Positions 1 to 64,000 of a DNA stretch of 64,000 nt are shown piece after piece. Position numbers and translations under genes: made by a program. Positions within the stretch are counted from its first letter, which is position 1. Every line of letters starts with the position of its first letter. The DNA comes from Gemmatimonadota bacterium (GTDB lineage Bacteria > Gemmatimonadota > Gemmatimonadetes > Gemmatimonadales > GWC2-71-9), in contig QHUM01000039.1 in the NCBI GenBank assembly GCA_003222135.1, forward strand, positions 139,115-203,114. The letters run 5' to 3'. The notes under the pieces were generated by a model. It was not told the origin of the DNA, ran no database searches, and saw nothing but the letters and a program-made list of their open reading frames with translations.

Positions 1-584
1 TCTGGATGTTCCTGGGGGGCGCGCTCGTGACGTTCGCGGTGAACGGCCTCATCGCCTGGGCGCCGAGCTTCATGCAGCGCACCCACGGCCTGTCCGTCGG
101 GGTCGTGGGCCGGCAGTTCGGCATCTGGGGACTCGCCGGCGGTGCGCTCGGTGGGCTGTTCGGCGGCCGCGTGGGCGACTGGCTGCTCACGCGCTGGAGC
201 GGGGGCCGCGTGGTGGTGTCCGGGGCCGGCTTCGTGCTCGGCGGGCCGATATGCGCCGCGCTGCTGCTCGTCGACGAGCTGCGGCTGTTCGTGCCGCTCT
301 TGTTCGCAACGTTCTTCCTCTATACCTGGTACAATGGCCCTCTGTCGGCGGTGATCCTGGATGTCGTGCCGCCGGCCGTGCGGGCGTCCGTCATCGGCGC
401 CTACCTGCTGTTCTCGCACCTCGCGGGCGACGCCATTGCACCGCCGCTCGTGGGCTATCTCTCCGACCGGTTCGGCCTGCGCCCGGCAATGCTGCTGCTC
501 CCGTCCGCGGGGGCGGTGGGGGGGCTCGTGATTCTCATTGCCCTCACCACCGTGGGCAAGGACATGCAGAGGGTACGGACATGA
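1..584 (+). CDS. MFS-type transporter, C-terminal fragment (5' end lies outside the window)
   Basis: The frame is open from the window edge to TGA 582-584. It has glycine-rich hydrophobic helices (GLIAWAPSF, GIWGLAGGALGGLFGG, VVSGAGFVLGGPICAALLLV, LLPSAGAVGGLVILIAL) typical of the second half of MFS permeases. The stop overlaps the next start (ATGA). Confidence 0.75.
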   Translation, partial: WMFLGGALVTFAVNGLIAWAPSFMQRTHGLSVGVVGRQFGIWGLAGGALGGLFGGRVGDWLLTRWSGGRVVVSGAGFVLGGPICAALLLVDELRLFVPLLFATFFLYTWYNGPLSAVILDVVPPAVRASVIGAYLLFSHLAGDAIAPPLVGYLSDRFGLRPAMLLLPSAGAVGGLVILIALTTVGKDMQRVRT

Positions 585-1588
585 AGGTCGCCGTTCTCTT
601 CGACACCCTCCACCCCGACTGGGAGGACGCCGACTACAAGAAGGAGGTGGAGGCGAAGGTCGAGGAGGCGGAGTATGACGTGGCCCGCGCGTTGATGGCG
701 AAGGGGCACGACGTCCTCATGATCGGCATGGGCGAGGAGCTCGGACCGCCGCTCGAGCGCCTCGCCCAGTTCCAGCCGAAGCTCGTGTTCAACGGCTGCG
801 AGTCGTTCCGGGGTCATGCGCGCCACGAGTACGCGCTCGCCGGCGTGCTGGAGATGCACGGCTACCGCTACACCGGCTCTTCGCCGACGGCTCTGCTGGT
901 CGCCCGCAACAAGTCACTCACGAAGAAAATCCTCGCCTACCACGGGATCCGCGTCCCGGCGTTCGCCGAGTGTCATCTCGGCGAGAAGCCGATGCGTCCG
1001 TCCGAGCTCCGGTTCCCCCTCATCGTCAAGCCACTGCTCGAGGACGCGTCTGTGGGGATCGCTCAGGCATCAGTGGTGGAGAACGACGAAGATCTGAGCG
1101 AGCGGGTGAAGTTCATCCACGAAAAATTTCGGCAGGCCGCGATCGTCGAAGAGTTGATCGAGGGCCGGGAGCTGTACGTCGGGCTGGTCGGGAACGCCAC
1201 GGTCCAGCTGTTGCCGATCATCGAAATGACGTTCGGCGAGGCCGACAACGCCGAGCATCGCATCGCGACGTACAAGGCGAAGTGGGACGAGGAGTACCGC
1301 AAACGCAAGAAGATCAAGAACGTGTTCGCCAAAGGGCTGTCGGACGAGCTGACGGCGAAAATCGGCGACATCTGCACCACCGCGTTTCACGCGCTCTGGC
1401 TCCAGGACTACGGGCGGGTCGATCTGCGGCTGACGCACGACGACGAAGTCTACGTGCTCGAGATCAACCCCAATCCCTTCGTCGCGTTCGAGCACGAGAT
1501 GGCGAACGCCGCGGAGAAAGCCGGCATGGCCTACGACGCCTTCATCCAACGTATCGTCGACGAGGCGCTGGAGCGCGACCATGGCTAA
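581..1588 (+). CDS. ATP-grasp enzyme of the D-alanine--D-alanine ligase family (substrate unknown)
   Basis: I place the start at ATG 581 (MKVAVLFDTL...) rather than the track start at 251, which overlaps the MFS gene out of frame. The Ddl-like layout is present: SLTKKILAYHGIRVP, FPLIVKPLLEDASVGI, VEELIEGRELYVGLVG, GRVDLRL...VYVLEINPNP. Confidence 0.85.
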   Translation: MKVAVLFDTLHPDWEDADYKKEVEAKVEEAEYDVARALMAKGHDVLMIGMGEELGPPLERLAQFQPKLVFNGCESFRGHARHEYALAGVLEMHGYRYTGSSPTALLVARNKSLTKKILAYHGIRVPAFAECHLGEKPMRPSELRFPLIVKPLLEDASVGIAQASVVENDEDLSERVKFIHEKFRQAAIVEELIEGRELYVGLVGNATVQLLPIIEMTFGEADNAEHRIATYKAKWDEEYRKRKKIKNVFAKGLSDELTAKIGDICTTAFHALWLQDYGRVDLRLTHDDEVYVLEINPNPFVAFEHEMANAAEKAGMAYDAFIQRIVDEALERDHG

Positions 1589-2588
1589 GGTCGTGAGCCG
1601 GCGCCGCGAGGTGCCCACGCCGGAGCTGCGCTGTCCGACGTGTGCCGCCGAGCTCGAGCGCTTCTGGGCGTATTGCTCCAACTGCGGCCGGCGGCTCGAG
1701 TGGCGGGACACGACGAAGCAGACGGGAGCCGAGTGCTACTACTGCGGCTGGGTGGTGTCCGACAGCTTCTCGTTCTGCCCCTGGTGCGGGCGCGACATCA
1801 CCGACCCGGGCTCGAGCCCCGAGCCTCTCAAGGCGCCGAAGGGGTTCAGTTACCATCGGCGGTGCCGCTGGGGCTGCGGCGGCGGCGTGATGTATCCGAT
1901 GGGCTTCTGCCCGTGGTGCGGCCGTCCCCAGAAATGGCACTACTGGGAGTTTCACAACGTCTGCCCGCACTGCAGCAAAGGCGTGAACGACTGGATGGAG
2001 GTCTGTCCCTGGTGCGGGGAAGACGCCACGGGACGTGATCTCATCGGCCAGGCGTTGCGGCGGGTGCGGCAGCTGCTCGTGGTGGGCCGGCTCAAAGACT
2101 GGAACTACCGCGTGCTGTTGCGCCCCGGTGTATCGGGCGTCGCCCATCGGACGCCCAAGGTGATCGAGATCGAGCGTCGCTACGTCACCGGCAAGCGGCG
2201 CCGCGACGAGATCTCCTGGAACATGCTCACCGGGCTGATCCTGCACGAGCTCGGCCACTCGTTTCTGTATCACAATTGGTCGTTCACGCGCACGGGGCGG
2301 TTCCGCCGCGCCTTCGGCGAAGTGCGCAAGCTGTACCGCGTGGCCGATTCCAAGTGGGTCGATTTCGAGCGCCGGGGCGTGACGACGACCTTGCCGGACT
2401 ACGTTACCGCGTACGCCGCGACGCACCCGCAGGAGGATTTCGCCGAGACGTTCCGGTTCTACGTGGCGCGGCGCGGCCGGCTGCGGGAGCTGTTCGCGGA
2501 GTTCGGGCGCAAGCGTAAGGGCGTGCCGGTGTTCGAGAAGTTCCTGGTGCTGCACGATTTCATCAGGAGCCTCCGGGGGTGGCGCTGA
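1581..2588 (+). CDS. Protein with four N-terminal zinc ribbons and a C-terminal HExxH metallopeptidase-like domain
   Basis: There are four CxxC...CxxCG pairs (CPTC..CSNCG, CYYCG..CPWCG, C..C..CPWCG, CPHC..CPWCG). These are followed by LILHELGHSF (HExxH) and a downstream acidic motif, PQEDFAETF. The gene overlaps the ATP-grasp gene by 8 nt. Confidence 0.8.
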   Translation: MAKVVSRRREVPTPELRCPTCAAELERFWAYCSNCGRRLEWRDTTKQTGAECYYCGWVVSDSFSFCPWCGRDITDPGSSPEPLKAPKGFSYHRRCRWGCGGGVMYPMGFCPWCGRPQKWHYWEFHNVCPHCSKGVNDWMEVCPWCGEDATGRDLIGQALRRVRQLLVVGRLKDWNYRVLLRPGVSGVAHRTPKVIEIERRYVTGKRRRDEISWNMLTGLILHELGHSFLYHNWSFTRTGRFRRAFGEVRKLYRVADSKWVDFERRGVTTTLPDYVTAYAATHPQEDFAETFRFYVARRGRLRELFAEFGRKRKGVPVFEKFLVLHDFIRSLRGWR

Positions 2589-2674
2589 CGCGCTGCAACC
2601 TTTCGGTCCCTTCACACATCCCAGTCTCTAGCGCCCGATAGTCTCCGTCCCCTCCCGTTTCCGTCGAGGTCTTT

Positions 2675-3979
2675 ATGGTCCGCTGGCCAGCCGTCCTTCT
2701 GCTCACGGCGACTGGGCTCGCCGCCCAGCAAGCGCCCGATGCCCCGAGTGACTCGAGCCACCTTGCGCGAGTCCTGACACTCCTCAAGACGTCGGATTCC
2801 ACCGTGTGCGAGCTGGCGGCACAGGCGATCAGCAACTCCTGGGACTTCTCCGGGGAGCCGAGACGGCTTCCCACCCCGATGCCGATGCCGATGCCCACAC
2901 CCATGCCGATGCCGATGGCGATGCACATCGGCAACCGGCCCCACGTGCGGGTGCACGTCCACCGCGGTCCGCACTGGTACGGCGAGGAGGCGGGTGGGCT
3001 GGGTGCCTTCCGGGCCGTGCTGCGCGACGACAACCGCTGCGTGCGGAACGTCGCGGCGCGCGTGCTCGGCCGCGCGCGCTCGCCGGAGAGCTACGATGCC
3101 TTCCTGGCCCTGCTGCGCGACCCGAATCCGGGGCTGCGAGAGACCGGGGCGCTCGGCTTGGGCGAGCTCGACGACCGTCGCGCGTTGCGCCCGCTGCAGG
3201 ATGCGCTGCGGGATCGGGACGCGGCCGTGCGGGCGATGGCGGCCCGCGGTGTCGGGGAGATCGAGGATTCGAGCTCGGTCGGGGCGCTGACGACGGCCCT
3301 GGGCGACGCCGCCGCGCCGGTGCGACAGACCGCGGCCTGGGCGCTGGGCCAGATCGAGAGCCCGCGCGTCGTGCCCGCGCTCGGCGATGCACTCAAGGAC
3401 CCGTCGCCCGACGTGCGCCGCGCGGCCGTCTGGGCGTTGGGACAGATCGAAGACCAAGACGCGGTCGATCTGCTGCTGCCGCTGCTGCGCGACCGTGACG
3501 CCCAGGTCCGGCTCGGCGCGACGCACGCGCTGGGGCAGATCGAGAGCCCACGCGCCGTGCGCGGCCTCGGCGCCCTGGTGCACGACCAGTCTCCGGACGT
3601 GCGGCGCGCCGCCATCTGGGCGCTCGGGCAAATCGAAGACGGCAGCTCAGTCGACGCGCTGAGTGCGGCTCTCAAAGATGCCGACCAGCAAACCCGCGAG
3701 CTCGCCGCGTGGGCGTTGGGTCACATCGAGGATGCGGACGCGGTCGACCCCCTGGTAGGCGCGCTCAAGGACCGTGAGCCGGATGTGCGTGTCGCCGCGG
3801 CGTGGGCGCTGGGCCAGATCGAGAGCTCCCGTGCGCTCGAGCCACTCAAGGCGGCCCTCCACGACGAGTCCCGCGACGTTCAGGATGCTGCCCGCTGGGC
3901 ATTGAATCAGATCGATAACGAGGATCGGAACGTCCGGGTGCACGTGCGGCCGCGGGTGCGGGTCAAGAAGGGTATCTGA
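2675..3979 (+). CDS. Secreted HEAT-repeat protein (PBS-lyase HEAT-like repeats)
   Basis: It has an N-terminal signal-like peptide (MVRWPAVLLLTATGLAAQQ). More than 10 copies of a roughly 31-aa unit follow (VRxxAAWALGQIExxxAVxxLxxALxDxxxx). Confidence 0.85.
   Translation: MVRWPAVLLLTATGLAAQQAPDAPSDSSHLARVLTLLKTSDSTVCELAAQAISNSWDFSGEPRRLPTPMPMPMPTPMPMPMAMHIGNRPHVRVHVHRGPHWYGEEAGGLGAFRAVLRDDNRCVRNVAARVLGRARSPESYDAFLALLRDPNPGLRETGALGLGELDDRRALRPLQDALRDRDAAVRAMAARGVGEIEDSSSVGALTTALGDAAAPVRQTAAWALGQIESPRVVPALGDALKDPSPDVRRAAVWALGQIEDQDAVDLLLPLLRDRDAQVRLGATHALGQIESPRAVRGLGALVHDQSPDVRRAAIWALGQIEDGSSVDALSAALKDADQQTRELAAWALGHIEDADAVDPLVGALKDREPDVRVAAAWALGQIESSRALEPLKAALHDESRDVQDAARWALNQIDNEDRNVRVHVRPRVRVKKGI
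2876..2923 (+). repeat. In-frame hexanucleotide microsatellite (CCGATG)n encoding PMPMPMPTPMPMPMAM
   Basis: Read directly: (CCGATG)x3, CCCACA, CCCATG, (CCGATG)x2, GCGATG, inside the HEAT-repeat CDS. Confidence 0.9.
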
Positions 3980-3986
3980 GGGGGTT

Positions 3987-4033
3987 GCCCGGGCGTCCAG
4001 GGGAGCGGCTCCTCCCCCCCTGGACGCCCGGGC
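3987..4033. terminator. Bidirectional terminator hairpin between convergent genes
   Basis: A perfect 17-bp stem, GCCCGGGCGTCCAGGGG (3987-4003) paired with CCCCTGGACGCCCGGGC (4017-4033), with a 13-nt loop. It sits between the stop at 3979 (+) and the stop at 4039 (-). There is no clear U-tract. Confidence 0.6.
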
Positions 4034-4038
4034 GTGCG

Positions 4039-4734
4039 TCACCCTGCGAAACAGTACGCGCAGCCTTTCTCCTGCGAGCGGTTCACGGCGATCACCCCCG
4101 AGGGCACCACGAGCACGCCAGGCAGCAGGTTCGCGACCCATTCCTTCTTGATGGCGTCGGCCTGCATCCCCATGTCCTTCGCCAACCTCATGCTGTTGAA
4201 GGTGAGCGCGATGTTACACACGCCGATGAGCACGCCCTTCGCGAGCAGCTCGTCCGCGCCGATGCCGGGAATCGGGACATCGCCGGGCTTCAAATGAAGC
4301 AGGGGATGACGGATCGCGGGTCCCTTGGTGGCGGGATCGGTGATCTTGAACGCCTCGCCGAACTTGTACTTCGCCCACATCCCGTTTTCCATCGCGAACG
4401 GAATCCCAGAGTGCCGGAGCACGATGACGACGGTGTTGTCCGCATCCGTCGTACCGTAGGTCTCATTCGTGGTGTTGAGAAACACGCGTGACCACCAGAA
4501 CGCGAAGCCTTCGTTGGGCTCGGGCACGTCGTACACCATCTTGTGCTTGCCCGTGATCTTGTTCAGCCATGCCTCGAATTCGGGATTCGCTGAGACTTTG
4601 CCGGGGGCCGCCGTAGGCTGTGCGGCGGCCGTGAACGGGGCGACCAGCCCCCCCAGGCCGAAGGCGGCGGCGCTGGCGGCGACGCGGCCCAGAAAACCGC
4701 GGCGGTGCGTGGTGAAGTGGTCGATATCGAACAT
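4039..4734 (-). CDS. Tat-exported DsrE/DsrF-like protein (tentative family)
   Basis: A twin-arginine signal is present (HRRGFLGRVAASAAAFGLGG). The C-terminal pattern VVIVLRHSGIPF ... GVLIGVCNIAL ... VVPSGVIAVNRSQEKGCAY resembles the DsrE/DsrF fold signature. The family call is from memory only. Confidence 0.7.
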   Translation of the reverse strand: MFDIDHFTTHRRGFLGRVAASAAAFGLGGLVAPFTAAAQPTAAPGKVSANPEFEAWLNKITGKHKMVYDVPEPNEGFAFWWSRVFLNTTNETYGTTDADNTVVIVLRHSGIPFAMENGMWAKYKFGEAFKITDPATKGPAIRHPLLHLKPGDVPIPGIGADELLAKGVLIGVCNIALTFNSMRLAKDMGMQADAIKKEWVANLLPGVLVVPSGVIAVNRSQEKGCAYCFAG

Positions 4735-4765
4735 GCGACCTCCTATCGAATGGGAGCGTTGAGGA

Positions 4766-5719
4766 CTAGGGTGCGTGCGCCCGCGCTGGCGCGGCCGGCG
4801 ATTTCCGTCGAGCGGCGAGGGTAGGGTAGGCGACGTCGGGGGGCGCGTCGCCGTTCGGCCAGTCGTTGATCTTATCGGGAAAGTCGGGCCGCGGGTGCGC
4901 GCTCACCTGCGCTGCGACATCGAACGCCTGCTGGTCGGTGAGCGTGCCCGGCTGGTCGAACGGCATGTTCTCGCGGATGAACGCCGCCGCCGTCCGGACG
5001 CGCGTCATCCCCGCACCGACGTTGTACGACTTGGGGCCCCACAGGGGCGGCGCGACGGCCGTCCCCTGACCGTCGAGGCCGTGACACTTCACGCACGTGG
5101 TGGCGTAGACCGCGGCGCCCGCCGCCGTGTCGGCGGTGAGTGCGGCCCACTGCTGCAGCCGATTGCCCGCGGGCGGCGGCGCGATCGGGAGGTCGCGCGA
5201 CAGAAACCAGAGATACGCCACGATGTCGCGCATCTCCGCGCCGTCCAGCGCGAGGGGCTTCCCGTTCATGCTGCGCCGGAAGCAGTCATTCACCCGATAC
5301 TCGATCGTCTCGACGGTCGCGCTGCGGGCGCGGTACTGGGGGTAGCGCGCATACACACCCACCCACGAGCCGAACGCCTGGCGGCGGCCCGCGTCCAGGT
5401 GACAGCTCGTGCACCGCAGGCCATTGCCGACGTGGTCCGGGAGGCTCTCGCGGGTGGCAACGAGCAGGGCGCGTCCGCGCTGGATCGCGGCCCCGAGGGG
5501 GCCGCTCGGGATCAGGGAATCGGTGGGACCGGACAGGGCGGGTGCCGCGGCGGAGCTGCGGTCTGGCATCGCGGCACGCTGACGCGTGCAGCCTCCCAAC
5601 AACGGGAGGCCGACCAGGACGATCTGCACGATTGTGAAACGTTGAGGCCGCACGCGGTGCCAAGACCCTTGTGGCGCGGGGAGATAGTACGGGCGCGTGG
5701 AGGGGTTGGCAAGCATCAC
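4766..5719 (-). CDS. Dihaem c-type cytochrome, TsdA/SoxA-like (tentative)
   Basis: It has two CxxCH haem motifs (CTSCH, CVKCH), an N-terminal membrane or signal segment, and a conserved-looking Cys in NDCFRRSMNG. The start is GTG 5719 or ATG 5716, overlapping the glpD stop (GTGATG). Confidence 0.8.
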   Translation of the reverse strand: MMLANPSTRPYYLPAPQGSWHRVRPQRFTIVQIVLVGLPLLGGCTRQRAAMPDRSSAAAPALSGPTDSLIPSGPLGAAIQRGRALLVATRESLPDHVGNGLRCTSCHLDAGRRQAFGSWVGVYARYPQYRARSATVETIEYRVNDCFRRSMNGKPLALDGAEMRDIVAYLWFLSRDLPIAPPPAGNRLQQWAALTADTAAGAAVYATTCVKCHGLDGQGTAVAPPLWGPKSYNVGAGMTRVRTAAAFIRENMPFDQPGTLTDQQAFDVAAQVSAHPRPDFPDKINDWPNGDAPPDVAYPTLAARRKSPAAPARAHAP

Positions 5720-7404
5720 CCGAGCCCCTGGTGGGGTCGTGTCCGCTCGCTCAAGAAGCCGCGCGCGTGATCCGCGAGGGCGCGGTACTCGACAAGCTCT
5801 AGTTCGACACGCCCCGCGTCCCAGCCGAGCAGCTCGGCCATTCTTGCGGCGACGGCGGGGGCAACGCCCGTGGCATAGCCGCCCGCCTCGTAGAACAGAT
5901 GCAGCCGCCGGACGAGCACGTCGGCCAGCCGCATCGCCATCTCGCGCTCGACCCCGTGCACCACTTCCGCCCAGATCTCCGGGCGCCCGGCGACGATCGG
6001 CCGGCCCAGACCCCGGTCGCGGTCCACGAGGTTCAGGACGGCGGCCGACTCGCTGCCGTAGTTGTGGACGAGGTGGCGCGCCCCGGATTCGAGCGCGCCG
6101 CGCGCCTTCGCGGCCTCGACCAGGACGTCCAGGTCCGCCGCCTCGCCGCCGGGGAGCGGGAGCCGATGCGTCGGCGGATCGGCGCCCCGGGGCCGGCCGT
6201 CCAGATCATGGAGCCGGGCGGCCACGCGCGCCGCCACGTCCCGCCCCATGACGCGGTAGGTCGTGAGCTTGCCGCCGGCGATCGTGATCAGTCCGGTCGG
6301 GCTTTCGACGACACGGTGCTCGCGCGAGACGGCCGACGCCGACAGATCCCGAGCGGGGGCGAGCAGGGGACGCAGTCCCGCCCAGGTCGCGACGACGTCC
6401 GTCGGCGCCAGGCGGGCCTGGGGGAAGCAGGCGTTCGCCGAGCGCAGCAGATAGTTCACGTCCTCGGGGCTGGCCCACACAGCGTCGGGGGACACGTTCT
6501 CGTCGGTGTCGGTCGTTCCGATGTAGCTCTGCTCTCCCCAGGGCAGTATGAACATCACCCGGCCGTCGATCGGCGAGGTGAGGGTCACGGCGTGGGCGTT
6601 GCCCACGCGCTGCCGCGGCACGACCACATGCGTACCCTTGGTGAGCCGCAGCAGCGGCTCGGCCCGGGGATCGTCGAGGCGTCGCACGCGGTCGAGCCAC
6701 GGTCCCGTCGCGTTCACGACCACCAGGGCGCGCACGGTGCAGGTCGCGCCGCTCAGCGCGTCCCGCAGGGTGGCGCCGCGGACCCGGCCATCGGGCTTCA
6801 GCAGGCTCGACACTTCCGCGTAGTTGGCGACCAGCGCGCCCGCCTGCGCGGCGCTCCGCATCGTCGCGAGGACGAGGCGCGCGTCGTCCGCCTGCGCGTC
6901 GTAGTAGAGCCCGGCGCCCTGCAGGTCCCGCTCGCGCAACCCGGCCTCGAGGCGCAGCACGGCCTTCCGTCCGAGCCAACGGTGCGCCCGCACGTTGCGG
7001 AAGGCTGCGAGCAGGTCGTACAGCCACAGGCCCGCCCGGAGCTGCCACGCGGGCACGCGCGCGCCTCGATACGCCGGGAAGAGAAACGCCAGCGGCCGGA
7101 CGAGGTGCGGGGCGATCGTGAGCAGCACGCGCCGCTCGCGGCTCGCCTCGAACACGAGGCGGAACGCCCGCTGCTCCAGGTAGCGCAACCCGCCGTGGAT
7201 CAGGCGCGAGGAGTGCGACGAGGTCCCGCCGCCGAAGTCGCCCTTGTCCACGAGCGCCGTGCGGATACCGCGCAGCGCCGCATCGCGGGCGATACCGGCG
7301 CCCGTGATGCCGCCGCCGATCACCAGCAGGTCCACCGGCTCCGCGACCATCGCCAGCAGCGCCGCGGCCCGGCTCTCGTGCGAGAACTCCGTTTCGGTCG
7401 ACAC
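5716..7404 (-). CDS. glpD: FAD-dependent glycerol-3-phosphate dehydrogenase
   Basis: The N-terminal dinucleotide fold reads DLLVIGGGITGAGIARDAALRG, followed by GGGTSSHSSRLIHGGLRYLE. The length (562 aa) and overall layout are typical of GlpD. Confidence 0.9.
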   Translation of the reverse strand: MSTETEFSHESRAAALLAMVAEPVDLLVIGGGITGAGIARDAALRGIRTALVDKGDFGGGTSSHSSRLIHGGLRYLEQRAFRLVFEASRERRVLLTIAPHLVRPLAFLFPAYRGARVPAWQLRAGLWLYDLLAAFRNVRAHRWLGRKAVLRLEAGLRERDLQGAGLYYDAQADDARLVLATMRSAAQAGALVANYAEVSSLLKPDGRVRGATLRDALSGATCTVRALVVVNATGPWLDRVRRLDDPRAEPLLRLTKGTHVVVPRQRVGNAHAVTLTSPIDGRVMFILPWGEQSYIGTTDTDENVSPDAVWASPEDVNYLLRSANACFPQARLAPTDVVATWAGLRPLLAPARDLSASAVSREHRVVESPTGLITIAGGKLTTYRVMGRDVAARVAARLHDLDGRPRGADPPTHRLPLPGGEAADLDVLVEAAKARGALESGARHLVHNYGSESAAVLNLVDRDRGLGRPIVAGRPEIWAEVVHGVEREMAMRLADVLVRRLHLFYEAGGYATGVAPAVAARMAELLGWDAGRVELELVEYRALADHARGFLSERTRPHQGLG

Positions 7405-7531
7405 AGCGCGTCTTGGCCGCCCCGCGGGACCCGTGGTAGGTTTCGTCGGTGCTGGAAGCCCAGATGGTGCCCTTCAGGGCAGTGCCTGCCGAGCGCACGC
7501 TTCAGCGTGTGAATTCTGCGAGGAGAATGTA

Positions 7532-8791
7532 ATGCCTGGTGGAAACGGGCGGCGGGTCGCCGTCGTCGCGGGGTGTCGCACGCCGTTCTGCAAATCGGGG
7601 ACGGCGCTCAAGGACGCGCGCGCCGTCGACCTCGCCCGCTACGTGGCCCGCGAGCTGCTGGAGCGCACCAATCTGGATGGGACGGACGTGGACGAAGTGG
7701 TCTTCGGGCAGGTCGTCCCGTCCGCGTTGGTGCCGAACGTCGGCCGCGAAGTGAGCCTGCTCCCGCAGTTCCCGAAGGAGATCCCCGCCTACTCCCTGAA
7801 TCGCGCGTGCGCCTCCGCCGGCCAGGCCGTGTCCAACGCCCACGACCAGATCGCGCTCGGCAACGCGAATGTGGTGATCGCGGGTGGGGTGGAATCGCTC
7901 TCCGATATTCCAATCCTCGCCTCCCGCCGGTTCGCCGACGTGCTCGTGGAGGCGAGCAAGGCGCGGTCGCTGGGCGGCCGGTTGCGCGCCTTCAGTCGCC
8001 TTCGCCCCCGCGACCTGGTGCCGGTCTCGCCGGCGATCGCGGAGCCGTCGACCGGCGAGACGATGGGGCAGTCGGCCGAAAAAATGGCGAAGGAGAACCA
8101 CATCACCCGCGCCGCGCAGGACCAATGGGCGCTGCGCAGCCACCAGCGTGCCGCCCAGGGCACCGCCGACGGTCGCCTCACCGCCGAGATCGTACCGTGG
8201 CTCCCCGCCCGGCTCCCGGAGCCCGTCGTCACCCAGGACAACGGCATTCGACGCGATACCTCGATCGAGCAGATGGCGAAGCTCAAACCTGTGTTCGACC
8301 GTCGCTACGGCAGCGTGACCGCCGCGAACTCCTCGCCGCTCACGGACGGCGCCTCGGCGGTCCTGCTCATGAGCGACGCCGCGGCGCGGGCGCTCGGCTA
8401 CGCGCCGCTCGCCTTCATCCGGTCATATGCGGTCGCCGCCGTCGACCCCGGCTGGCAGCTGCTCCAGGCCCCGATCTTCGCGGTTCCCAAGGCGCTCGAG
8501 CGCGCCGGCATCGCATGGCGGGACCTCGGACTGGTCGAGGTCCACGAGGCGTTCGCGGCGCAGGTACTCTCCAACCTCCAGGGCTGGGCGGCCAAGGGCT
8601 GGGAGATCGACCAGGAGATCATCAACGTGATGGGTGGGTCCATCGCGATCGGTCACCCGTTCGGCGCGACGGGGGGCCGCATCATCACCACGCTCGCCAA
8701 CGAGATGGCCCGCCGCGACGTGCAATTCGGCCTGCTGTCGATCTGCGCGCAGGGCGGTATGGGTTTCGCCATGGTCCTGGAGCGGCGCTAA
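7532..8791 (+). CDS. fadI: 3-ketoacyl-CoA thiolase / acetyl-CoA acyltransferase (FadI-like)
   Basis: The start is ATG 7532, preceded by GAGGAG. The track start at 7244 overlaps glpD. Motifs present: RVAVVAGCRTPFCKSG, the active-site region NRACASAGQAV, and C-terminal ICAQGGMG. Confidence 0.9.
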   Translation: MPGGNGRRVAVVAGCRTPFCKSGTALKDARAVDLARYVARELLERTNLDGTDVDEVVFGQVVPSALVPNVGREVSLLPQFPKEIPAYSLNRACASAGQAVSNAHDQIALGNANVVIAGGVESLSDIPILASRRFADVLVEASKARSLGGRLRAFSRLRPRDLVPVSPAIAEPSTGETMGQSAEKMAKENHITRAAQDQWALRSHQRAAQGTADGRLTAEIVPWLPARLPEPVVTQDNGIRRDTSIEQMAKLKPVFDRRYGSVTAANSSPLTDGASAVLLMSDAAARALGYAPLAFIRSYAVAAVDPGWQLLQAPIFAVPKALERAGIAWRDLGLVEVHEAFAAQVLSNLQGWAAKGWEIDQEIINVMGGSIAIGHPFGATGGRIITTLANEMARRDVQFGLLSICAQGGMGFAMVLERR

Positions 8792-10920
8792 TGGCGGGAT
8801 CCGCACTCAGCTGGGAGCTGGCCGACGGGATCGCGGTCGTCACGCTCGACATGAAGGGCGAAGCGGTCAACAAAATCTCGCGCGCGCTGAAAGCCGACTT
8901 CCTCGCGACGTTCGAATCGCTCGAGCGCGAGGGCGCGGTCCGGGGTGTGGCGTTCTTCTCGGGCAAGCCGGACACCTTCATCGCGGGTGCCGACATCGAG
9001 GAGTTCGTCGCGCTCACCAGCGCGGCCGAAGCGGAGCGCCTCGTGGCGGACGGTCAGGAGCTGCTGGAGCGCGTGGCGCGCTTTCCCAAGCCGATCGCCG
9101 TCGGGATCCACGGGGCCTGCCTGGGTGGCGGGCTCGAGTTCGCCCTGGCGTGCCACTACCGCGTCGCGTCCGATCACCCCAAAACCCAACTCGGGCTCCC
9201 CGAGGTTCAGCTGGGCATCCTGCCGGCGGCCGGTGGCTGCCAGCGGCTGCCCCGGCTCATCGGCGCGCGCGCCGCGCTCGACATCATCCTCGCGGGCAAG
9301 GTGGAGCGGGCCCAGAAGGCCTTCCGGCTGGGGATCGTCGACGAGCTCGTGCACCCCGCAATCCTCCGGGACGTCACCATCGCCGCGGCGCAGCGCATGG
9401 CGGGCGGATGGCGCCCCAAGCGAAAGCGCCCGGGCGGCTTCACGGGGTGGCTGCTCGACGGCAACCTGCTCGGGCGGCGCCTCGTGTTTCGCGGGGCGCG
9501 GAAGCAGGTGTTGAAGCAGACGAAGGGAAACTATCCGGCACCGCTCGCGGCGCTCGAGGCGGTCGAGTACGGCTTGGCGCACGGACTCGCCAAGGGTCTG
9601 AAGCGCGAGGCGCAGTTGTTCGGTCAACTCGCCGTCACGGACGTGTCCCGCAAGCTCGTGCAGATCTTCTTCGCGACGAGCCAGCTCAAGAAGGATTTCG
9701 GCGTCCCCAACCCGCCCCCGCCCACCGAGGTGCGGCGGCTCGGCGTCGTGGGTTCGGGGTTCATGGGGTCGGGAATCGCGGGAACGGCGGTCGTCCAGGC
9801 CGCCGTGGACGTCCGGATGAAGGACGCCGACCTGCCGCGCGTCGCGAAGGGCCTCGCGACGGCGCGCGAAATCCTGGACGAGCGTCTGCAGCGGCGCCGC
9901 TTGACGAAGTACGAGCACGCCCGGCTCGTGGCCCTGCTGTCGGGCGCGGACACGTATGCGGGCTTCGGTCGCGCCGACTTGGTCATCGAGGCGGTGTTCG
10001 AGGACCTCACCGTCAAGCGGCAGGTGCTGCGGGAGGTGGAAGCGGTGACGCCCGAGCGGGCCGTGTTCGCGTCCAACACGTCCACCATCCCGATCGGGCG
10101 GATCGCCGAAGCGGCACAGCGCCCCGAGCAGGTGATCGGCATGCATTTCTTCTCACCGGTCGCCCGCATGCCGTTGCTCGAGGTGATCCCGTCCGCGCGC
10201 ACCGCGCCGGGCGTCGTCACGACAGCGGTGGCGTTTGGGCGGCGCATGGGGAAGACCGCGATCGTGGTCAAGGACAGTCCCGGCTTTTGGGTGAACCGGA
10301 TCCTCACCCCGTACATGAACGAGGCGGGGCACCTGCTGGCGGAAGGGACGGCGATCGAAGAGCTCGACGACCTGATGGTGCAATTCGGCTTCCCGGTCGG
10401 ACCCATCACCCTGTTGGACGAGGTGGGCATGGACGTCGCGGAGAAGGTGGCGGGGGTGATGCATGAAGCGTTCGGTGATCGCTTCGCCCCGGCGCCCGCA
10501 TTTGCCGCTCTGGTCAAGGCCGGTCGCTTCGGACGCAAGGCGGGGAAGGGATTCTATACGTACGCGCGCGGCAAGAAAGGCGGCGTCGACGCCGCCGTGT
10601 ACCAGCTCATCGGCACGCAACCGAACGGCGGGCCGCGCCCGGCGGAGGCGATCCAACGGCTCGTCCTCGTGATGCTCAACGAAGCGGCGCGCGCGGTTGG
10701 GGAGGGCATCGTCGCGCGCCCGCGCGACGGCGACATCGCCGCCGTGTTCGGCTTCGGGTTTCCGGCGTTCCGCGGCGGCCCGCTTCGCCACGCCGACGAC
10801 CTCGGGGCCCAGCGTCTCGTGGAGGAGCTCCAGCGCCTCGCCGAGCGGCTCGGGTCGCGCTTCGCTCCGTGCGAGGTCCTCCAGGAGCAGGCGCGCCGGG
10901 GCTCGAGGTTCTATCCCTGA
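8791..10920 (+). CDS. fadJ: Fatty-acid oxidation complex alpha subunit (enoyl-CoA hydratase / 3-hydroxyacyl-CoA dehydrogenase, FadJ-like)
   Basis: ATG 8791 overlaps the thiolase stop (TAATG). A crotonase domain (IAVVTLDMKGEAVNKIS, GACLGGGLEFALACH) is followed by an NAD Rossmann fold (LGVVGSGFMGSGIA). The 1115-aa ORF in the track is an out-of-frame upstream extension. Confidence 0.9.
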   Translation: MAGSALSWELADGIAVVTLDMKGEAVNKISRALKADFLATFESLEREGAVRGVAFFSGKPDTFIAGADIEEFVALTSAAEAERLVADGQELLERVARFPKPIAVGIHGACLGGGLEFALACHYRVASDHPKTQLGLPEVQLGILPAAGGCQRLPRLIGARAALDIILAGKVERAQKAFRLGIVDELVHPAILRDVTIAAAQRMAGGWRPKRKRPGGFTGWLLDGNLLGRRLVFRGARKQVLKQTKGNYPAPLAALEAVEYGLAHGLAKGLKREAQLFGQLAVTDVSRKLVQIFFATSQLKKDFGVPNPPPPTEVRRLGVVGSGFMGSGIAGTAVVQAAVDVRMKDADLPRVAKGLATAREILDERLQRRRLTKYEHARLVALLSGADTYAGFGRADLVIEAVFEDLTVKRQVLREVEAVTPERAVFASNTSTIPIGRIAEAAQRPEQVIGMHFFSPVARMPLLEVIPSARTAPGVVTTAVAFGRRMGKTAIVVKDSPGFWVNRILTPYMNEAGHLLAEGTAIEELDDLMVQFGFPVGPITLLDEVGMDVAEKVAGVMHEAFGDRFAPAPAFAALVKAGRFGRKAGKGFYTYARGKKGGVDAAVYQLIGTQPNGGPRPAEAIQRLVLVMLNEAARAVGEGIVARPRDGDIAAVFGFGFPAFRGGPLRHADDLGAQRLVEELQRLAERLGSRFAPCEVLQEQARRGSRFYP

Positions 10921-10946
10921 CGCCCGATCCCTGACCGCTCGCCTCG

Positions 10947-11879
10947 ATGCTCCGCACCGGTCTCCTGTGGCTCAGCGAGCAACCCCGGATCTTCAGCATC
11001 ATTCGCGGGAGCGGGCTCGCCCGCCGGCTCGCCTCGCGCTTCGTCGCAGGAGAAACGGTCGAGGCGGCCGTGGCCGCGGTCACGCAGCTCAACGCCGCGG
11101 GCATTAGGGCGAGCCTCGACCTGTTGGGCGAGTCGGTGGCGAGCGCCGCCGAAGCCCGCGGCGCGCGGGACACGTATCTGGAAACGCTCCATCGCATTCG
11201 CCGCGCCGGCGCGGATGCGAACGTCTCGGTGAAGCTCACCCAGATGGGGCTCGCCATCGACGAGCGGCTGTGTGTCGAGAACCTCCGCGCGATCATCGCC
11301 GAGGCGCGGGACCACGGATCGTTCGTTCGCATCGACATGGAGCAATCGGAATACACGGAGCGCACGCTGCAGCTGTTCCGGGGGACGTTCCATCCCGAGT
11401 TCGGGAACGCCGTGGGCGTCGTGCTGCAGTCCTACCTGCGGCGCACCGAGCGTGATGTGGAGGACATGATCGCGTTGGGCGCCCGGGTGCGCCTGTGCAA
11501 GGGCGCCTATCAGGAGCCGCCTACGGTCGCGTTCCCGGACAAGCGCGACGTCGACGCGAATTACGTCCGCTGCATGGAGCGCCTGCTCGAACGCGGCACG
11601 TATCCCGGCATCGCCACGCACGACACCGCGATCATCGCGCACGCCAAGGAGTTCGCCCGCCGCTCGGGGCTGGCGCCGCAGCGCTTCGAGTTCCAGATGC
11701 TCTACGGCGTGCGACGCGACCTGCAGCGGCGGCTGCGCCGCGAGGGCTACAACGTGCGCGTCTATGTGCCCTTCGGGAGCCACTGGTATCCCTACCTCAT
11801 GCGGCGCCTCGCCGAGCGTCCAGCGAACGTCGTCTTCCTGCTCGGCAACATCGTCCGGGAGTCACTACGGCGGAACTGA
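10947..11879 (+). CDS. Proline dehydrogenase (monofunctional)
   Basis: The 310-aa product has motifs typical of stand-alone ProDH (FVAGETVEAAV, SLDLLGE, VSVKLTQMG, VRIDMEQS, VRLCKGAY, HD, FQMLYGVR). Confidence 0.9.
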   Translation: MLRTGLLWLSEQPRIFSIIRGSGLARRLASRFVAGETVEAAVAAVTQLNAAGIRASLDLLGESVASAAEARGARDTYLETLHRIRRAGADANVSVKLTQMGLAIDERLCVENLRAIIAEARDHGSFVRIDMEQSEYTERTLQLFRGTFHPEFGNAVGVVLQSYLRRTERDVEDMIALGARVRLCKGAYQEPPTVAFPDKRDVDANYVRCMERLLERGTYPGIATHDTAIIAHAKEFARRSGLAPQRFEFQMLYGVRRDLQRRLRREGYNVRVYVPFGSHWYPYLMRRLAERPANVVFLLGNIVRESLRRN

Positions 11880-12208
11880 CCGACGGCACGCTGGGCGGCT
11901 ACCAGCGCGCGCACGAGCGGGCGCCGGCGTTCGGGGGCACGGACGGCCGAGCGTACTCGGTGGCCACGTTCGTGGATGATGCGCCGAACGCGAAGGGCCT
12001 GTACGGCGCGGCGCTGCTGTTCGTGCGCTGGTCCGACGGCGGCGACCGGCCGGTGGGGCACCTCGAGACCGAATACCTCGCCTGGGGGACGACGCCGGCG
12101 GAGGCGCTGGCACCGGTACTCGCCCTCACGCTGCAGGAGGTGAAGCGGCACCTCGACCGCTGCATCGACACAGCGGGAGCCGCAGGCGGTGAGGTGCGAT
12201 GGCCCTGA
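11876..12208 (+). CDS. Hypothetical protein (start uncertain: CTG 11876 or GTG 11958)
   Basis: An open frame fills the gap between the ProDH stop and the rsgA start. No ATG, GTG or TTG was seen by eye between the ProDH stop and GTG 11958. CTG 11876 overlaps the ProDH TGA. I recognise no family. Confidence 0.35.
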   Translation: MTDGTLGGYQRAHERAPAFGGTDGRAYSVATFVDDAPNAKGLYGAALLFVRWSDGGDRPVGHLETEYLAWGTTPAEALAPVLALTLQEVKRHLDRCIDTAGAAGGEVRWP

Positions 12209-13131
12209 GCTCGGGCGTCGTGCTGGTGCGTACCGGGTCGAGCTACCGCGTGCACACCGACCAGGGTGAAGTGACGGCCGTGCTGCGGGGCAGGCTGCGG
12301 CGGCGGGACGACGATCGCGTCGTCGCCGGGGACGTCGTGGAGCTCGAGCTCCGAGCGGATGGGCCGGCGACGATTTCCGGGATTCGTCCGCGGCGCTCGG
12401 TCCTGGCGCGGCGCGCCGCCGGCGAGCGCCGCCCCCGCGCCCAGCCGCTCGCCGCGAACGTGGACCAGGTCGTGGTCGTCGCGGCGGCGCGCGATCCCGA
12501 GCCCAATCTGCGAATGCTCGACCGGTTTCTGGTCATCGCCGAGGCGAACGGGATTCCGCCCGTCATCGTGCTCAACAAGATCGAGCTCGAGCGGAGCGCG
12601 GAGCTCGCGTTGCGGCAGCGGTTCACGCCCGCCGGCTACCAGGTGCTGCCGACGTCGGTCGAGGCGGCGGAGGGGCTGCCGGCGTTGCGGGACCTGCTGC
12701 GGGGCCGGGCGTCGGTGCTCACCGGCGAATCCGGGGTGGGGAAGTCGAGTCTCATGAACGCACTCTACCCGGGGCTCAACCTGCGGATCGGCGCGGTCAG
12801 CGCGTACTGGGGAAAAGGGAAGCACACCACGCGCGCAGCGCTGCTCGTGCCGCTGGCGGAGCGAGGTTACGTCGTGGATACGCCGGGGCTGCGAGAGGTG
12901 GGGACGTGGGGCGTGGACCCGGACGCGCTCGGCAGCTGCTTCCCCGAGTTCCGCCGCTTTCTCGACGGGTGCCGGTTCGACAACTGCCGTCATCTCACCG
13001 AGCCCGACTGCGCCGTGCGGCGGGCGGCCGAGGCGGGGACCTTCGACCCGGACCGCCTCCTCTCCTACCAGCGCATGTACGAGGAAGTCAGCGTTCCTTC
13101 CTGGTCCAGCGGTCGGCGTCGCGCGAAGTGA
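12199..13131 (+). CDS. rsgA: Ribosome small-subunit-dependent GTPase A
   Basis: It shows the circularly permuted GTPase order: VLNKIELE (G4), then GESGVGKSSLMNAL (P-loop), then the C-terminal zinc knuckle CRFDNCRHLTEPDCAV. Confidence 0.9.
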   Translation: MALSSGVVLVRTGSSYRVHTDQGEVTAVLRGRLRRRDDDRVVAGDVVELELRADGPATISGIRPRRSVLARRAAGERRPRAQPLAANVDQVVVVAAARDPEPNLRMLDRFLVIAEANGIPPVIVLNKIELERSAELALRQRFTPAGYQVLPTSVEAAEGLPALRDLLRGRASVLTGESGVGKSSLMNALYPGLNLRIGAVSAYWGKGKHTTRAALLVPLAERGYVVDTPGLREVGTWGVDPDALGSCFPEFRRFLDGCRFDNCRHLTEPDCAVRRAAEAGTFDPDRLLSYQRMYEEVSVPSWSSGRRRAK

Positions 13132-13408
13132 CCTTCCGCATCATCGCCGCGAACGCCTCGTCCAGGTCGATCCCCTGTGAGTTGGCGAGGCAGATCACGA
13201 CGAACAGGACGTCGGCGAGCTCCATCGCCACGGAGCCCTCGGCTTCGTCCGTCCGCTTGGTCTTCTCCCCGAACCGATGGTTGATCTCGCGCGCCAGCTC
13301 GCCGACCTCTTCCGTCAGCCGGGCGAGGTTGGTCAGCGGCGAGAAGTATCCTTCTTTATATTGGCCGATCCAGCGGTCGACCGTCTGTTGCGCGTCGCGC
13401 AGGGACAA
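13088..13408 (-). CDS. MazG-like nucleotide pyrophosphohydrolase (small, single domain)
   Basis: The C-terminal 106 codons of track ORF 13088..14452 read LSLRDAQQTVDRWI...LTEEVGELAREI...ELADVLFVVICLAN, the MazG EExxE / ExxD pattern. The only nearby start is TTG 13408. The upstream part of the track ORF is antisense to DUF1015. Confidence 0.7.
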   Translation of the reverse strand: MSLRDAQQTVDRWIGQYKEGYFSPLTNLARLTEEVGELAREINHRFGEKTKRTDEAEGSVAMELADVLFVVICLANSQGIDLDEAFAAMMRKVTSRDADRWTRKER

Positions 13409-13426
13409 GGGAGGCTCCGAGGAGTC

Positions 13427-14680
13427 GTGAGTGTCGATCTGCCACCGCTCGTGATCCCGTTCGCGGGCGAGCGGTACGCCGCGATGGACCAGCTGACGGC
13501 GCTGCTGGCGCCGCCCTACGACGTCATCTCGCGGGCGGAGCGGGTGGGCTACGCGGCGCGGGATCCCCACAATATCGTCCACCTCATCCTGCCGGAAGCG
13601 CCCAGCGGCGCGGATCCGTACGCTGCGGCCGCAGCGCGCCTGGCGGCGTGGCGGCACGACGGTGTGCTGCGGCGGGACGACGCAGACGCGGTGTACGTGG
13701 TCGCGCAGGACTACGCGCTCCCCTCGGGCGAGCGTCGGACGCGGCTGGGCATGTTCGCCGCCGTCCGGGCCGAGCCCTTCGCGACGCGGCGGGTGCGACC
13801 CCACGAGCAGACCCACTCGGCGCCCAAGGCGGACCGGCTGGCGCTGCTCCGGGCGACGCGGACCAGCCTGGAGTCGATCTTCCTGCTCGCCCCCGACGCG
13901 GACCGGGCGCTCGCGCAGGCGCTCGCGCAGGCCGCGCGCGGCGTGCCGGCGGCGCGCGCTGAGCTCGACGGCGTCGGCATCCGCATGTGGACCGTCACCG
14001 GGGCGCGAGCCGGCGAGCTCGCGGCGCTCGCCGGCCGGGCCCAGCTCTACATCGCCGACGGCCACCACCGCTATGAAACCGCGGTCGCCTTCGCCGCGGA
14101 AGACCCCCGGGCCGACCGGGTACTGTCGTTCATCGTCTCGAGCCACGATCCCGGACTGGCCATCCTGCCGACGCACCGCATCGTGTTCGGCGTCGCCCGC
14201 GACGCCGCGAAACTGATCGAGCAGTGGCGCACGTGGTTCGAGGTGGGACGCGTCGCGCCGTGCATGGACCGGGTAGAGCGCCTCGCCGAGCTCGGTCGCG
14301 ACCGCACCGCGTGCATCGTCGCGTTCCCGGACGACTACGACGTCACGCTTGTCCTCAAGCCGGACGCCGCGCTCGACCGCGTCCCGGGCATGGCCAGGAC
14401 GCCCGCCGTCCGCGCGCTCGACGTGGCGCGGATCGAGACCCTCGTCGTGCAATACATCCTGGGCGCGGGGACCGCGACCCCGTCGCTTGCGTACACGCCC
14501 GACCCGCGGGCCGCGTTCGAGGCGGTGCGCAACGGGCGGGCGGCGGCCGCGGTGCTGCTCAACCCCACGAAGGTGGAGCAGGTGTTCGCGGTGGCGGATG
14601 CAGGAGACGTGATGCCGCCTAAATCCACCTACTTCGCCCCGAAGGTGCCCGCGGGGCTAGTCCTGCGGCCCTTGGCGTAG
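13427..14680 (+). CDS. DUF1015 family protein
   Basis: The start is GTG 13427 (VSVDLPPLVIPFAGERY...). Motifs typical of DUF1015 are present: PPYDVIS, PHNIVHLILPE, RPHEQTHSAPKADRLALLRAT, ADGHHRYETA. Confidence 0.85.
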   Translation: MSVDLPPLVIPFAGERYAAMDQLTALLAPPYDVISRAERVGYAARDPHNIVHLILPEAPSGADPYAAAAARLAAWRHDGVLRRDDADAVYVVAQDYALPSGERRTRLGMFAAVRAEPFATRRVRPHEQTHSAPKADRLALLRATRTSLESIFLLAPDADRALAQALAQAARGVPAARAELDGVGIRMWTVTGARAGELAALAGRAQLYIADGHHRYETAVAFAAEDPRADRVLSFIVSSHDPGLAILPTHRIVFGVARDAAKLIEQWRTWFEVGRVAPCMDRVERLAELGRDRTACIVAFPDDYDVTLVLKPDAALDRVPGMARTPAVRALDVARIETLVVQYILGAGTATPSLAYTPDPRAAFEAVRNGRAAAAVLLNPTKVEQVFAVADAGDVMPPKSTYFAPKVPAGLVLRPLA

Positions 14681-15187
14681 CGCCGCGATCAGCGCCTTGC
14701 AGAACTGCGGCAGGTCGGCGGGCGTGCGGGACGAAATCAGGTTTCCATCGACTACGACGGGTGCGTCTTCCCACGTCACGCCGGCGTTCTCCATGTCGTC
14801 CCTGATGGCACGCACGCTCGTCGCGCGCTTTCCCTTCAGGATCTTCGCCGAGATCGGCACCCAGCCGGCATGACAGATGAAGGCGACCGGCTTCCCGGCG
14901 CGAAACATCTCGCGGGTGATCTTGAGGACCGCCTCGTGGCGACGCAGCTGGTCGGGGGCGAACCCGCCGGGAATGACCAGGCCGTCGAAGTCGGCGGCGT
15001 CGACGTCGGCGACGTTCGTGTCTACCGTGACCGGATAGCCGCGCTTCCCCGCGTAGGTCTTCTCGCCGATGCCGGCGACGGTCGTGGCGGCACCTTCTTC
15101 CTCCAGCCGGATCTTTGGATACCAGAGCTCGAGGTCCTCGTACAGAGGGCCGGCGAAGAAAAGCACCGTTTTGCCTTTGAGGCTCAT
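14657..15187 (-). CDS. DJ-1/PfpI family protein
   Basis: The 176-aa product has DGLVIPGG and the nucleophile-elbow Cys in KPVAFICHAGW. Confidence 0.9.
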   Translation of the reverse strand: MSLKGKTVLFFAGPLYEDLELWYPKIRLEEEGAATTVAGIGEKTYAGKRGYPVTVDTNVADVDAADFDGLVIPGGFAPDQLRRHEAVLKITREMFRAGKPVAFICHAGWVPISAKILKGKRATSVRAIRDDMENAGVTWEDAPVVVDGNLISSRTPADLPQFCKALIAALRQGPQD

Positions 15188-15213
15188 GTGGCGAAGCTAT
15201 ATCTTTCCCGGCC

Positions 15214-15492
15214 ATGAGTCCACGACCCCGCGACCGCATCCTCGGGAACCTCGAGGCGATTTATCGCGAGGCCTATGAGCGCGCCAAGGCCGCCGGCGAC
15301 CAGACGCGGATGGCCGACGTCGACGCCGCCTATCAGCGCGAGCAGCTGCTGCTCGAGGTGCTGCTCGATATCCGCGACGCGCTCGCCGTCCCGCCCGCCG
15401 CAGCCGAGGGAAGCGCCTCCCGCGCCGCCGCGCCCCCCCCCGACCCCGTCGCGGCGCTCGAGACGATCCGCCGCATCACCAAGCTGCGCTGA
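15214..15492 (+). CDS. Small hypothetical protein (92 aa)
   Basis: The ORF starts at an ATG and fills the gap between PfpI and the amidohydrolase. It looks helical and is Ala/Pro-rich at the C-terminus. I recognise no family. Confidence 0.4.
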   Translation: MSPRPRDRILGNLEAIYREAYERAKAAGDQTRMADVDAAYQREQLLLEVLLDIRDALAVPPAAAEGSASRAAAPPPDPVAALETIRRITKLR

Positions 15493-15502
15493 GGGAGGCG
15501 GT

Positions 15503-17167
15503 ATGAGTCGACGCCCTGGACTGGGACTGTTGTGCCTCGCGCTCGCCGCACCCGCCGCCTGCGGCCGCACGGCCGACATCGTCATCCAAGGGGGCATGGT
15601 GTGGACCGGGCTCTCGAGCGGCGCTCCGCAGCCTGGCGCCGTGGCCATCGGCGACGGCGCGATCCTCGCCGTCGGCGACTCGGGGGTCGTGGCCCGATAC
15701 GTCGGCTCGCACACCCGAGTGATCCGGGCCGACGGCGGCCTCCTGCTCCCGGGGCTCGCCGACGCGCACACGCACTTCATCAGCGGCGGGTTCCAGCTGG
15801 CGTCGGTCGACCTGCGCGATGCCGCGACGCCCCAGGAGTTCGTGCGGCGGATCCGGGAGTACGCCCGGACCTTGAAGCCAGGGGATTGGATCACCGGCGG
15901 CGACTGGGACCACACCCGCTGGCCCGGCCAGCCGCTCCCCCGCCACGAATGGATCGATTCCGTGACGCCGGCGAATCCCGTGTTCGTCAACCGACTCGAC
16001 GGCCACGAGGCACTCGCCAACGCCGCTGCCATGCGGGCCGCCGGTGTCACCAGGGCCACGCCCACGCCGCCGGGTGGCGAAATCATCCGCGATGCGAAAA
16101 CCGGCGAGCCGCTGGGGATCTTCAAGGACCAGGCGCTCGATCTGATCGGCCGGGCCCAGCCTGACCCGTCGCCGGCGCAGCGCGACTCGGCGCTGGCACG
16201 CGCGCTCGCGCACGCCGCGTCGCTCGGCGTCACCGCCACTGCGCACATGTCCGCGTCCTGGGCCGACCTCGCCAGCTACCGCCGCTTGGAACGCGCCGGG
16301 CGTCTCACCATGCGGGTCGCGGTCTACCTACCGGTCGACACCTGGCGCGCCGTGGCGGAGTCTGTAAAGGCGCACGGCACCGGCGACGCGTGGGTCAAGA
16401 TTGGCGGTCTCAAGGGCTTCATGGACGGCTCGGCGGGCTCGCGCACCGCCCTCTTCTTCGAGCCCTACGCGGACTCGGGCGCCTATCGCGGCCTGATGCA
16501 GAACCCCGAGCGGGACATGCGCAGCTGGATCGGCAACGCCGACTCGGCGGGGCTGCAGGTGGCGGTGCACGCCATCGGCGACCGCGCGAACGCCCTCATC
16601 CTGGCGATCTACGACAGCGTCGCCAAGGCGCATGGGCCGCGTGATCGCCGGTTTCGCGTGGAGCACGCTCAGCACCTGCGGCCGCAGGACATTCCCTTGT
16701 TCGGCACCCTGGGTGTCATCGCGTCGATGCAGCCCTACCACGCCATTGACGACGGCCGTTGGGTGGAGCGGCGCATCGGCCCAGTGCGCATCAAGACGAC
16801 GTACGCCTTCCGGACGCTGCTGGACACCGGGGCGAAGCTGGCGTTCGGCTCCGACTGGACCGTCGCGCCGCTCGACCCCCTCGCCGGCGTCTACGCCGCT
16901 GTCACGCGGCGCACGCTCGACGACAAGAACCCGAACGGCTGGGTGCCCGAGCAAAAGATCACCGTGGGAGAGGCGTTGCGCGCGTACACCGCGGGCAACG
17001 CCTTCGCGACGTTCGACGAGACGAAGCGCGGCGCGCTCGCGCCGGGCTACTACGCGGATGTCGTGGTGGTGGACCGCAATCTGTTCGCGCTCCCGGCCGA
17101 GTCGCTCGCCGCCGCGCGGGTTCGCGTCACGATCGTTGGGGGGAAGGTCGTATACGAGAAGCGCTAA
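15503..17167 (+). CDS. Secreted amidohydrolase-family metallohydrolase (Amidohydro_3-like)
   Basis: ATG 15503 follows GGGAGG. A lipoprotein-type signal peptide is present (LLCLALAAPAACG). Metal motif LADAHTHF, then VAVHAIGD, VEHAQH and FGSDW. Confidence 0.85.
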   Translation: MSRRPGLGLLCLALAAPAACGRTADIVIQGGMVWTGLSSGAPQPGAVAIGDGAILAVGDSGVVARYVGSHTRVIRADGGLLLPGLADAHTHFISGGFQLASVDLRDAATPQEFVRRIREYARTLKPGDWITGGDWDHTRWPGQPLPRHEWIDSVTPANPVFVNRLDGHEALANAAAMRAAGVTRATPTPPGGEIIRDAKTGEPLGIFKDQALDLIGRAQPDPSPAQRDSALARALAHAASLGVTATAHMSASWADLASYRRLERAGRLTMRVAVYLPVDTWRAVAESVKAHGTGDAWVKIGGLKGFMDGSAGSRTALFFEPYADSGAYRGLMQNPERDMRSWIGNADSAGLQVAVHAIGDRANALILAIYDSVAKAHGPRDRRFRVEHAQHLRPQDIPLFGTLGVIASMQPYHAIDDGRWVERRIGPVRIKTTYAFRTLLDTGAKLAFGSDWTVAPLDPLAGVYAAVTRRTLDDKNPNGWVPEQKITVGEALRAYTAGNAFATFDETKRGALAPGYYADVVVVDRNLFALPAESLAAARVRVTIVGGKVVYEKR

Positions 17168-17646
17168 CCGGCGTACTTGAACCCCGCGTCCTGCAGCGTC
17201 AATGGCTGGCCGCCGTCGTGCTCCACGCCTGCTTCGACCACTTCGCCCAGCACCAATGTGTGATCGCCCGACGGGAGCGTAGCGACGACGCGACACTCGA
17301 TCCACCCCAACGCCTCGGTGAGGATCGGCGCTCCGGAAACGGGCGCCGGCTTCGTCTTGATGCCCTTGAGTTTCTGCGGCGTATTGGCCGAGGAGCGGCC
17401 CAGTTTTCCGGCCAGCTCGCGCTGTCCGTGTGAGAGCACGTTGACCGCGAAGTGGTGAGTGTCCCGGATCATGCCGATGGTCTTCGACGTGTTCTCCACC
17501 GCCACGACGACCATCGGGGGCTCGAAGGAGGCTTGCGTGATCCAGTTCGCGGTCATGCCATGCTCTTCGCCGCCGTGCTTCACGGTGACGGCGTAGAGGC
17601 CGTACGGAAACAGGCGCAACACCGCTTTCTTGGCTGCCTCATCCAT
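17164..17646 (-). CDS. Flavin reductase-like (FMN-binding split-barrel) protein
   Basis: [13 protein letters not shown]...[21 protein letters not shown] is typical of the family. The start is ATG 17646, or ATG 17676, which would overlap the divergent E1 start. Confidence 0.8.
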
Positions 17647-17674
17647 GCGCGAAATATCGGCTATCTTTAGCCGC

Positions 17675-19795
17675 ATGGCGACCCGGACCCAGCCGAGATC
17701 CAAGGCCGCTAAGGCCCTCGCGAAGCCGGATCTCCTCGACATCTACCGGCTGATGCTGCTGTCCCGCCGGATCGACGACAAGGAGATCCAGCTCAAGCGG
17801 CAGAACAAGATCTTCTTTCAGATCTCGGGCGCCGGCCACGAAGCCGTGCTCGCGGCGGCGGGGCGCGTGCTCCGGCCCGCCTACGACTGGTTCTATCCCT
17901 ACTACCGCGACCGCGCGCTGTGCCTCGCCCTCGGCATGACTCCGACGGAGATGCTGCTCTCGGCGGTGGGCGCGGCGGAGGATCCCAACTCGGGTGGCCG
18001 GCAGATGCCGTCCCACTGGGGTCACAAGGCCCTCAACATCGTCAGTCAGTCGAGCCCCACGGGCACGCAGCTGCTGCAGGCGGTGGGCTGCGCGGAGGCC
18101 TGGCTCCGCTACACCGGGATCGACGGCATCACCGACAAGCCCGTCAAGGGCGACGAGCTCGTCTACGTCTCGGTCGGCGACGGCACGACGAGCGAAGGGG
18201 AATTCTGGGAGGCGCTCAACAGCGCGAGCAACTTGAAGCTGCCGGTGCTGTTCCTCGTCGAAGACAACAAGTACGCGATCTCGGTCCCCGTGGAAGTCCA
18301 GACCGCCGGCGGCTCCGTGTCGAAGCTGGTCAGCAACTTCCCGGATCTCCTGGTCGCGGAGGTGGACGGCTGCGACCCGGTGGCCTCCTACGAGGTGCTC
18401 CTGCGCGCGGCCGAATACTGCCGGCAGCGCAAGGGCCCCGCACTCGTGCACGCGCACGTCACCCGTCCGTATTCGCACTCGCTCTCCGACGACGAAGTGG
18501 TCTACAAGCCGCCCAAGGAGCGCGAGGAGGAGGCGAAGCGCGACTGCACGCTCACGTTCCCGAAGCGGCTGATCGCCGAGGGCGTCGCCACCGAGGCCGA
18601 GATCGCCCAGATCCGTCAGCAGGTGGACGAGGAGATCGAGGTCGCGGCCGACATGGCCCTGGGCTCTCCCCAACCGACGCCGGAATCGGCGCTCAAGTAC
18701 GTGTACTCTCCGGACGTCGACCCGACGTCGGAGCAGTTCGACACCGAGGACGACCCCCAGTTCTCCGGCGATCCGACCACGATGGTGGACCTGCTCAATG
18801 CGTGCCTCAAGGACGAGATGGCACGCGATCCGCGCATCGTGATCTTCGGCGAGGACGTGGCCGACGTGAGCCGCGAGCAGTACCTCAAGGACGTGAAGGG
18901 CAAGGGCGGGGTCTTCAAGGTCACGTGGGGGCTGCAGCGGCAGTTCGGCAGCGAGCGCGTCTACAACTCGCCCCTCGCCGAGGCCAACATCGTCGGTCGG
19001 GCGATCGGGCTCGCCACCCGCGGGCTCAAGCCCGTCGTCGAGGTCCAGTTCTTCGACTACATCTGGCCCGCCTACCACCAGCTGCGCAACGAGCTGGCCA
19101 CGATGCGCTGGCGCTCGAACAACGCGTTCAGCGCCCCCGCCGTCGTGCGCGTCACCTACGGCGGATATCTCAAGGGCGGCGCCATCTACCACTCGCAGAC
19201 GGGGGCGGTGGTCTTCACGGCCATTCCCGGATTGCGCGTCATCTGTCCCAGCACCGCGCTCGACGCGAACGGCCTGCTGCGCACCGCCATCCGTTGCGAC
19301 GATCCCGTCCTCTTCCTCGAGCACAAGCACCTCTACCGCCAGACCTACAACAAGGCGCCCAACCCGGGCCCGAACTTCATGATTCCGTTCGGCAAGGCGA
19401 AGGTCGCGCGGTCAGGCGCGGACCTGACCGTGGTGACGTACGGCGCCGTGGTACAGCGCGCGCTGGTCGCGGCCAAGGAGCTCGAGGAGAAGGACGGTGT
19501 AAGCGTGGAGGTGATCGATCTGCGCAGCCTGTCGCCGGTGGACTGGGATACCATCGGCGAATCCGTGCGCAAGACCAGCCGCGTGCTCGTCGCGTACGAA
19601 GACGCGCTCTCGTGGGGCTACGGCGCCGAGATCGCGGCGCAGATCGCGGGCGAGTGCTTTTCCTGGCTCGACGCACCCGTGACGCGCGTGGCCTCGACCG
19701 ACACGTTCGTCGGGTACGCGCCCGCGCTGGAAGACTTCATCCTGCCTCAGGTGGAGGATCTCGCGCGGGCGATGCGCGAGCTGCATGCGTTCTAG
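17675..19795 (+). CDS. 2-oxoacid dehydrogenase E1 component, fused alpha and beta subunits (TPP-dependent)
   Basis: The alpha part has the [18 protein letters not shown]-binding motif. The beta part reads FGEDVAD...[20 protein letters not shown] and continues with a C-terminal transketolase-like domain. The start is ATG 17675. Confidence 0.9.
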
Positions 19796-22700
19796 CGCTG
19801 CCCGCGCCTTCGCTCTCCTGTTTTTCCTGTCGGGCGCCACGGGGCTGGTCTACGAGCTCCTCTGGGTGCGGTTGCTCTACCAGGCGTTCGGGTCCACGAT
19901 CCAGTCGGTCACCACGGTCGTCGCCGCGTACATGGGCGGCCTCGGTCTCGGCGCCTGGCTGCTGGGCCGCCGCGCCGACCGCCACCCGCGCCCCGCGGCG
20001 TTGTACGGTGGGCTCGAAATCGCCATCGGGGCGTTCGGTCTCGTCTCGCCTCTCGTCCTCGCGCTCGTGCACCAGGGGTACGTCGCGGCCGCCGGTGCGT
20101 GGCACCTGAGCGGCGGGGCCAGCGTCGCCCTCCGCTTCGGCCTCGCAGCGGTCGTGTTGCTGGTCCCGACCACGCTGATGGGAGGGACGCTGCCGGTGCT
20201 CACGCGGGCGTTCACGGGGGCGGACCGCGCAGAGTTGAAGCACTCGCTGGGCCGGCTGTACGGTCTCAACACCCTCGGCGCGGTTGTCGGCACGGCGCTC
20301 GCCGGATTCTTCCTCATCGAGTGGGTCGGCATCCGGGCGAGCCTCTGGGGCACCGCGCTGCTGAACCTGCTCATCGGCGTGAGCGCGCTCCGCCTGCCCG
20401 ATCCCCGGGTGGCCGCACCACCCACGGACCCCGGGCGCCAGCCCGAGGCGAACCACATCGCGCCGCAGCTGCGGCGGATCGCCCTGGTGCTGCTCGCGCT
20501 CACCGCGTTCGCGTCGTTGCTCGACGAAATCGCCTGGACCCGCGTACTCGTGATGATCGTCGGTGGGTCGACCTACGCCTTCACCCTGGTGCTGCTCGTC
20601 TTTCTGCTCGGGATCGGCGCCGGCAGCGCCGTGGTCGCGCGCCGCAGCGCGCCGGCGTCCGAGACCGCAGCCGACGCCGCCATGGCGCAGGCGGTTACGG
20701 CGGCCGGAGCGGGCGTCCTCTTCGTTGTGTTCGGCGTGCTGCCGCGCTACATCATCGCGGTGTTTCAGGCGCCGTCGCTCGGCGCCACCGGGCGCCTCCT
20801 GGCCATGGGGTTGGCGGTCGGCGCGGTCGTGCTGATCCCCGCACTCGGCATGGGGATGACCTTCCCCCTCCTCACGGATCTCGTGGCTCCGCGGGACGCC
20901 GCGCGCGGCGCCGACGTGGGGCGTGCCTACGCGCTCAACACTCTGGGCAGCATCGCGGGCGCGGTGCTCACGGGATTCGTCCTGGTCGTGACGCTCGGCA
21001 CCGATCTCACGCTTCGCGCCGGAGTGGTGATCAACGCCGCCGCCGCGCTGACGCTCGCCGTGTTGGCCGCGCGCGGCGTCGCCGAGGGCTCCCCGCAGCA
21101 CCGCCGGCTTCGGCTGCGGGTGCTCGGCGCGGGCAGCCTCGCGAGCGTCGGGCTCGCCGTGGCACTCGCCGCGCCGCGCTGGAGCACCCGGCTCATCGAT
21201 CTGGGGCCGAGCATCTACGCCCGCCAGCCGATGAACGCCGCCGCCATCGACGAATTCCTCGCACATCGCGGCGTGCGTCAGCTCGCCTTCAAGGAAGGGT
21301 GGAACGCGACCGTGTCCGTGTGGGAGAGCGGTCCGGGCCGCACGCTCAAGGTCAACGGCAAGGCCGACGCCTCCGACCACGGCGACATGGACACCGAGAT
21401 CCTGCTCGGCCTTGCCCCGGCGGCGGCGCACCCCGACGCGACCAGCGCACTGGTGATCGGCTACGGCAGCGGTGTGACCACGCGTGTGCTCGCCGGCGTC
21501 CCCGGGATGGAGCGCGTGCGCGTCGTCGAGATCGAGCCCGCCGTGCTCGACATGGGCCGGTGGTTCCTGCACGTGAACGACACCGTCCTCGCCCGATCGG
21601 GCGTGTCGGTGGCGGTCGACGACGCGCGCAGCGCGCTCCAGGTCGACCGCGCGCGCTACGACGTGATCGTCTCCGAGCCCTCGAACCCGTGGCTCGCGGG
21701 CGTCGCCACGCTCTACACCCCGGAGTTCTTCCGCATCGTGCGCGGGCGACTCACGGACGACGGCGTCTTCTGCCAATGGGTGCAGCTCTACCAGCTCCCG
21801 GTGTCCGTGGTGGCGGGCATCGTCCGGAACCTGCACGCCGTGTTCCCGTACGTGGAGATCTGGTTCAGCTCGCCCGGCGACGTGATGGTGCTCGGCTCGG
21901 CCCGCCCACTGGCGTACGACGCCGGTTGGCTCGGGCGGCTGGTCGGCCCGCAGGGCGCGCTCAGCGCGCTCGGCCGGGAGTACCTCGGCGTGGACCAGCC
22001 CGCCGACTACTTCGGGCATCTGCTGCTCGGGCCAACCGGTGTCGCCGAGCTGCTCAAGCACTCCAGCGTCGCCCATCGCGACGACCTGCCGCGCCTCGAG
22101 TTCGTGGCGGCACGTCGCTTTCTCGACAGCCGAGGTACCGAGGGGGTGTTCGACTCCTTGGTCGCGATGCGCGCCGCGACGCAAGCGGCGGACGGCGCGT
22201 CTCCGTTCCTCTTCGCCAAAGCGCTGACCGTGCGCCGCGGTGATCCCGCCGCCCTGCGCTATATCGACGCCGCACGCCGGGCGCAGCCCGACGAGCCGCG
22301 CTGGACCGTCAACACCGCCGCGATCCTCCTGGGGCTCGGTGACTCGACGCTCGCCGACACGGCTCTCGGGCGGCTCGTGCACACGGGGCACGACCCAGGC
22401 GCGTGGCTGCTCTCCGGTCTCGTCGCGACGCGGCGCGGACAGGACGCGCGCGCCGCCGCCCTCTTGTCCGGGGCGCTCGCGGCGGGTGCCGACAGCGCGG
22501 AGGCGCGCGCCGGCCTCGCGGTGGTCGCGGCACGAGCGAAGCAGTGGACTCGAGCAGCGGCGGACGCGCGGGCGGCGTTGGCCACTGTGCGTGGCACGTT
22601 GCGGCACCCCTACCCTCGGGAATGGCTCGGGGACGCGCTCACGCGATTCGCCCTGGAGGGACCGCCGCGCGTCGCCGATAGCCTGATGCGCACGGCCGTG

Positions 22701-22871
22701 GCGGGTCGCGACGGGTGGTCCAAGCTCCACGAGCTCCTCGCCGTCGCGGCGCTGCGGGCGGGGCGCTGCGAGGACGCGGTGCAGCAGTTCATTTTGTTGC
22801 TCGAGTTTGGCATCGAGCGCGACGACGGTCCGCCGCTCGTCGTGCGCTGCCGGCGGGGCGAGGCGCTTTAG
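19785..22871 (+). CDS. Fused membrane / spermidine-synthase-like protein with a C-terminal TPR-like helical domain
   Basis: The N-terminus has multiple TM helices ([19 protein letters not shown]). A methyltransferase-fold core follows ([22 protein letters not shown]), then a C-terminal Ala-rich helical repeat region. Confidence 0.85.
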
Positions 22872-24715
22872 GCGCCGGTCTGCTCTCCCAGCGCTTCGCG
22901 GATCTCGCCCGCCGCGGCGATCGCGTGGTCGACGTCGCGGGACAGGGCCCGGGCCTGCTGGGTGGCGTGAGTCAGATCGTCGAGCACCGCTGCCACCCCC
23001 GCGGATCGAAGTCGCAGCAGATCGAACCGCACGTTCTGCATGGCGAGCACGCACGATTCGATCTGGTCCTCGACGAGCTGACGGCGCGTGATCAGGTTCG
23101 CGAGGGTCTGCCGCTGTCGCTGGAGCAGGTTGAGCTGGCGCTCGCGCTCCGAGCTCTCCGGCTCCCGTTTGGTCAGTGCGAGCTTATCGTCGAGCCGCGA
23201 GAGCGCCCGCTGATCGACGTCACCGCTCATGGCGTGCGCGGCTCGCGCTAGGTCCTCGGCACGCTTCAGCAGCCCGTCCACCGTGACGATCACATCCGGG
23301 AGCAGCTTCCGTTCGGACTTGGGCACGAGCTCCATGATCTTGAGGATCGCCTTGCGGTCGTTCCGCGCCTGTTGCACCGCCGTCGCCAGGCGCCCGAACT
23401 CCTCCCCCGTGGCAGCCGGGAGGTCGAGTGGCCGCGATCCCGCCGCCGCAAGCTGGGCTTCGGCCGACTCGGGCGCTGCCGGCCGGCGCAATACGTCGCG
23501 CCAGGAATAGCCTGCGCTCCACAGCTTCATGTACAGCGGCAGCAGGCCGAACGCTCCCCACGGCACGGCCACGAATAACGACCACCCGTGCCACCCCGTC
23601 GCCGCGTCGAACAGCAGGCACCCGCCTGCTACCGACGCCCAAGACACGAAGCTCGACCGCATCTTGCGGACGATGTCGGCTTCGCCCCCGGGCGCGAGCT
23701 GCACCGCCTCGCGCTGCGGGCGCGTCGGACGCCGCCCCCGCACTCCTCCCCCCACGTTCGGGCTGCGAGGGACTGGGAGGGAGGGCGGCGGCGGGAACCG
23801 TGTGGCCCGCGATGCCGCGCCGGCCGATGGGCGCCGCGACCGGTACATGGTGGCGTTGCGCGCTTCGAGCGCCCGCCGCAGCGCGTCTGCCGTGGGCCAG
23901 CGGTCCTCCGGGTCCTTCTCGAGCGAGCGCATCACGCACGCCGCCAGGTCGTCGGGGCAGTCGCTGCACTTCTCCGTGACGAGTGGCGCCCGCTCCGTGA
24001 TGTGCTTCATCAGGATGCCGGGCACGGTTGGCGCGTGGAACGGCAGCTCCCCGGTCAGCATCTGGTAGCTCACGACGCCCAGGCTGTAGATGTCCGAGCG
24101 GCCGTCGATTTCACGGTCTCCCGCGGCTTGCTCCGGGCTCATGTAGTGCGGCGTCCCGATCGCCACGCCCGTGGCGGTCAGCGTCGCCGAGCCCGTCGTC
24201 GATGACAGGGCCTTGGCGATCCCGAAGTCCGTGACCACGACGCGGCCCCGGCTCCCCTCGAGCAGGATGTTGTCCGGCTTCACGTCGCGGTGGATGATGC
24301 CGAGCGCGTGCGCCGCGCCGAGCGCGTCGGACGTCTCCAGCATGATGCGACGCGCCTCCTCCGCGGGCAGGCGCCCCCGCCGCTTCAGCTTTCCCGCCAC
24401 CGACTCGCCGTCCACGAAGGCCATCACGAAGTAGACCAGCCCGTCGGGCCCCTCGCCCACCGAATGGATCGGGACGATGTGCGGGTGGGACAACCGCGCC
24501 GCGGTTTCTGCTTCGCGCAGGAAGCGGATGCGGATCTCTTCTCGGAAGGCGAGCTCGGGGGGTAGGACCTTGATGGCTACCTGACGCTTCAGGCGCTCGT
24601 CCCGGGCCTTGTACACCACGCCCATGCCGCCGCGACCAAGCTCCCCCTCGACGGTATAGGAGCTTCCCAGGGCCTGGATCAGGCGTCCGGCGAGCGACTT
24701 GTCGGCGTCATTCAT
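22868..24715 (-). CDS. Ser/Thr protein kinase with TM segments and a C-terminal coiled-coil domain
   Basis: Hanks kinase motifs are present: GRGGMGVVYKA, AIK, HRDVKPDNIL, DFGIAK, and SPEQ (APE motif position). Confidence 0.9.
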   Translation of the reverse strand: MNDADKSLAGRLIQALGSSYTVEGELGRGGMGVVYKARDERLKRQVAIKVLPPELAFREEIRIRFLREAETAARLSHPHIVPIHSVGEGPDGLVYFVMAFVDGESVAGKLKRRGRLPAEEARRIMLETSDALGAAHALGIIHRDVKPDNILLEGSRGRVVVTDFGIAKALSSTTGSATLTATGVAIGTPHYMSPEQAAGDREIDGRSDIYSLGVVSYQMLTGELPFHAPTVPGILMKHITERAPLVTEKCSDCPDDLAACVMRSLEKDPEDRWPTADALRRALEARNATMYRSRRPSAGAASRATRFPPPPSLPVPRSPNVGGGVRGRRPTRPQREAVQLAPGGEADIVRKMRSSFVSWASVAGGCLLFDAATGWHGWSLFVAVPWGAFGLLPLYMKLWSAGYSWRDVLRRPAAPESAEAQLAAAGSRPLDLPAATGEEFGRLATAVQQARNDRKAILKIMELVPKSERKLLPDVIVTVDGLLKRAEDLARAAHAMSGDVDQRALSRLDDKLALTKREPESSERERQLNLLQRQRQTLANLITRRQLVEDQIESCVLAMQNVRFDLLRLRSAGVAAVLDDLTHATQQARALSRDVDHAIAAAGEIREALGEQTGA

Positions 24716-24908
24716 CAGGGTTCGGCCAGTGAGCGCCGCATAGATTTAGCCGCGCAACGCCCGCCCTGCAACCAGCCAAAGCGTTTGCACTTACGTTTCG
24801 TGGCGCCAAGCTGACCGCCCGACGGTCCATCGCCGATGGCTAAACGGCAGCTTCTGCCTTATTGACCGCCCCGTACGGAACGGACGTGCTCGTCCGAGCG
24901 TTTTCTAG

Positions 24909-24924
24909 TGGCACGGACGATGCT
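24909..24924 (+). promoter_or_regulatory. Candidate sigma-54 (-24/-12) promoter upstream of lon
   Basis: TGGCACGGACGATGCT compared with consensus TGGCACG-N4-TTGCW. The GG and GC are separated by exactly 10 nt, and there is one mismatch (A for T) in the -12 box. It lies 38-50 nt upstream of the lon start codons. Confidence 0.45.
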
Positions 24925-24973
24925 TCCGCAGTCCGGGCGTGATGTTGGTGTCAACTCTCAAATGGAAGAACCT

Positions 24974-27403
24974 ATGTCTGAACGCTTGACGCTCCCGGTG
25001 CTGCCGCTCCGGGAGATGGTATTGTTTCCGGGCGTGTCCACGCCGATCGGCGCGGGCCGCCCCACGACGTTGCGCGCCATCGAAGCGGCCGTGAAGGGCG
25101 ACTCGCGCGTGATCTTCGCCGTGTCACAGCGCGAGAACGTCGATCACGTCACTCCGGGCGTGCTGTACACGACCGGGACGATCGCCAAGATCAGCCAGAT
25201 TCAGCGCGGGCTGGGCGGCGTGCAGCTGCTGTTGCACGGCGAGAAGCGCGGCGTGGCGCTGCACTACGTCGACAACCAGGGCCATCTCGAGGCTGTGGTG
25301 CGGGAGGTCGAGGACCTGCCGCCGCTCCGCCCCGACGATGCCGCGTTCGTGGCGCTGCACCGCGAGGCGCGCGAACGCGCCGCGGAGCTGGGCCAGAAGT
25401 CCGGGCTACCGGAGGAGGTCGTCCGGCAGGTGCTCGAGGGCGTTACGGAACCCGGACGCCTCGCCGACCTCGTGGCCGGCTACCTGGAGATCGACCCGGC
25501 CGAGCGCCAGGCCCTGCTCGAAACCCTCGAGGTCGAGGAGCGGCTGCGCCGGGTGCTGGTGCACGTCCAGCGCCAGATCGGCGTGCTCGACGCCCAGGAG
25601 CACATCAAGTCGCAGGTTCAGGAGGAGCTGGGCGAGCGCCAGCGGGAGCTGTTCCTGCGCGAGCAGATGAAGGCGATCCGCAAGGAGCTGGGCGAGGGGG
25701 ACGAGGCGAGTGACGTCGAGGAGCTGCGCAAGCGCCTTGCGGCGCTCGAGCTTCCCGAAGCCGCCCAGAAGGAAGTGGACCGCGAGCTGGCGCGGCTCGA
25801 GCGCGCGGCCCGGGACTCGATGGAAGCCCAGGTCATCCGCACGTATCTCGAGACCGTGGCTGAGCTGCCGTGGAACAAGCGGGCCGAAGAGTCGCTCGAC
25901 TTGAAGCGGGCGGCCGCGATCCTCGACGAGGACCATTACGGCCTGCAGGACGTGAAGGACGAGGTGCTCGAGTTTCTGTCGGTGCGCCAGCTGCGCCAGC
26001 GTACTCCGGAAGGCGACGCGCGCGGCAACGAAGACGATAAACAGTCCAAAGGATCGATCCTGCTGTTCGTCGGGCCGCCGGGCGTGGGCAAGACGTCGAT
26101 CGCGAAGTCGATCGCCCGGGCGATGGGCCGGCCGTACGTGCGTATCTCGCTGGGCGGCGCCCGCGACGAGGCAGACATCCGCGGCCATCGCCGCACGTAC
26201 GTCGGCGCGATGCCGGGCCGCATCATCCAGGGGATGAAGCAGGCCGGTGCCAAGAACCCCGTGTTCCTGCTCGACGAAGTCGACAAGCTGGGCGTCTCGT
26301 TCCAGGGCGACCCGGCGGCCGCGCTGCTGGAAGTGCTCGATCCGGCGCAGAACGACTCGTTCACCGATCACTACCTCGGGGTGCCGTTCGACCTCTCGGA
26401 GGTGCTGTTCGTCGCGACGGCGAACTTCCTGCAGTACATCCCGGCCCCGCTGCTCGACCGGCTCGAGACCGTCAACTTCGCCGGGTACACCGAGCGCGAG
26501 AAGCTCGAGATCGCGAAGCGCTACCTGGTGCCGCGCCAGCTGCAGGAAAACGGCCTGGCGCCGGGACAGCTCACAGTGGACGACGCCGCGCTGAGCAAGA
26601 TCATCACGAGCTACACGCGCGAAGCCGGCGTGCGTCAGCTGGAGCGCGAAATCGGCAAGCTGGCCCGCAAGGTGGCGCGCAAGGTGGCGGTGGGCGAGGT
26701 GGAGCGTCTCGCCGTCGCGGCGTCGGACGTCGACGACTTGCTCGGGCGGCCCAAGGTGCATCCCGAGCGCATGGCGCGCGCGGACGATCTGGGCGTCGCG
26801 ACCGGGATGTACTACACGCCGGTCGGCGGCGACATCATGTTCGTCGAGGCGAGCGTTATGCAGGGCAAGGGCGAGCTGGTGCTCACGGGCCAGCTGGGAG
26901 ACGTGATGAAGGAATCGGCGCGCGCGGCGCTGACGTACGCGAAGAGCCACGCCGACCAGCTCGGCATCCCGGAGGAGGCCCTCACCGAGACCGACGTGCA
27001 CATCCACGTCCCGGCCGGCGCGATTCCGAAGGACGGCCCGTCCGCAGGCGTGACGATGGCCACGGCGCTGGTGTCCGCCCTGTCGCGGCGGCCGGCGCGC
27101 CACGACGTGGCGATGACCGGCGAGATCACCCTGCGTGGCCGAGTGCTGCCCATCGGAGGCGTCAAGGAGAAGGTGCTGGGCGCGGTCCGTGCGGGCATTC
27201 GCACCATCGTGCTTCCCAAGGAGAACGCGGCTGACCTGGAGGATCTCCCTGAGGAGGTACGCAAGACCCTCGACGTGCACGTGGTCGAGGACTTAGGCGA
27301 GGTGTTGAGCCTGGCGCTGCGCGGTGCCCGGTTCGAAGCCGGCCACCTGGTATTCGAGGGACCCGTTCCGATCGAGCCAAGTCTCGTGGCGACGCAAAAC
27401 TAG
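24974..27403 (+). CDS. lon: ATP-dependent Lon protease
   Basis: [20 protein letters not shown] matches a Lon N-domain. Walker A is GPPGVGKTS and the catalytic Ser motif is KDGPSAGV. I prefer ATG 24974 because GGAAGA lies 4 nt upstream. ATG 24962 is the alternative. Confidence 0.95.
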
Positions 27404-27422
27404 CCGCTGCACCGGTGGGAGC

Positions 27423-27454
27423 AGGGCCCCCGGGATTCTCTCCCCGGGGGCCCT
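27423..27454 (+). terminator. Strong GC hairpin downstream of lon
   Basis: AGGGCCCCCGGG (27423-34) pairs with CCCGGGGGCCCT (27443-54), a 12-bp stem with an 8-nt loop, 20 nt after the lon stop. No U-tract follows. Confidence 0.55.
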
Positions 27455-27522
27455 GACGTTGGTGCAACCTTTTCCGGGCGGCGTGCGTCTAAATCCCGGT
27501 ATCCTAGACCAAAGGTCCCGGT

Positions 27523-30063
27523 ATGCCGGTGGCTGTTTCCATGCTCGCCCTCATGGTCGTCGTGCAGGCGAACGGCAGCAGCGCCGAGACGGCGCCGGCT
27601 CGGACGCCTCCACCCACGGCGAACAGTGTCGTCGCCCGGCGGGCCATGCGCGCGGTCGTCATCGACGGTAAGGACGATGACGCGGTGTGGCGCGAGGCAC
27701 CGGCGATCACGGCGTTTCGCGAGTTCTCGCCGCGCGAGGATGGGCCCCCCCGATTTCCCACGGAAGCCAAGGTCGCCTACGACGACCACAACTTCTACGC
27801 CTTCATCCGCGCCTTCGATCCGCATCCCGACAGCATCCTGAAGATTCTCGCCCGCCGCGACGTCCGCGCGCCCACCGACCAGATCAAGATCGTCATCGAC
27901 TCCTACCACGACCGGCGCACCGGGTACGAGTTCGCGGTAAACCCCGGTGGGGTGAAGCGCGATTATGCGATCTACAACGACAACAACGAGGACGATGCGT
28001 GGGACGGGGTGTGGGAGGTGGCGACGACCGTGGACTCGCTCGGCTGGACCGCGGAGTTCCGGATTCCGCTGTCGCAGCTGCGATACGCCCACGCCGATAC
28101 CAACACCTTTGGCTTCGCGGTGTGGCGCGACATTCAGCGCTACACCGAGCGGGTCAGCTGGCCGGTATACCGGCAATCCCAATCGGGGTTCGCTTCCCAG
28201 CTCGGGGATGTGACGGGTCTGGTGGGACTGCCGGCGCCGCGCCGGCTGGAAGTCGCGCCGTACATGGTGACGAAAAACGTCTCAGTGCCCGTGGGCCCCG
28301 GGTTCGACCGTTCCCAAAAGCTCACCGCGGGCGCGGACCTGAAGTATGGGCTCACGTCCAACGTGACACTCGACGCAACGGTCAACCCCGACTTCGGGCA
28401 GGTCGAGGCGGATCCCGCGGTCTTGAACCTCACGGCCTTCGAGACGTTCTTCCAGGAACGGCGCCCGTTCTTCGTCGCGGGAACGGGTGTCTTCCGCTTC
28501 GACGTCAACTGCAGCCAGGTGAATTGCAATGGGGAGCGGTTGTTCTATTCACGCCGCATCGGGCGGGCGCCCGAGCTCCCCGGGAACGACCCGGGCTCGC
28601 CCATCGCCACCACCATCTACGGCGCAGCAAAGGTGACCGGCCGGCTGCCGGGTGGTCAGACCGTGGGCGTGCTCGACGCCATCACGCAGCGCGCCACGGG
28701 GAGCTCCGATCGCACCACCGAGCCCGCCACCAACTATGCGGTGCTGCGCGGGCAGCAGGATTTCCGCAAGGGACAGAGCGGCGTCGGCGTGATGTTCACG
28801 GCGGTGAACCGCAGTCTCGACCCGCTGACCGACGGCGGGCTGCGCCACAGCGCCTATGTTGGCGCGGTGGACTTTCGGCACCGGTTCCTGGGGAGCCGCT
28901 ATCAGGTCTCGGGCTCGCTCGACCTGAGCCACGTGACGGGCACCGCGGCGGCCATCACGGCGACGCAGCGCGACGCGGTGCACTACTACCAGCGGCCGGA
29001 CGCCGGCCTCCCCTTCGACTCGACCAGGACCTCACTGGCGGGCGACGCGGAAGAGCTGCTCTTCGGCAAAGTGGGCGGAGGGATAACCCGGTTCGAGACG
29101 AGCTATCAGCGGCGGTCCCCGGGCTTCGAGGTGAACGACCTCGGCTTTCTGCTGCGGGCCGACCAGCAGAGCTGGAATACCTGGTTCGGAGTGCAGTCGC
29201 TCCATCCGAGCTCGCTGTATCAGACCGCGTTCTGGAACTTCAACTGGTGGCAATTCTGGACGGGAGCGGGGCTGCCGGTCGAGCGCGCCGCCAACACCAA
29301 CGTCCACGTCCAGCTCAACAACCGGTGGTGGCTGCATGCCGGCACGACATTGGGTCACCTCGCCCCGACCTTCGACGACCGTCGGGCTCGCGGGGGCCCC
29401 GCCGTGCGGGTCGATCCGATCGTCTCATCCTGGGCGGAGTGGGACGGGGACAGCCGGCCGGCTGTGGTGCCTGCCCTGTGGACGAACTATTGGCGTGGGG
29501 ACGGCGGCCGGTCTGAATCGGTCAACCTGGGCTCGCAGGTGTCGGTCCGCATCGCGTCGCAGTTCAACACGACGATCGGCGTGAGCGTTACCCACAACAT
29601 CGACAACACCCAGCCGTTCTCTCCCGTCACGGACTCCGCCGGCACCACACACTACCCCCTGGCCCACCTGGACCAGAAGACCTTGTCGCTCACCGGGCGG
29701 GTCGATTACACCATAACGCCCGACTTGACGCTCCAGATCTATGCCCAGCCGTTCGTGAGCAAGGGCACGTATTCGAACGCGCGCGAGCTCGCCAATCCGC
29801 GCGCCGCGGCGTACGACGACCGGTTCAAGCCGTACAGCGGCACGCTCGCCAGTGGGTTCAATTTCAAGCAGTTCAATTCCAACGTCGTGTTGCGTTGGGA
29901 GTATCGGCCCGGCTCGACCCTGTTCGTTGTCTGGACGCAAGGGCGGAACGACTTCCTCCGGGCGACAGGAACGCAGTCGCTCGCCGGTGACTTTGGCGAC
30001 CTCTTCACGCTCCACCCCAATAACACCTTCCTCGTGAAAGCGTCGTACTGGCTGAACTGGTGA
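27523..30063 (+). CDS. DUF5916 / CBM9-like outer-membrane protein
   Basis: It has a signal-like N-terminus. IDGKDDDAVWREAPAITAFREFSPREDG...AKVAYDDHNFYAFIRAFDP matches the CBM9-like head of DUF5916 proteins. A long beta-rich body ends in an aromatic residue (YWLNW). Confidence 0.8.
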   Translation: MPVAVSMLALMVVVQANGSSAETAPARTPPPTANSVVARRAMRAVVIDGKDDDAVWREAPAITAFREFSPREDGPPRFPTEAKVAYDDHNFYAFIRAFDPHPDSILKILARRDVRAPTDQIKIVIDSYHDRRTGYEFAVNPGGVKRDYAIYNDNNEDDAWDGVWEVATTVDSLGWTAEFRIPLSQLRYAHADTNTFGFAVWRDIQRYTERVSWPVYRQSQSGFASQLGDVTGLVGLPAPRRLEVAPYMVTKNVSVPVGPGFDRSQKLTAGADLKYGLTSNVTLDATVNPDFGQVEADPAVLNLTAFETFFQERRPFFVAGTGVFRFDVNCSQVNCNGERLFYSRRIGRAPELPGNDPGSPIATTIYGAAKVTGRLPGGQTVGVLDAITQRATGSSDRTTEPATNYAVLRGQQDFRKGQSGVGVMFTAVNRSLDPLTDGGLRHSAYVGAVDFRHRFLGSRYQVSGSLDLSHVTGTAAAITATQRDAVHYYQRPDAGLPFDSTRTSLAGDAEELLFGKVGGGITRFETSYQRRSPGFEVNDLGFLLRADQQSWNTWFGVQSLHPSSLYQTAFWNFNWWQFWTGAGLPVERAANTNVHVQLNNRWWLHAGTTLGHLAPTFDDRRARGGPAVRVDPIVSSWAEWDGDSRPAVVPALWTNYWRGDGGRSESVNLGSQVSVRIASQFNTTIGVSVTHNIDNTQPFSPVTDSAGTTHYPLAHLDQKTLSLTGRVDYTITPDLTLQIYAQPFVSKGTYSNARELANPRAAAYDDRFKPYSGTLASGFNFKQFNSNVVLRWEYRPGSTLFVVWTQGRNDFLRATGTQSLAGDFGDLFTLHPNNTFLVKASYWLNW

Positions 30064-30143
30064 CGGCCGGGCTGCGCCCGGCTACTATCGCTCCACCGAG
30101 GGGCGGAATTATCGTTTAACGCACATCTCCCACTTCCCAGCTC

Positions 30144-33100
30144 ATGCGCGGACTGGCTCGCGGGCTCCGGTGGTGGTCGGTCGCCTGGCTGGTCGTCGCC
30201 GGCTCGGCACCGCTCATCGCTCAGCAGACGGCCGGCAGGATCGACGGCACGGTGATGGATCCGGCCGGCTCACCCCTGGCCGGCGCCCAGGTGTCGCTCG
30301 TCGGTACCTCGTTTCGCCAGCTGAGCGGGGTCCACGGCACGTACTCCATCGACCACGTGCCGGCTGGCGCCTACACGCTGCGGGTGCAGTTCGCCGCCTA
30401 TCCCACGACCGACGTGACCGCCGTCCGAGTGCATGCCGGGGAGATCGTCGTCACAGACGTCCGCATCGGTCAGGCGGCGCTCGCTCCACCGCCAGCGCTA
30501 GCGCGCGGCCTCACGACCTCCAGAACGATCATCGAGGGAACGTCGTTCTCTGACCTCCCCGTGACCGACCCGCGGGACGTGCTCGCTCTCCAGCCGGGCG
30601 TCTTCCCGACAGCCGATCAAACGGGGCTCTCGATCCATGGCGGTGCAGCAGCGGTCTACATCGATGGCGCGCTCGTCCGCCGGCTGGATCTCGGCACCAA
30701 CGCGATCGAAGAAGCCTCGGTGACTACGGGTGCCGTCGGTGTGGAGGCCGGGGACGCGCAGTCGGGACTCGTGTCGTTCGTCACGCCGGCGGGAGGCCGG
30801 CAATGGCGGGGCACGCTGCGGTACCGCACGGACGACGTCGGCTTCGACGCCTGGCGGAACGTGGGGCTGCATCGCCTCGAGGCGAGCGCCGGCGGCCCGG
30901 TGCGGGGCAAGCTCACCTTCTTCACGGCTCTTACCCTGAACGGGCAAATGTCGCTCGAGACCGAGCAGCACCGCGACGTCCAGGCGCCCGTCTACGTGAT
31001 GGACGGCGTCGATACGGTCGTGCATCAGCCCAGAACATGGGGCGACGCCAACACCGACACTGCCCTCGTGGCACTTCCCCGCTTCGTGCAGTACAGCGGA
31101 TACTGTGATCCGTCGGGGAACTACGGTGCGTCATGCCAGGGCTTGCGGGTGCCCTTTACAGCCACGGGATCGTACGCCTGGCAGGGCAAGCTGCAGCACA
31201 GCTACGGCACCGGGTCCTGGCTGAGCCTGACCGGTCTCGCCAGCCAGTCGCAGCAGCGGGACTTCCCGGGGGTGAATCTCTATAACTCCGGCGCCTATAC
31301 GGGCACGAGCGTGCGCAGCCGCGCCGCGATTCTCAATTGGACGCAGCATCTCCGACAGCTGGGCGCCGGGCCGGTTGCACTGCAGATGAACCTGTCATAC
31401 CAGCTCGATCAGGCGATCACCGGCCCGCTGACGCGCCAGTCGGAGCTCGACACGCGCAGCCCGTTCGGCGGCTTTCTCGTGAAGCCCTTGAGCTACCTGT
31501 TCGACTTCCACTACCGGCACGACGTGCGCATCAAGGATTCGACGTACCAGAGCGTCGGGCTGCTGGACGATCGGCAGATCCGCTGTATCCAGGCCAACGA
31601 AGGAGCGTGCCAGGACGACGTGCCGCTCCTGAACCGGGGCGACCTCGACCTCGTACAGCCGTACAGGATGAACCCGTACGGCGCAGAGCAAAGCCCCCGT
31701 TTCCCGCTCTGGACACAAGGCGTGGTCGGGGACATCGATCTGGCGCGCGAAGCGCGCTGGCAGGCACGGGCCGCCCTCGACTGGCGGCCGAATCGCGTCC
31801 ACGACGTCAAGCTGGGCGGCGAATTTCATCGCATCGACACGCGACGCTATAACGCGAGTGCCGGCCCCATTTCGGCGTTCGGCATCAACGCGTATCACGA
31901 GACCCCAATCCGTTACGGAGCCTACGTAGAAGACCGCCTCGAATTGGGAGAATTGGTGATCCTGGGCGGGCTGCGGTACGACTACTACGACTCGCACGCC
32001 AAATATCCCTACACGCCGGGGCGGATCTCGACCGATTCGGGGTCGTTCAACCCCTACCGGCCGGACGCAAAGTTCTACCCGGCGCCGAGTCACAGCGCCG
32101 TGAGCCCGCAGATTCAGGTGTCGTTGTCCCTGGGAAATCGCTCGGCGGTGCGGGCGTCCTACGGACGGCAGGTGCGCGTACCCGACCTGAGCCTGCTCTT
32201 CCTGGGTAAGAACACGGACCTCTCGGTGACGAATCGCTCCCAGATCTACGGCCGGGATCTCGATTTCCTGAAGAGCGGGATCATGGAGCTGGGCGCGCGG
32301 CACGCGATCGGTGAGGACCTGGTGCTGGACGTCGCGCTCTACGACCAGACCAGGCCCTCGGAGATCGTGGGGCGGCTCGTCCAGCTCCCTGACCCGGCGA
32401 CCGGCGGGTCCACTGGCGACTTCTGGATCTTCACCGATGCGGGTTTCCCGCACACCCTCGGCATCGACGTGAGGCTCGACCAGCGGTTCTCGAATCTCTT
32501 CTCGGGATCCGCGGCTTACTCGTACCAGCGTGTGGGCTTCGCGCCTCAAGGCACAGGCGGCGACACACTGCGGATCCCGAGACACGTGATCGCAGGTTGG
32601 GGCGCACTGACCTTTCCGGACGGGTGGCGCCGCGGCACGCCCCTGGGCGCGATGCTCCAGAATGCCGGCGTGTTCGTGACCTTCCGCGTCGCGAGCGGCG
32701 GGCATTACACGCGCGTGTTCCCGCAAGCGGCGGGCTATACGATCGACGATCCAGGCGGATCCTTCGTAGAGCAGCTCAACGCGTCCGCGCTCCCGTGGTT
32801 CAAGACCATCGACGTGCGCGTCACACGCGGCTTGAAGCTCGGTCGCTACGAGGCGACGGCGTTCGCCGAATCGCGCAACCTCCTCAACTTCACGAACGTG
32901 CTGAACGTCTTCACCGAGGTGGGCGGCGTCGATTATCCGGACCTGCGCGCGCGCTACGCCGCCGAGCAGGTCACGCTGCTCAGGAGTGAGGCGGCGGCCG
33001 CCGGCGCCCTGGTGGGTGACGCGGTCGACTTCAACCTGCTCGGCAGTTGCCGGAACTGGCAGGGCCGCAACTCCGGCAACTTCGCCAGCGGTCCCGTGGA

Positions 33101-33269
33101 CTGCGTGCTGCTCGAGCGGGCCGAGCAGCGCTTCGGCAACGGGGACGGCGTGTTTACCGCGTCGGAGTACACGAAAGCGTTCACCGCGTGGTACGACGTC
33201 GCAAACGCTCCCTACCGCTTCTACGGGCCGGGCCGGCGGATTCGCGTCGGCCTCGAGGTCGCTTTCTAG
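30144..33269 (+). CDS. TonB-dependent-receptor-like outer-membrane protein with a carboxypeptidase-regulatory-like N-domain
   Basis: A signal peptide is followed by GRIDGTVMDPAGSPLAGAQVSLVGT...GTYSIDHVPAGAYTLRV (CarboxypepD_reg-like). A roughly 900-aa beta-rich region ends in LEVAF (terminal Phe). Confidence 0.8.
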   Translation: MRGLARGLRWWSVAWLVVAGSAPLIAQQTAGRIDGTVMDPAGSPLAGAQVSLVGTSFRQLSGVHGTYSIDHVPAGAYTLRVQFAAYPTTDVTAVRVHAGEIVVTDVRIGQAALAPPPALARGLTTSRTIIEGTSFSDLPVTDPRDVLALQPGVFPTADQTGLSIHGGAAAVYIDGALVRRLDLGTNAIEEASVTTGAVGVEAGDAQSGLVSFVTPAGGRQWRGTLRYRTDDVGFDAWRNVGLHRLEASAGGPVRGKLTFFTALTLNGQMSLETEQHRDVQAPVYVMDGVDTVVHQPRTWGDANTDTALVALPRFVQYSGYCDPSGNYGASCQGLRVPFTATGSYAWQGKLQHSYGTGSWLSLTGLASQSQQRDFPGVNLYNSGAYTGTSVRSRAAILNWTQHLRQLGAGPVALQMNLSYQLDQAITGPLTRQSELDTRSPFGGFLVKPLSYLFDFHYRHDVRIKDSTYQSVGLLDDRQIRCIQANEGACQDDVPLLNRGDLDLVQPYRMNPYGAEQSPRFPLWTQGVVGDIDLAREARWQARAALDWRPNRVHDVKLGGEFHRIDTRRYNASAGPISAFGINAYHETPIRYGAYVEDRLELGELVILGGLRYDYYDSHAKYPYTPGRISTDSGSFNPYRPDAKFYPAPSHSAVSPQIQVSLSLGNRSAVRASYGRQVRVPDLSLLFLGKNTDLSVTNRSQIYGRDLDFLKSGIMELGARHAIGEDLVLDVALYDQTRPSEIVGRLVQLPDPATGGSTGDFWIFTDAGFPHTLGIDVRLDQRFSNLFSGSAAYSYQRVGFAPQGTGGDTLRIPRHVIAGWGALTFPDGWRRGTPLGAMLQNAGVFVTFRVASGGHYTRVFPQAAGYTIDDPGGSFVEQLNASALPWFKTIDVRVTRGLKLGRYEATAFAESRNLLNFTNVLNVFTEVGGVDYPDLRARYAAEQVTLLRSEAAAAGALVGDAVDFNLLGSCRNWQGRNSGNFASGPVDCVLLERAEQRFGNGDGVFTASEYTKAFTAWYDVANAPYRFYGPGRRIRVGLEVAF

Positions 33270-33856
33270 GCCCGGACTCCCTCCAGCACCAGCTTCACGG
33301 CGGCCTCCTTCCAGCGCTCGCGCAGCGCGGGCTCGTCGGCGCCGAGTGGCGGCGCGCTCGCGGCGATCAGCGACTCGAGCCCGAGATACGCGACCATGAG
33401 GACGAGCGCCTGCGCCGCCGCCAGGTGGGGATCGACGTCGTCCCGCACCTGTCCCAGCCCCTGGCCTTCCGCGAGCAGGATGACCAGGCGCTTGATGGCG
33501 GGCGCGAACGGTCGCGCGTCGGATCGGCCGGCTTGCGTGAGCAGCGTGACGAGGTCGGGATGGGCGGCGAGAAAGTCGAACTGCGCCGCCAGCGCCGTGG
33601 CGATGCGATCGAGCGGTCCGTTCCCGGCGACGGCGAGCGAGGCGAGCGCCTGCTCCAGCTCGGCGGCCCCGCGCGTGAGCACCGCATTGAACAACCCGCG
33701 CTTGGAATGGAAGTAGTAGAACAGCAGCTGCTTGTTGACCCCAGCGCGCTGGGCGATTTGATCGACTCGCGCCCCGTCGAAGCCGCGTCGGGCGAACTCG
33801 TCCCGGGCGGCGGCGATGATCCGTAATGCTCTGAGATTGCTGAGCTTAGGTTTCAG
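33266..33856 (-). CDS. TetR-family transcriptional regulator (non-canonical CTG start inferred)
   Basis: The HTH region ALRIIAAARDEFARRGFDGARVDQIAQRAGVNKQLLFYYFHSKRGL lies upstream of the track start (TTG 33694). An in-frame TGA sits at 33871-33869. The only start-like codon before the HTH is CTG 33856, which overlaps the hydrolase stop (CTGA). Confidence 0.75.
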   Translation of the reverse strand: MKPKLSNLRALRIIAAARDEFARRGFDGARVDQIAQRAGVNKQLLFYYFHSKRGLFNAVLTRGAAELEQALASLAVAGNGPLDRIATALAAQFDFLAAHPDLVTLLTQAGRSDARPFAPAIKRLVILLAEGQGLGQVRDDVDPHLAAAQALVLMVAYLGLESLIAASAPPLGADEPALRERWKEAAVKLVLEGVRA

Positions 33857-34860
33857 GGTCTCACTATCTCAACCACATGGTTGATGAAATGTATACTCCC
33901 CAGCCAGGGACGCCACTCCCGGCGCAGGACGAGGTTCGCCGGCACCCGGGGCAAGCCCTCCTTCAAGAACTTAATCAACAGCCGATTCACCTCGTCCGGC
34001 GCCTCTTCCTGCACCGAGTGTCCGGCGTGCGGCACCGACAGGAACGCCGAGCGGTTGAGCTGGGCCGCCAGCGCGCGGCCCAGGGCGATGGGGATCCACC
34101 GGTCGGCCTCACCCCACAGCACCAGGGTCGGCGCTCGGATGGCTTCGAGGCGCCCCTCCAGCCCGCCGAAGTTGAACTCGCGCAACACGCCCCGCAGCGC
34201 CCGGCCGTACTCGGCCTCCGCGGCGGGCGCGTAATACTGGTCGACGTCGGATTCGGTCACCTTGCCGGGGTCGGCGTACGTCGACCTGAGGAGCCGGGCC
34301 ACGAGGCCCCGACCCCGGAACGCCAGCATCAACGGGCCCACCCCGCGCCAGCGGGCCACCCGGAACAGCACCGGTTCGCGGGTGCCGAGCCCCGCCGCCC
34401 CGATCAGGACGAGTCCGCGCACGCGCGCCGGGAAGGCGATCGCGACTTCCGCCGCGATCTCGCCCCCCATCGAGTGGCCTACCAGCACGGCGTCGGGGAG
34501 GTCCAGGGAGTCCATGAGCGCGACGACCAAGTGCGCGTAGGCGGCGTTCGTGTACCCGTGCGCCGGCTTGTCGGAGGAGCCGAATCCCAGGAGGTCGAGC
34601 GCGACGACCCGGAAACCGGCAGCCATGACCGGGGCGAGGGTCTTCCGCCAAGCGTACATCGACGCGCCGAGACCGTGGATGAAGATCACCGGCGTTCCGG
34701 TGCCGGCGTCGACGTAACGGATCCTGGCGTCACCGATCCGGACGACGTGCGCCGTGAATGGCGTTCCTGCGGGGAACCGCTCGCCGTCTGGAATCGGGGC
34801 CGTGCCGCACCCGACTTCGAGCGTCACCAGGAGCGCGACAGCCGCGTGACGGCGGATCAC
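33853..34860 (-). CDS. Alpha/beta hydrolase (lipoprotein-type signal)
   Basis: GTG 34860 overlaps the TrmB-like stop (GTGA). The N-terminus is VIRRHAAVALLVTLEVGCG. Motifs present: VIFIHGLGAS and the nucleophile elbow GHSMGG. The upstream 85 codons of the track ORF are out-of-frame overlap. Confidence 0.85.
   Translation of the reverse strand: MIRRHAAVALLVTLEVGCGTAPIPDGERFPAGTPFTAHVVRIGDARIRYVDAGTGTPVIFIHGLGASMYAWRKTLAPVMAAGFRVVALDLLGFGSSDKPAHGYTNAAYAHLVVALMDSLDLPDAVLVGHSMGGEIAAEVAIAFPARVRGLVLIGAAGLGTREPVLFRVARWRGVGPLMLAFRGRGLVARLLRSTYADPGKVTESDVDQYYAPAAEAEYGRALRGVLREFNFGGLEGRLEAIRAPTLVLWGEADRWIPIALGRALAAQLNRSAFLSVPHAGHSVQEEAPDEVNRLLIKFLKEGLPRVPANLVLRREWRPWLGSIHFINHVVEIVRP
33869..33884. promoter_or_regulatory. 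Candidate TetR operator palindrome
   Basis: TCAACCA-CA-TGGTTGA has perfect 7-bp arms. It lies in an AT-rich patch 13-28 nt upstream of the TetR CTG start, embedded in the last codons of the hydrolase gene. Confidence 0.4.
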
Positions 34861-35525
34861 GCGAGGTTGCGCAACGCGACCCGGGCGAGCGTGAGGAGGA
34901 GCGGATGGGAGCTCCACAGGGCGGTAATCTGCTCGCCCGCCCCGGCGGCGGTCAGGAGCTGGGAGTCGTCGATCAACAGCACGGTGGGGGTGGCTGCCGC
35001 GACCGAGCCTTTCAGGAGGCTCTCCCCCTCGGTATCCGCGGCTTGGCCTGCGAGCCGCACGTCGATTGTGGCCCGCGTGGCGGCGCGCCGCCAGGCGGGC
35101 AGGGTGGGGCGCCACAGCTCCGCGCCGACGATGCCCTGGATGCTCCCCGTCGCCCGGGCGACGAGCTGTTGCATCACGTTCGCGACGGCTCGCGCACCGC
35201 CCACGGTCCGGGTCTCGGGCTCAGCGGGGTGGCTCGCGTCCTGGAGCGCGTGGCTCAGCCGGTCGAGCGCCTCGCCCTGTTCGGCGGCGAGTCGGGCGAG
35301 CAGCGCTCGCGGGTCGGCGGGGCGATACTGGGCCGGGCGGCCGGCTGCGCGCTGCGCGGCGCCCCGACTGACGAGGCCTTCGAGCGCGCCGTAGGCGTTG
35401 GCACGGGCGAGCCGGGTCGCGCGGCCGACGCCGTACCCGGTCGCGGGGCCGAGGCGCAGCAACGCCGAGTACACGACCGACTCGGTGGCGGTGAACCCGA
35501 ACGGGGTGAGGTCGACAGTCGCCAT
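34857..35525 (-). CDS. TrmB-family HTH transcriptional regulator
   Basis: The N-terminus FGFTATESVVYSALLRLGPATGYGVGRATRLARANAYGALEGLVSRG matches the TrmB winged-helix pattern. Confidence 0.75.
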   Translation of the reverse strand: MATVDLTPFGFTATESVVYSALLRLGPATGYGVGRATRLARANAYGALEGLVSRGAAQRAAGRPAQYRPADPRALLARLAAEQGEALDRLSHALQDASHPAEPETRTVGGARAVANVMQQLVARATGSIQGIVGAELWRPTLPAWRRAATRATIDVRLAGQAADTEGESLLKGSVAAATPTVLLIDDSQLLTAAGAGEQITALWSSHPLLLTLARVALRNLA

Positions 35526-35528
35526 ACA

Positions 35529-35548
35529 GTAGTAGTACTTACTACTAC
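35529..35548. promoter_or_regulatory. Candidate operator: AT-rich perfect palindrome directly upstream of the TrmB-like start
   Basis: GTAGTAGTA-CT-TACTACTAC has 9-bp perfect arms. It ends 3 nt upstream of ATG 35525 and stands out against the GC-rich background. Confidence 0.45.
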
Positions 35549-35593
35549 CTAACGCGCGCCGCTACCGCAAGGTGCTGACTGCTGCTGGGGTGC

Positions 35594-36709
35594 TCACACG
35601 ATCTCGACGGGAAGCCCCATCAGCCGCGCGATCAGCGCCAGCCGGAACGTCACGTCGGTCTGCCGCTGCGCGGGGCTCTTGCCCGGCCCTTCCAGCGGGA
35701 AGTAATGGGCCGTGACGGGGTTGATCGCCTTGGGCAGGGTGCGCAAGCTCTTCGGGCTCCAGATCCCCTGTTCGTCGCACTCGTTGAATAGACGGGCCAG
35801 CACGCGGCTGGCGCTGGGGATATTGCGCACCAGCCCGAGCCGGGTCAGGAGCTCGAGCCAGTACAGGGCGAACGGAACGTCGCTGATGTGGCCCTGGGCG
35901 TCGGAGCGTAAGGGGTCGCCCAGCAGCTCGAAGATCGGCTTGAACAGCTTCTTCCCTGCCAGGATGAAAAACGCCCGCCGCGGCGCCGGCGTGGAGAAGT
36001 AGTGCCCTAGCCGCTCGATGAATCCGGCACGCTCCCGCTGCACCGGCGGCAGGAAGGCGAGCATCTCGATCGAGAACACCGTGGGAGGGTAGGCCCCGGG
36101 CTCGAGCACGGTCTTGCCTTGCGCCTTCTTGAACGGCTTCGCCGCGAGCTCGCTTCGCAGGTATTGGGAGATATTGCTGGCGATCGTGTGCGCCGTCCCG
36201 CGCACCCGCGGGTCGTCGATGTGCCCGGCGCGCGCGAGGGCGCACGCCGCCGCCTCCCGGCCGAGCCGCCGCGCCCAGTGCCCCAGCCCCGGGTCGGACT
36301 TCGCGGCCTTGTGATACTCGATCAACAGCTCCTGCGCCCGTTGGGCTACCACACGGTCGGGGTCGTCCGGCTCGATGCGCGACAGCAGCTGGAATAACAA
36401 GCGGTCCGCCAGTCGGAACGGCCGCTCGGTGGGGGGCCACCCCAGCTCGATCAGGCGCCGGTACTGGTAGACCGTGCCCGGCTCGCTCCAGCCGTGCGCC
36501 TTCGAGGCGACCGGCCCCAGCAGGTTACCTCCCCACAGCCCCGTGGGCCTCTGCTTGCGCGCGATCGCCTGAGCGACCTTGTACTGGAGCACCGCGTGGC
36601 GCAGCGCGGCGAGTCGCTCCGGATCGCGGTCGCTCTCTCGCACGACTTCGGCGTACGCCCGGTACTGGAGCGGCGGGCTCGCGGCCTCGAGCAGCCAGGA
36701 TAAGGGCAA
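35594..36709 (-). CDS. Conserved-looking hypothetical protein (371 aa, helical)
   Basis: A long ORF with a TTG start at 36709. The coding-like composition is distinct from its antisense frames. I recognise no family. Confidence 0.65.
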   Translation of the reverse strand: MPLSWLLEAASPPLQYRAYAEVVRESDRDPERLAALRHAVLQYKVAQAIARKQRPTGLWGGNLLGPVASKAHGWSEPGTVYQYRRLIELGWPPTERPFRLADRLLFQLLSRIEPDDPDRVVAQRAQELLIEYHKAAKSDPGLGHWARRLGREAAACALARAGHIDDPRVRGTAHTIASNISQYLRSELAAKPFKKAQGKTVLEPGAYPPTVFSIEMLAFLPPVQRERAGFIERLGHYFSTPAPRRAFFILAGKKLFKPIFELLGDPLRSDAQGHISDVPFALYWLELLTRLGLVRNIPSASRVLARLFNECDEQGIWSPKSLRTLPKAINPVTAHYFPLEGPGKSPAQRQTDVTFRLALIARLMGLPVEIV

Positions 36710-36896
36710 CCGATGCGATGTCGGGAGTTCCAGGTGCTCGCTCCGCGGTGACGAGTGCGGCAGACCCGGCTGTCGAAAAGCGGCGCAAACCTACTCGGCG
36801 GCGTCCCAATCGGCCAGAGGCGCTCGGAGGCTGGCCCGCCCGCCATCAATAACTGCTTTTGCCACGGCGCACTAGACGCGCCGCAATCGATTGTAC

Positions 36897-38540
36897 TCAG
36901 GGCATCAATCGGTTGGTTGGGCGCTGGAACTCGGAGCTCGGGAGCCAGCGCGGCAGCTCCGCTGCGTTCGCGACCGCCAGGGCCAGACGCAGCGTGACCC
37001 GTACTTCCTGCGCGAGCCCCGCGTAGCTGAACGTCGAGCGGTACTCGTCGCTCGGCTGGTGATAGCGCTCGCGGTTGTACAACTCGTCCTGCTCGTTTCC
37101 CCACCCGGCGGGCCGTCCCACAAAGTCTCTTCCCGGACGGATCGACAGCGCGGGCACGCCGGCTCGCGCGAAGGGGAAATGATCCGAGCGGTAGAACGCG
37201 CCGCGGACGTCCGGCTCGTGAACCACGGTGAGCGATTCGAGCTTCGCTGCGCCCTGGAACATCGCCCCGAGGGTGGACCGGTCTGTCCCGAGCGCATCGA
37301 TGTCGCGGGTGGCACCGCGCACGTTGGCCACATCGACGTTGAGCACGGCGGCGGTGCGCTCGAGCGGCACCAGCGGGCTCTCGACGTACGCCTCGCTCCC
37401 GAGCAAGCCGCTCTCCTCGGCCGTCGTCGCGACGAACAGCAGAGTGCGCCGCGGGCGCGGGGCCACCTGGACGAGCGCCTGCGCCGCCGCCAGCACGGCG
37501 GCCACGCCGGACGCGTTGTCCTCCGCGCCATTGTAGATCGAGTCGCCGCGGATCGCGGGGCCGATCCCCTTGTGGTCCCAGTGCGCGGTGAACAGCACGA
37601 CTTGCTTCGCGACTGTCGGGTCGCTCCCCGGGAGCTTCGCGACAACGTTCTCGGACCTGACCCGGCGAACGGCGCTGACGATGTCCACGGCGACGTGCAG
37701 CCGCGTAGCGACCGGCCGGAAATCGCGCCGCCCGGCGGCGCGCGTGAGAGAATCGAGATTGAAGCCGGCGCGCGCGAGTGCCGCCTGCGCGGCGGCGGCG
37801 GTGACCCACCCCGCGAACGCGAGGCTTTGTGCCGCCGGGCGGTCGAGCTTGAACTGCTCCACCGACCACGACCCCCGTACCACCTCCCACGGGTACGTCG
37901 CGCTCTCGGTGGTGTGGATCAGGAGCGCACCCAACGCGCCACGTCGCGCCGCCTCCTCGAGCTTGTACGTCCAGCGGCCGTAGTAGGTGAGTACGCGGCC
38001 GTTGAACACGGTGGAGTCCTGGAGCCCCGGGTCGTTCACCAGCATCAGCAGCACCTTGCCGCGCACGTCGCCGTCTTTGTAGTCGTCCCACCGCCATTCG
38101 GGCGCCCGGACGCCGTAACCCACGAATACGACCTCACCGTCGGCGGTGATCTGGGGCTCCGGTCGCTCCGCCCACGCCACGAAGTCGTCGAGTTGTTTGA
38201 GGCACTGCGGTGCGCCGCTCGGGCCCCACACCAGAGATGGATGGGCGGTCAGGCCGACGAGGGCGACCGGCTGGAAGTAGGAGCTGTCGGGCCCCGCCGG
38301 CTCGAGTCCGAGCGCCTCGAACTGCGCGGCGATGTATCGGGCGGCGAGGCGGCCGCCCCGCGTGCCGGGGGCGCGTCCCTCGAGCAGGTCATCCGCCAGG
38401 TAACGGATGTGCGCGTCCAGCGCCGCGCTGCTCACCGGTGGCAGGGACGATGGCGCGGCCGCGGGTCGCTGCCCCCGGAGTGAGGCCACCGCCGTGACGA
38501 GCAGTATCGTGACAGCAAGCCGACATCGCATGGACAGCAT
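36897..38540 (-). CDS. M28-family aminopeptidase with PA domain (secreted)
   Basis: The start is ATG 38540 (MLSMRCRLAVTILLVTAVASL, a signal peptide). The frame contains the LEGRAPGTRG motif and the AEDNASGVAAVL metal-ligand region. Confidence 0.9.
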   Translation of the reverse strand: MLSMRCRLAVTILLVTAVASLRGQRPAAAPSSLPPVSSAALDAHIRYLADDLLEGRAPGTRGGRLAARYIAAQFEALGLEPAGPDSSYFQPVALVGLTAHPSLVWGPSGAPQCLKQLDDFVAWAERPEPQITADGEVVFVGYGVRAPEWRWDDYKDGDVRGKVLLMLVNDPGLQDSTVFNGRVLTYYGRWTYKLEEAARRGALGALLIHTTESATYPWEVVRGSWSVEQFKLDRPAAQSLAFAGWVTAAAAQAALARAGFNLDSLTRAAGRRDFRPVATRLHVAVDIVSAVRRVRSENVVAKLPGSDPTVAKQVVLFTAHWDHKGIGPAIRGDSIYNGAEDNASGVAAVLAAAQALVQVAPRPRRTLLFVATTAEESGLLGSEAYVESPLVPLERTAAVLNVDVANVRGATRDIDALGTDRSTLGAMFQGAAKLESLTVVHEPDVRGAFYRSDHFPFARAGVPALSIRPGRDFVGRPAGWGNEQDELYNRERYHQPSDEYRSTFSYAGLAQEVRVTLRLALAVANAAELPRWLPSSEFQRPTNRLMP

Positions 38541-38597
38541 CGTGGTCTCTCCTGGTTCGCCTTGCTCGGTCCCGAGCAAGCGGTGCAATTTTCGCTC

Positions 38598-40634
38598 ATG
38601 CTGCAAGCGTTGCAGTCCCGCCGGGTCGAGCGACTTCCCGATCTCGTCCGGCTCGAGGGACGCATCCTGTTTCTGACCGAAGACCCCGCGCTCGTTCGCG
38701 CCCAGCTCGCCGGGCAGGACCTGGACTGGACCCCCGCCAGCAAGCTACGCGACAACATCTCGACCGACGAGATCACCCCCGCCTATATCTGTTACTACTA
38801 CGACGAAACCCTCGGCGACTTCCCGTACCTCGGCTTGAAGTGCGGCGAGGAGTTCCCGATCGCGCGGGGATCGGTGAAGCGCGGCGGCTTCGTCGCCTCG
38901 GTCAGCGGCCAGCGGCGTGGCAAGGGCTCGTCGCGAGAGCAGTCGCCGTACGCGGAGATGTGCGCCGGCATCAGGCTGGTGGTGGCGGAGAACATCGAGC
39001 GGATCTACCGGGAGAACTGCCAGAACCTGGGCGTGCTCACCACGACCGACTTCTCGATCATCGACCGGGTCCGCCGCGGCGAGGCGATCCCGCTCGCCGC
39101 CTTCACCGAGGGTGAGGGCGAGATCACGCGTGGCATCATCGAGTACGGGGGGCTGTTCAACTTCAACGTCGCCCGGCTCCAGGGCAACGTCGTGCTCGCG
39201 CCACCCCGGACAGCCCGCCGGCCCATGACGCTCGGCGAAAAGATCATCGCGCGCCACTGGGTGGTCGACCCGTCGCGGGGCGAGGTCGGTGTGCCGGCCG
39301 TCAAGCCGGGAGATGAAGGGTTCGTCGTCACCGACATCCGGTTCAGTCACGAATACGTGACCCCGATGGCGGCGATCTTCTTCGAGCAGCTCGTGGGCGC
39401 CGAGGAGCAGGTGGTCGATCCCGGCTCGATCCTCATGTTTCGCGATCACCTCACGTTCCTTCCCGAAGCGATGACCCCCGAGCGCGTCAAGGAGGGGCTG
39501 CTCGATGTGGCGCTCGAGCTCGAGAAGAAGCAGCGCGCCTTCGCCCAGAAGCAGGGAATCAAGCTGTACGGCGAGCTGCGGCTCGGCCACCACGGAGGCG
39601 GACGGGGCTCGGAGGCGATCTGCCACTCCAAGATCCTCGAGGGACATGCCGAGCCCGGCATGGTGATCATCGGCTCGGACTCGCACACTCCCCATGCCGG
39701 TGCGGTCGGCTGTGTCGCATTCGGCGTGGGCACCACCGCGATCTTCAATTCCTGGATCACGAAGGACGTGCGGCTCACGGTCCCCGAAACCGTGAAGGTC
39801 GTGGTGCGCGGCAAGAAGCCGGACAACGTGACGGCCAAGGATTTCATGCTCGAGGTGCTGCGGCAGCCGTACGTCAAGAGCGGCCGCGCCATCGGCAAGC
39901 TGGTGGAGTACTGTGGGGATGCTGTCGAATCGCTGTCAGTAGACGAGCGCGCCACGATGACCAACATGACGGCGGAGGTCGGCGGCTTTACCGGCTACGT
40001 GGCTCCGGACGCGAAGACAGTCGACTTTCTCATGGAATACCGCGGCATGGCGCGGGGCGAGGCCGAGCGGTTGTGTGCCGGGCTGGCGAGCGACGCCGGC
40101 GCCGAGTACTGCGAGGTCATCGAGATCGACGCCACGGCCATCCGGCCGATGATGGCGCTTCCCGGCGATCCCGGGAATGGTCAACCCATCGACGCCGCGG
40201 CGCGGCAGATCCGGGTGGACATCGCCTACGCCGGCTCGTGCACGGCGGGCAAGAAGGAAGACATGGACATGTACGCCCGGGTGCTGGCGGAGGCGGCGGA
40301 GCGAGGGGCGCGTGTCGCGCCGTGGGTGCGGTTCTACATCCAGTGCGGATCGCAGGACGTGAAGCGCTACTGCGAGGAGCGGGGCTACCTCGAGTTGTTC
40401 CAGAAGGTCGGTGCGACGTTCCTCGAGCCGTCGTGCGGTGCTTGTATCAACGCGGGGCCCGGCGTGTCGAAAACGCGGGACGAAGTGACGATCAGCGCGA
40501 TCAACCGCAACTTCCCGGGCCGCTCGGGTCCGGGGCAACTCTACCTCGCCAACCCGTACAGCGTCGCGGCGTCTGCCATCACCGGTTACATCACCGAGTG
40601 GCAGCCGGGGATGGCGCTGGCTCCTGTCGAATGA
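38598..40634 (+). CDS. Aconitase-family (LeuD-LeuC-like) dehydratase with the swivel domain at the N-terminus
   Basis: The N-terminal part reads DNISTDEITPA, GKGSSREQSPYA and ENIERIYRENCQNLGV (small-subunit motifs). The C-terminal part reads GSDSHTPHAG, GSCTAGK and EPSCGACIN (Fe-S ligand motifs of the large subunit). I prefer ATG 38598. TTG 38562 is possible. Confidence 0.85.
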   Translation: MLQALQSRRVERLPDLVRLEGRILFLTEDPALVRAQLAGQDLDWTPASKLRDNISTDEITPAYICYYYDETLGDFPYLGLKCGEEFPIARGSVKRGGFVASVSGQRRGKGSSREQSPYAEMCAGIRLVVAENIERIYRENCQNLGVLTTTDFSIIDRVRRGEAIPLAAFTEGEGEITRGIIEYGGLFNFNVARLQGNVVLAPPRTARRPMTLGEKIIARHWVVDPSRGEVGVPAVKPGDEGFVVTDIRFSHEYVTPMAAIFFEQLVGAEEQVVDPGSILMFRDHLTFLPEAMTPERVKEGLLDVALELEKKQRAFAQKQGIKLYGELRLGHHGGGRGSEAICHSKILEGHAEPGMVIIGSDSHTPHAGAVGCVAFGVGTTAIFNSWITKDVRLTVPETVKVVVRGKKPDNVTAKDFMLEVLRQPYVKSGRAIGKLVEYCGDAVESLSVDERATMTNMTAEVGGFTGYVAPDAKTVDFLMEYRGMARGEAERLCAGLASDAGAEYCEVIEIDATAIRPMMALPGDPGNGQPIDAAARQIRVDIAYAGSCTAGKKEDMDMYARVLAEAAERGARVAPWVRFYIQCGSQDVKRYCEERGYLELFQKVGATFLEPSCGACINAGPGVSKTRDEVTISAINRNFPGRSGPGQLYLANPYSVAASAITGYITEWQPGMALAPVE

Positions 40635-40656
40635 TTCCCCGGCCTGACGGCTGGGG

Positions 40657-41916
40657 CTAACGGCCGCCGGTGGTGCTGGAGAGTTCCCGGCCGGCGGACC
40701 GCGCGGCGCTGTGCTTGGGGCGCAGGGACTCGCGCTGGTACACGCTGCGCGGGTTCCACAGCACCCACGACGTGATGCCCAGGTCTTCGGCCGCGCGGAT
40801 CTGATCGCGAATTTGTGACGGCGAGTAGCGAGGGAGCCGGCGGCCGAGCGTGAACGCCTGTAAGAACGGCCGGATCTCCGCGGCGGCAGGATGCAGCCGC
40901 GACCGCTGCAGGGCGTCGGTCAAGGCGTAGCGCACCACGCGATACGGCTCGCCGTTGGGCCACGCGAGGCCGAACGCCCCGCGGTAGTAGTGGCTGGGAT
41001 AGACCATCGGCAGCACCACGTCCGCAACGTTGATGAAATCCTCCCACACCTGCCCGATGCCCAAGTCGCCGCTCGTCGCCGAGGCGGTGAGGCCGAAGAT
41101 GTCAAACGTGACCGGCACGCCGAGCGGCCTCAGCCGGTTGCGGAGCAGCGTGATGTGCTCGCGCACCGCCTCGCGCTGCGTTTCTCCATGGTGGGCCGGG
41201 AAGATCGCGGTCGCCATACGCTCGCGCGGCTCGTCCGGGAAGCGCACGTAGTCGAACTGCACTTCGCTGAACCCCAACCGCACGGCTTCCGCGGCCAGCT
41301 GCGCCGAATAGATCCACACCGAATCGTTGTACGCGTCCACCCAGGCGCTGTGGATCCGGTCGCGCCACAGCCCGCCCGTGGTGCGATCCTTCACGGACCA
41401 GCCGGGCTTCCGCTCTGCGAGCAACGGGTCCTTCGCGACCACGATGCGGGCGATCGCGTAGATGCCGTGCGCCGCCAGCGTGTCGAGCCGTGCCTTCGCG
41501 TCCTTCGCCCGGGTGCACCCGTTCGCGCCGATCTGCTGGGCGGTGGGGACCGCCGATGGGTACAGCAGGCAGCCGGTGTCGTCCTTCACGTCTACGACGA
41601 ACGCATTGATCTCGGTCTCGTCGGCGAGCCGTACCAGCTGCCACAGCTTCGGCGAGCCAAACGCCCAGGCATTCACGTACAACCCTTTGATCGCCGACGT
41701 TTGCGGTACGAGCAGCGTCTCCTGCTGTACGTAGCGCAGCTCGATCGGTCGCAGCGTCACGTGGGCTTGATCGGCGGGTGCCGGCGACAGCACGCCCGAC
41801 ACGTCGGGCGGTGCGGGGGCGGCGGGTGCCGGCGGCATGCTATCCTGTGCAAAAAGGCCGCGACTCATGAAGAGCGCGGCCAGCAAGAGGGCACCTGCCT
41901 GCCGGACCACAGCCAT
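40657..41916 (-). CDS. Putative glycoside hydrolase (DUF4015 family), secreted
   Basis: A signal peptide is present. KGLYVNAWAFGSPKLWQLVRLADETEINAFVVDVKDDTG and FSEVQFDYVRFP match my recollection of DUF4015. Confidence 0.75.
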   Translation of the reverse strand: MAVVRQAGALLLAALFMSRGLFAQDSMPPAPAAPAPPDVSGVLSPAPADQAHVTLRPIELRYVQQETLLVPQTSAIKGLYVNAWAFGSPKLWQLVRLADETEINAFVVDVKDDTGCLLYPSAVPTAQQIGANGCTRAKDAKARLDTLAAHGIYAIARIVVAKDPLLAERKPGWSVKDRTTGGLWRDRIHSAWVDAYNDSVWIYSAQLAAEAVRLGFSEVQFDYVRFPDEPRERMATAIFPAHHGETQREAVREHITLLRNRLRPLGVPVTFDIFGLTASATSGDLGIGQVWEDFINVADVVLPMVYPSHYYRGAFGLAWPNGEPYRVVRYALTDALQRSRLHPAAAEIRPFLQAFTLGRRLPRYSPSQIRDQIRAAEDLGITSWVLWNPRSVYQRESLRPKHSAARSAGRELSSTTGGR

Positions 41917-41970
41917 AGGGGGCTACACGATAGGAATGCCGGGTCAGCTAGACAAGAGACGGGGATCACG

Positions 41971-44346
41971 CTACGGCGCTGCGACCTGTAAGCTGTTGAA
42001 CAGCAATGGGTAAGTGGCGATGCTCTGGCCGCGGTACTGAGGCCGGAACCCGAACAGGACGACCCGCCCGGACCCCTGCTTCACTTCCACCAGGGCGGCC
42101 TTCCCCGCGATGCGCTCGGGGTGCAACACCCAGCCGGAGAGCAGCACCTTGTCGGCATCGGTCGGGTAGCGGCCGATCACCCGCACGGCGCTCGAATCGA
42201 GCACGTCGAACGCGGGACCACCTTCGTACCAGGCGATGCTCTGAGCCGGCATCCCGCGCGCCTCCGGCGCGGCCGTGTCGAGCTCGAGACGGAAGATCGA
42301 TCCCGGCGCGTAGAACTCGTCGTCGGCCACGCCCGCGAGCACGTTGCGCACGGGGAGCAGCAGCTGCTCGGCTGCGAACCGACTGGCGTCGTTGAGCGCG
42401 ATCAGTGTCCCGCCGTCCTGCACGAACTGACGCAGCCCCTTCACGCCGTCCAGGCCGAGACCACCGGCGTACGGCGCGGGATACTCGTGCGGCAGGCCGT
42501 TGAGCAGCTCGTCGGGCGCTTGATCGGGCAGCACGATCACACTGAATTGCGCCGCGAGCTTGCCGGCGCGCACCACGGAGTCCACGATCGAGACGTACGG
42601 CACGTGCCACGTGTCGAATACCCAGCGCGTCCATCCCTCGTCCATCGAGGGGTCGTAGGAGCGGTACAGCCCGATGCGTGCCCCCTCCCGGCCGGCGACG
42701 CCGCTCGAGGCCGGGGCGGCGGCGGGCGGCTCGACCGGCGCGGAGAGGCCGAACCGTAGCGAGTCGCGCGCCGGCACTGCCGTCACGCCCATGAGGAGCG
42801 GCAGCGTGTGGGCCGTCACGTCGTACGGCGGCAGCGGGGGCCCGCTGGGGTAGAGCCGCAGGTCGGGATAGTGCTGTGGCTCGAGCAAGGTCTTGGCGAA
42901 CGCTGCGTACGGCTGCCGCAGCACCACGACGTAGCTGCCGGCGGGGTAGCGCTGCCCGCCGAGCGTGATGGGATGGAGGGCGGTGCGGATCTCCACCTGC
43001 CCGCGATGCAGGATGCCGAGGAGCGTCGCGAGCCCCACCGTGTCCCGCTGCTGGCGGGGAATCACGTACGCGTACGGCCAGCCGCGCCACCCGCGTACCC
43101 CGCGCCCTTCCACGGTGAGGAAGTTGGCGAGCCAGACGTCGCGGTACCGCGCCGCGTTCTCGAGCAGGGCGTAGGCGGCGTCGGTCTGGTAGCTCACGAT
43201 GTCACGCAGCGTCCAGCGGCCGCCGGGCCACGGGTTCGTGAAGTTCCAGGAGCGCTCGCGCGGGTTGAAGCCGCGCGCCCGGGCCGCGAGGTGGTCGAAC
43301 GGAATGTCGATTGGCGAGGCCAGGTTGGCGCTCGCCGCCTCGGACAGGATGCGCACGCCCCCGTGGTAGTGCTGGTAGGCGCGAGCGGGCGTCCAGGCGT
43401 CGTAGATCGCGTTGATCGAGACTCCTGTTTTCCCCTCGCCCGCGAGCTCCCACGCCATGCCGGCCCCCAGGGCGTTCACCCCGTCCACAAGCAGCGGATC
43501 CACGTTCGGCTCGACCGGGTCGAGATAAGGGGGCAGGAAGAGTCGCGAGCCGTCGGTGTCCTGCTGATGAATGTCGTGCACGATCTCGGGATGCCATACG
43601 TTGTGCAGCGAGTCGACCACCAGCTGTGTCTCGACCTGGGTGAAGGCGTACCAGTCGCGGTTGTTGTCGTGTCCCGCGTAGTGATGGTACAGCTCGGGCG
43701 GGTCGGTGCCCTCGGCGGGCGTGCCGAGCGTGCGGTTGTACCAGTGCGTGACGATCGACACGCCGTCGGGGTTGAGCGACGGAACGAGCAGCAGAATCAC
43801 GTTGTCGAGGATCCGGCGGGTGGCGGTCGCGGTGTCGCTCGCGAGGCGATACGCGAGGAGCGCGGGCGTCAGATGCCCGCCGACCTCGTTGGAGTGGATG
43901 CCCGAGGTGATGAGCACGATGGCGCGGCCGTCGCGCAGCGCCTCCTGCTGCTCGCGGGCGGTGTGGATGGTGCGTGGGTCGGCGAGCCGGGCGTTGAGCT
44001 GACGGTAGCGGTCGAGGCTCTTCAAGTTGGCCGGACTTGAGATCACGAGCGCAACGAGCGGCGCGCCCAGCGTGGTCTTCCCGAGCTCGCGGTAGCGCAC
44101 GCGGTCGCTCGTCTGCGCCAGCGCCTGGTAATAGCGCAGCAACACCGGCCAGTCGGCGAGTTTCCGGTCGTCGCCGGGGTCAAAGCCAAGGATCGCCTTG
44201 GGCGTCGGGACGCGGGTCACGACGGGGGCCGGTGGCCGGCGCGGCACCGCAGCCTGCCTGGGACGGTGGCGCTGCTGGGCGGCGAGCGCCGGGGCGAGGG
44301 CGACGAGCCCCGCCGCGAGCAGGGCGACGCGCGCGCGGGGCGCCAC
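41971..44346 (-). CDS. M14-family zinc carboxypeptidase-like protein (secreted)
   Basis: GTG 44346 gives the signal peptide VAPRARVALLAAGLVALAPALAAQQ. It lies just downstream of the S9 stop. The zinc motif is ITSGIHSNEVGG (HxxE). The upstream part of the track ORF overlaps the S9 gene. Confidence 0.85.
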   Translation of the reverse strand: MAPRARVALLAAGLVALAPALAAQQRHRPRQAAVPRRPPAPVVTRVPTPKAILGFDPGDDRKLADWPVLLRYYQALAQTSDRVRYRELGKTTLGAPLVALVISSPANLKSLDRYRQLNARLADPRTIHTAREQQEALRDGRAIVLITSGIHSNEVGGHLTPALLAYRLASDTATATRRILDNVILLLVPSLNPDGVSIVTHWYNRTLGTPAEGTDPPELYHHYAGHDNNRDWYAFTQVETQLVVDSLHNVWHPEIVHDIHQQDTDGSRLFLPPYLDPVEPNVDPLLVDGVNALGAGMAWELAGEGKTGVSINAIYDAWTPARAYQHYHGGVRILSEAASANLASPIDIPFDHLAARARGFNPRERSWNFTNPWPGGRWTLRDIVSYQTDAAYALLENAARYRDVWLANFLTVEGRGVRGWRGWPYAYVIPRQQRDTVGLATLLGILHRGQVEIRTALHPITLGGQRYPAGSYVVVLRQPYAAFAKTLLEPQHYPDLRLYPSGPPLPPYDVTAHTLPLLMGVTAVPARDSLRFGLSAPVEPPAAAPASSGVAGREGARIGLYRSYDPSMDEGWTRWVFDTWHVPYVSIVDSVVRAGKLAAQFSVIVLPDQAPDELLNGLPHEYPAPYAGGLGLDGVKGLRQFVQDGGTLIALNDASRFAAEQLLLPVRNVLAGVADDEFYAPGSIFRLELDTAAPEARGMPAQSIAWYEGGPAFDVLDSSAVRVIGRYPTDADKVLLSGWVLHPERIAGKAALVEVKQGSGRVVLFGFRPQYRGQSIATYPLLFNSLQVAAP

Positions 44347-44351
44347 GCGGG

Positions 44352-46487
44352 TCAGCGCAACGTGCCGGCGGCGGGCGGCGTCTCGCTGCCGCCGAGCCAG
44401 TGCGCGAACCAGCTGCGGATCCGCTCCAGCCGGTCGACCAACAGCCACGGCGGGCCCGTGCGCGACAAGCCGTGGTAGGAGCGCGGGTAGCGCACGAACT
44501 CCGCGGGTATTCCTCGCTTGCGCAGCATGACGAACAGCTGCTCGCCGTCCGTGATCGGCGTGCGCCGGTCGTCTTCGGAGTGAACGATGAGCAGCGGGGT
44601 GCGGATGCGCGTCGCGTACGTCATCGGCGAGAGCACCCGGTACAGCGAGTCCGCGTCCCACGGCGCACCGGAGAACTCGTAGTCCGTAAGGCCCTGCGCG
44701 TCCGACGAGCCGTACCACGAGTACCAGTCGTAGATCGAACGATCGGACTCCGCGGCCGCGAACCGGTGCGTGTGCCCGACCACCCAGTTGGTCATGAAGC
44801 CGCCATAGGATCCCCCGGCGACTCCCAGGCGCGTCGTATCCACGCCGCCCCGGGCAATCGCGACGTCCACCGCTTTCATCAGGTCCTGGTAATCCTCCAT
44901 CCCCCAGCGCCCGCGCGTCGCGAACGTGAAGTCATGCCCGTACCCGGTCGAACCGCGCGGATTGACGAGCAGCACCCAGTACCCCTGTCCCGCGAGCAGC
45001 TGCATCTCGGGGAAGAAGACGTTGCCATAGTTCCAGTGCGGGCCGCCGTGGATGTACAGGATCAAGGGGTAGGTCTTCCCAGGGCGGTAGCCGTAGGGGC
45101 GCATGAGAAACGCCTCGATGCGCAAGCCCCCCACGCTCGTGAACCACACCGTATCTGCCGGGATCGCCACGAGCTGCGCGAGCAGCGAGTCGTTGAAGGA
45201 CGTGAGCCGCTTGTCGGGCCCGGTCCCGGCGCGCCCGACCGGGGCGACGAACAGTTCCGCCGGGTGCGTGGCGTCGCTCGCCGGGTAGGCGAGCCACTTG
45301 CCGTCGCGCGTGATCGCCGGACCGCTGAGCTGCCGCTCGCCCGTTGTGATCTGGCGGACGGCGCCTCCAGCCGCCGGCACTGCGAACACGTGAATGTTGC
45401 CGCGCGTCTCGGCGCTCACGTACACGGTCTTCGAGTCCGGGGACCAGACCGGGCCCGACGGATCCAAATCCCATGCGCTCGTGAGATTGCGCACGGGCCC
45501 CCCCCCGGCCGTAGCCGGAATCACGCACACATCGTTCTCTTCGCCGCGACCCTTGGAGCAGACGAAGGCGATGGCGGTGCCGTCGGGCGACCAGGCAGGC
45601 GCGAAGTTCTCGAAGTAGGGCGTAACGAGCCGGCGCACCGCGCCGTCCGCCACGTTAAGCACGTACAACTGTGGTCGGACCTGGTTTCTCACCTCGCTCG
45701 TGTCGGTCGAGTCCTGTACGAACACGATCGCCCGACTGTCGGGAGACCAGTCCGGCGCTCGCTGGCTCAAGTCGCCGCCGGTGAGCTGCTTCGGCTCGCC
45801 GCCGCCCGACGGCACGAGGTACAGATGGCTGGCGCGACGGGTCTCGCGCGGCGGCACGAGCCCGCGCTCATCCTCCACGAACGGCAGCGACGTGTACACG
45901 CGGCCGTCGAACCGCTTGGGGTCCGGCCCGCGGGTGATCGCGCTCGGCGAAACCCGGGTCCGCCACGGATCCTTTTTCATGCTGTCGGGCTCTGGGCCGC
46001 GCCAAGCGTACAGCAGCCACTTGCCGTCGCCCGAAAACACCGGGAGGGCGTGAACCCCCGGCACCTGGAACGCCTCGCCGCCGGGCGTCGTGGTCCGCAG
46101 AAACCACACGTCGTCGTCGAAACCCTCGCGCTTGCTCGTGAAGGCGAGCAGCGAGCCGTCCGGCGACCAGACCGGATTCGACGCTTCCGTTGCCGGGCTC
46201 GTGTAGCGGAACGCCGGCGCCGAGCCGTCCGCGGGCGCCATCCAGATCTCGGAATGCCGCCGGTCCTTGTCTTCCACGACCGTCGTCACGACGAAGGCGA
46301 TGCGCCGTCCGTCGGGCGCGGGCCGCGGCCCGTCGACGCTCGTGAGCTTGTAGTAATCCGTGGCCTGGAAGGGTCGGGGAGAAGCTTGAGCGGTCCCTAA
46401 AGGACTCGCTTGCGCTCGCAGACGGTCGGGCGGTCTGGCGGTCAGAAGGCCGGTCGCGACGAGAAACGGCAGCCAGCGGGCGTTCAT
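44352..46487 (-). CDS. S9-family serine peptidase (prolyl oligopeptidase / DPP-like) with an N-terminal beta-propeller
   Basis: A signal peptide is followed by WD-like propeller repeats (PVWSPDG, PAWSPDG, PDWSPDS). The catalytic elbow is VAGGSYGGFM, followed by the HSEDD and YHG triad context. Confidence 0.9.
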   Translation of the reverse strand: MNARWLPFLVATGLLTARPPDRLRAQASPLGTAQASPRPFQATDYYKLTSVDGPRPAPDGRRIAFVVTTVVEDKDRRHSEIWMAPADGSAPAFRYTSPATEASNPVWSPDGSLLAFTSKREGFDDDVWFLRTTTPGGEAFQVPGVHALPVFSGDGKWLLYAWRGPEPDSMKKDPWRTRVSPSAITRGPDPKRFDGRVYTSLPFVEDERGLVPPRETRRASHLYLVPSGGGEPKQLTGGDLSQRAPDWSPDSRAIVFVQDSTDTSEVRNQVRPQLYVLNVADGAVRRLVTPYFENFAPAWSPDGTAIAFVCSKGRGEENDVCVIPATAGGGPVRNLTSAWDLDPSGPVWSPDSKTVYVSAETRGNIHVFAVPAAGGAVRQITTGERQLSGPAITRDGKWLAYPASDATHPAELFVAPVGRAGTGPDKRLTSFNDSLLAQLVAIPADTVWFTSVGGLRIEAFLMRPYGYRPGKTYPLILYIHGGPHWNYGNVFFPEMQLLAGQGYWVLLVNPRGSTGYGHDFTFATRGRWGMEDYQDLMKAVDVAIARGGVDTTRLGVAGGSYGGFMTNWVVGHTHRFAAAESDRSIYDWYSWYGSSDAQGLTDYEFSGAPWDADSLYRVLSPMTYATRIRTPLLIVHSEDDRRTPITDGEQLFVMLRKRGIPAEFVRYPRSYHGLSRTGPPWLLVDRLERIRSWFAHWLGGSETPPAAGTLR
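46395..46419. repeat. Left arm of a 25-nt inverted repeat (inside S9 codons 23-31)
   Basis: CCCTAAAGGACTCGCTTGCGCTCGC. The reverse complement recurs at 46572-46596 with one mismatch. Flanking similarity extends the arms to about 41 nt. Confidence 0.9.
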
Positions 46488-46546
46488 GTGGTGCTCAGGC
46501 GGTTGCGGGACGGAGAAAACTACGCGCTGGGACCCAGTGACGCGAC

Positions 46547-46571
46547 GGGCGGTCAGCGTTGCCGACCGCCC
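46547..46571 (-). terminator. Terminator-like hairpin after the OmpA-family gene
   Basis: GGGCGGTC (46547-54) pairs with GACCGCCC (46564-71) with a 9-nt loop, about 50 nt downstream of the stop at 46623. No U-tract. It abuts the right repeat arm. Confidence 0.35.
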
Positions 46572-46596
46572 GCGAGCGCACGCGAGTCCTTTAGGG
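46572..46596. repeat. Right arm of the 25-nt inverted repeat (upstream intergenic region of the S9 gene)
   Basis: GCGAGCGCACGCGAGTCCTTTAGGG is the reverse complement of 46395-46419, with 24/25 identity. Confidence 0.9.
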
Positions 46597-46622
46597 TCCG
46601 CCGGTTCACCCGACCGCCGCCG

Positions 46623-48215
46623 TTACGGCAGCTTGTGGAGCTCCACCCGCCGGTTCTGCGCCCGGCCCCCGGCAGTGGTGTTGGGGGCGATGAACCCGCT
46701 CGCCCCGTATCCCTTCGCGACCATTCGCTCCGGGGACACGCCCTTACGCGCCAGGTACGCGCGCACCGAGGCGGCCCGGGCCTGCGACAGCCGCACGTTG
46801 AGCGGCGCCGATCCCGTGTTGTCGGTGTAGCCCGCGATCTCGATCCGGATCTCGGGATTGGCGACCAGCGAGCCCGCCACCTGGTCGAGCACGGCGTAGG
46901 AATCGCGGGTCAGGGCCGACCGGCCCCACTCGAAGGTCACGCCCCGCAGAATCAGCGTCGGCCGGGACGCGGCGCCGGGCGCGCCGGGCACGATTTCCGG
47001 CTGGAACAAGATGATGCAGCCGTTCGCGTCCACCTTCGAGCCGGCGGGCGTGTTGGGGCACTTGTCACGGTCATCCGGCACGCCGTCCGAGTCCGAGTCG
47101 CGGATCAGCTGTCGCGGCAGCGGGCAACCGGTCGTGTCGACGGGCGTGCCGGCGGGCGTGTTGGGACACTTGTCGAGGCCGTCCGGCACGCCGTCCAGGT
47201 CCGAATCCATCGGGCAGCCCTTGGCGTCGACGAGCGCGCCGGCGGGCGTGTTGGGGCACTGATCGAGCCCGTCGGGTACGCCGTCCTTGTCCGAGTCCGC
47301 CGGGCACCCCGCGGCGTCCACGCTCGCACCGGCCGGGGTGTTGGCGCATTGATCGATGCCGTCGGGCACGCCGTCCCCGTCCGAATCCATCGGGCAGCCC
47401 TTCGCGTCCACGTGCACCCCGGCCGCGGTGTTGGGACATTGATCGATGCCGTCCGGCACGCCGTCCGAGTCCGAGTCGCTGGGACAGCCGCTCGCGTCGA
47501 CGGTGGCGCCGGCCGGGGTGCCGGGGCACTTGTCGAGCCCGTCGTACACGCCGTCCTTGTCCGAGTCGGTGGGGCAGCCACGCGCGTCGACCGTGGCTCC
47601 GAGCGGCGTGTTGGGGCAGGCGTCCTGCTTGTCGGGGACGCCGTCCTTGTCCGAGTCCTGCGGCGGCCCGCTGCCCAGGTGAAAGACCGAAAGGCCCGCC
47701 GTCGCGACGATATGCTTGGCCGTGGTGGACCCCACGGCGTACTTGGTACTGGGCACGTAGACGCCGCGCCCTTCGATGCGCAGCGCCACGCGCGGCGTGA
47801 GGAAGATGCGGACGCCGGCGCCGCCGTGGACCCCGCTGTCGGTGAAGCGATACGGCGCCCGTGTGCCGAAGTCGAGCAGCGAATAGCCGCCCAGCACGTA
47901 CAGCATCAGGCGACTGGCGTGGACGGCATTGAACACCAGGCTGGCGCTGCCGATCAGCGGTTGGAGCGTGGTGGGCGTGCCGCTGCTCGAGACGGTGTAT
48001 TGGGGTTGGAACAGCACGTCGGCCTCGAGGCCGAATGCATCGCCGAAGAAGTAGCCGAGCCGGCCGCCGCCGCCCAGCTTGTTTGCGAGGCCGAGGGCGG
48101 CGTCGTAGCGCGTATAGCCGCCGAACGCCCCGGCCTCGAACTGTCCGCCGTGTTGCGCCTGCAGGCGTCCCCAGGGGAGCGCCAGCAGCGCGGCCAGCAC
48201 CGCGGTCCGTCTCAT
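46623..48215 (-). CDS. OmpA-family outer-membrane protein with thrombospondin type-3 repeats
   Basis: It has a signal peptide, an N-terminal beta-barrel-like domain, seven DSDxDGVPDxxDxCPNTP units, and a C-terminal OmpA peptidoglycan-binding domain (IEIAGYTDNTGS...NRRVEL). Confidence 0.9.
   Translation of the reverse strand: MRRTAVLAALLALPWGRLQAQHGGQFEAGAFGGYTRYDAALGLANKLGGGGRLGYFFGDAFGLEADVLFQPQYTVSSSGTPTTLQPLIGSASLVFNAVHASRLMLYVLGGYSLLDFGTRAPYRFTDSGVHGGAGVRIFLTPRVALRIEGRGVYVPSTKYAVGSTTAKHIVATAGLSVFHLGSGPPQDSDKDGVPDKQDACPNTPLGATVDARGCPTDSDKDGVYDGLDKCPGTPAGATVDASGCPSDSDSDGVPDGIDQCPNTAAGVHVDAKGCPMDSDGDGVPDGIDQCANTPAGASVDAAGCPADSDKDGVPDGLDQCPNTPAGALVDAKGCPMDSDLDGVPDGLDKCPNTPAGTPVDTTGCPLPRQLIRDSDSDGVPDDRDKCPNTPAGSKVDANGCIILFQPEIVPGAPGAASRPTLILRGVTFEWGRSALTRDSYAVLDQVAGSLVANPEIRIEIAGYTDNTGSAPLNVRLSQARAASVRAYLARKGVSPERMVAKGYGASGFIAPNTTAGGRAQNRRVELHKLP
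47016..47657 (-). repeat. Coding tandem array: seven roughly 90-nt (30-aa) thrombospondin type-3 (calcium-binding) units
   Basis: DSDxDG motifs begin at residues 187, 217, 247, 277, 307, 337 and 373 of the 530-aa protein. Coordinates are derived from residue positions. Confidence 0.85.
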
Positions 48216-48225
48216 GTGCGCTCCT

Positions 48226-49668
48226 CTACGGTAACTGGTGGAGCTCCACGCGCCGGTTTTGCGCGCGCCCCTCGGCCGTGGTGTTCACCGCGATCGGGTT
48301 GCTGGCCCCGTACCCCCGCGCGACCATGCGCGTGGGCGCGACGCCTTTGCTCACCAGATACGCGCGCACCACCTCCGCGCGGGCCTGAGAGAGTCGCAGA
48401 TTCGTGGCCGCCGAGCCCGTGCCGTCGGTGTATCCCGCGATCTCGATCCGGATGATGGGATTCGCCACCAGCGACTGCGCGACGATGTTGAGCACCGTGA
48501 AGGACTCGAGTTGCAGGACCGCCCTGCCCGGCTCGAACGTCACCCCCCGGAGGATCACGGGTGTCCGTTCAGGGGTGAACAGGATCACGCAGCCGTTCGC
48601 GTCGACACGGCTCCCCGGCGGTGTACCGGGGCACTTGTCGCGGTCGTCGGGCACGCCGTCGCCGTCGGAATCCTTGAAGCGCTGGCACCCGGTGCTGTCC
48701 ACTTCTGTGCCGGGCGGCGTGTTGGGGCACTTGTCGATGCCGTCCGGCACACCGTCCTTGTCGGAATCGAGCGGGCACCCGGCCGCGTCGACGATCGCCC
48801 CGGCCGGGGTGTTCGGGCACTGGTCGATACCATCCGGGACTCCGTCGCCGTCGGCGTCGGTGGGACAGCCTTTGGCGTCCACGTGCGCGCCGATCGGGGT
48901 GTTGGAGCACTGGTCGAGCCCGTCGTACACGCCGTCGTGATCCGAGTCCATCGGGCAGCCCTTGGCATCCACCCGCGCGCCCACGGGCGTGCCGGGACAC
49001 TGATCGATCCCGTCGTACACGCCGTCGTGGTCCGAGTCGAGCGGGCAGCCGTGCACGTCGACCGTGGCGCCGAGCGGCGTGTTGGCGCAGACGTCCAGCT
49101 TATCGGGGACACCGTCGTGGTCCTCGTCCGCGAGCGTCCCCGTCCCGGTGAACAGCGACAGGCCGAGCGAACCGACCACGTGGCCGGCCCAGGTGCCGCC
49201 GGCGAATCCCGTGTTGGGCGTGTACAGGGCGCGCACTTCGACCCGCAGCGCCGCGTGGTCGCCCAGAAACAACCGTTCGCCGATCGCGCCATGGACCGCG
49301 TCGTCGGTAAAGCGGTACGGCGTCACCTTCTCGAAATCGAGGCGGGAGTACCCACCGAGGAGGTAGAACAGGTGGCGTGCGTTTCCGAAATTGAGGCTGA
49401 GGCTGGCGCTGCCGAGGGTCAACGAGGGCGAGCTGGTCCCCGTGCTTGGGCGCAGGTCCTGGTAACCGGCCTCGAGCTCGGCGCCGACGATGTCGGTGAA
49501 GAAATAGCCGAGCCGTGCGCCGCCGCCGACGCGGCTCTCGAGGCGGAACGTCTTGTCGTAGTGCGTGAACGAGCCGAGTGCGCCGAGTTCGAACTGATGC
49601 GCGCGCTGCGCGCCGGCGGTGCCGACGGCGGCTGTGAGCGCCAATCCCAGGATCGCGAGCGTACGCAC
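48226..49668 (-). CDS. OmpA-family outer-membrane protein with thrombospondin type-3 repeats (tandem paralogue)
   Basis: The architecture matches 46623..48215, with six repeat units. The start is GTG 49668. A 10-nt spacer separates it from the downstream paralogue. The C-termini are nearly identical (NRRVELHQLP versus NRRVELHKLP). Confidence 0.9.
   Translation of the reverse strand: MRTLAILGLALTAAVGTAGAQRAHQFELGALGSFTHYDKTFRLESRVGGGARLGYFFTDIVGAELEAGYQDLRPSTGTSSPSLTLGSASLSLNFGNARHLFYLLGGYSRLDFEKVTPYRFTDDAVHGAIGERLFLGDHAALRVEVRALYTPNTGFAGGTWAGHVVGSLGLSLFTGTGTLADEDHDGVPDKLDVCANTPLGATVDVHGCPLDSDHDGVYDGIDQCPGTPVGARVDAKGCPMDSDHDGVYDGLDQCSNTPIGAHVDAKGCPTDADGDGVPDGIDQCPNTPAGAIVDAAGCPLDSDKDGVPDGIDKCPNTPPGTEVDSTGCQRFKDSDGDGVPDDRDKCPGTPPGSRVDANGCVILFTPERTPVILRGVTFEPGRAVLQLESFTVLNIVAQSLVANPIIRIEIAGYTDGTGSAATNLRLSQARAEVVRAYLVSKGVAPTRMVARGYGASNPIAVNTTAEGRAQNRRVELHQLP
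48589..49128 (-). repeat. Coding tandem array: six roughly 90-nt thrombospondin type-3 units
   Basis: D(E/S/A)DxDG motifs begin at residues 181, 211, 241, 271, 301 and 333 of the 480-aa protein. Confidence 0.85.
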
Positions 49669-49720
49669 GAAACGGTCCCCCCCCCAAGGCGTGGCCCTAC
49701 GGTAATAAGTCAGGCTCCGG

Positions 49721-51196
49721 TTAGAAACCCCACACGCCCGATTTCCGCAGGCCCGTGCTCAGGTCGATCCCCCCGATGACGAGCCCGTGCCGTGCCCCGT
49801 CGGCTTCGCGCCAGGTAACACCGGCCGGCCCGACGAGTGTACCGCCGCCCTGCCCGGCGATCGTGGCCGTCCCGACGGGCCCGGCAAACGGGCCGAGCGA
49901 GTCGCCGGTCACCGCGGCGGCGATCGTTTCCGCCGGGTTCGTCGCGGCGCCGCCGTACATGCCGCCGACCAGCAGCACGACGTCGCCCAGATCGAGCGTG
50001 GCGAACTGCGAGCGGGGAGCGGGGAAGAGCGTGGCCCCGGAGGCCCACGAGCCGGCAAAGAAGCCCGAGACCAGACTCACCGGGGCCGTATCGCTCGAGG
50101 CGAGCCGGGTGGTCGCCGCGTCGAGGCCGCCGCCCGGCGGGACGCTGTCCGCCACGCCGCCGAACGTGATCGCGCGGTCGTCCAGGACCACGCCACCGCC
50201 GTAGGCGCGCGGCGTTGGGAGCAGGGGCTGCACGTACCAGCCGTCGACGTGCCCGTCGGCGGCAAGGCGCCCGACGAACACAAAGCGTTGCGGACGCCCG
50301 AGTGAGTCGGTGCCGCCGATCACGTAGATCCGCCCCCGCCGCACCACCGCCGTCGCGCCCGCGACGGGCGCGGGGAGCGGCTCGATCGGCGCGAACCGCC
50401 CCGCGACGCCGTCGGCGGTGACGTCGGCGGCGAGCACGGACGGCTGCGCCCGGCCGGCAGAGTCGACGCCCCCGATCACGTACAGCGCGCTCCCGCTGAA
50501 GTGGGAGTTATAGCGCGTCGCGACGGCGACGGCGGCGAACGCGCGCGGCACGGGAAGGGTCCGGCTCTGCACGGGGTCCGCGTTGTCGGGCTGCCGCACC
50601 CACGCGGTCACCGTCCCACCGCCCAGCGCGCGCGCGACGTAGACGCCGGCGTCGGGGACGAGTCGCGCGCCGATCAGCTCGGCGCCACCCGCCGCGTACA
50701 GCGTGGTCGAGACGACGTTGCCGGCGGGAATCTCCGCCGCCGCGGCGCCAACGCCGACGGGTGCGCTCGGGAAGGCGACCCGCGACTGCCAGCGCAGCGT
50801 ATCCGCAGCAAACCGCACGTGGGGAATCACGTGTACCGTGGCGGTGAGCTGGAGGCCCGTCGCCGTGGTCACGGTGAGCAGTCCCGAGACCGCGCTGTCC
50901 GGAATCGTGATGCGGACGGCCAGGTCGCTCCACCCTCCCGCTCCGGCCACAGAGGCCGGAACGGTTCCGCCGCCCGTGCCGGCGAGCGTGACGCCGCCCG
51001 TGCCCTGCACCGCGCCGAACCCGAAGCCTTCGACCACCGCCGTCCCGCCACGCCCCAGGATGGGCTCGATCGCGCCATCGACGTAGTCGATGCGGGGCGC
51101 GGCCGGCGCGGGCGGCCCGATCCCGTTGCCGCACGCCCCGAGCAGCACGGCCAGCGCCGGAGCGAGCCTACGGTCGACCGTTGTCCCCCCGAACAA
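49721..51196 (-). CDS. Lipoprotein with an IPT/TIG-like domain and Kelch-type beta-propeller repeats
   Basis: The lipobox is LAVLLGAC. The N-terminal segment VVEGFGFG...LTVTTATG is Ig-like. Propeller blade motifs recur (LYAAGG, LYVIGG, IYVIGG, ITFGG, VLLVGG). The TTG start overlaps the MCP 3' end by 29 nt. Confidence 0.7.
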
Positions 51197-53288
51197 AACG
51201 CACGGCCTTCGCGAGGTTGTCCGCGAGCTGCGTCAACTCCGCGGCGCCGTGGGTGAGCTCGGCAATGGCCTTGAGCTGCTCCGCTGCTGCGGCCGCCACG
51301 GCCTCCGTCTCGGCGGCCGACGCCTGGGCGCCGGCCCGCGCCTGCTCGAGCGACGCGCCGATGCGTCCCGACAGGTCCGCGATGCCGCGCGCCAGCTCTG
51401 CGACCCGTTTACCGGCGCGCGCCGTGCCGGAGGCCGCTGTGGCGATATGGCTCAAGTCCGCGACCCAGGCGGAGGAGCCCTGCACGACCTCCGTCAGGTC
51501 CTCGCGGACTCGTTCGAGCAGCTGCGCGGCCTGGTCGAGGGCCCCGCGCGTGTCCTGCGCCGATTTCCCGACCGCGCGGGCTTCACGCCCGCTCGCCTCT
51601 GCGAGCTTGTGCACTTCGTCGGCCACCACCGCAAAGCCGCGCCCGTGGACGCCCGCGCGCGCCGCTTCGATCGTGGCGTTCAACGCGAGCAGGTTGGTCT
51701 GGTTCGCGATGAACCCGATCGTCTCGGAGAACTTCTCCACCTGTTCGGCGACGTCGCGCAGGCGCCGTACTTCGGAAGCGCTTTCCGCGGTCGTCACGCC
51801 CAGATCGGCCAGGCGACGGACGGCGTCCTCGGTCGCGTGGCGCACTTTTTCGGTCGTCTTCTCCATTTGGGCGCCCGACTCGCGCGTCTGGTCCCCGGCC
51901 GTGGCGACCTCGCCGGCGTGCTGCTTGAGCTGTTCGGACTCCCGCGTCACGAGGCTCACAAGACTCGCCGCCTGCTTGGCGCCGTGGCTGGCGCGCTGCG
52001 CCGCCGCGGCCACCTCCTGGCTCGACGCATGGATCTGCTGCGTCGTGGCGGTGAGCGTCTCGATGTACGTGGTGGTGCGCTCGGAGGCGCCGACCACGGG
52101 CTGGACCGACGCCTCGATCGCGAGCATCAGGGCGAGCTGGGGCGCGAGCAGCGCGAGCACCTCCCCGTCCGTCTCGCGGTACATCAGGGGATCCGAGTGG
52201 CGCACGCTCCACAGGCCGACGAGCTGGCCGGCGTGGTACAGCGGGACGAGCACCTCGGCGCCGGGGCGCTCCGCTCCGGGGACGACCACCTGATCGGGCC
52301 GCAGGGCGTGCGCCACGACAGGGCGGCGCAGCCGCACCGCCTCGCCGGTCAGTCCCGCGTTGGCGTCGAAGCGAAAGCTGGTCCGGCCGCCGGCGGCCGT
52401 GTCGGCGACCAGCTCCATTTCGTTCGTGTGCGCGTCATACCGCGCGAACCCCATCTGCTCCCACGGCACCAGCCGGCGGGTGAGCTCCTGAATGCGCCCG
52501 AAGCTCTTCGCGAGCGAGATGTCCCGGGCGATGGCCTGCGACAGCCCCTGGATCAGGGCGAGCTCGTCGGCGCGCACCCCGAGCCGAACGACGTACACGC
52601 TGGTCGCGGTCGCCGCTGCCAGCGCCGCCCCCACCACCAGCGTCTCGAGCGGGCCGAGCCCGGCGTGGACGAGACGCAGCCAGGCGAGCGCCAGCGCGAT
52701 CGAGCAGGCGTACACGATCGTCTCCCAGCGCGCCGTGAGCCACGCGTCCACCCAGGCGAGCGAGCGGCCGAGCGCGAGCTCGAGGTAGAACGTGGCATTG
52801 ACGACGACCGGCAGGAGAGCGAGCAGCGCGACGAGCGGCCCGAGATTGGCGGGGTCGAGCGCGTCCGGGCCCGCGACGCCCCCCAATCGGTCGTACATGA
52901 GGCCGACGACCGCGGTGCCGGCCGTGAGGTGGGCGGCGTTGACGAGCGCCGCGCGCGCCGGCAACCGCCGCACCACGAGGTCGCCGGCTACCATCGCCGC
53001 CGGGCCCACGAGGACGGCGCACGCCCAGCCGCGGTCGAGCAAGGCGAACGCCGTGACGCCGAGGATGTAGGACGAGTAGCCGTTGCCGGGGAGCGCCACG
53101 CCGTAGCGCCGCGACAGGGCGCCGATCGCCACCAGCGTCACGAATTCGACGCCGAACCCGGGACCCGGCACCGCGCGCCCGGCGACGTAGGCGGCCACCG
53201 CCGCCGCAACCGCCGATGCGGCGCCCAGCGACACGAGCGCCCGCACCAGCACGCCGGGCGAAGCCTGGGGGCGAGGAAGGGGGCTCAT
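51168..53288 (-). CDS. Methyl-accepting chemotaxis protein with an N-terminal multi-TM domain and a GAF domain
   Basis: The highly conserved MCP signalling hairpin is present: [38 protein letters not shown]. Upstream are about 7 TM helices and a GAF-like segment ([21 protein letters not shown]...[16 protein letters not shown]). Confidence 0.9.
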
Positions 53289-53380
53289 GAGGGGTCGCTG
53301 CCGCGCAAGCTCGGGACTGTGGCGTGGCGTGTCAAGCGCGACTATCCTTCACGCAACCGAGCCCCCTCGCCCTCAATCGT

Positions 53381-53620
53381 ATGCGCGTCACCATCGAATA
53401 CTGTGTCGTCTGAAACTACGAACCTCGGGCCGCCGGTCTGGCGGCCGAAATTCGCAAGGCCCACCCGCACGCGGACGTCAAGCTGATCCAATCCTCGGGC
53501 GGCGTGTTCGAAGTCGAGGTCGACGGGCGCCGCGTGTTCTCCAAGAAAGCCCTCGGGCGTCACGCCGAGCCCGGAGAAGTGCTGCGCCTGATTGAGAAGA
53601 TGGCGCCGCCGGCGCGTTGA
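53381..53620 (+). CDS. Rdx (SelW/SelT/SelH) family selenoprotein; TGA 53411-53413 decoded as selenocysteine
   Basis: Reading through the TGA gives MRVTIEYCVVUNYEPRAAGLAAEIRKAHPHADVKLIQSSGGVFEVEVDGRRVFSKKALGRHAEPGEVLRLIEKMAPPAR. The IEYCxxU and GGxFEVxVDG pattern is typical of Rdx proteins. A SECIS hairpin follows. The gene is absent from the ORF track because the TGA splits it. Confidence 0.8.
53425..53448 (+). promoter_or_regulatory. Bacterial SECIS-like stem-loop
   Basis: A 7-bp GC stem (53428-34 paired with 53440-46) has apical loop GGUCU. Two further pairs lie below a 1-nt bulge. The stem starts 14 nt after the UGA. Confidence 0.7.
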
Positions 53621-54687
53621 GAATCGCGATCTCCACCGGCGGCGGCGACGCCCCGGGGTTGAACGCCGTGATCCGCGGGTCCGTGCTCGCCGCGATCCAT
53701 CGAGGCTGGGAATGCGTCGGCATCAGGCGTGGCTATGACGGGCTGCTCGACGAGGACCGCGTCGTCGTGCTCGACGCCAACGCCGTCCGCGGCATCACCC
53801 ACCTGGGCGGCACCATCCTCGGCACGACCAACCGGGGCGACCCCTTCCGCTGGCGCGGACAAGGCGCCGACGGCAGCGCGATCGAGCACGATCGGGCCGA
53901 CGAGCTCGTTGCCGCCTTCCGCCGCAAGGGCATCGACGCCCTCATCGCCATCGGGGGCGACGGCTCGCTCCGCATCGCGCAGCGGCTGTTCCGTGAGAAG
54001 GGGATTCGCGTCGTGGGCGTTCCCAAGACGATCGACAACGACGTGGGCGGCACGCAGCTCACGTTCGGATTCGACACGGCGGTCCAGACCGCCACCGAAG
54101 CGATCGACAAGGTCCACTCCACCGCTGAGAGCCATGAGCGCGTCATGGTCGTGGAGGTCATGGGGCGCCACGCCGGATGGATCGCGTTGCACTCCGGCAT
54201 CTCCGGCTCCGCCGACGTGATCCTGATGCCCGAGATTCCGTTCGACATGAGCAAGGTGTGCGAGAAAATCGCCCGGCGCGAGGCGGAAGGACGCCACTTC
54301 AGCATCGTCGTCGTGGCCGAAGGAGCCGCTCCCCGGGGCGGGAGCGTCTCGCTTATCGACCCGGAGCACCAGCGCCTCGGCGGCATCGGCGACAAGGTCG
54401 CGCACTCGATCCAGGAGATGACGGGCAAGGAGACGCGCAGCCTGGTGCTCGGGCACTTGCAGCGCGGCGGCAGCCCGACGACGTTCGATCGCCTGCTGGG
54501 CTTGCGCTTCGGCGCCGCGGCAGTGCGTGTCATCGCCGACGGGAAGTTCGGCACCATGGTCGCGCTGCGTCCTCCCACAATCGCACCGATCTCGATCGAC
54601 GAAGCGCTCGCCGCTCCGAAGACCGTCCCGCTCGACTCCGACACGATCGCTACGGCGCGCGACCTGGGGATCTCCTTGGGAGACTGA
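53617..54687 (+). CDS. pfkA: 6-phosphofructokinase (PfkA family)
   Basis: Motifs present: STGGGDAPGLNAVIRG, IGGDGS, GVPKTIDNDV, EVMGRHAGWIAL. The TTG start overlaps the selenoprotein stop (TTGA). Confidence 0.9.
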   Translation: MRIAISTGGGDAPGLNAVIRGSVLAAIHRGWECVGIRRGYDGLLDEDRVVVLDANAVRGITHLGGTILGTTNRGDPFRWRGQGADGSAIEHDRADELVAAFRRKGIDALIAIGGDGSLRIAQRLFREKGIRVVGVPKTIDNDVGGTQLTFGFDTAVQTATEAIDKVHSTAESHERVMVVEVMGRHAGWIALHSGISGSADVILMPEIPFDMSKVCEKIARREAEGRHFSIVVVAEGAAPRGGSVSLIDPEHQRLGGIGDKVAHSIQEMTGKETRSLVLGHLQRGGSPTTFDRLLGLRFGAAAVRVIADGKFGTMVALRPPTIAPISIDEALAAPKTVPLDSDTIATARDLGISLGD

Positions 54688-54699
54688 CGCTCACTGCGC

Positions 54700-55599
54700 T
54701 CAAGCGGGGGGCGTCGCACCGACGCCTCCCGCTTTCTTACGTCCCATGAGCTTGCGGAAAAACGCTGCGACGGCGGCCAGCGCTACCACGAGCAGCTTTT
54801 TGAGCCCGATCAGGGCGGCGAGCAGCACCTTGAAGAGCCCCGCCTTCGCGGCCACGCCGCCCGCGATCAGCGCAGCGATCCCGTACGTAGCGACCTTGTC
54901 GGTCCCTGGAACGAAATCGGCGTAGCGATGTCCGTCGGTGAACTCGACGAAGCCCATCACCTGGCTCATCGCGCCCTTGATCTGCTCCAGCTGGTCCATC
55001 TCGGCGACGGCGTTTAAGACGAGCACGCCGCGCCGCCCGAGCACGCGGATGTTGTAGTTGAGCATGTGCGCGGTGTCGTCGCCGAACCGCAGGTTTTTTG
55101 CCCAGTACAGCTTGTGGCTGGCGCTGTCGTAGCGTGGCGGCTCGGCCCAGCCCACGAGCTCGACCGTGGGATAGCCGGCGCGCTTGCGCTCGTCGTTCTC
55201 GTCGCGGATCCCCTGCTGCATCTTTTTCAAGAGGTCGACATAATCGATCTTGGCCGCGTCGTCGTCCTTGACGTAACCGTCTTCGTCGTAGGTGATCACG
55301 ACGGCCCACGCCTCGCGGGCGAACACGCTGTGGCCGGACGGCAGGAGCATGCCGAGCGTGCGGCTGCCGGGGGGATTCCCCCACGCCTGGAGCACCATGG
55401 CGGCCTGGCGCGCGTCCAAGTACCGGAAATCCGCTGGCAGCTCGAGGGTCGCGAGCCCGTTGCGGACGGTGACCCGCCCCGTCTGGTACTGCAGCTGCGC
55501 TTCGAGTTGCTGGGGGGTGAGCGGCCGCTTCTCGAGCTTCTGAGCGGATGCCGTTCTCCAGGAGAGCAGCACGAGGCAAGCGAGCCAGCGAGCGGACAT
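54700..55599 (-). CDS. DUF2167 membrane-anchored protein
   Basis: It has a signal peptide and a C-terminal TM pair. The pattern GNPPG...G.L.P and KLYWAKNLRFG...LNYNIRVLGRRGVLVLNAV matches my recollection of DUF2167. A strong SD (GAGGAGGAAG) lies upstream. Confidence 0.8.
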   Translation of the reverse strand: MSARWLACLVLLSWRTASAQKLEKRPLTPQQLEAQLQYQTGRVTVRNGLATLELPADFRYLDARQAAMVLQAWGNPPGSRTLGMLLPSGHSVFAREAWAVVITYDEDGYVKDDDAAKIDYVDLLKKMQQGIRDENDERKRAGYPTVELVGWAEPPRYDSASHKLYWAKNLRFGDDTAHMLNYNIRVLGRRGVLVLNAVAEMDQLEQIKGAMSQVMGFVEFTDGHRYADFVPGTDKVATYGIAALIAGGVAAKAGLFKVLLAALIGLKKLLVVALAAVAAFFRKLMGRKKAGGVGATPPA

Positions 55600-55653
55600 T
55601 TCCCGCTTCCTCCTCGATCGAGAGCTTGAACCAATCTATCTATATTGCGGGCG

Positions 55654-58206
55654 ATGCGAGTGTCGCGCGACCACTTCCTTCCTCCCGATCCCAAGGCCTT
55701 TCTCGCCGCCGAGCCCTCGACCGGGCGGGTCGTCGTCATCGCCCCGACCCGGGCGGCGTGCGAGACGATCGAGCTGGCGTTCGGCCTGAACATCGACACG
55801 CTGCTCGCGCGCGAGCACGGCGGCGACATCGACCGCCTGGCCGCCTCGGGGCGCGGGTTCGGCATCGTGGCCGGCACCGGCACCGGGAAGACGCTCGCGA
55901 TCCGCTCGATCGCCCAGACCATCCTGGGGGCGCCCCTCAAGGTCGGCGTCGTGAACCGCGAGCGCGAAGCGACGCCCGAAACGCCGACCTGGAATGTGGT
56001 GATCGTCACCACGGGCATCGCGCGCCGCTGGTTCGAAGACGGCCTGATCACCGAGCGCGACACGCTCGTCGTCGACGAAATCCACCAGACGTCGGCGGAG
56101 CTCGAGCTCTGCCTCGCGCTCGGCAAGCGGGCCCGGTGCCGCTTCATCTGGCTCTCGGCGACCGTGGATCCGGCCTTCTACGCCCGCTACCTCGCCTCGG
56201 TCGAGGTGCTGGAGACCCGCGCGTTCGACCCGGCGAAGGCCGCTCAAGTGCGCGTGCTTCCCCAACAACCGCTCGAGTTCCTGAACGAGCGCTTCGTCAA
56301 GCAGGTCATGCGCGAGCGGCGCGGCGTGGCCGTGTTCGTCCCGACCCGTGCTGAAGTCGAGCAGATCGCGCGGGAGGTCGGTGCACGTTGGCAGGCCTTG
56401 CCCACGGCGTTCTATCACGGCGGCGAGCCGATCCGGGTCATCCGCCCGTTTCTGGACGGCGAGGTGCGGCGCCCGTTCCTGCTGGCGATGACCGCGGCCG
56501 GCCAGTCCGCCCTGAACATCCGCGGTCTCGATACGGTGGTGATCTACGACGCCCGCTACACCAACGTCGTGGAGCGGGGCCGCAACGTGCTGACCCGGTT
56601 GTACCTCGGCGCGAATGAGATCCTCCAGATGGCGGGCCGGGTGCACGGCCGCGTCGCAGGCGGCGAGGTGCACATCCTCTCGGACCGCGCGCTCGATTTC
56701 GAGCGGCTCGTGCCGACCCCGCCGGAATTTCAGCTCGCAGGCGACGCGGAGCGCGTCGCGATCACCTGCGCCGCGCTGGGCGTGGACGCGCAAGACCTCG
56801 ACTTGCCCGTCCCGCTCGATCGCAAGGCGTATCGCGACGCGCTCGAGCTCCTGACGGAGCGAGGGCTCATCGAGCGGGGCCGGCTGACGCGCTACGGCCG
56901 GGAAGTCGAGGCGATGCCGGTCGAGCGGCCGTGGGGCGAGCTCCTCTATCACGCGGAGGGCGAGCTTACGCCGATCGTGGCGGTCACGGCCAACATCGAC
57001 TCGCTGCACCGCATGACCCGGGAGGAGCGGGACCTGAAAGGGCTGATCGTGCCGGGGAGCGATCACCTCACGGCGTACAACGTGTTCGCCGAGGCGGTCA
57101 ACAAGCACGGCTACCTGGGGGAGGTGTACGGCCTGCCGCGCCATCTGTTCCGCGAGAGCGTCGATGCCTGGGCCGAGGGTCGCGGTGTGCTCGTCAAGGC
57201 GATCGAGGACGTGGCGCTCGGGACGGCGTCGGTGTACCGCCAGCTGGAGCTGCCGCTCCCCGAAAGGCTCCCCTATGCAGGCGACAAGATACTGGCGGCC
57301 TTCGCCGACTTGGTCGCGAAGATCATGCCATTCGACCTGGTGATCGACGAGGAGACGGCGGACGGGCGCGAGGCGCGAGTGAGCCGCGGATCGGTGTGTG
57401 GCAGCTGGGGGGCGGTCGCCGGGACGCTGCGCTACTTCGCGGACCGGTTCGGCGTGCCGCGCGCCAGCATCGAAGGCACCCAGCTCCCCGAGCGTGCCTT
57501 GCGCCGCTACGCACGGCGGGGCGCCCCGGGTGTGGTGTTCGAGCGGCAGCGTCGGCGTGAGGGCCTCATGGTGGTGCGCACGGTCGAGTACTGCGGCTTC
57601 GTGCTGGAGCGGGAGGTCGAGCCGCTGAGGAGCCCGTTTCCGGCGGACCTCGCCGCCGCTGCCCGTACGGCGTTGGTCCAGGCGCTGCTGGCCGGAGAAA
57701 CGCCGCATCCCGACCAGGGACGCATACGCAAGGCGCTGGAGCGCTTCGGCTTCTACTGGCGGCGCTCGGGGGGAGGGCTCGCTGAAGCGGCCACCGAGCG
57801 ACTGACCGCCCGCCTCGCCGCCCAGCTCGAAGGCGTGACCTCGTGGGACGAGTTCATCAATACGCGCCTCGTGCTCGACATCGACGCGTCGGTCCCCGAG
57901 GGCCTGCGCCACGAACTCGACGCGCTGCCGTCCTCGATCCACCTGTACGGCGACCGCGTCCCCGTGGACTACGAAGTGGAGCGCGGCGCCGGCGTGATAC
58001 GGCTGCGCCTCAAGGAGGGACAGGCGCGCCGGCTACAGCCCCGCGACCTGCCGCCCCTCGATCGTCCGGTGCGCTTCACCGTGCTGCGTGGCAAGCGTGA
58101 GGCGGTGCGTGCCGACACGCTCGAGGACCTGAGGCGCCAGCTCAGCAGTCTGTCGCGCGAGGAACGAGTCCGCCTGGTGCGCGGCGGGCGGCGGCGCCGG
58201 CGCTAG
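55654..58206 (+). CDS. DEAH-box (HrpA/HrpB-like) ATP-dependent helicase
   Basis: Walker A is AGTGTGKT and motif II is VVDEIHQTS. SAT and the QMAGRVHG motif VI region are also present. The long C-terminal extension is unrelated to families I recognise. Confidence 0.85.
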   Translation: MRVSRDHFLPPDPKAFLAAEPSTGRVVVIAPTRAACETIELAFGLNIDTLLAREHGGDIDRLAASGRGFGIVAGTGTGKTLAIRSIAQTILGAPLKVGVVNREREATPETPTWNVVIVTTGIARRWFEDGLITERDTLVVDEIHQTSAELELCLALGKRARCRFIWLSATVDPAFYARYLASVEVLETRAFDPAKAAQVRVLPQQPLEFLNERFVKQVMRERRGVAVFVPTRAEVEQIAREVGARWQALPTAFYHGGEPIRVIRPFLDGEVRRPFLLAMTAAGQSALNIRGLDTVVIYDARYTNVVERGRNVLTRLYLGANEILQMAGRVHGRVAGGEVHILSDRALDFERLVPTPPEFQLAGDAERVAITCAALGVDAQDLDLPVPLDRKAYRDALELLTERGLIERGRLTRYGREVEAMPVERPWGELLYHAEGELTPIVAVTANIDSLHRMTREERDLKGLIVPGSDHLTAYNVFAEAVNKHGYLGEVYGLPRHLFRESVDAWAEGRGVLVKAIEDVALGTASVYRQLELPLPERLPYAGDKILAAFADLVAKIMPFDLVIDEETADGREARVSRGSVCGSWGAVAGTLRYFADRFGVPRASIEGTQLPERALRRYARRGAPGVVFERQRRREGLMVVRTVEYCGFVLEREVEPLRSPFPADLAAAARTALVQALLAGETPHPDQGRIRKALERFGFYWRRSGGGLAEAATERLTARLAAQLEGVTSWDEFINTRLVLDIDASVPEGLRHELDALPSSIHLYGDRVPVDYEVERGAGVIRLRLKEGQARRLQPRDLPPLDRPVRFTVLRGKREAVRADTLEDLRRQLSSLSREERVRLVRGGRRRRR

Positions 58207-58256
58207 GGGGATCCCTCAGGCGGATGTGACCTCGGCGCGATGGGGGGGTCCTCTCT

Positions 58257-58787
58257 ATGGCGGCGGTGCTGCCTGAAACTCTGACCCTGCATCCGAGTAT
58301 GCAATCAGGTATGCCACAACAACGAGACAAGACTACCAGCGCTCCACCTCCGCTCTCCTTCGCGCCCCTCGGCCAGGCGGTCTTGGAGTCGTTCGGCGAG
58401 GGTGTGGTGGTGTTCGACGCCTACGGCCGGATGATCTACGCGAACCAGCGTGCGCGCCGAGTGGTGGACAGCTTGGGCGACCCGACGTTCCTGCGCGGCG
58501 GTGCCCTGCGGGAGCGGCTCGTCAGCCTGGGCGGCCGACCCCAGTCGCTGAAGCAGGGCGCTGCGGACCTCGGTGAGGCGATCTTCCTGGCCGACGGCGA
58601 TCACGCGAAGACACTCGCGGAGCGCGAACGGCTGGCGATCCTCGACACCCTGGAACAGACGCACGGCAAGCTCGCCGAAACGGCGCGCCGGCTCGGCATC
58701 AGCCGCACCACGCTGTGGCGACGGCTGCGCGCCTACGGCCTTCGGCCCGACGCGCGCGGCAGCCACGGACCCACAGTGCGCGCGTAG
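58257..58787 (+). CDS. Fis-type HTH regulator with a PAS-like N-terminal segment (no AAA+ domain)
   Basis: The C-terminal segment ERERLAILDTLEQTHGKLAETARRLGISRTTLWRRLRAYGL is a Fis-family HTH. The start codon is uncertain. Confidence 0.7.
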   Translation: MAAVLPETLTLHPSMQSGMPQQRDKTTSAPPPLSFAPLGQAVLESFGEGVVVFDAYGRMIYANQRARRVVDSLGDPTFLRGGALRERLVSLGGRPQSLKQGAADLGEAIFLADGDHAKTLAERERLAILDTLEQTHGKLAETARRLGISRTTLWRRLRAYGLRPDARGSHGPTVRA

Positions 58788-58866
58788 CGGCGCCGCACGG
58801 GCCGCCCGCCTGGCGTCGTAGTTTCAGGCCCTCTAGCTTCCCGCTCAGGCCACTGCCCGGGAAGCT

Positions 58867-59334
58867 ATGCGCGTCGCGCCGTATTTCATTGAAGAGTATG
58901 TCCGTTGGTCGGACGTGGATTTCGCGGGCATCATCTTCTACGGCTCCTACGTGCGCTTCTTCGAGATCGCCGAGACGGAGCTGTTTCGCGCCTGCGGCCT
59001 CGCCTACGCGCAGGTCTTCGATCGCTATGACGTGTTTCTCCCCCGCAAGGCGGTACACAGCGAGTTCTATTCGCCGGCTCGCCTGGATGACCGGCTGCGG
59101 GTCGCGACGTACGTCGGGCGGATCGGCACTACTTCACTTACGCTCAACTTCGACGTGTTCCGCGGCACGGGCCAGGCCCTCACGGCCGCGGGGTGGATGG
59201 TGCTGGTCTGCGTGGACCGGAAACAGTTGAGGCCGCGACCGCTGCCGGCGGCGTTGATCGAGGCGCTCGCGCCCCACACCCTGTCGCTCGAAGCCGCGCG
59301 CGCGCAGCTCGGCGCCGCCCTGCCGGCCCCCTGA
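58867..59334 (+). CDS. Acyl-CoA thioesterase (4HBT / YbgC-like hotdog fold)
   Basis: VRWSDVDFAGIIFYGSYVRFFEIAETELFRACG matches the 4HBT catalytic Asp region. Confidence 0.85.
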   Translation: MRVAPYFIEEYVRWSDVDFAGIIFYGSYVRFFEIAETELFRACGLAYAQVFDRYDVFLPRKAVHSEFYSPARLDDRLRVATYVGRIGTTSLTLNFDVFRGTGQALTAAGWMVLVCVDRKQLRPRPLPAALIEALAPHTLSLEAARAQLGAALPAP

Positions 59335-59837
59335 ACGCGCGCGCGCTCGTGCTGCTAGCGCTCGGCGCTGCGGCGTGCGGGAGCCGAGGAGCGGGGCCGG
59401 CGGCGCGGTTGCGCGCCCGCATCATTCGGCAGTCCCGTGACACGCTGCGCTTCGAAATCCCGGCCGTCGCCAGCCGCTGCGCGCCAGCGGTCGGGGACGG
59501 CCTGGTGCTGCAAGGCAGCGAGCACGGCAACGGGGTCCTGGTCTACCTCCGGTCGAGCGATTCGGTCGCGACTGGTGAATACCCGCTCATGGCGCGCGCC
59601 GACAGCACTACGGCACGCGGTGCGATCGTGACGGCACGCTTCCAGACGGGCGATGTGGCGCACGGCGTCGTGCTCGACAGCGGGACGGTATCGGTGACCC
59701 GGGCCGGAGACGTGCTCACGGCGAGCGCCCGGGGCACGGGCGCCGAGGTCGCGGGAACCGGGCGCGTGGCCCTCGCCGCGTCGTTCGAGTCGGTGCCCAT
59801 CGGACCGGGCATGGTGCCGTGCGCGGCGCGGCTGTGA
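59331..59837 (+). CDS. Hypothetical lipoprotein (start CTG 59331 or GTG 59349)
   Basis: The frame is open across the thioesterase stop. Starting at CTG 59331 (a CTGA overlap) gives (M)NARALVLLALGAAACGS, a complete lipoprotein signal. GTG 59349 gives a signal without a charged n-region. Confidence 0.6.
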   Translation: MNARALVLLALGAAACGSRGAGPAARLRARIIRQSRDTLRFEIPAVASRCAPAVGDGLVLQGSEHGNGVLVYLRSSDSVATGEYPLMARADSTTARGAIVTARFQTGDVAHGVVLDSGTVSVTRAGDVLTASARGTGAEVAGTGRVALAASFESVPIGPGMVPCAARL

Positions 59838-59887
59838 TCGCCGAGCACGCGGTGCCCGGCACCGCGGCACGGCGTTAGATTGCCCGC

Positions 59888-61117
59888 GTGGAGCAGACCT
59901 ACTTCCGGAGAGGCTTCGGGCTGAAGGGACGCATCGAAGGCGCCCTGACGGCCGACTATCACAGTCATGTCGTGGACACGATCCGCCAGCACGGGTATGT
60001 GCTGGCGCTGGGCGACCTCACCTTCAAGCTGGCCGGCGAGTTCGGATTCTGCTACGGCGTCGACCGCGCCGTCGAGTACGCGTACGAGACCCGCACCAAG
60101 TTCCCCGACAAACGCATCTTCCTCGTGGGCGAGATCATCCACAACCCGCATGTCAACTCGAAGCTGCGCGCGATGGGCGTGGTGTTCCTCGAGCGGCCCG
60201 ACGGGGCCGAGCTCGGGTTGAGCCCCGTCACACCGGACGACGTCGTCATCCTTCCCGCCTTCGGCGTGACGGTGCGCGACTTCGATCGGCTGCGCGCCAT
60301 CGGCTGCGTGCTGGTCGACACGACCTGCGGCTCGGTGCTGAACGTGTGGAAGCGGGTGGAGTCGTACGCCAAGGACGGCTTCACCGCCATCATCCACGGC
60401 AAGTACTACCACGAGGAGACGAAAGCCACCTCGAGTCAGGTGACGAAGTACCCCGAGGGCCACTATGTCGTGGTGCGCGACATGGCGCAGGCCCGGGAGG
60501 TCTGCGACTACGTCGAGGGAGCGGGGAGCCCTAAAGGACTCCCTGACGGTCGCAGGGAGCGGTTCCTTCAGAACTTCGCGGGCAAGGTGTCGCCCGGATT
60601 CGACCCGGACCGGGACCTGACGCGGGTGGGCGTCGCGAATCAGACCACGATGCTCTCGGGTGAGTCGCTCGCCATCGCCGCCGAGCTCCGGACGAGCATG
60701 ACGAAACGCTACGGCGAAGCCGCGCTGGCCGGGCACTTCCGCACGTTCGACACGATCTGTTCGGCCACGCAGGACCGTCAGGACGCGGTGCTCAAGCTGA
60801 TCGCGGAGCCGCTCGACTTGATGGTCGTGATCGGCGGCTACAACTCGAGTAATACGACCCACCTCGCGGCGATCTGTCACGAGAAGGTGCCGACTTATCA
60901 CGTCGAAGACGCGTCCTGCATCGACCCGGAGGCGGGCGCCATCCGGTTCCGCCCCGTGGGCGACCAGGAGGAGCAGCGCCGCGACGGGTGGCTGCCTGCC
61001 GGGCCGGTCACGATCGGGATCACCGCCGGGGCCTCGACCCCGAACAACAAGATCGGGGAGACGATCGTCCGGATCGCCGCGACCCGGGGCACGACGCTGG
61101 AGGCTGCCCTCCGGTAG
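59888..61117 (+). CDS. ispH: 4-hydroxy-3-methylbut-2-enyl diphosphate reductase (long form)
   Basis: Motifs present: [38 protein letters not shown], and [13 protein letters not shown] (consensus-style VIGGxNSSNT). The start is GTG 59888. Confidence 0.95.
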
Positions 61118-61200
61118 TTCGCGAGTCAACTCGCGGCTCGGCTCTGCCCGTAAACGGGCGCCGCTTCAGCGGCAGTGCCGAGCCGCGGCTTCAGCCGCGA
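61118..61200 (+). other. Highly structured GC-rich intergenic element (multiple tetraloop hairpins)
   Basis: The hairpins are CGCGAG-TCAA-CTCGCG (61120-35), outer stem CGGCTCGGC/GCCGAGCCG (61134-42 paired with 61177-85) enclosing GCCCG-TAAA-CGGGC and GCCGC-TTCA-GCGGC, and then GCGGC-TTCA-GCCGC (61185-98). Confidence 0.5.
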
Positions 61201-61220
61201 CTATTCGCCATATTTCCGTC

Positions 61221-64000
61221 ATGCCCCTCTCCGGTTTCCACCCCGTGATCGAGCGCTGGTTCGGCGCCCGGTTCGCGGAGCCCACCGAGCCGCAGCGGGG
61301 CGCGTGGCCCGTCATTCAAGCGGGTCGCAACGCGCTGATCGCCGCGCCCACGGGCTCGGGGAAAACGTTCGCCGCCTTCCTGGCGGCAATCGACTCCCTG
61401 TTGCGCCAGGGGCTCGAGGGGACGCTACGCGACGAGACCCAGGTGGTGTACGTCTCGCCGCTGAAGGCGCTCTCCAACGACGTTCAAAAGAACCTGGCCG
61501 AGCCGCTCGCGGAGATCCGGCACACCCTCGAGGCGATGTGCCTCCCGGACGTCGAGATCCGCACGCTCGTTCGCACCGGCGACACGCCGGCGGCGGAGCG
61601 GCAAGCGATGGTGCACCGGCCCCCTCACATCCTCGTCACGACGCCCGAGTCGCTATACCTGATCCTCACGTCGGAGCGCGCGCGCGAGATGCTCCGCAGC
61701 GTGCGAACCGTAATCGTGGACGAGATCCACGCCGTGGCGCGCGACAAGCGCGGCAGCCACCTCGCGCTGTCGCTCGAGCGGCTCGACCACCTCGCGGGCC
61801 GGCGGCTGCAGCGCATCGGGCTCTCGGCGACCCAAAAGCCGATCGAAGACATCGCGCAGTTCCTGGTCGGCGCCAATCGAGCCCCGGCATCTGAGTCCCG
61901 AGCCCCCACCATCATCGACTCCGGGCACGCCCGCGCGCTCGATCTCGCCATCGAGATCCTCTCCTCCCCACTCGAGGCCGTGATGGCGGGCGAGGTGTGG
62001 GACGAGCTGTACGACCGGCTGGCGCAGCTGATCGGCGAGCACCGCACCACGCTCGTGTTCGTCAACACGCGGCGCCTCGCGGAGCGGGTCACGCTGCACC
62101 TCTCCGAGCGTCTCGGCGCGGAATACGTGACGTCGCATCATGGCAGCCTGTCCAAAGAGAAGCGGCTCGACGCGGAGATGCGGCTCAAGGAGGGCAAGCT
62201 CAAGGCGCTTGTCGCGACGGCATCGCTCGAGCTGGGAATCGACATCGGCTCCGTGGATCTGGTGTGCCAGATCGGCTCGACGCGCTCGATCGCGACGCTG
62301 CTGCAGCGCGTGGGACGCGCGGGGCATCACCTCCAGGCGATCCCCAAGGGACGGCTGTTCCCGCTGTCGCGCGACGAGCTGATCGAATGTGCGGCGCTGG
62401 TGCGGGCGACCGCCGAGCGCCGGCTCGACCGGCTGGTGATCCCCGACCACCCACTCGACATCCTGGCGCAGCAGATCGTCGCGGCCGCCGCAGGGGACGA
62501 GTGGGACGAAGCGGTGCTGTACGACCTGGTGCGCGGCGCGTATCCCTATCGCGACCTGTCCCGCAAGGACTTCGACGACGTGGTGCAGATGCTGGCGGAG
62601 GGCTTCACCACGCGCCGGGGCCGGCGCGGCGCGTACATCCACTACGACGGCGTGAACCGCCGGCTGCGCGGCCGGCGCGGCGCCCGGCTCGCAGCGATCA
62701 CTTCGGGCGGCGCGATCCCCGACATCGGGGACTACCGCGTGATCCTCGAGCCGACGGAAACGTTCGTCGGCACCCTGAACGAGGACTTCGCGATCGAGAG
62801 CATGCCGGGTGACATCTTCCAGCTTGGCAACAGCTCCTATCTGATCAACCGGATCGAGTCGGGGCAGGTGCGGGTGGTGGATGCGCAGGGCCAGCCGCCC
62901 AGCATTCCGTTCTGGCTGGGTGAAGCCCCGGCGCGCACGGCGGAGCTGTCGGAGGAAGTCTCCCGGCTCAGGCAGGACATCGCGGACCGTCTGGGCGATC
63001 CGCCCGGCGCGATCGCCTGGCTCGTGGGCGCCGTGCCGGGACTCCCCGAGGCCGCCGCCCGCCAGATGGTCGAGTACCTGGACGCCGCGCTGCGGATCCT
63101 CGGCGTCATCCCCACGCAGCAGACGCTCGTGCTCGAGCGGTTCTTCGACGAGGCGGGCGGGATGCAGCTCGTGCTGCACGCGCCGTTCGGCAGTCGCGTG
63201 AACCGGGCGTGGGGCCTCGCGCTGCGCAAGCGCTTCTGTCGCAGCTTCAACTTCGAGCTGCAGGCGGCAGCGACCGAGGACGCCATCGTCCTGTCGCTCG
63301 GGCCGCAGCACAGCTTCCCGCTGGATGACGTGTTTCACTACTTGCAGCCCGACACCGCGGAGCACCTGCTGGTGCAGGCGATGCTGGACGCGCCCATGTT
63401 CGGCTCGCGCTGGCGCTGGAACGCGACGCGCGCGCTCGCCGTGCTGCGCTCGCGCGGCGGCAAGAAGGTGCCGACGCCGTTGCAGCGCATGGATGCGGAG
63501 GACCTGGTCGCCGCCGTCTTCCCCGACCAGCTCGCGTGCCCCGAAAACCTGGTGGGTGACCGGGAGATCCCCGACCATCCGCTGGTGCAGCAGACGATCG
63601 CCGACTGCCTGCTCGAGGCGATGGATTTTCCGGGTCTGAAGCGGGTGCTCGAAGGCATGGATGCGGGACGCTTCACGCTGGTGGCGCGCGACACGCCGGA
63701 GCCCTCGCCTCTGTCGCACGAGGTGCTGAACGCCAAGCCGTACGCGTTCCTGGACGACGCCCCGCTGGAAGAGCGCCGCACCCAGGCCGTGATCACCCGC
63801 CGCGGCCTCGACGTGAAGACGGCCGACGAGCTCGGCACGCTCGACCGGGATGCGATCGACCGGGTGAAGGACGAGGCGTGGCCGGAGGCTGGGAGTGCGG
63901 ACGAGTTGCATGACGCCTTGCTGGTGATGGGGGCAATACCGATTGCGGATTGCGGATTGCGGAATGCGGAATGGCAGGGGCGGTTCGAGGAGCTCGCCGG
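61221..64000 (+). CDS. lhr: Lhr-like DEAD/DEAH-box helicase, N-terminal about 926 codons (3' end lies outside the window)
   Basis: From ATG 61221 the frame stays open to the window edge, which explains its absence from the track. Motifs present: [20 protein letters not shown] and HHGSLSKE, plus an Lhr-type winged-helix region. Confidence 0.9.
63941..63975 (+). repeat. Heptanucleotide tandem repeat inside lhr
   Basis: GATTGCG x3, then GAATGCG, then GAATGGC, read directly. It encodes [11 protein letters not shown]. Confidence 0.9.

Follow-up and report, generated by a model that had tools for sequence, protein, structure and literature searches.

Between an MCP gene and a phosphofructokinase gene (pfk), the 64-kb stretch of DNA analysed here (the window) contains a plus-strand interval without a called open reading frame, and the question raised by this locus is whether that interval encodes a selenoprotein that gene finders have overlooked. 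A sequence-only reading had proposed such a gene, which would start at an ATG, continue through an in-frame TGA read as selenocysteine (Sec) and end at a second TGA. The coordinates of all three codons and the 79-residue peptide given in that reading were exact (Table 1), and the interval it described as empty also received no gene in the automatic annotation of six near-identical metagenome contigs. ORF finders miss the SelW-like gene because they take the TGA as a stop and the gene is thus cut at its Sec codon. Database entries for relatives, from GenBank MAGs and JGI metagenomes, are mostly shortened forms of 46-65 aa.

Table 1. Coordinates of the features at the SelW-like locus, in window positions, with their basis.
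Feature	Position	Strand	Details and basis
Promoter-like non-coding block	53319..53348	+	-35-like GTGGCG 53319-24, 18-nt spacer, -10-like TATCCT 53343-48; putative promoter
SelW-like (Rdx family) CDS, probable selenoprotein	53381..53620	+	79 residues, Sec = codon 11, stop TGA 53618-20; HMM scores, frame kept in 79 species
Redox motif C8-V-V-U11	53402..53413	+	TGT GTC GTC TGA; end of beta1, directly before alpha1
In-frame UGA, probable selenocysteine codon	53411..53413	+	TGA in 78/79 orthologous species, TGC in 1/79
Putative SECIS apical hairpin	53428..53446	+	stem 53428-34/53440-46, loop GGUCU 53435-39; centroid fold and frozen synonymous sites
Weaker lower extension of hairpin	53419-53454	+	lower helix 53419-27/53447-54, poorly conserved
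Phosphofructokinase gene (PFK_mixed type)	53617..54687	+	TTG start overlaps SelW-like stop (TTGA); Pfam PFK 1e-107, TIGR02483 446 bits

Protein family and conservation across the in-frame TGA

The family of the predicted protein was examined by profile and structure comparison, with Sec entered as Cys in all HMM scoring. The 79-residue protein scored 74.1 bits against Pfam Rdx PF10262 (E=1e-20, cutoff 22.6), 102.3 bits against the NCBIfam model NF041051, 'SelT/SelW/SelH family (seleno)protein' (cutoff 88), and 61.2 bits against TIGR02174 (cutoff 34.2), so that the Rdx identity proposed earlier is borne out by three profiles. The portion 3' of the TGA scored 49.5 bits by itself against Pfam Rdx; the upstream portion adds 24.6 bits, and the ten upstream residues and the Sec position thus contribute about a third of the total. 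Sequence matches in the PDB were all Rdx proteins, with Atu0228 (2FA8, E = 2e-9) and SAV_2001 among the nearest. Evidence for the fold was taken from an AlphaFold model of a natural Cys-type homologue (P0002, 81% identical) rather than of the window protein itself. This model (pLDDT 92.6) has the order beta1(2-8)-CxxC-alpha1(14-27)-beta2-beta3-beta4-alpha2 and was matched by Foldseek to 2FA8 with a TM score of 0.91 and to mouse SelW (2NPB) with a TM score of 0.71. Every Foldseek match at E <= 0.001 belonged to the Rdx family, with thioredoxins further out. According to the model, CxxU is placed between beta1 and alpha1, as the Rdx family requires, and Cys8 is invariant in 79/79 species. Membership of the SelW-like protein in the Rdx (SelW/SelT/SelH) family is established.

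The CxxC Rdx proteins solved by structural genomics (Atu0228 2FA8, SAV_2001 3DEX, P. fluorescens 2OBK and V. cholerae 2P0G) share the fold, with TM scores of 0.86-0.91 and an rmsd of 1.0-1.8 A to the homologue model, and carry the redox motif at the same position. They differ in having Cys in place of Sec, in being approximately 20-25 residues longer, and in the start of alpha1, which reads RA(A/G)W(L/M)AQE in these four proteins but RAAGLAAE in the SelW-like clade, where the stretch would double as the SECIS. Mammalian selenoprotein W (2NPB) and MIEN1 (2LJK) likewise have the Rdx fold (TM 0.71-0.76) and an equal position of CxxU or CxxC. Unlike the gene studied here, mammalian SelW has a SECIS of another type in the 3' UTR and no operon context.

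In order to follow the frame across the TGA in relatives, one genome per GTDB species was scanned, yielding 80 orthologous loci, all from Gemmatimonadales MAGs, 79 of which were readable; the nearest orthologue was 96% identical, which places the window in this order. The single species without TGA at codon 11 is L058. An ATG lies ten codons 5' of this position in 79/79 species, and all 79 readable loci encode M-x-V-T-I-E-[YF]-C-V-[VI] before codon 11. Codons 2-5 each occur in three or four synonymous forms with the amino acid kept, which is a signature of translated sequence, and no frame breaks were seen in the 79 readable loci. The alignment of orthologues across the TGA, which the sequence-only reading had named as a check, thus came out in favour of its proposal, with protein-level conservation upstream of a TGA that is almost universal.

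Outside the close orthologues, TGA also occupies the Sec column in three distant Sec forms (L093, L095 and L097), while TGC or TGT is found in the Cys forms (L058, L089, L090, L091 and L096), and the Leu in L092 is a genuine CTG codon. The W that database entries show at the Sec column for L093, L095 and L097 comes from translation of TGA under an alternative code. A genome-wide reassignment of TGA (genetic code 4 or 25) was ruled out, since TGA terminates 13/29 confident ORFs in the window, the SelW-like gene and pfk included. TGA is an ordinary stop for these ORFs, so the recoding would be local.

The hairpin downstream of the UGA

The stem and loop described in the sequence-only reading, 7 bp closed by GGUCU and beginning 14 nt after the UGA, make up the core of the centroid and MFE folds alike. 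In DNA of 70% GC, the folding energy has a z-score of -1.0 and 32/200 shuffles fold at least as well. The folding energy alone does not set the hairpin apart from chance; the comparative data do. Codons 18-21 (GCC GGT CTG GCG) show zero synonymous variation across the Sec-type coding sequences, of which 79 distinct ones were compared: where codon 18 encodes Ala it is always GCC (49/49), and GGT (codon 19), CTG (20) and GCG (21) are each found in 79/79. Within the SelW-like gene, GGT accounts for a minority of Gly codons, and GCG is not a preferred codon for Ala. The other conserved four-fold codons of the gene have an entropy of 1-1.9 bits. For example, the invariant Gly65 is encoded by GGT in 27 sequences, GGA in 21, GGC in 21 and GGG in 10, and Leu35 and Ala31, compared within this gene and over the same tree, use five and four codons.

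The loop also follows the identity of the residue at the Sec column. GGT in the loop is present in 81/82 TGA forms versus 2/6 non-Sec (Cys or Leu) forms (Fisher p = 3e-5, for sequences that are not phylogenetically independent), and the four non-Sec forms that lack it have GGC, GCG, GCT or GCG at codon 19. There are two exceptions: the 55%-identical Sec form L097 has GGG instead of GGU in its loop, and the distant Cys form L096 keeps a GGUCU hairpin with compensating changes, possibly a fossil SECIS such as those reported in PMC1794560.

Pairing in the stem is less informative. The peptide A-A-G-L-A-A itself, through positions one and two of its Ala codons, fixes four of the six pairs in the stem core; the stem thus comes partly for free, and only synonymous sites can be used as evidence. 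When the pairs were counted, 4/7 never varied; one pair shows a double change from G-C to A-U in two species, one a C-to-U wobble in eight species, and one an A.C mismatch in 27/75 distinct hairpin sequences (the Thr-18 clade). Covariation statistics from the orthologue alignment were essentially null, and such an analysis is uninformative here because the hairpin core never varies. Conservation of the hairpin in Sec-type orthologues, on which the earlier proposal had been made to depend, is therefore upheld by frozen synonymous sites and by a loop GGU that most non-Sec forms have lost, with true covariation almost absent. The poorly kept lower helix and the pair counts point to an apical stem of 6-7 bp and its loop as the only part of the putative functional element, and it is regarded as such here.

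A resemblance to the SECIS of E. coli fdhF had also been claimed, and comparison with E. coli K-12 DNA agrees with it: the GGUC of the loop is shared, one codon further from the UGA in the SelW-like gene. Both are intragenic hairpins directly 3' of the UGA with GGUC at the apex. The fdhF apical GGUC supplies the G and U that are contacted by SelB. Counted from the U of UGA, the loop starts at nt 22 in fdhF (UGA140) and at nt 25 in the SelW-like gene, which places the contacted G23/U24 of fdhF at G26/U27 (+3 nt). The loop has five nucleotides here versus four in fdhF, and the upper stem here consists of 6-7 G-C-rich pairs. The bulged U of the fdhF type has no conserved counterpart in the SelW-like hairpin, in which a bulged G is optional and confined to the MFE structure. 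By analogy, the SelW-like hairpin may work like the fdhF SECIS, a comparison that does not extend to the identity of the SelB contacts.

A home-made scan for an in-frame TGA followed by a hairpin with a GGTC loop, run on the window and approximately 1.5 Mb of related DNA, returned the SelW-like site as the cleanest match. Other matches were rejected, namely those at 29514 (DUF5916 gene) and 39226 (aconitase-family gene), which are off-frame or antisense, one at 19379 that is antisense to an E1 dehydrogenase gene, and one at 58227 that is intergenic.

Selenocysteine machinery and competing explanations

Searches of the 64-kb window and of the 80 orthologous neighbourhoods of approximately 20 kb revealed no selA, selB, selD or tRNA-Sec. 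A tblastn search with E. coli SelA, SelB and SelD gave no match at 1e-5 in the window or any of the loci, no tRNAs were found in the window, and Rfam returned only noise on the window and on 53300-53700. Pfam searches of 20 further window ORFs yielded nothing related to selenium, these being ordinary metabolic and housekeeping genes. ARAGORN called tRNA-SeC approximately 7.8 kb downstream in two loci (L061 and L083), and these calls are false positives inside a conserved ispH/LytB CDS: Rfam finds no tRNA at the site even at E <= 10, and the two loci differ there by an in-frame 6-nt indel and third-position changes. In the literature, no relevant statement was found on Sec use in Gemmatimonadetes/Gemmatimonadota, the supplements of a survey of 5200 genomes (PMC5029168) included. 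Because no sel genes were detected in the window or the 80 neighbourhoods, the Sec assignment rests on comparative evidence, which is strong though indirect and is the standard applied in selenoproteome surveys (PMC1088965, PMC1794560). Judged on this evidence, the locus very probably holds a genuine Sec-encoding SelW-like gene.

Three other explanations were weighed. If the TGA were a real stop, the product would be an N-terminally shortened Rdx fragment or the locus a decaying pseudogene, and both the 46-65 aa forms that prevail in the databases and the lack of Sec machinery in the window and the 80 neighbourhoods would fit. However, the ATG and ten upstream codons are kept in 79/79 species with synonymous variation typical of translation, the upstream residues lift the Pfam score from 49.5 to 74.1 bits, and no frame-breaking change occurs across 80 independent assemblies. 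Furthermore, the first canonical start 3' of the TGA is codon 42, which would leave 38 residues without beta1, alpha1 and beta2, three of the six elements of the fold. A real stop is accordingly considered extremely improbable. The UGA might instead be recoded as something other than Sec, by near-cognate read-through with Trp or Cys or by a Cys-charged tRNA-Sec-like tRNA, with the hairpin as a generic stimulator of read-through. Cys occupies the position in natural homologues and would thus be functional, and the window and the 80 neighbourhoods yielded no Sec machinery. Against this, the loop matches the SelB-contacting GGUC of fdhF at a nearly equal distance, the loop GGU is kept specifically alongside TGA and has been lost from most forms with Cys or Leu, and many bacteria are known to use Sec in the Rdx family (PMC1088965, PMC1794560). 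Insertion of Cys would favour a change from TGA to TGC or TGT, yet 78/79 species have TGA. Recoding to another amino acid is therefore judged improbable to a high degree, though the least so of the three explanations.

The remaining explanation concerns the hairpin, which could be a by-product of A-A-G-L-A-A in GC-rich DNA that has no function at the RNA level, Sec being inserted, if at all, by other means. The pairs fixed by positions one and two of the Ala codons, four of six in the core, are as this would predict, as are the modest energy z-score, the negligible covariation, and a stem that is often still formed in non-Sec homologues. A by-product would not account for the freezing of all five synonymous sites at the apex in 79 distinct sequences, including the rare GGT and the non-preferred GCG, when codon use for these amino acids varies freely in the rest of the gene; nor for the replacement of the Gly-19 GGT (by GGC, GCG or GCT) in 4/6 non-Sec forms. 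This explanation is held to be very improbable, between the other two.

Under the preferred reading of a Sec-encoding gene, UGA codon 11 would be decoded as Sec by a SelB-type elongation factor and Sec-tRNA(Sec) acting on the hairpin 14 nt 3'. The product would be a 79-residue thioredoxin-like protein whose C8-x-x-U11 centre is predicted to cycle between selenol/thiol and selenenylsulfide, and a partner protein would be reduced or oxidised by this centre.

Expression, linkage to pfk and family context

The promoter-like block is part of the intergenic DNA that separates the SelW-like gene from the divergent MCP gene (minus strand, start 53288). It is nearly identical 5' of the ATG in approximately 79 species, and its 18-nt spacer holds the invariant GTGTCAAGCGCGAC. 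The usual form is TTGGCG, 18 nt and TATCGT. In most species only 7 nt separate the end of TATCGT from the ATG, suggesting that the mRNA is leaderless there; the clade of the window has approximately 30 extra nt between the block and the ATG. A generic sigma-70 scan did not call the block, and no Shine-Dalgarno motif was found before the SelW-like ATG in 79 species. Transcription may start from this block, shared with the divergent MCP gene, on a short leader in the window's clade and leaderless in most relatives, and translation of the SelW-like gene would then begin at its ATG without a Shine-Dalgarno motif.

The overlap of the SelW-like stop with the TTG start of pfk, reported in the sequence-only reading, is exact in the window and kept in 46/79 species. 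The pfk ORF has 356 codons with TTG 53617 as its first possible start, a sound assignment given that a protein begun at the next in-frame start would lack the GGGD motif at its N-terminus. Where the 4-nt NTGA overlap is present, the pfk start codon is TTG or GTG without exception. A spacer of 1 nt separates the genes in two further species, and in L009 there is a fusion or a deletion. In approximately 30/79 species pfk is absent here and a helicase-like gene follows instead, sometimes within 20-75 nt, so the pairing is not obligatory. The layout of the locus is otherwise kept as MCP(-), SelW-like(+), [pfk(+)], [DUF2167(-)] and helicase-like(+). An Rdx-PFK pair also occurs in the more distant L093 and L095 (63-72% identity), with a spacer of 20-42 nt, an ATG start for pfk in L095, and other neighbours (OmpA-like, peptidase S9). 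The adjacency of Rdx and PFK genes is thus frequent, re-occurring and dispensable.

Shine-Dalgarno-like motifs before pfk are weak or absent. Since no such motif is well placed, the start codons are weak and the genes overlap, translational coupling of the SelW-like gene and pfk appears a reasonable inference: ribosomes ending at UGA 53618-20 may restart at the overlapping TTG and so produce PFK from the same mRNA. A functional tie between the two proteins could take the form of selenium-gated PFK synthesis, in which these same features would let mostly ribosomes that had decoded UGA11 as Sec reach pfk, of a CxxU protein dedicated to PFK as its redox partner, or of both. That the pair is also found among other neighbours in a distant lineage speaks against mere chance adjacency, but such a tie is at present considered rather unlikely. 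The PFK encoded here contains two cysteines and no more, C33 and C215, which are conserved without exception in the 45 linked PFKs examined and do not occur in characterised PFKs; they may offer a tentative, uncontrolled lead for the redox-client idea. For mouse SelW, binding to the glycolytic enzyme PKM2 has been reported (PMC10943047); this loosely parallels the pfk linkage but involves another enzyme in another organism and is no evidence for function here.

Bacterial SelW-like selenoproteins with CxxU have appeared in catalogues since 2004-2006 and are known from many genomes; with 48 genes, they formed the most abundant selenoprotein family in the Sargasso Sea data (PMC1088965, PMC1794560). 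The gene described here resembles them in encoding a small single domain of approximately 75-80 residues with an N-terminal CxxU, in having an intragenic hairpin after the UGA with a G in a small apical loop, and in the rarity of Cys homologues among close relatives. It is unlike the catalogued genes in belonging to a soil Gemmatimonadales lineage, in its conserved 4-nt overlap with pfk, and in its apparently leaderless or Shine-Dalgarno-less mRNA. The protein family and the mechanism of UGA recoding are already well known; the mildly new points are that the gene seems to be ubiquitous in soil Gemmatimonadales, that its overlap with pfk is conserved, and that the linked PFKs carry C33 and C215.

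To our knowledge, no function is known for bacterial SelW-like proteins, and a conserved operon with a glycolytic kinase provides a concrete, testable lead on it, although a modest one since pfk is missing from the locus in approximately 40% of species. As relatives are annotated as 46-65 aa fragments and the near-identical contigs have no gene called in the interval, correction would supply the full-length selenoprotein in the genomes of approximately 80 Gemmatimonadales species. Furthermore, the findings would imply that Sec decoding is a widespread trait in the Gemmatimonadales, a major soil order for which no published selenoproteome was found.

Sequence around the start and the recoding site

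The 5' flank of the SelW-like gene (the Rdx-family selenoprotein gene) carries a strongly conserved non-coding block, and the entire divergent MCP/SelW intergenic region spans merely ~63 nt in most species, with ~30 nt additional in the window's clade. Since the 3' end of the block lies 7 nt from the ATG in most species, this arrangement suggests that the mRNA is leaderless in most species. A Shine-Dalgarno motif before the gene was found in 0/79 species. Synonymous variation was also low in the codons beside the UGA: codon 6 was GAA in 70/79 species, codon 9 was GTC in 77 and codon 12 was AAC in 72, which hints that the sequence context of the recoding site is constrained in addition to the hairpin.

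Coordinates of features at the SelW-like locus and at homologous loci (L-numbers)
Feature	Location	Strand or setting	Description
Conserved block	within window 53319-53380; equivalent region in L007-L086	non-coding	(T/G)TGGCG-N5-GTGTCAAGCGCGAC-TATCGT
Codons 6-13	window 53396-53419	+	beside UGA
Linked PFK	window 53617-54687	+	PFKs of L007-L086, L093 and L095 compared
Helicase-like gene	window 55645-58206	+	~850 residues; DEAD/Helicase_C similarity faint only
TGA then G-rich hairpin	window 58227-58290	intergenic, directly past helicase-like gene	GGGGGGGTCC...
SelW-pfk junction	L009:6395 onward		continuous frame
CxxL variant	L092:1251-1481		proteins P0016 and P0018; genuine CTG (Leu) at Sec position
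Distant Cys-type homologue	L096:4001-4213		motif CAPC; GGUCU-loop hairpin still formed
tRNA-SeC calls	L061:17840-17940; L083:17831-17925	within ispH/LytB CDS	ARAGORN, anticodon TCA

Natural variants at the Sec position

The CxxL variant has lost the loop GGU, and its protein is presumably redox-inactive or acts in a single-Cys mode. The hairpin of the Cys-type homologue, which has no pfk nearby, keeps its form through compensatory changes (GCG GCT ... GCT GCT) and may be a fossil SECIS left by Sec-to-Cys conversion.

Linked phosphofructokinases and the downstream gene

SelW-linked PFKs contain exactly two cysteines, C33 and C215, both invariant in all 45 sequences, including the distant lineage, whereas Geobacillus PFK has Val and Ile at these columns. 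This conservation could point to a redox-client relationship or be no more than lineage inheritance. At one locus (L009) the SelW-like frame runs into pfk and PFK residues 1-48 are absent; this junction is either a deletion/fusion or an assembly error of that MAG.

Order-wide, the helicase-like gene is consistently found next downstream of the SelW-like gene or of pfk. Where pfk is absent it starts 20-75 nt after the SelW-like gene, so the two may share one transcription unit. The TGA and G-rich hairpin that follow it recur in L001, L002, L006 and L008; being intergenic, they were rejected as a selenoprotein site, and the hairpin is probably a terminator-like element.

tRNA-SeC calls within ispH

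Both tRNA-SeC calls were rejected as false positives: Rfam does not support them, and the substitutions in these stretches follow a coding-type pattern. Such calls are a caution for automated assignment of the Sec trait in GC-rich genomes.
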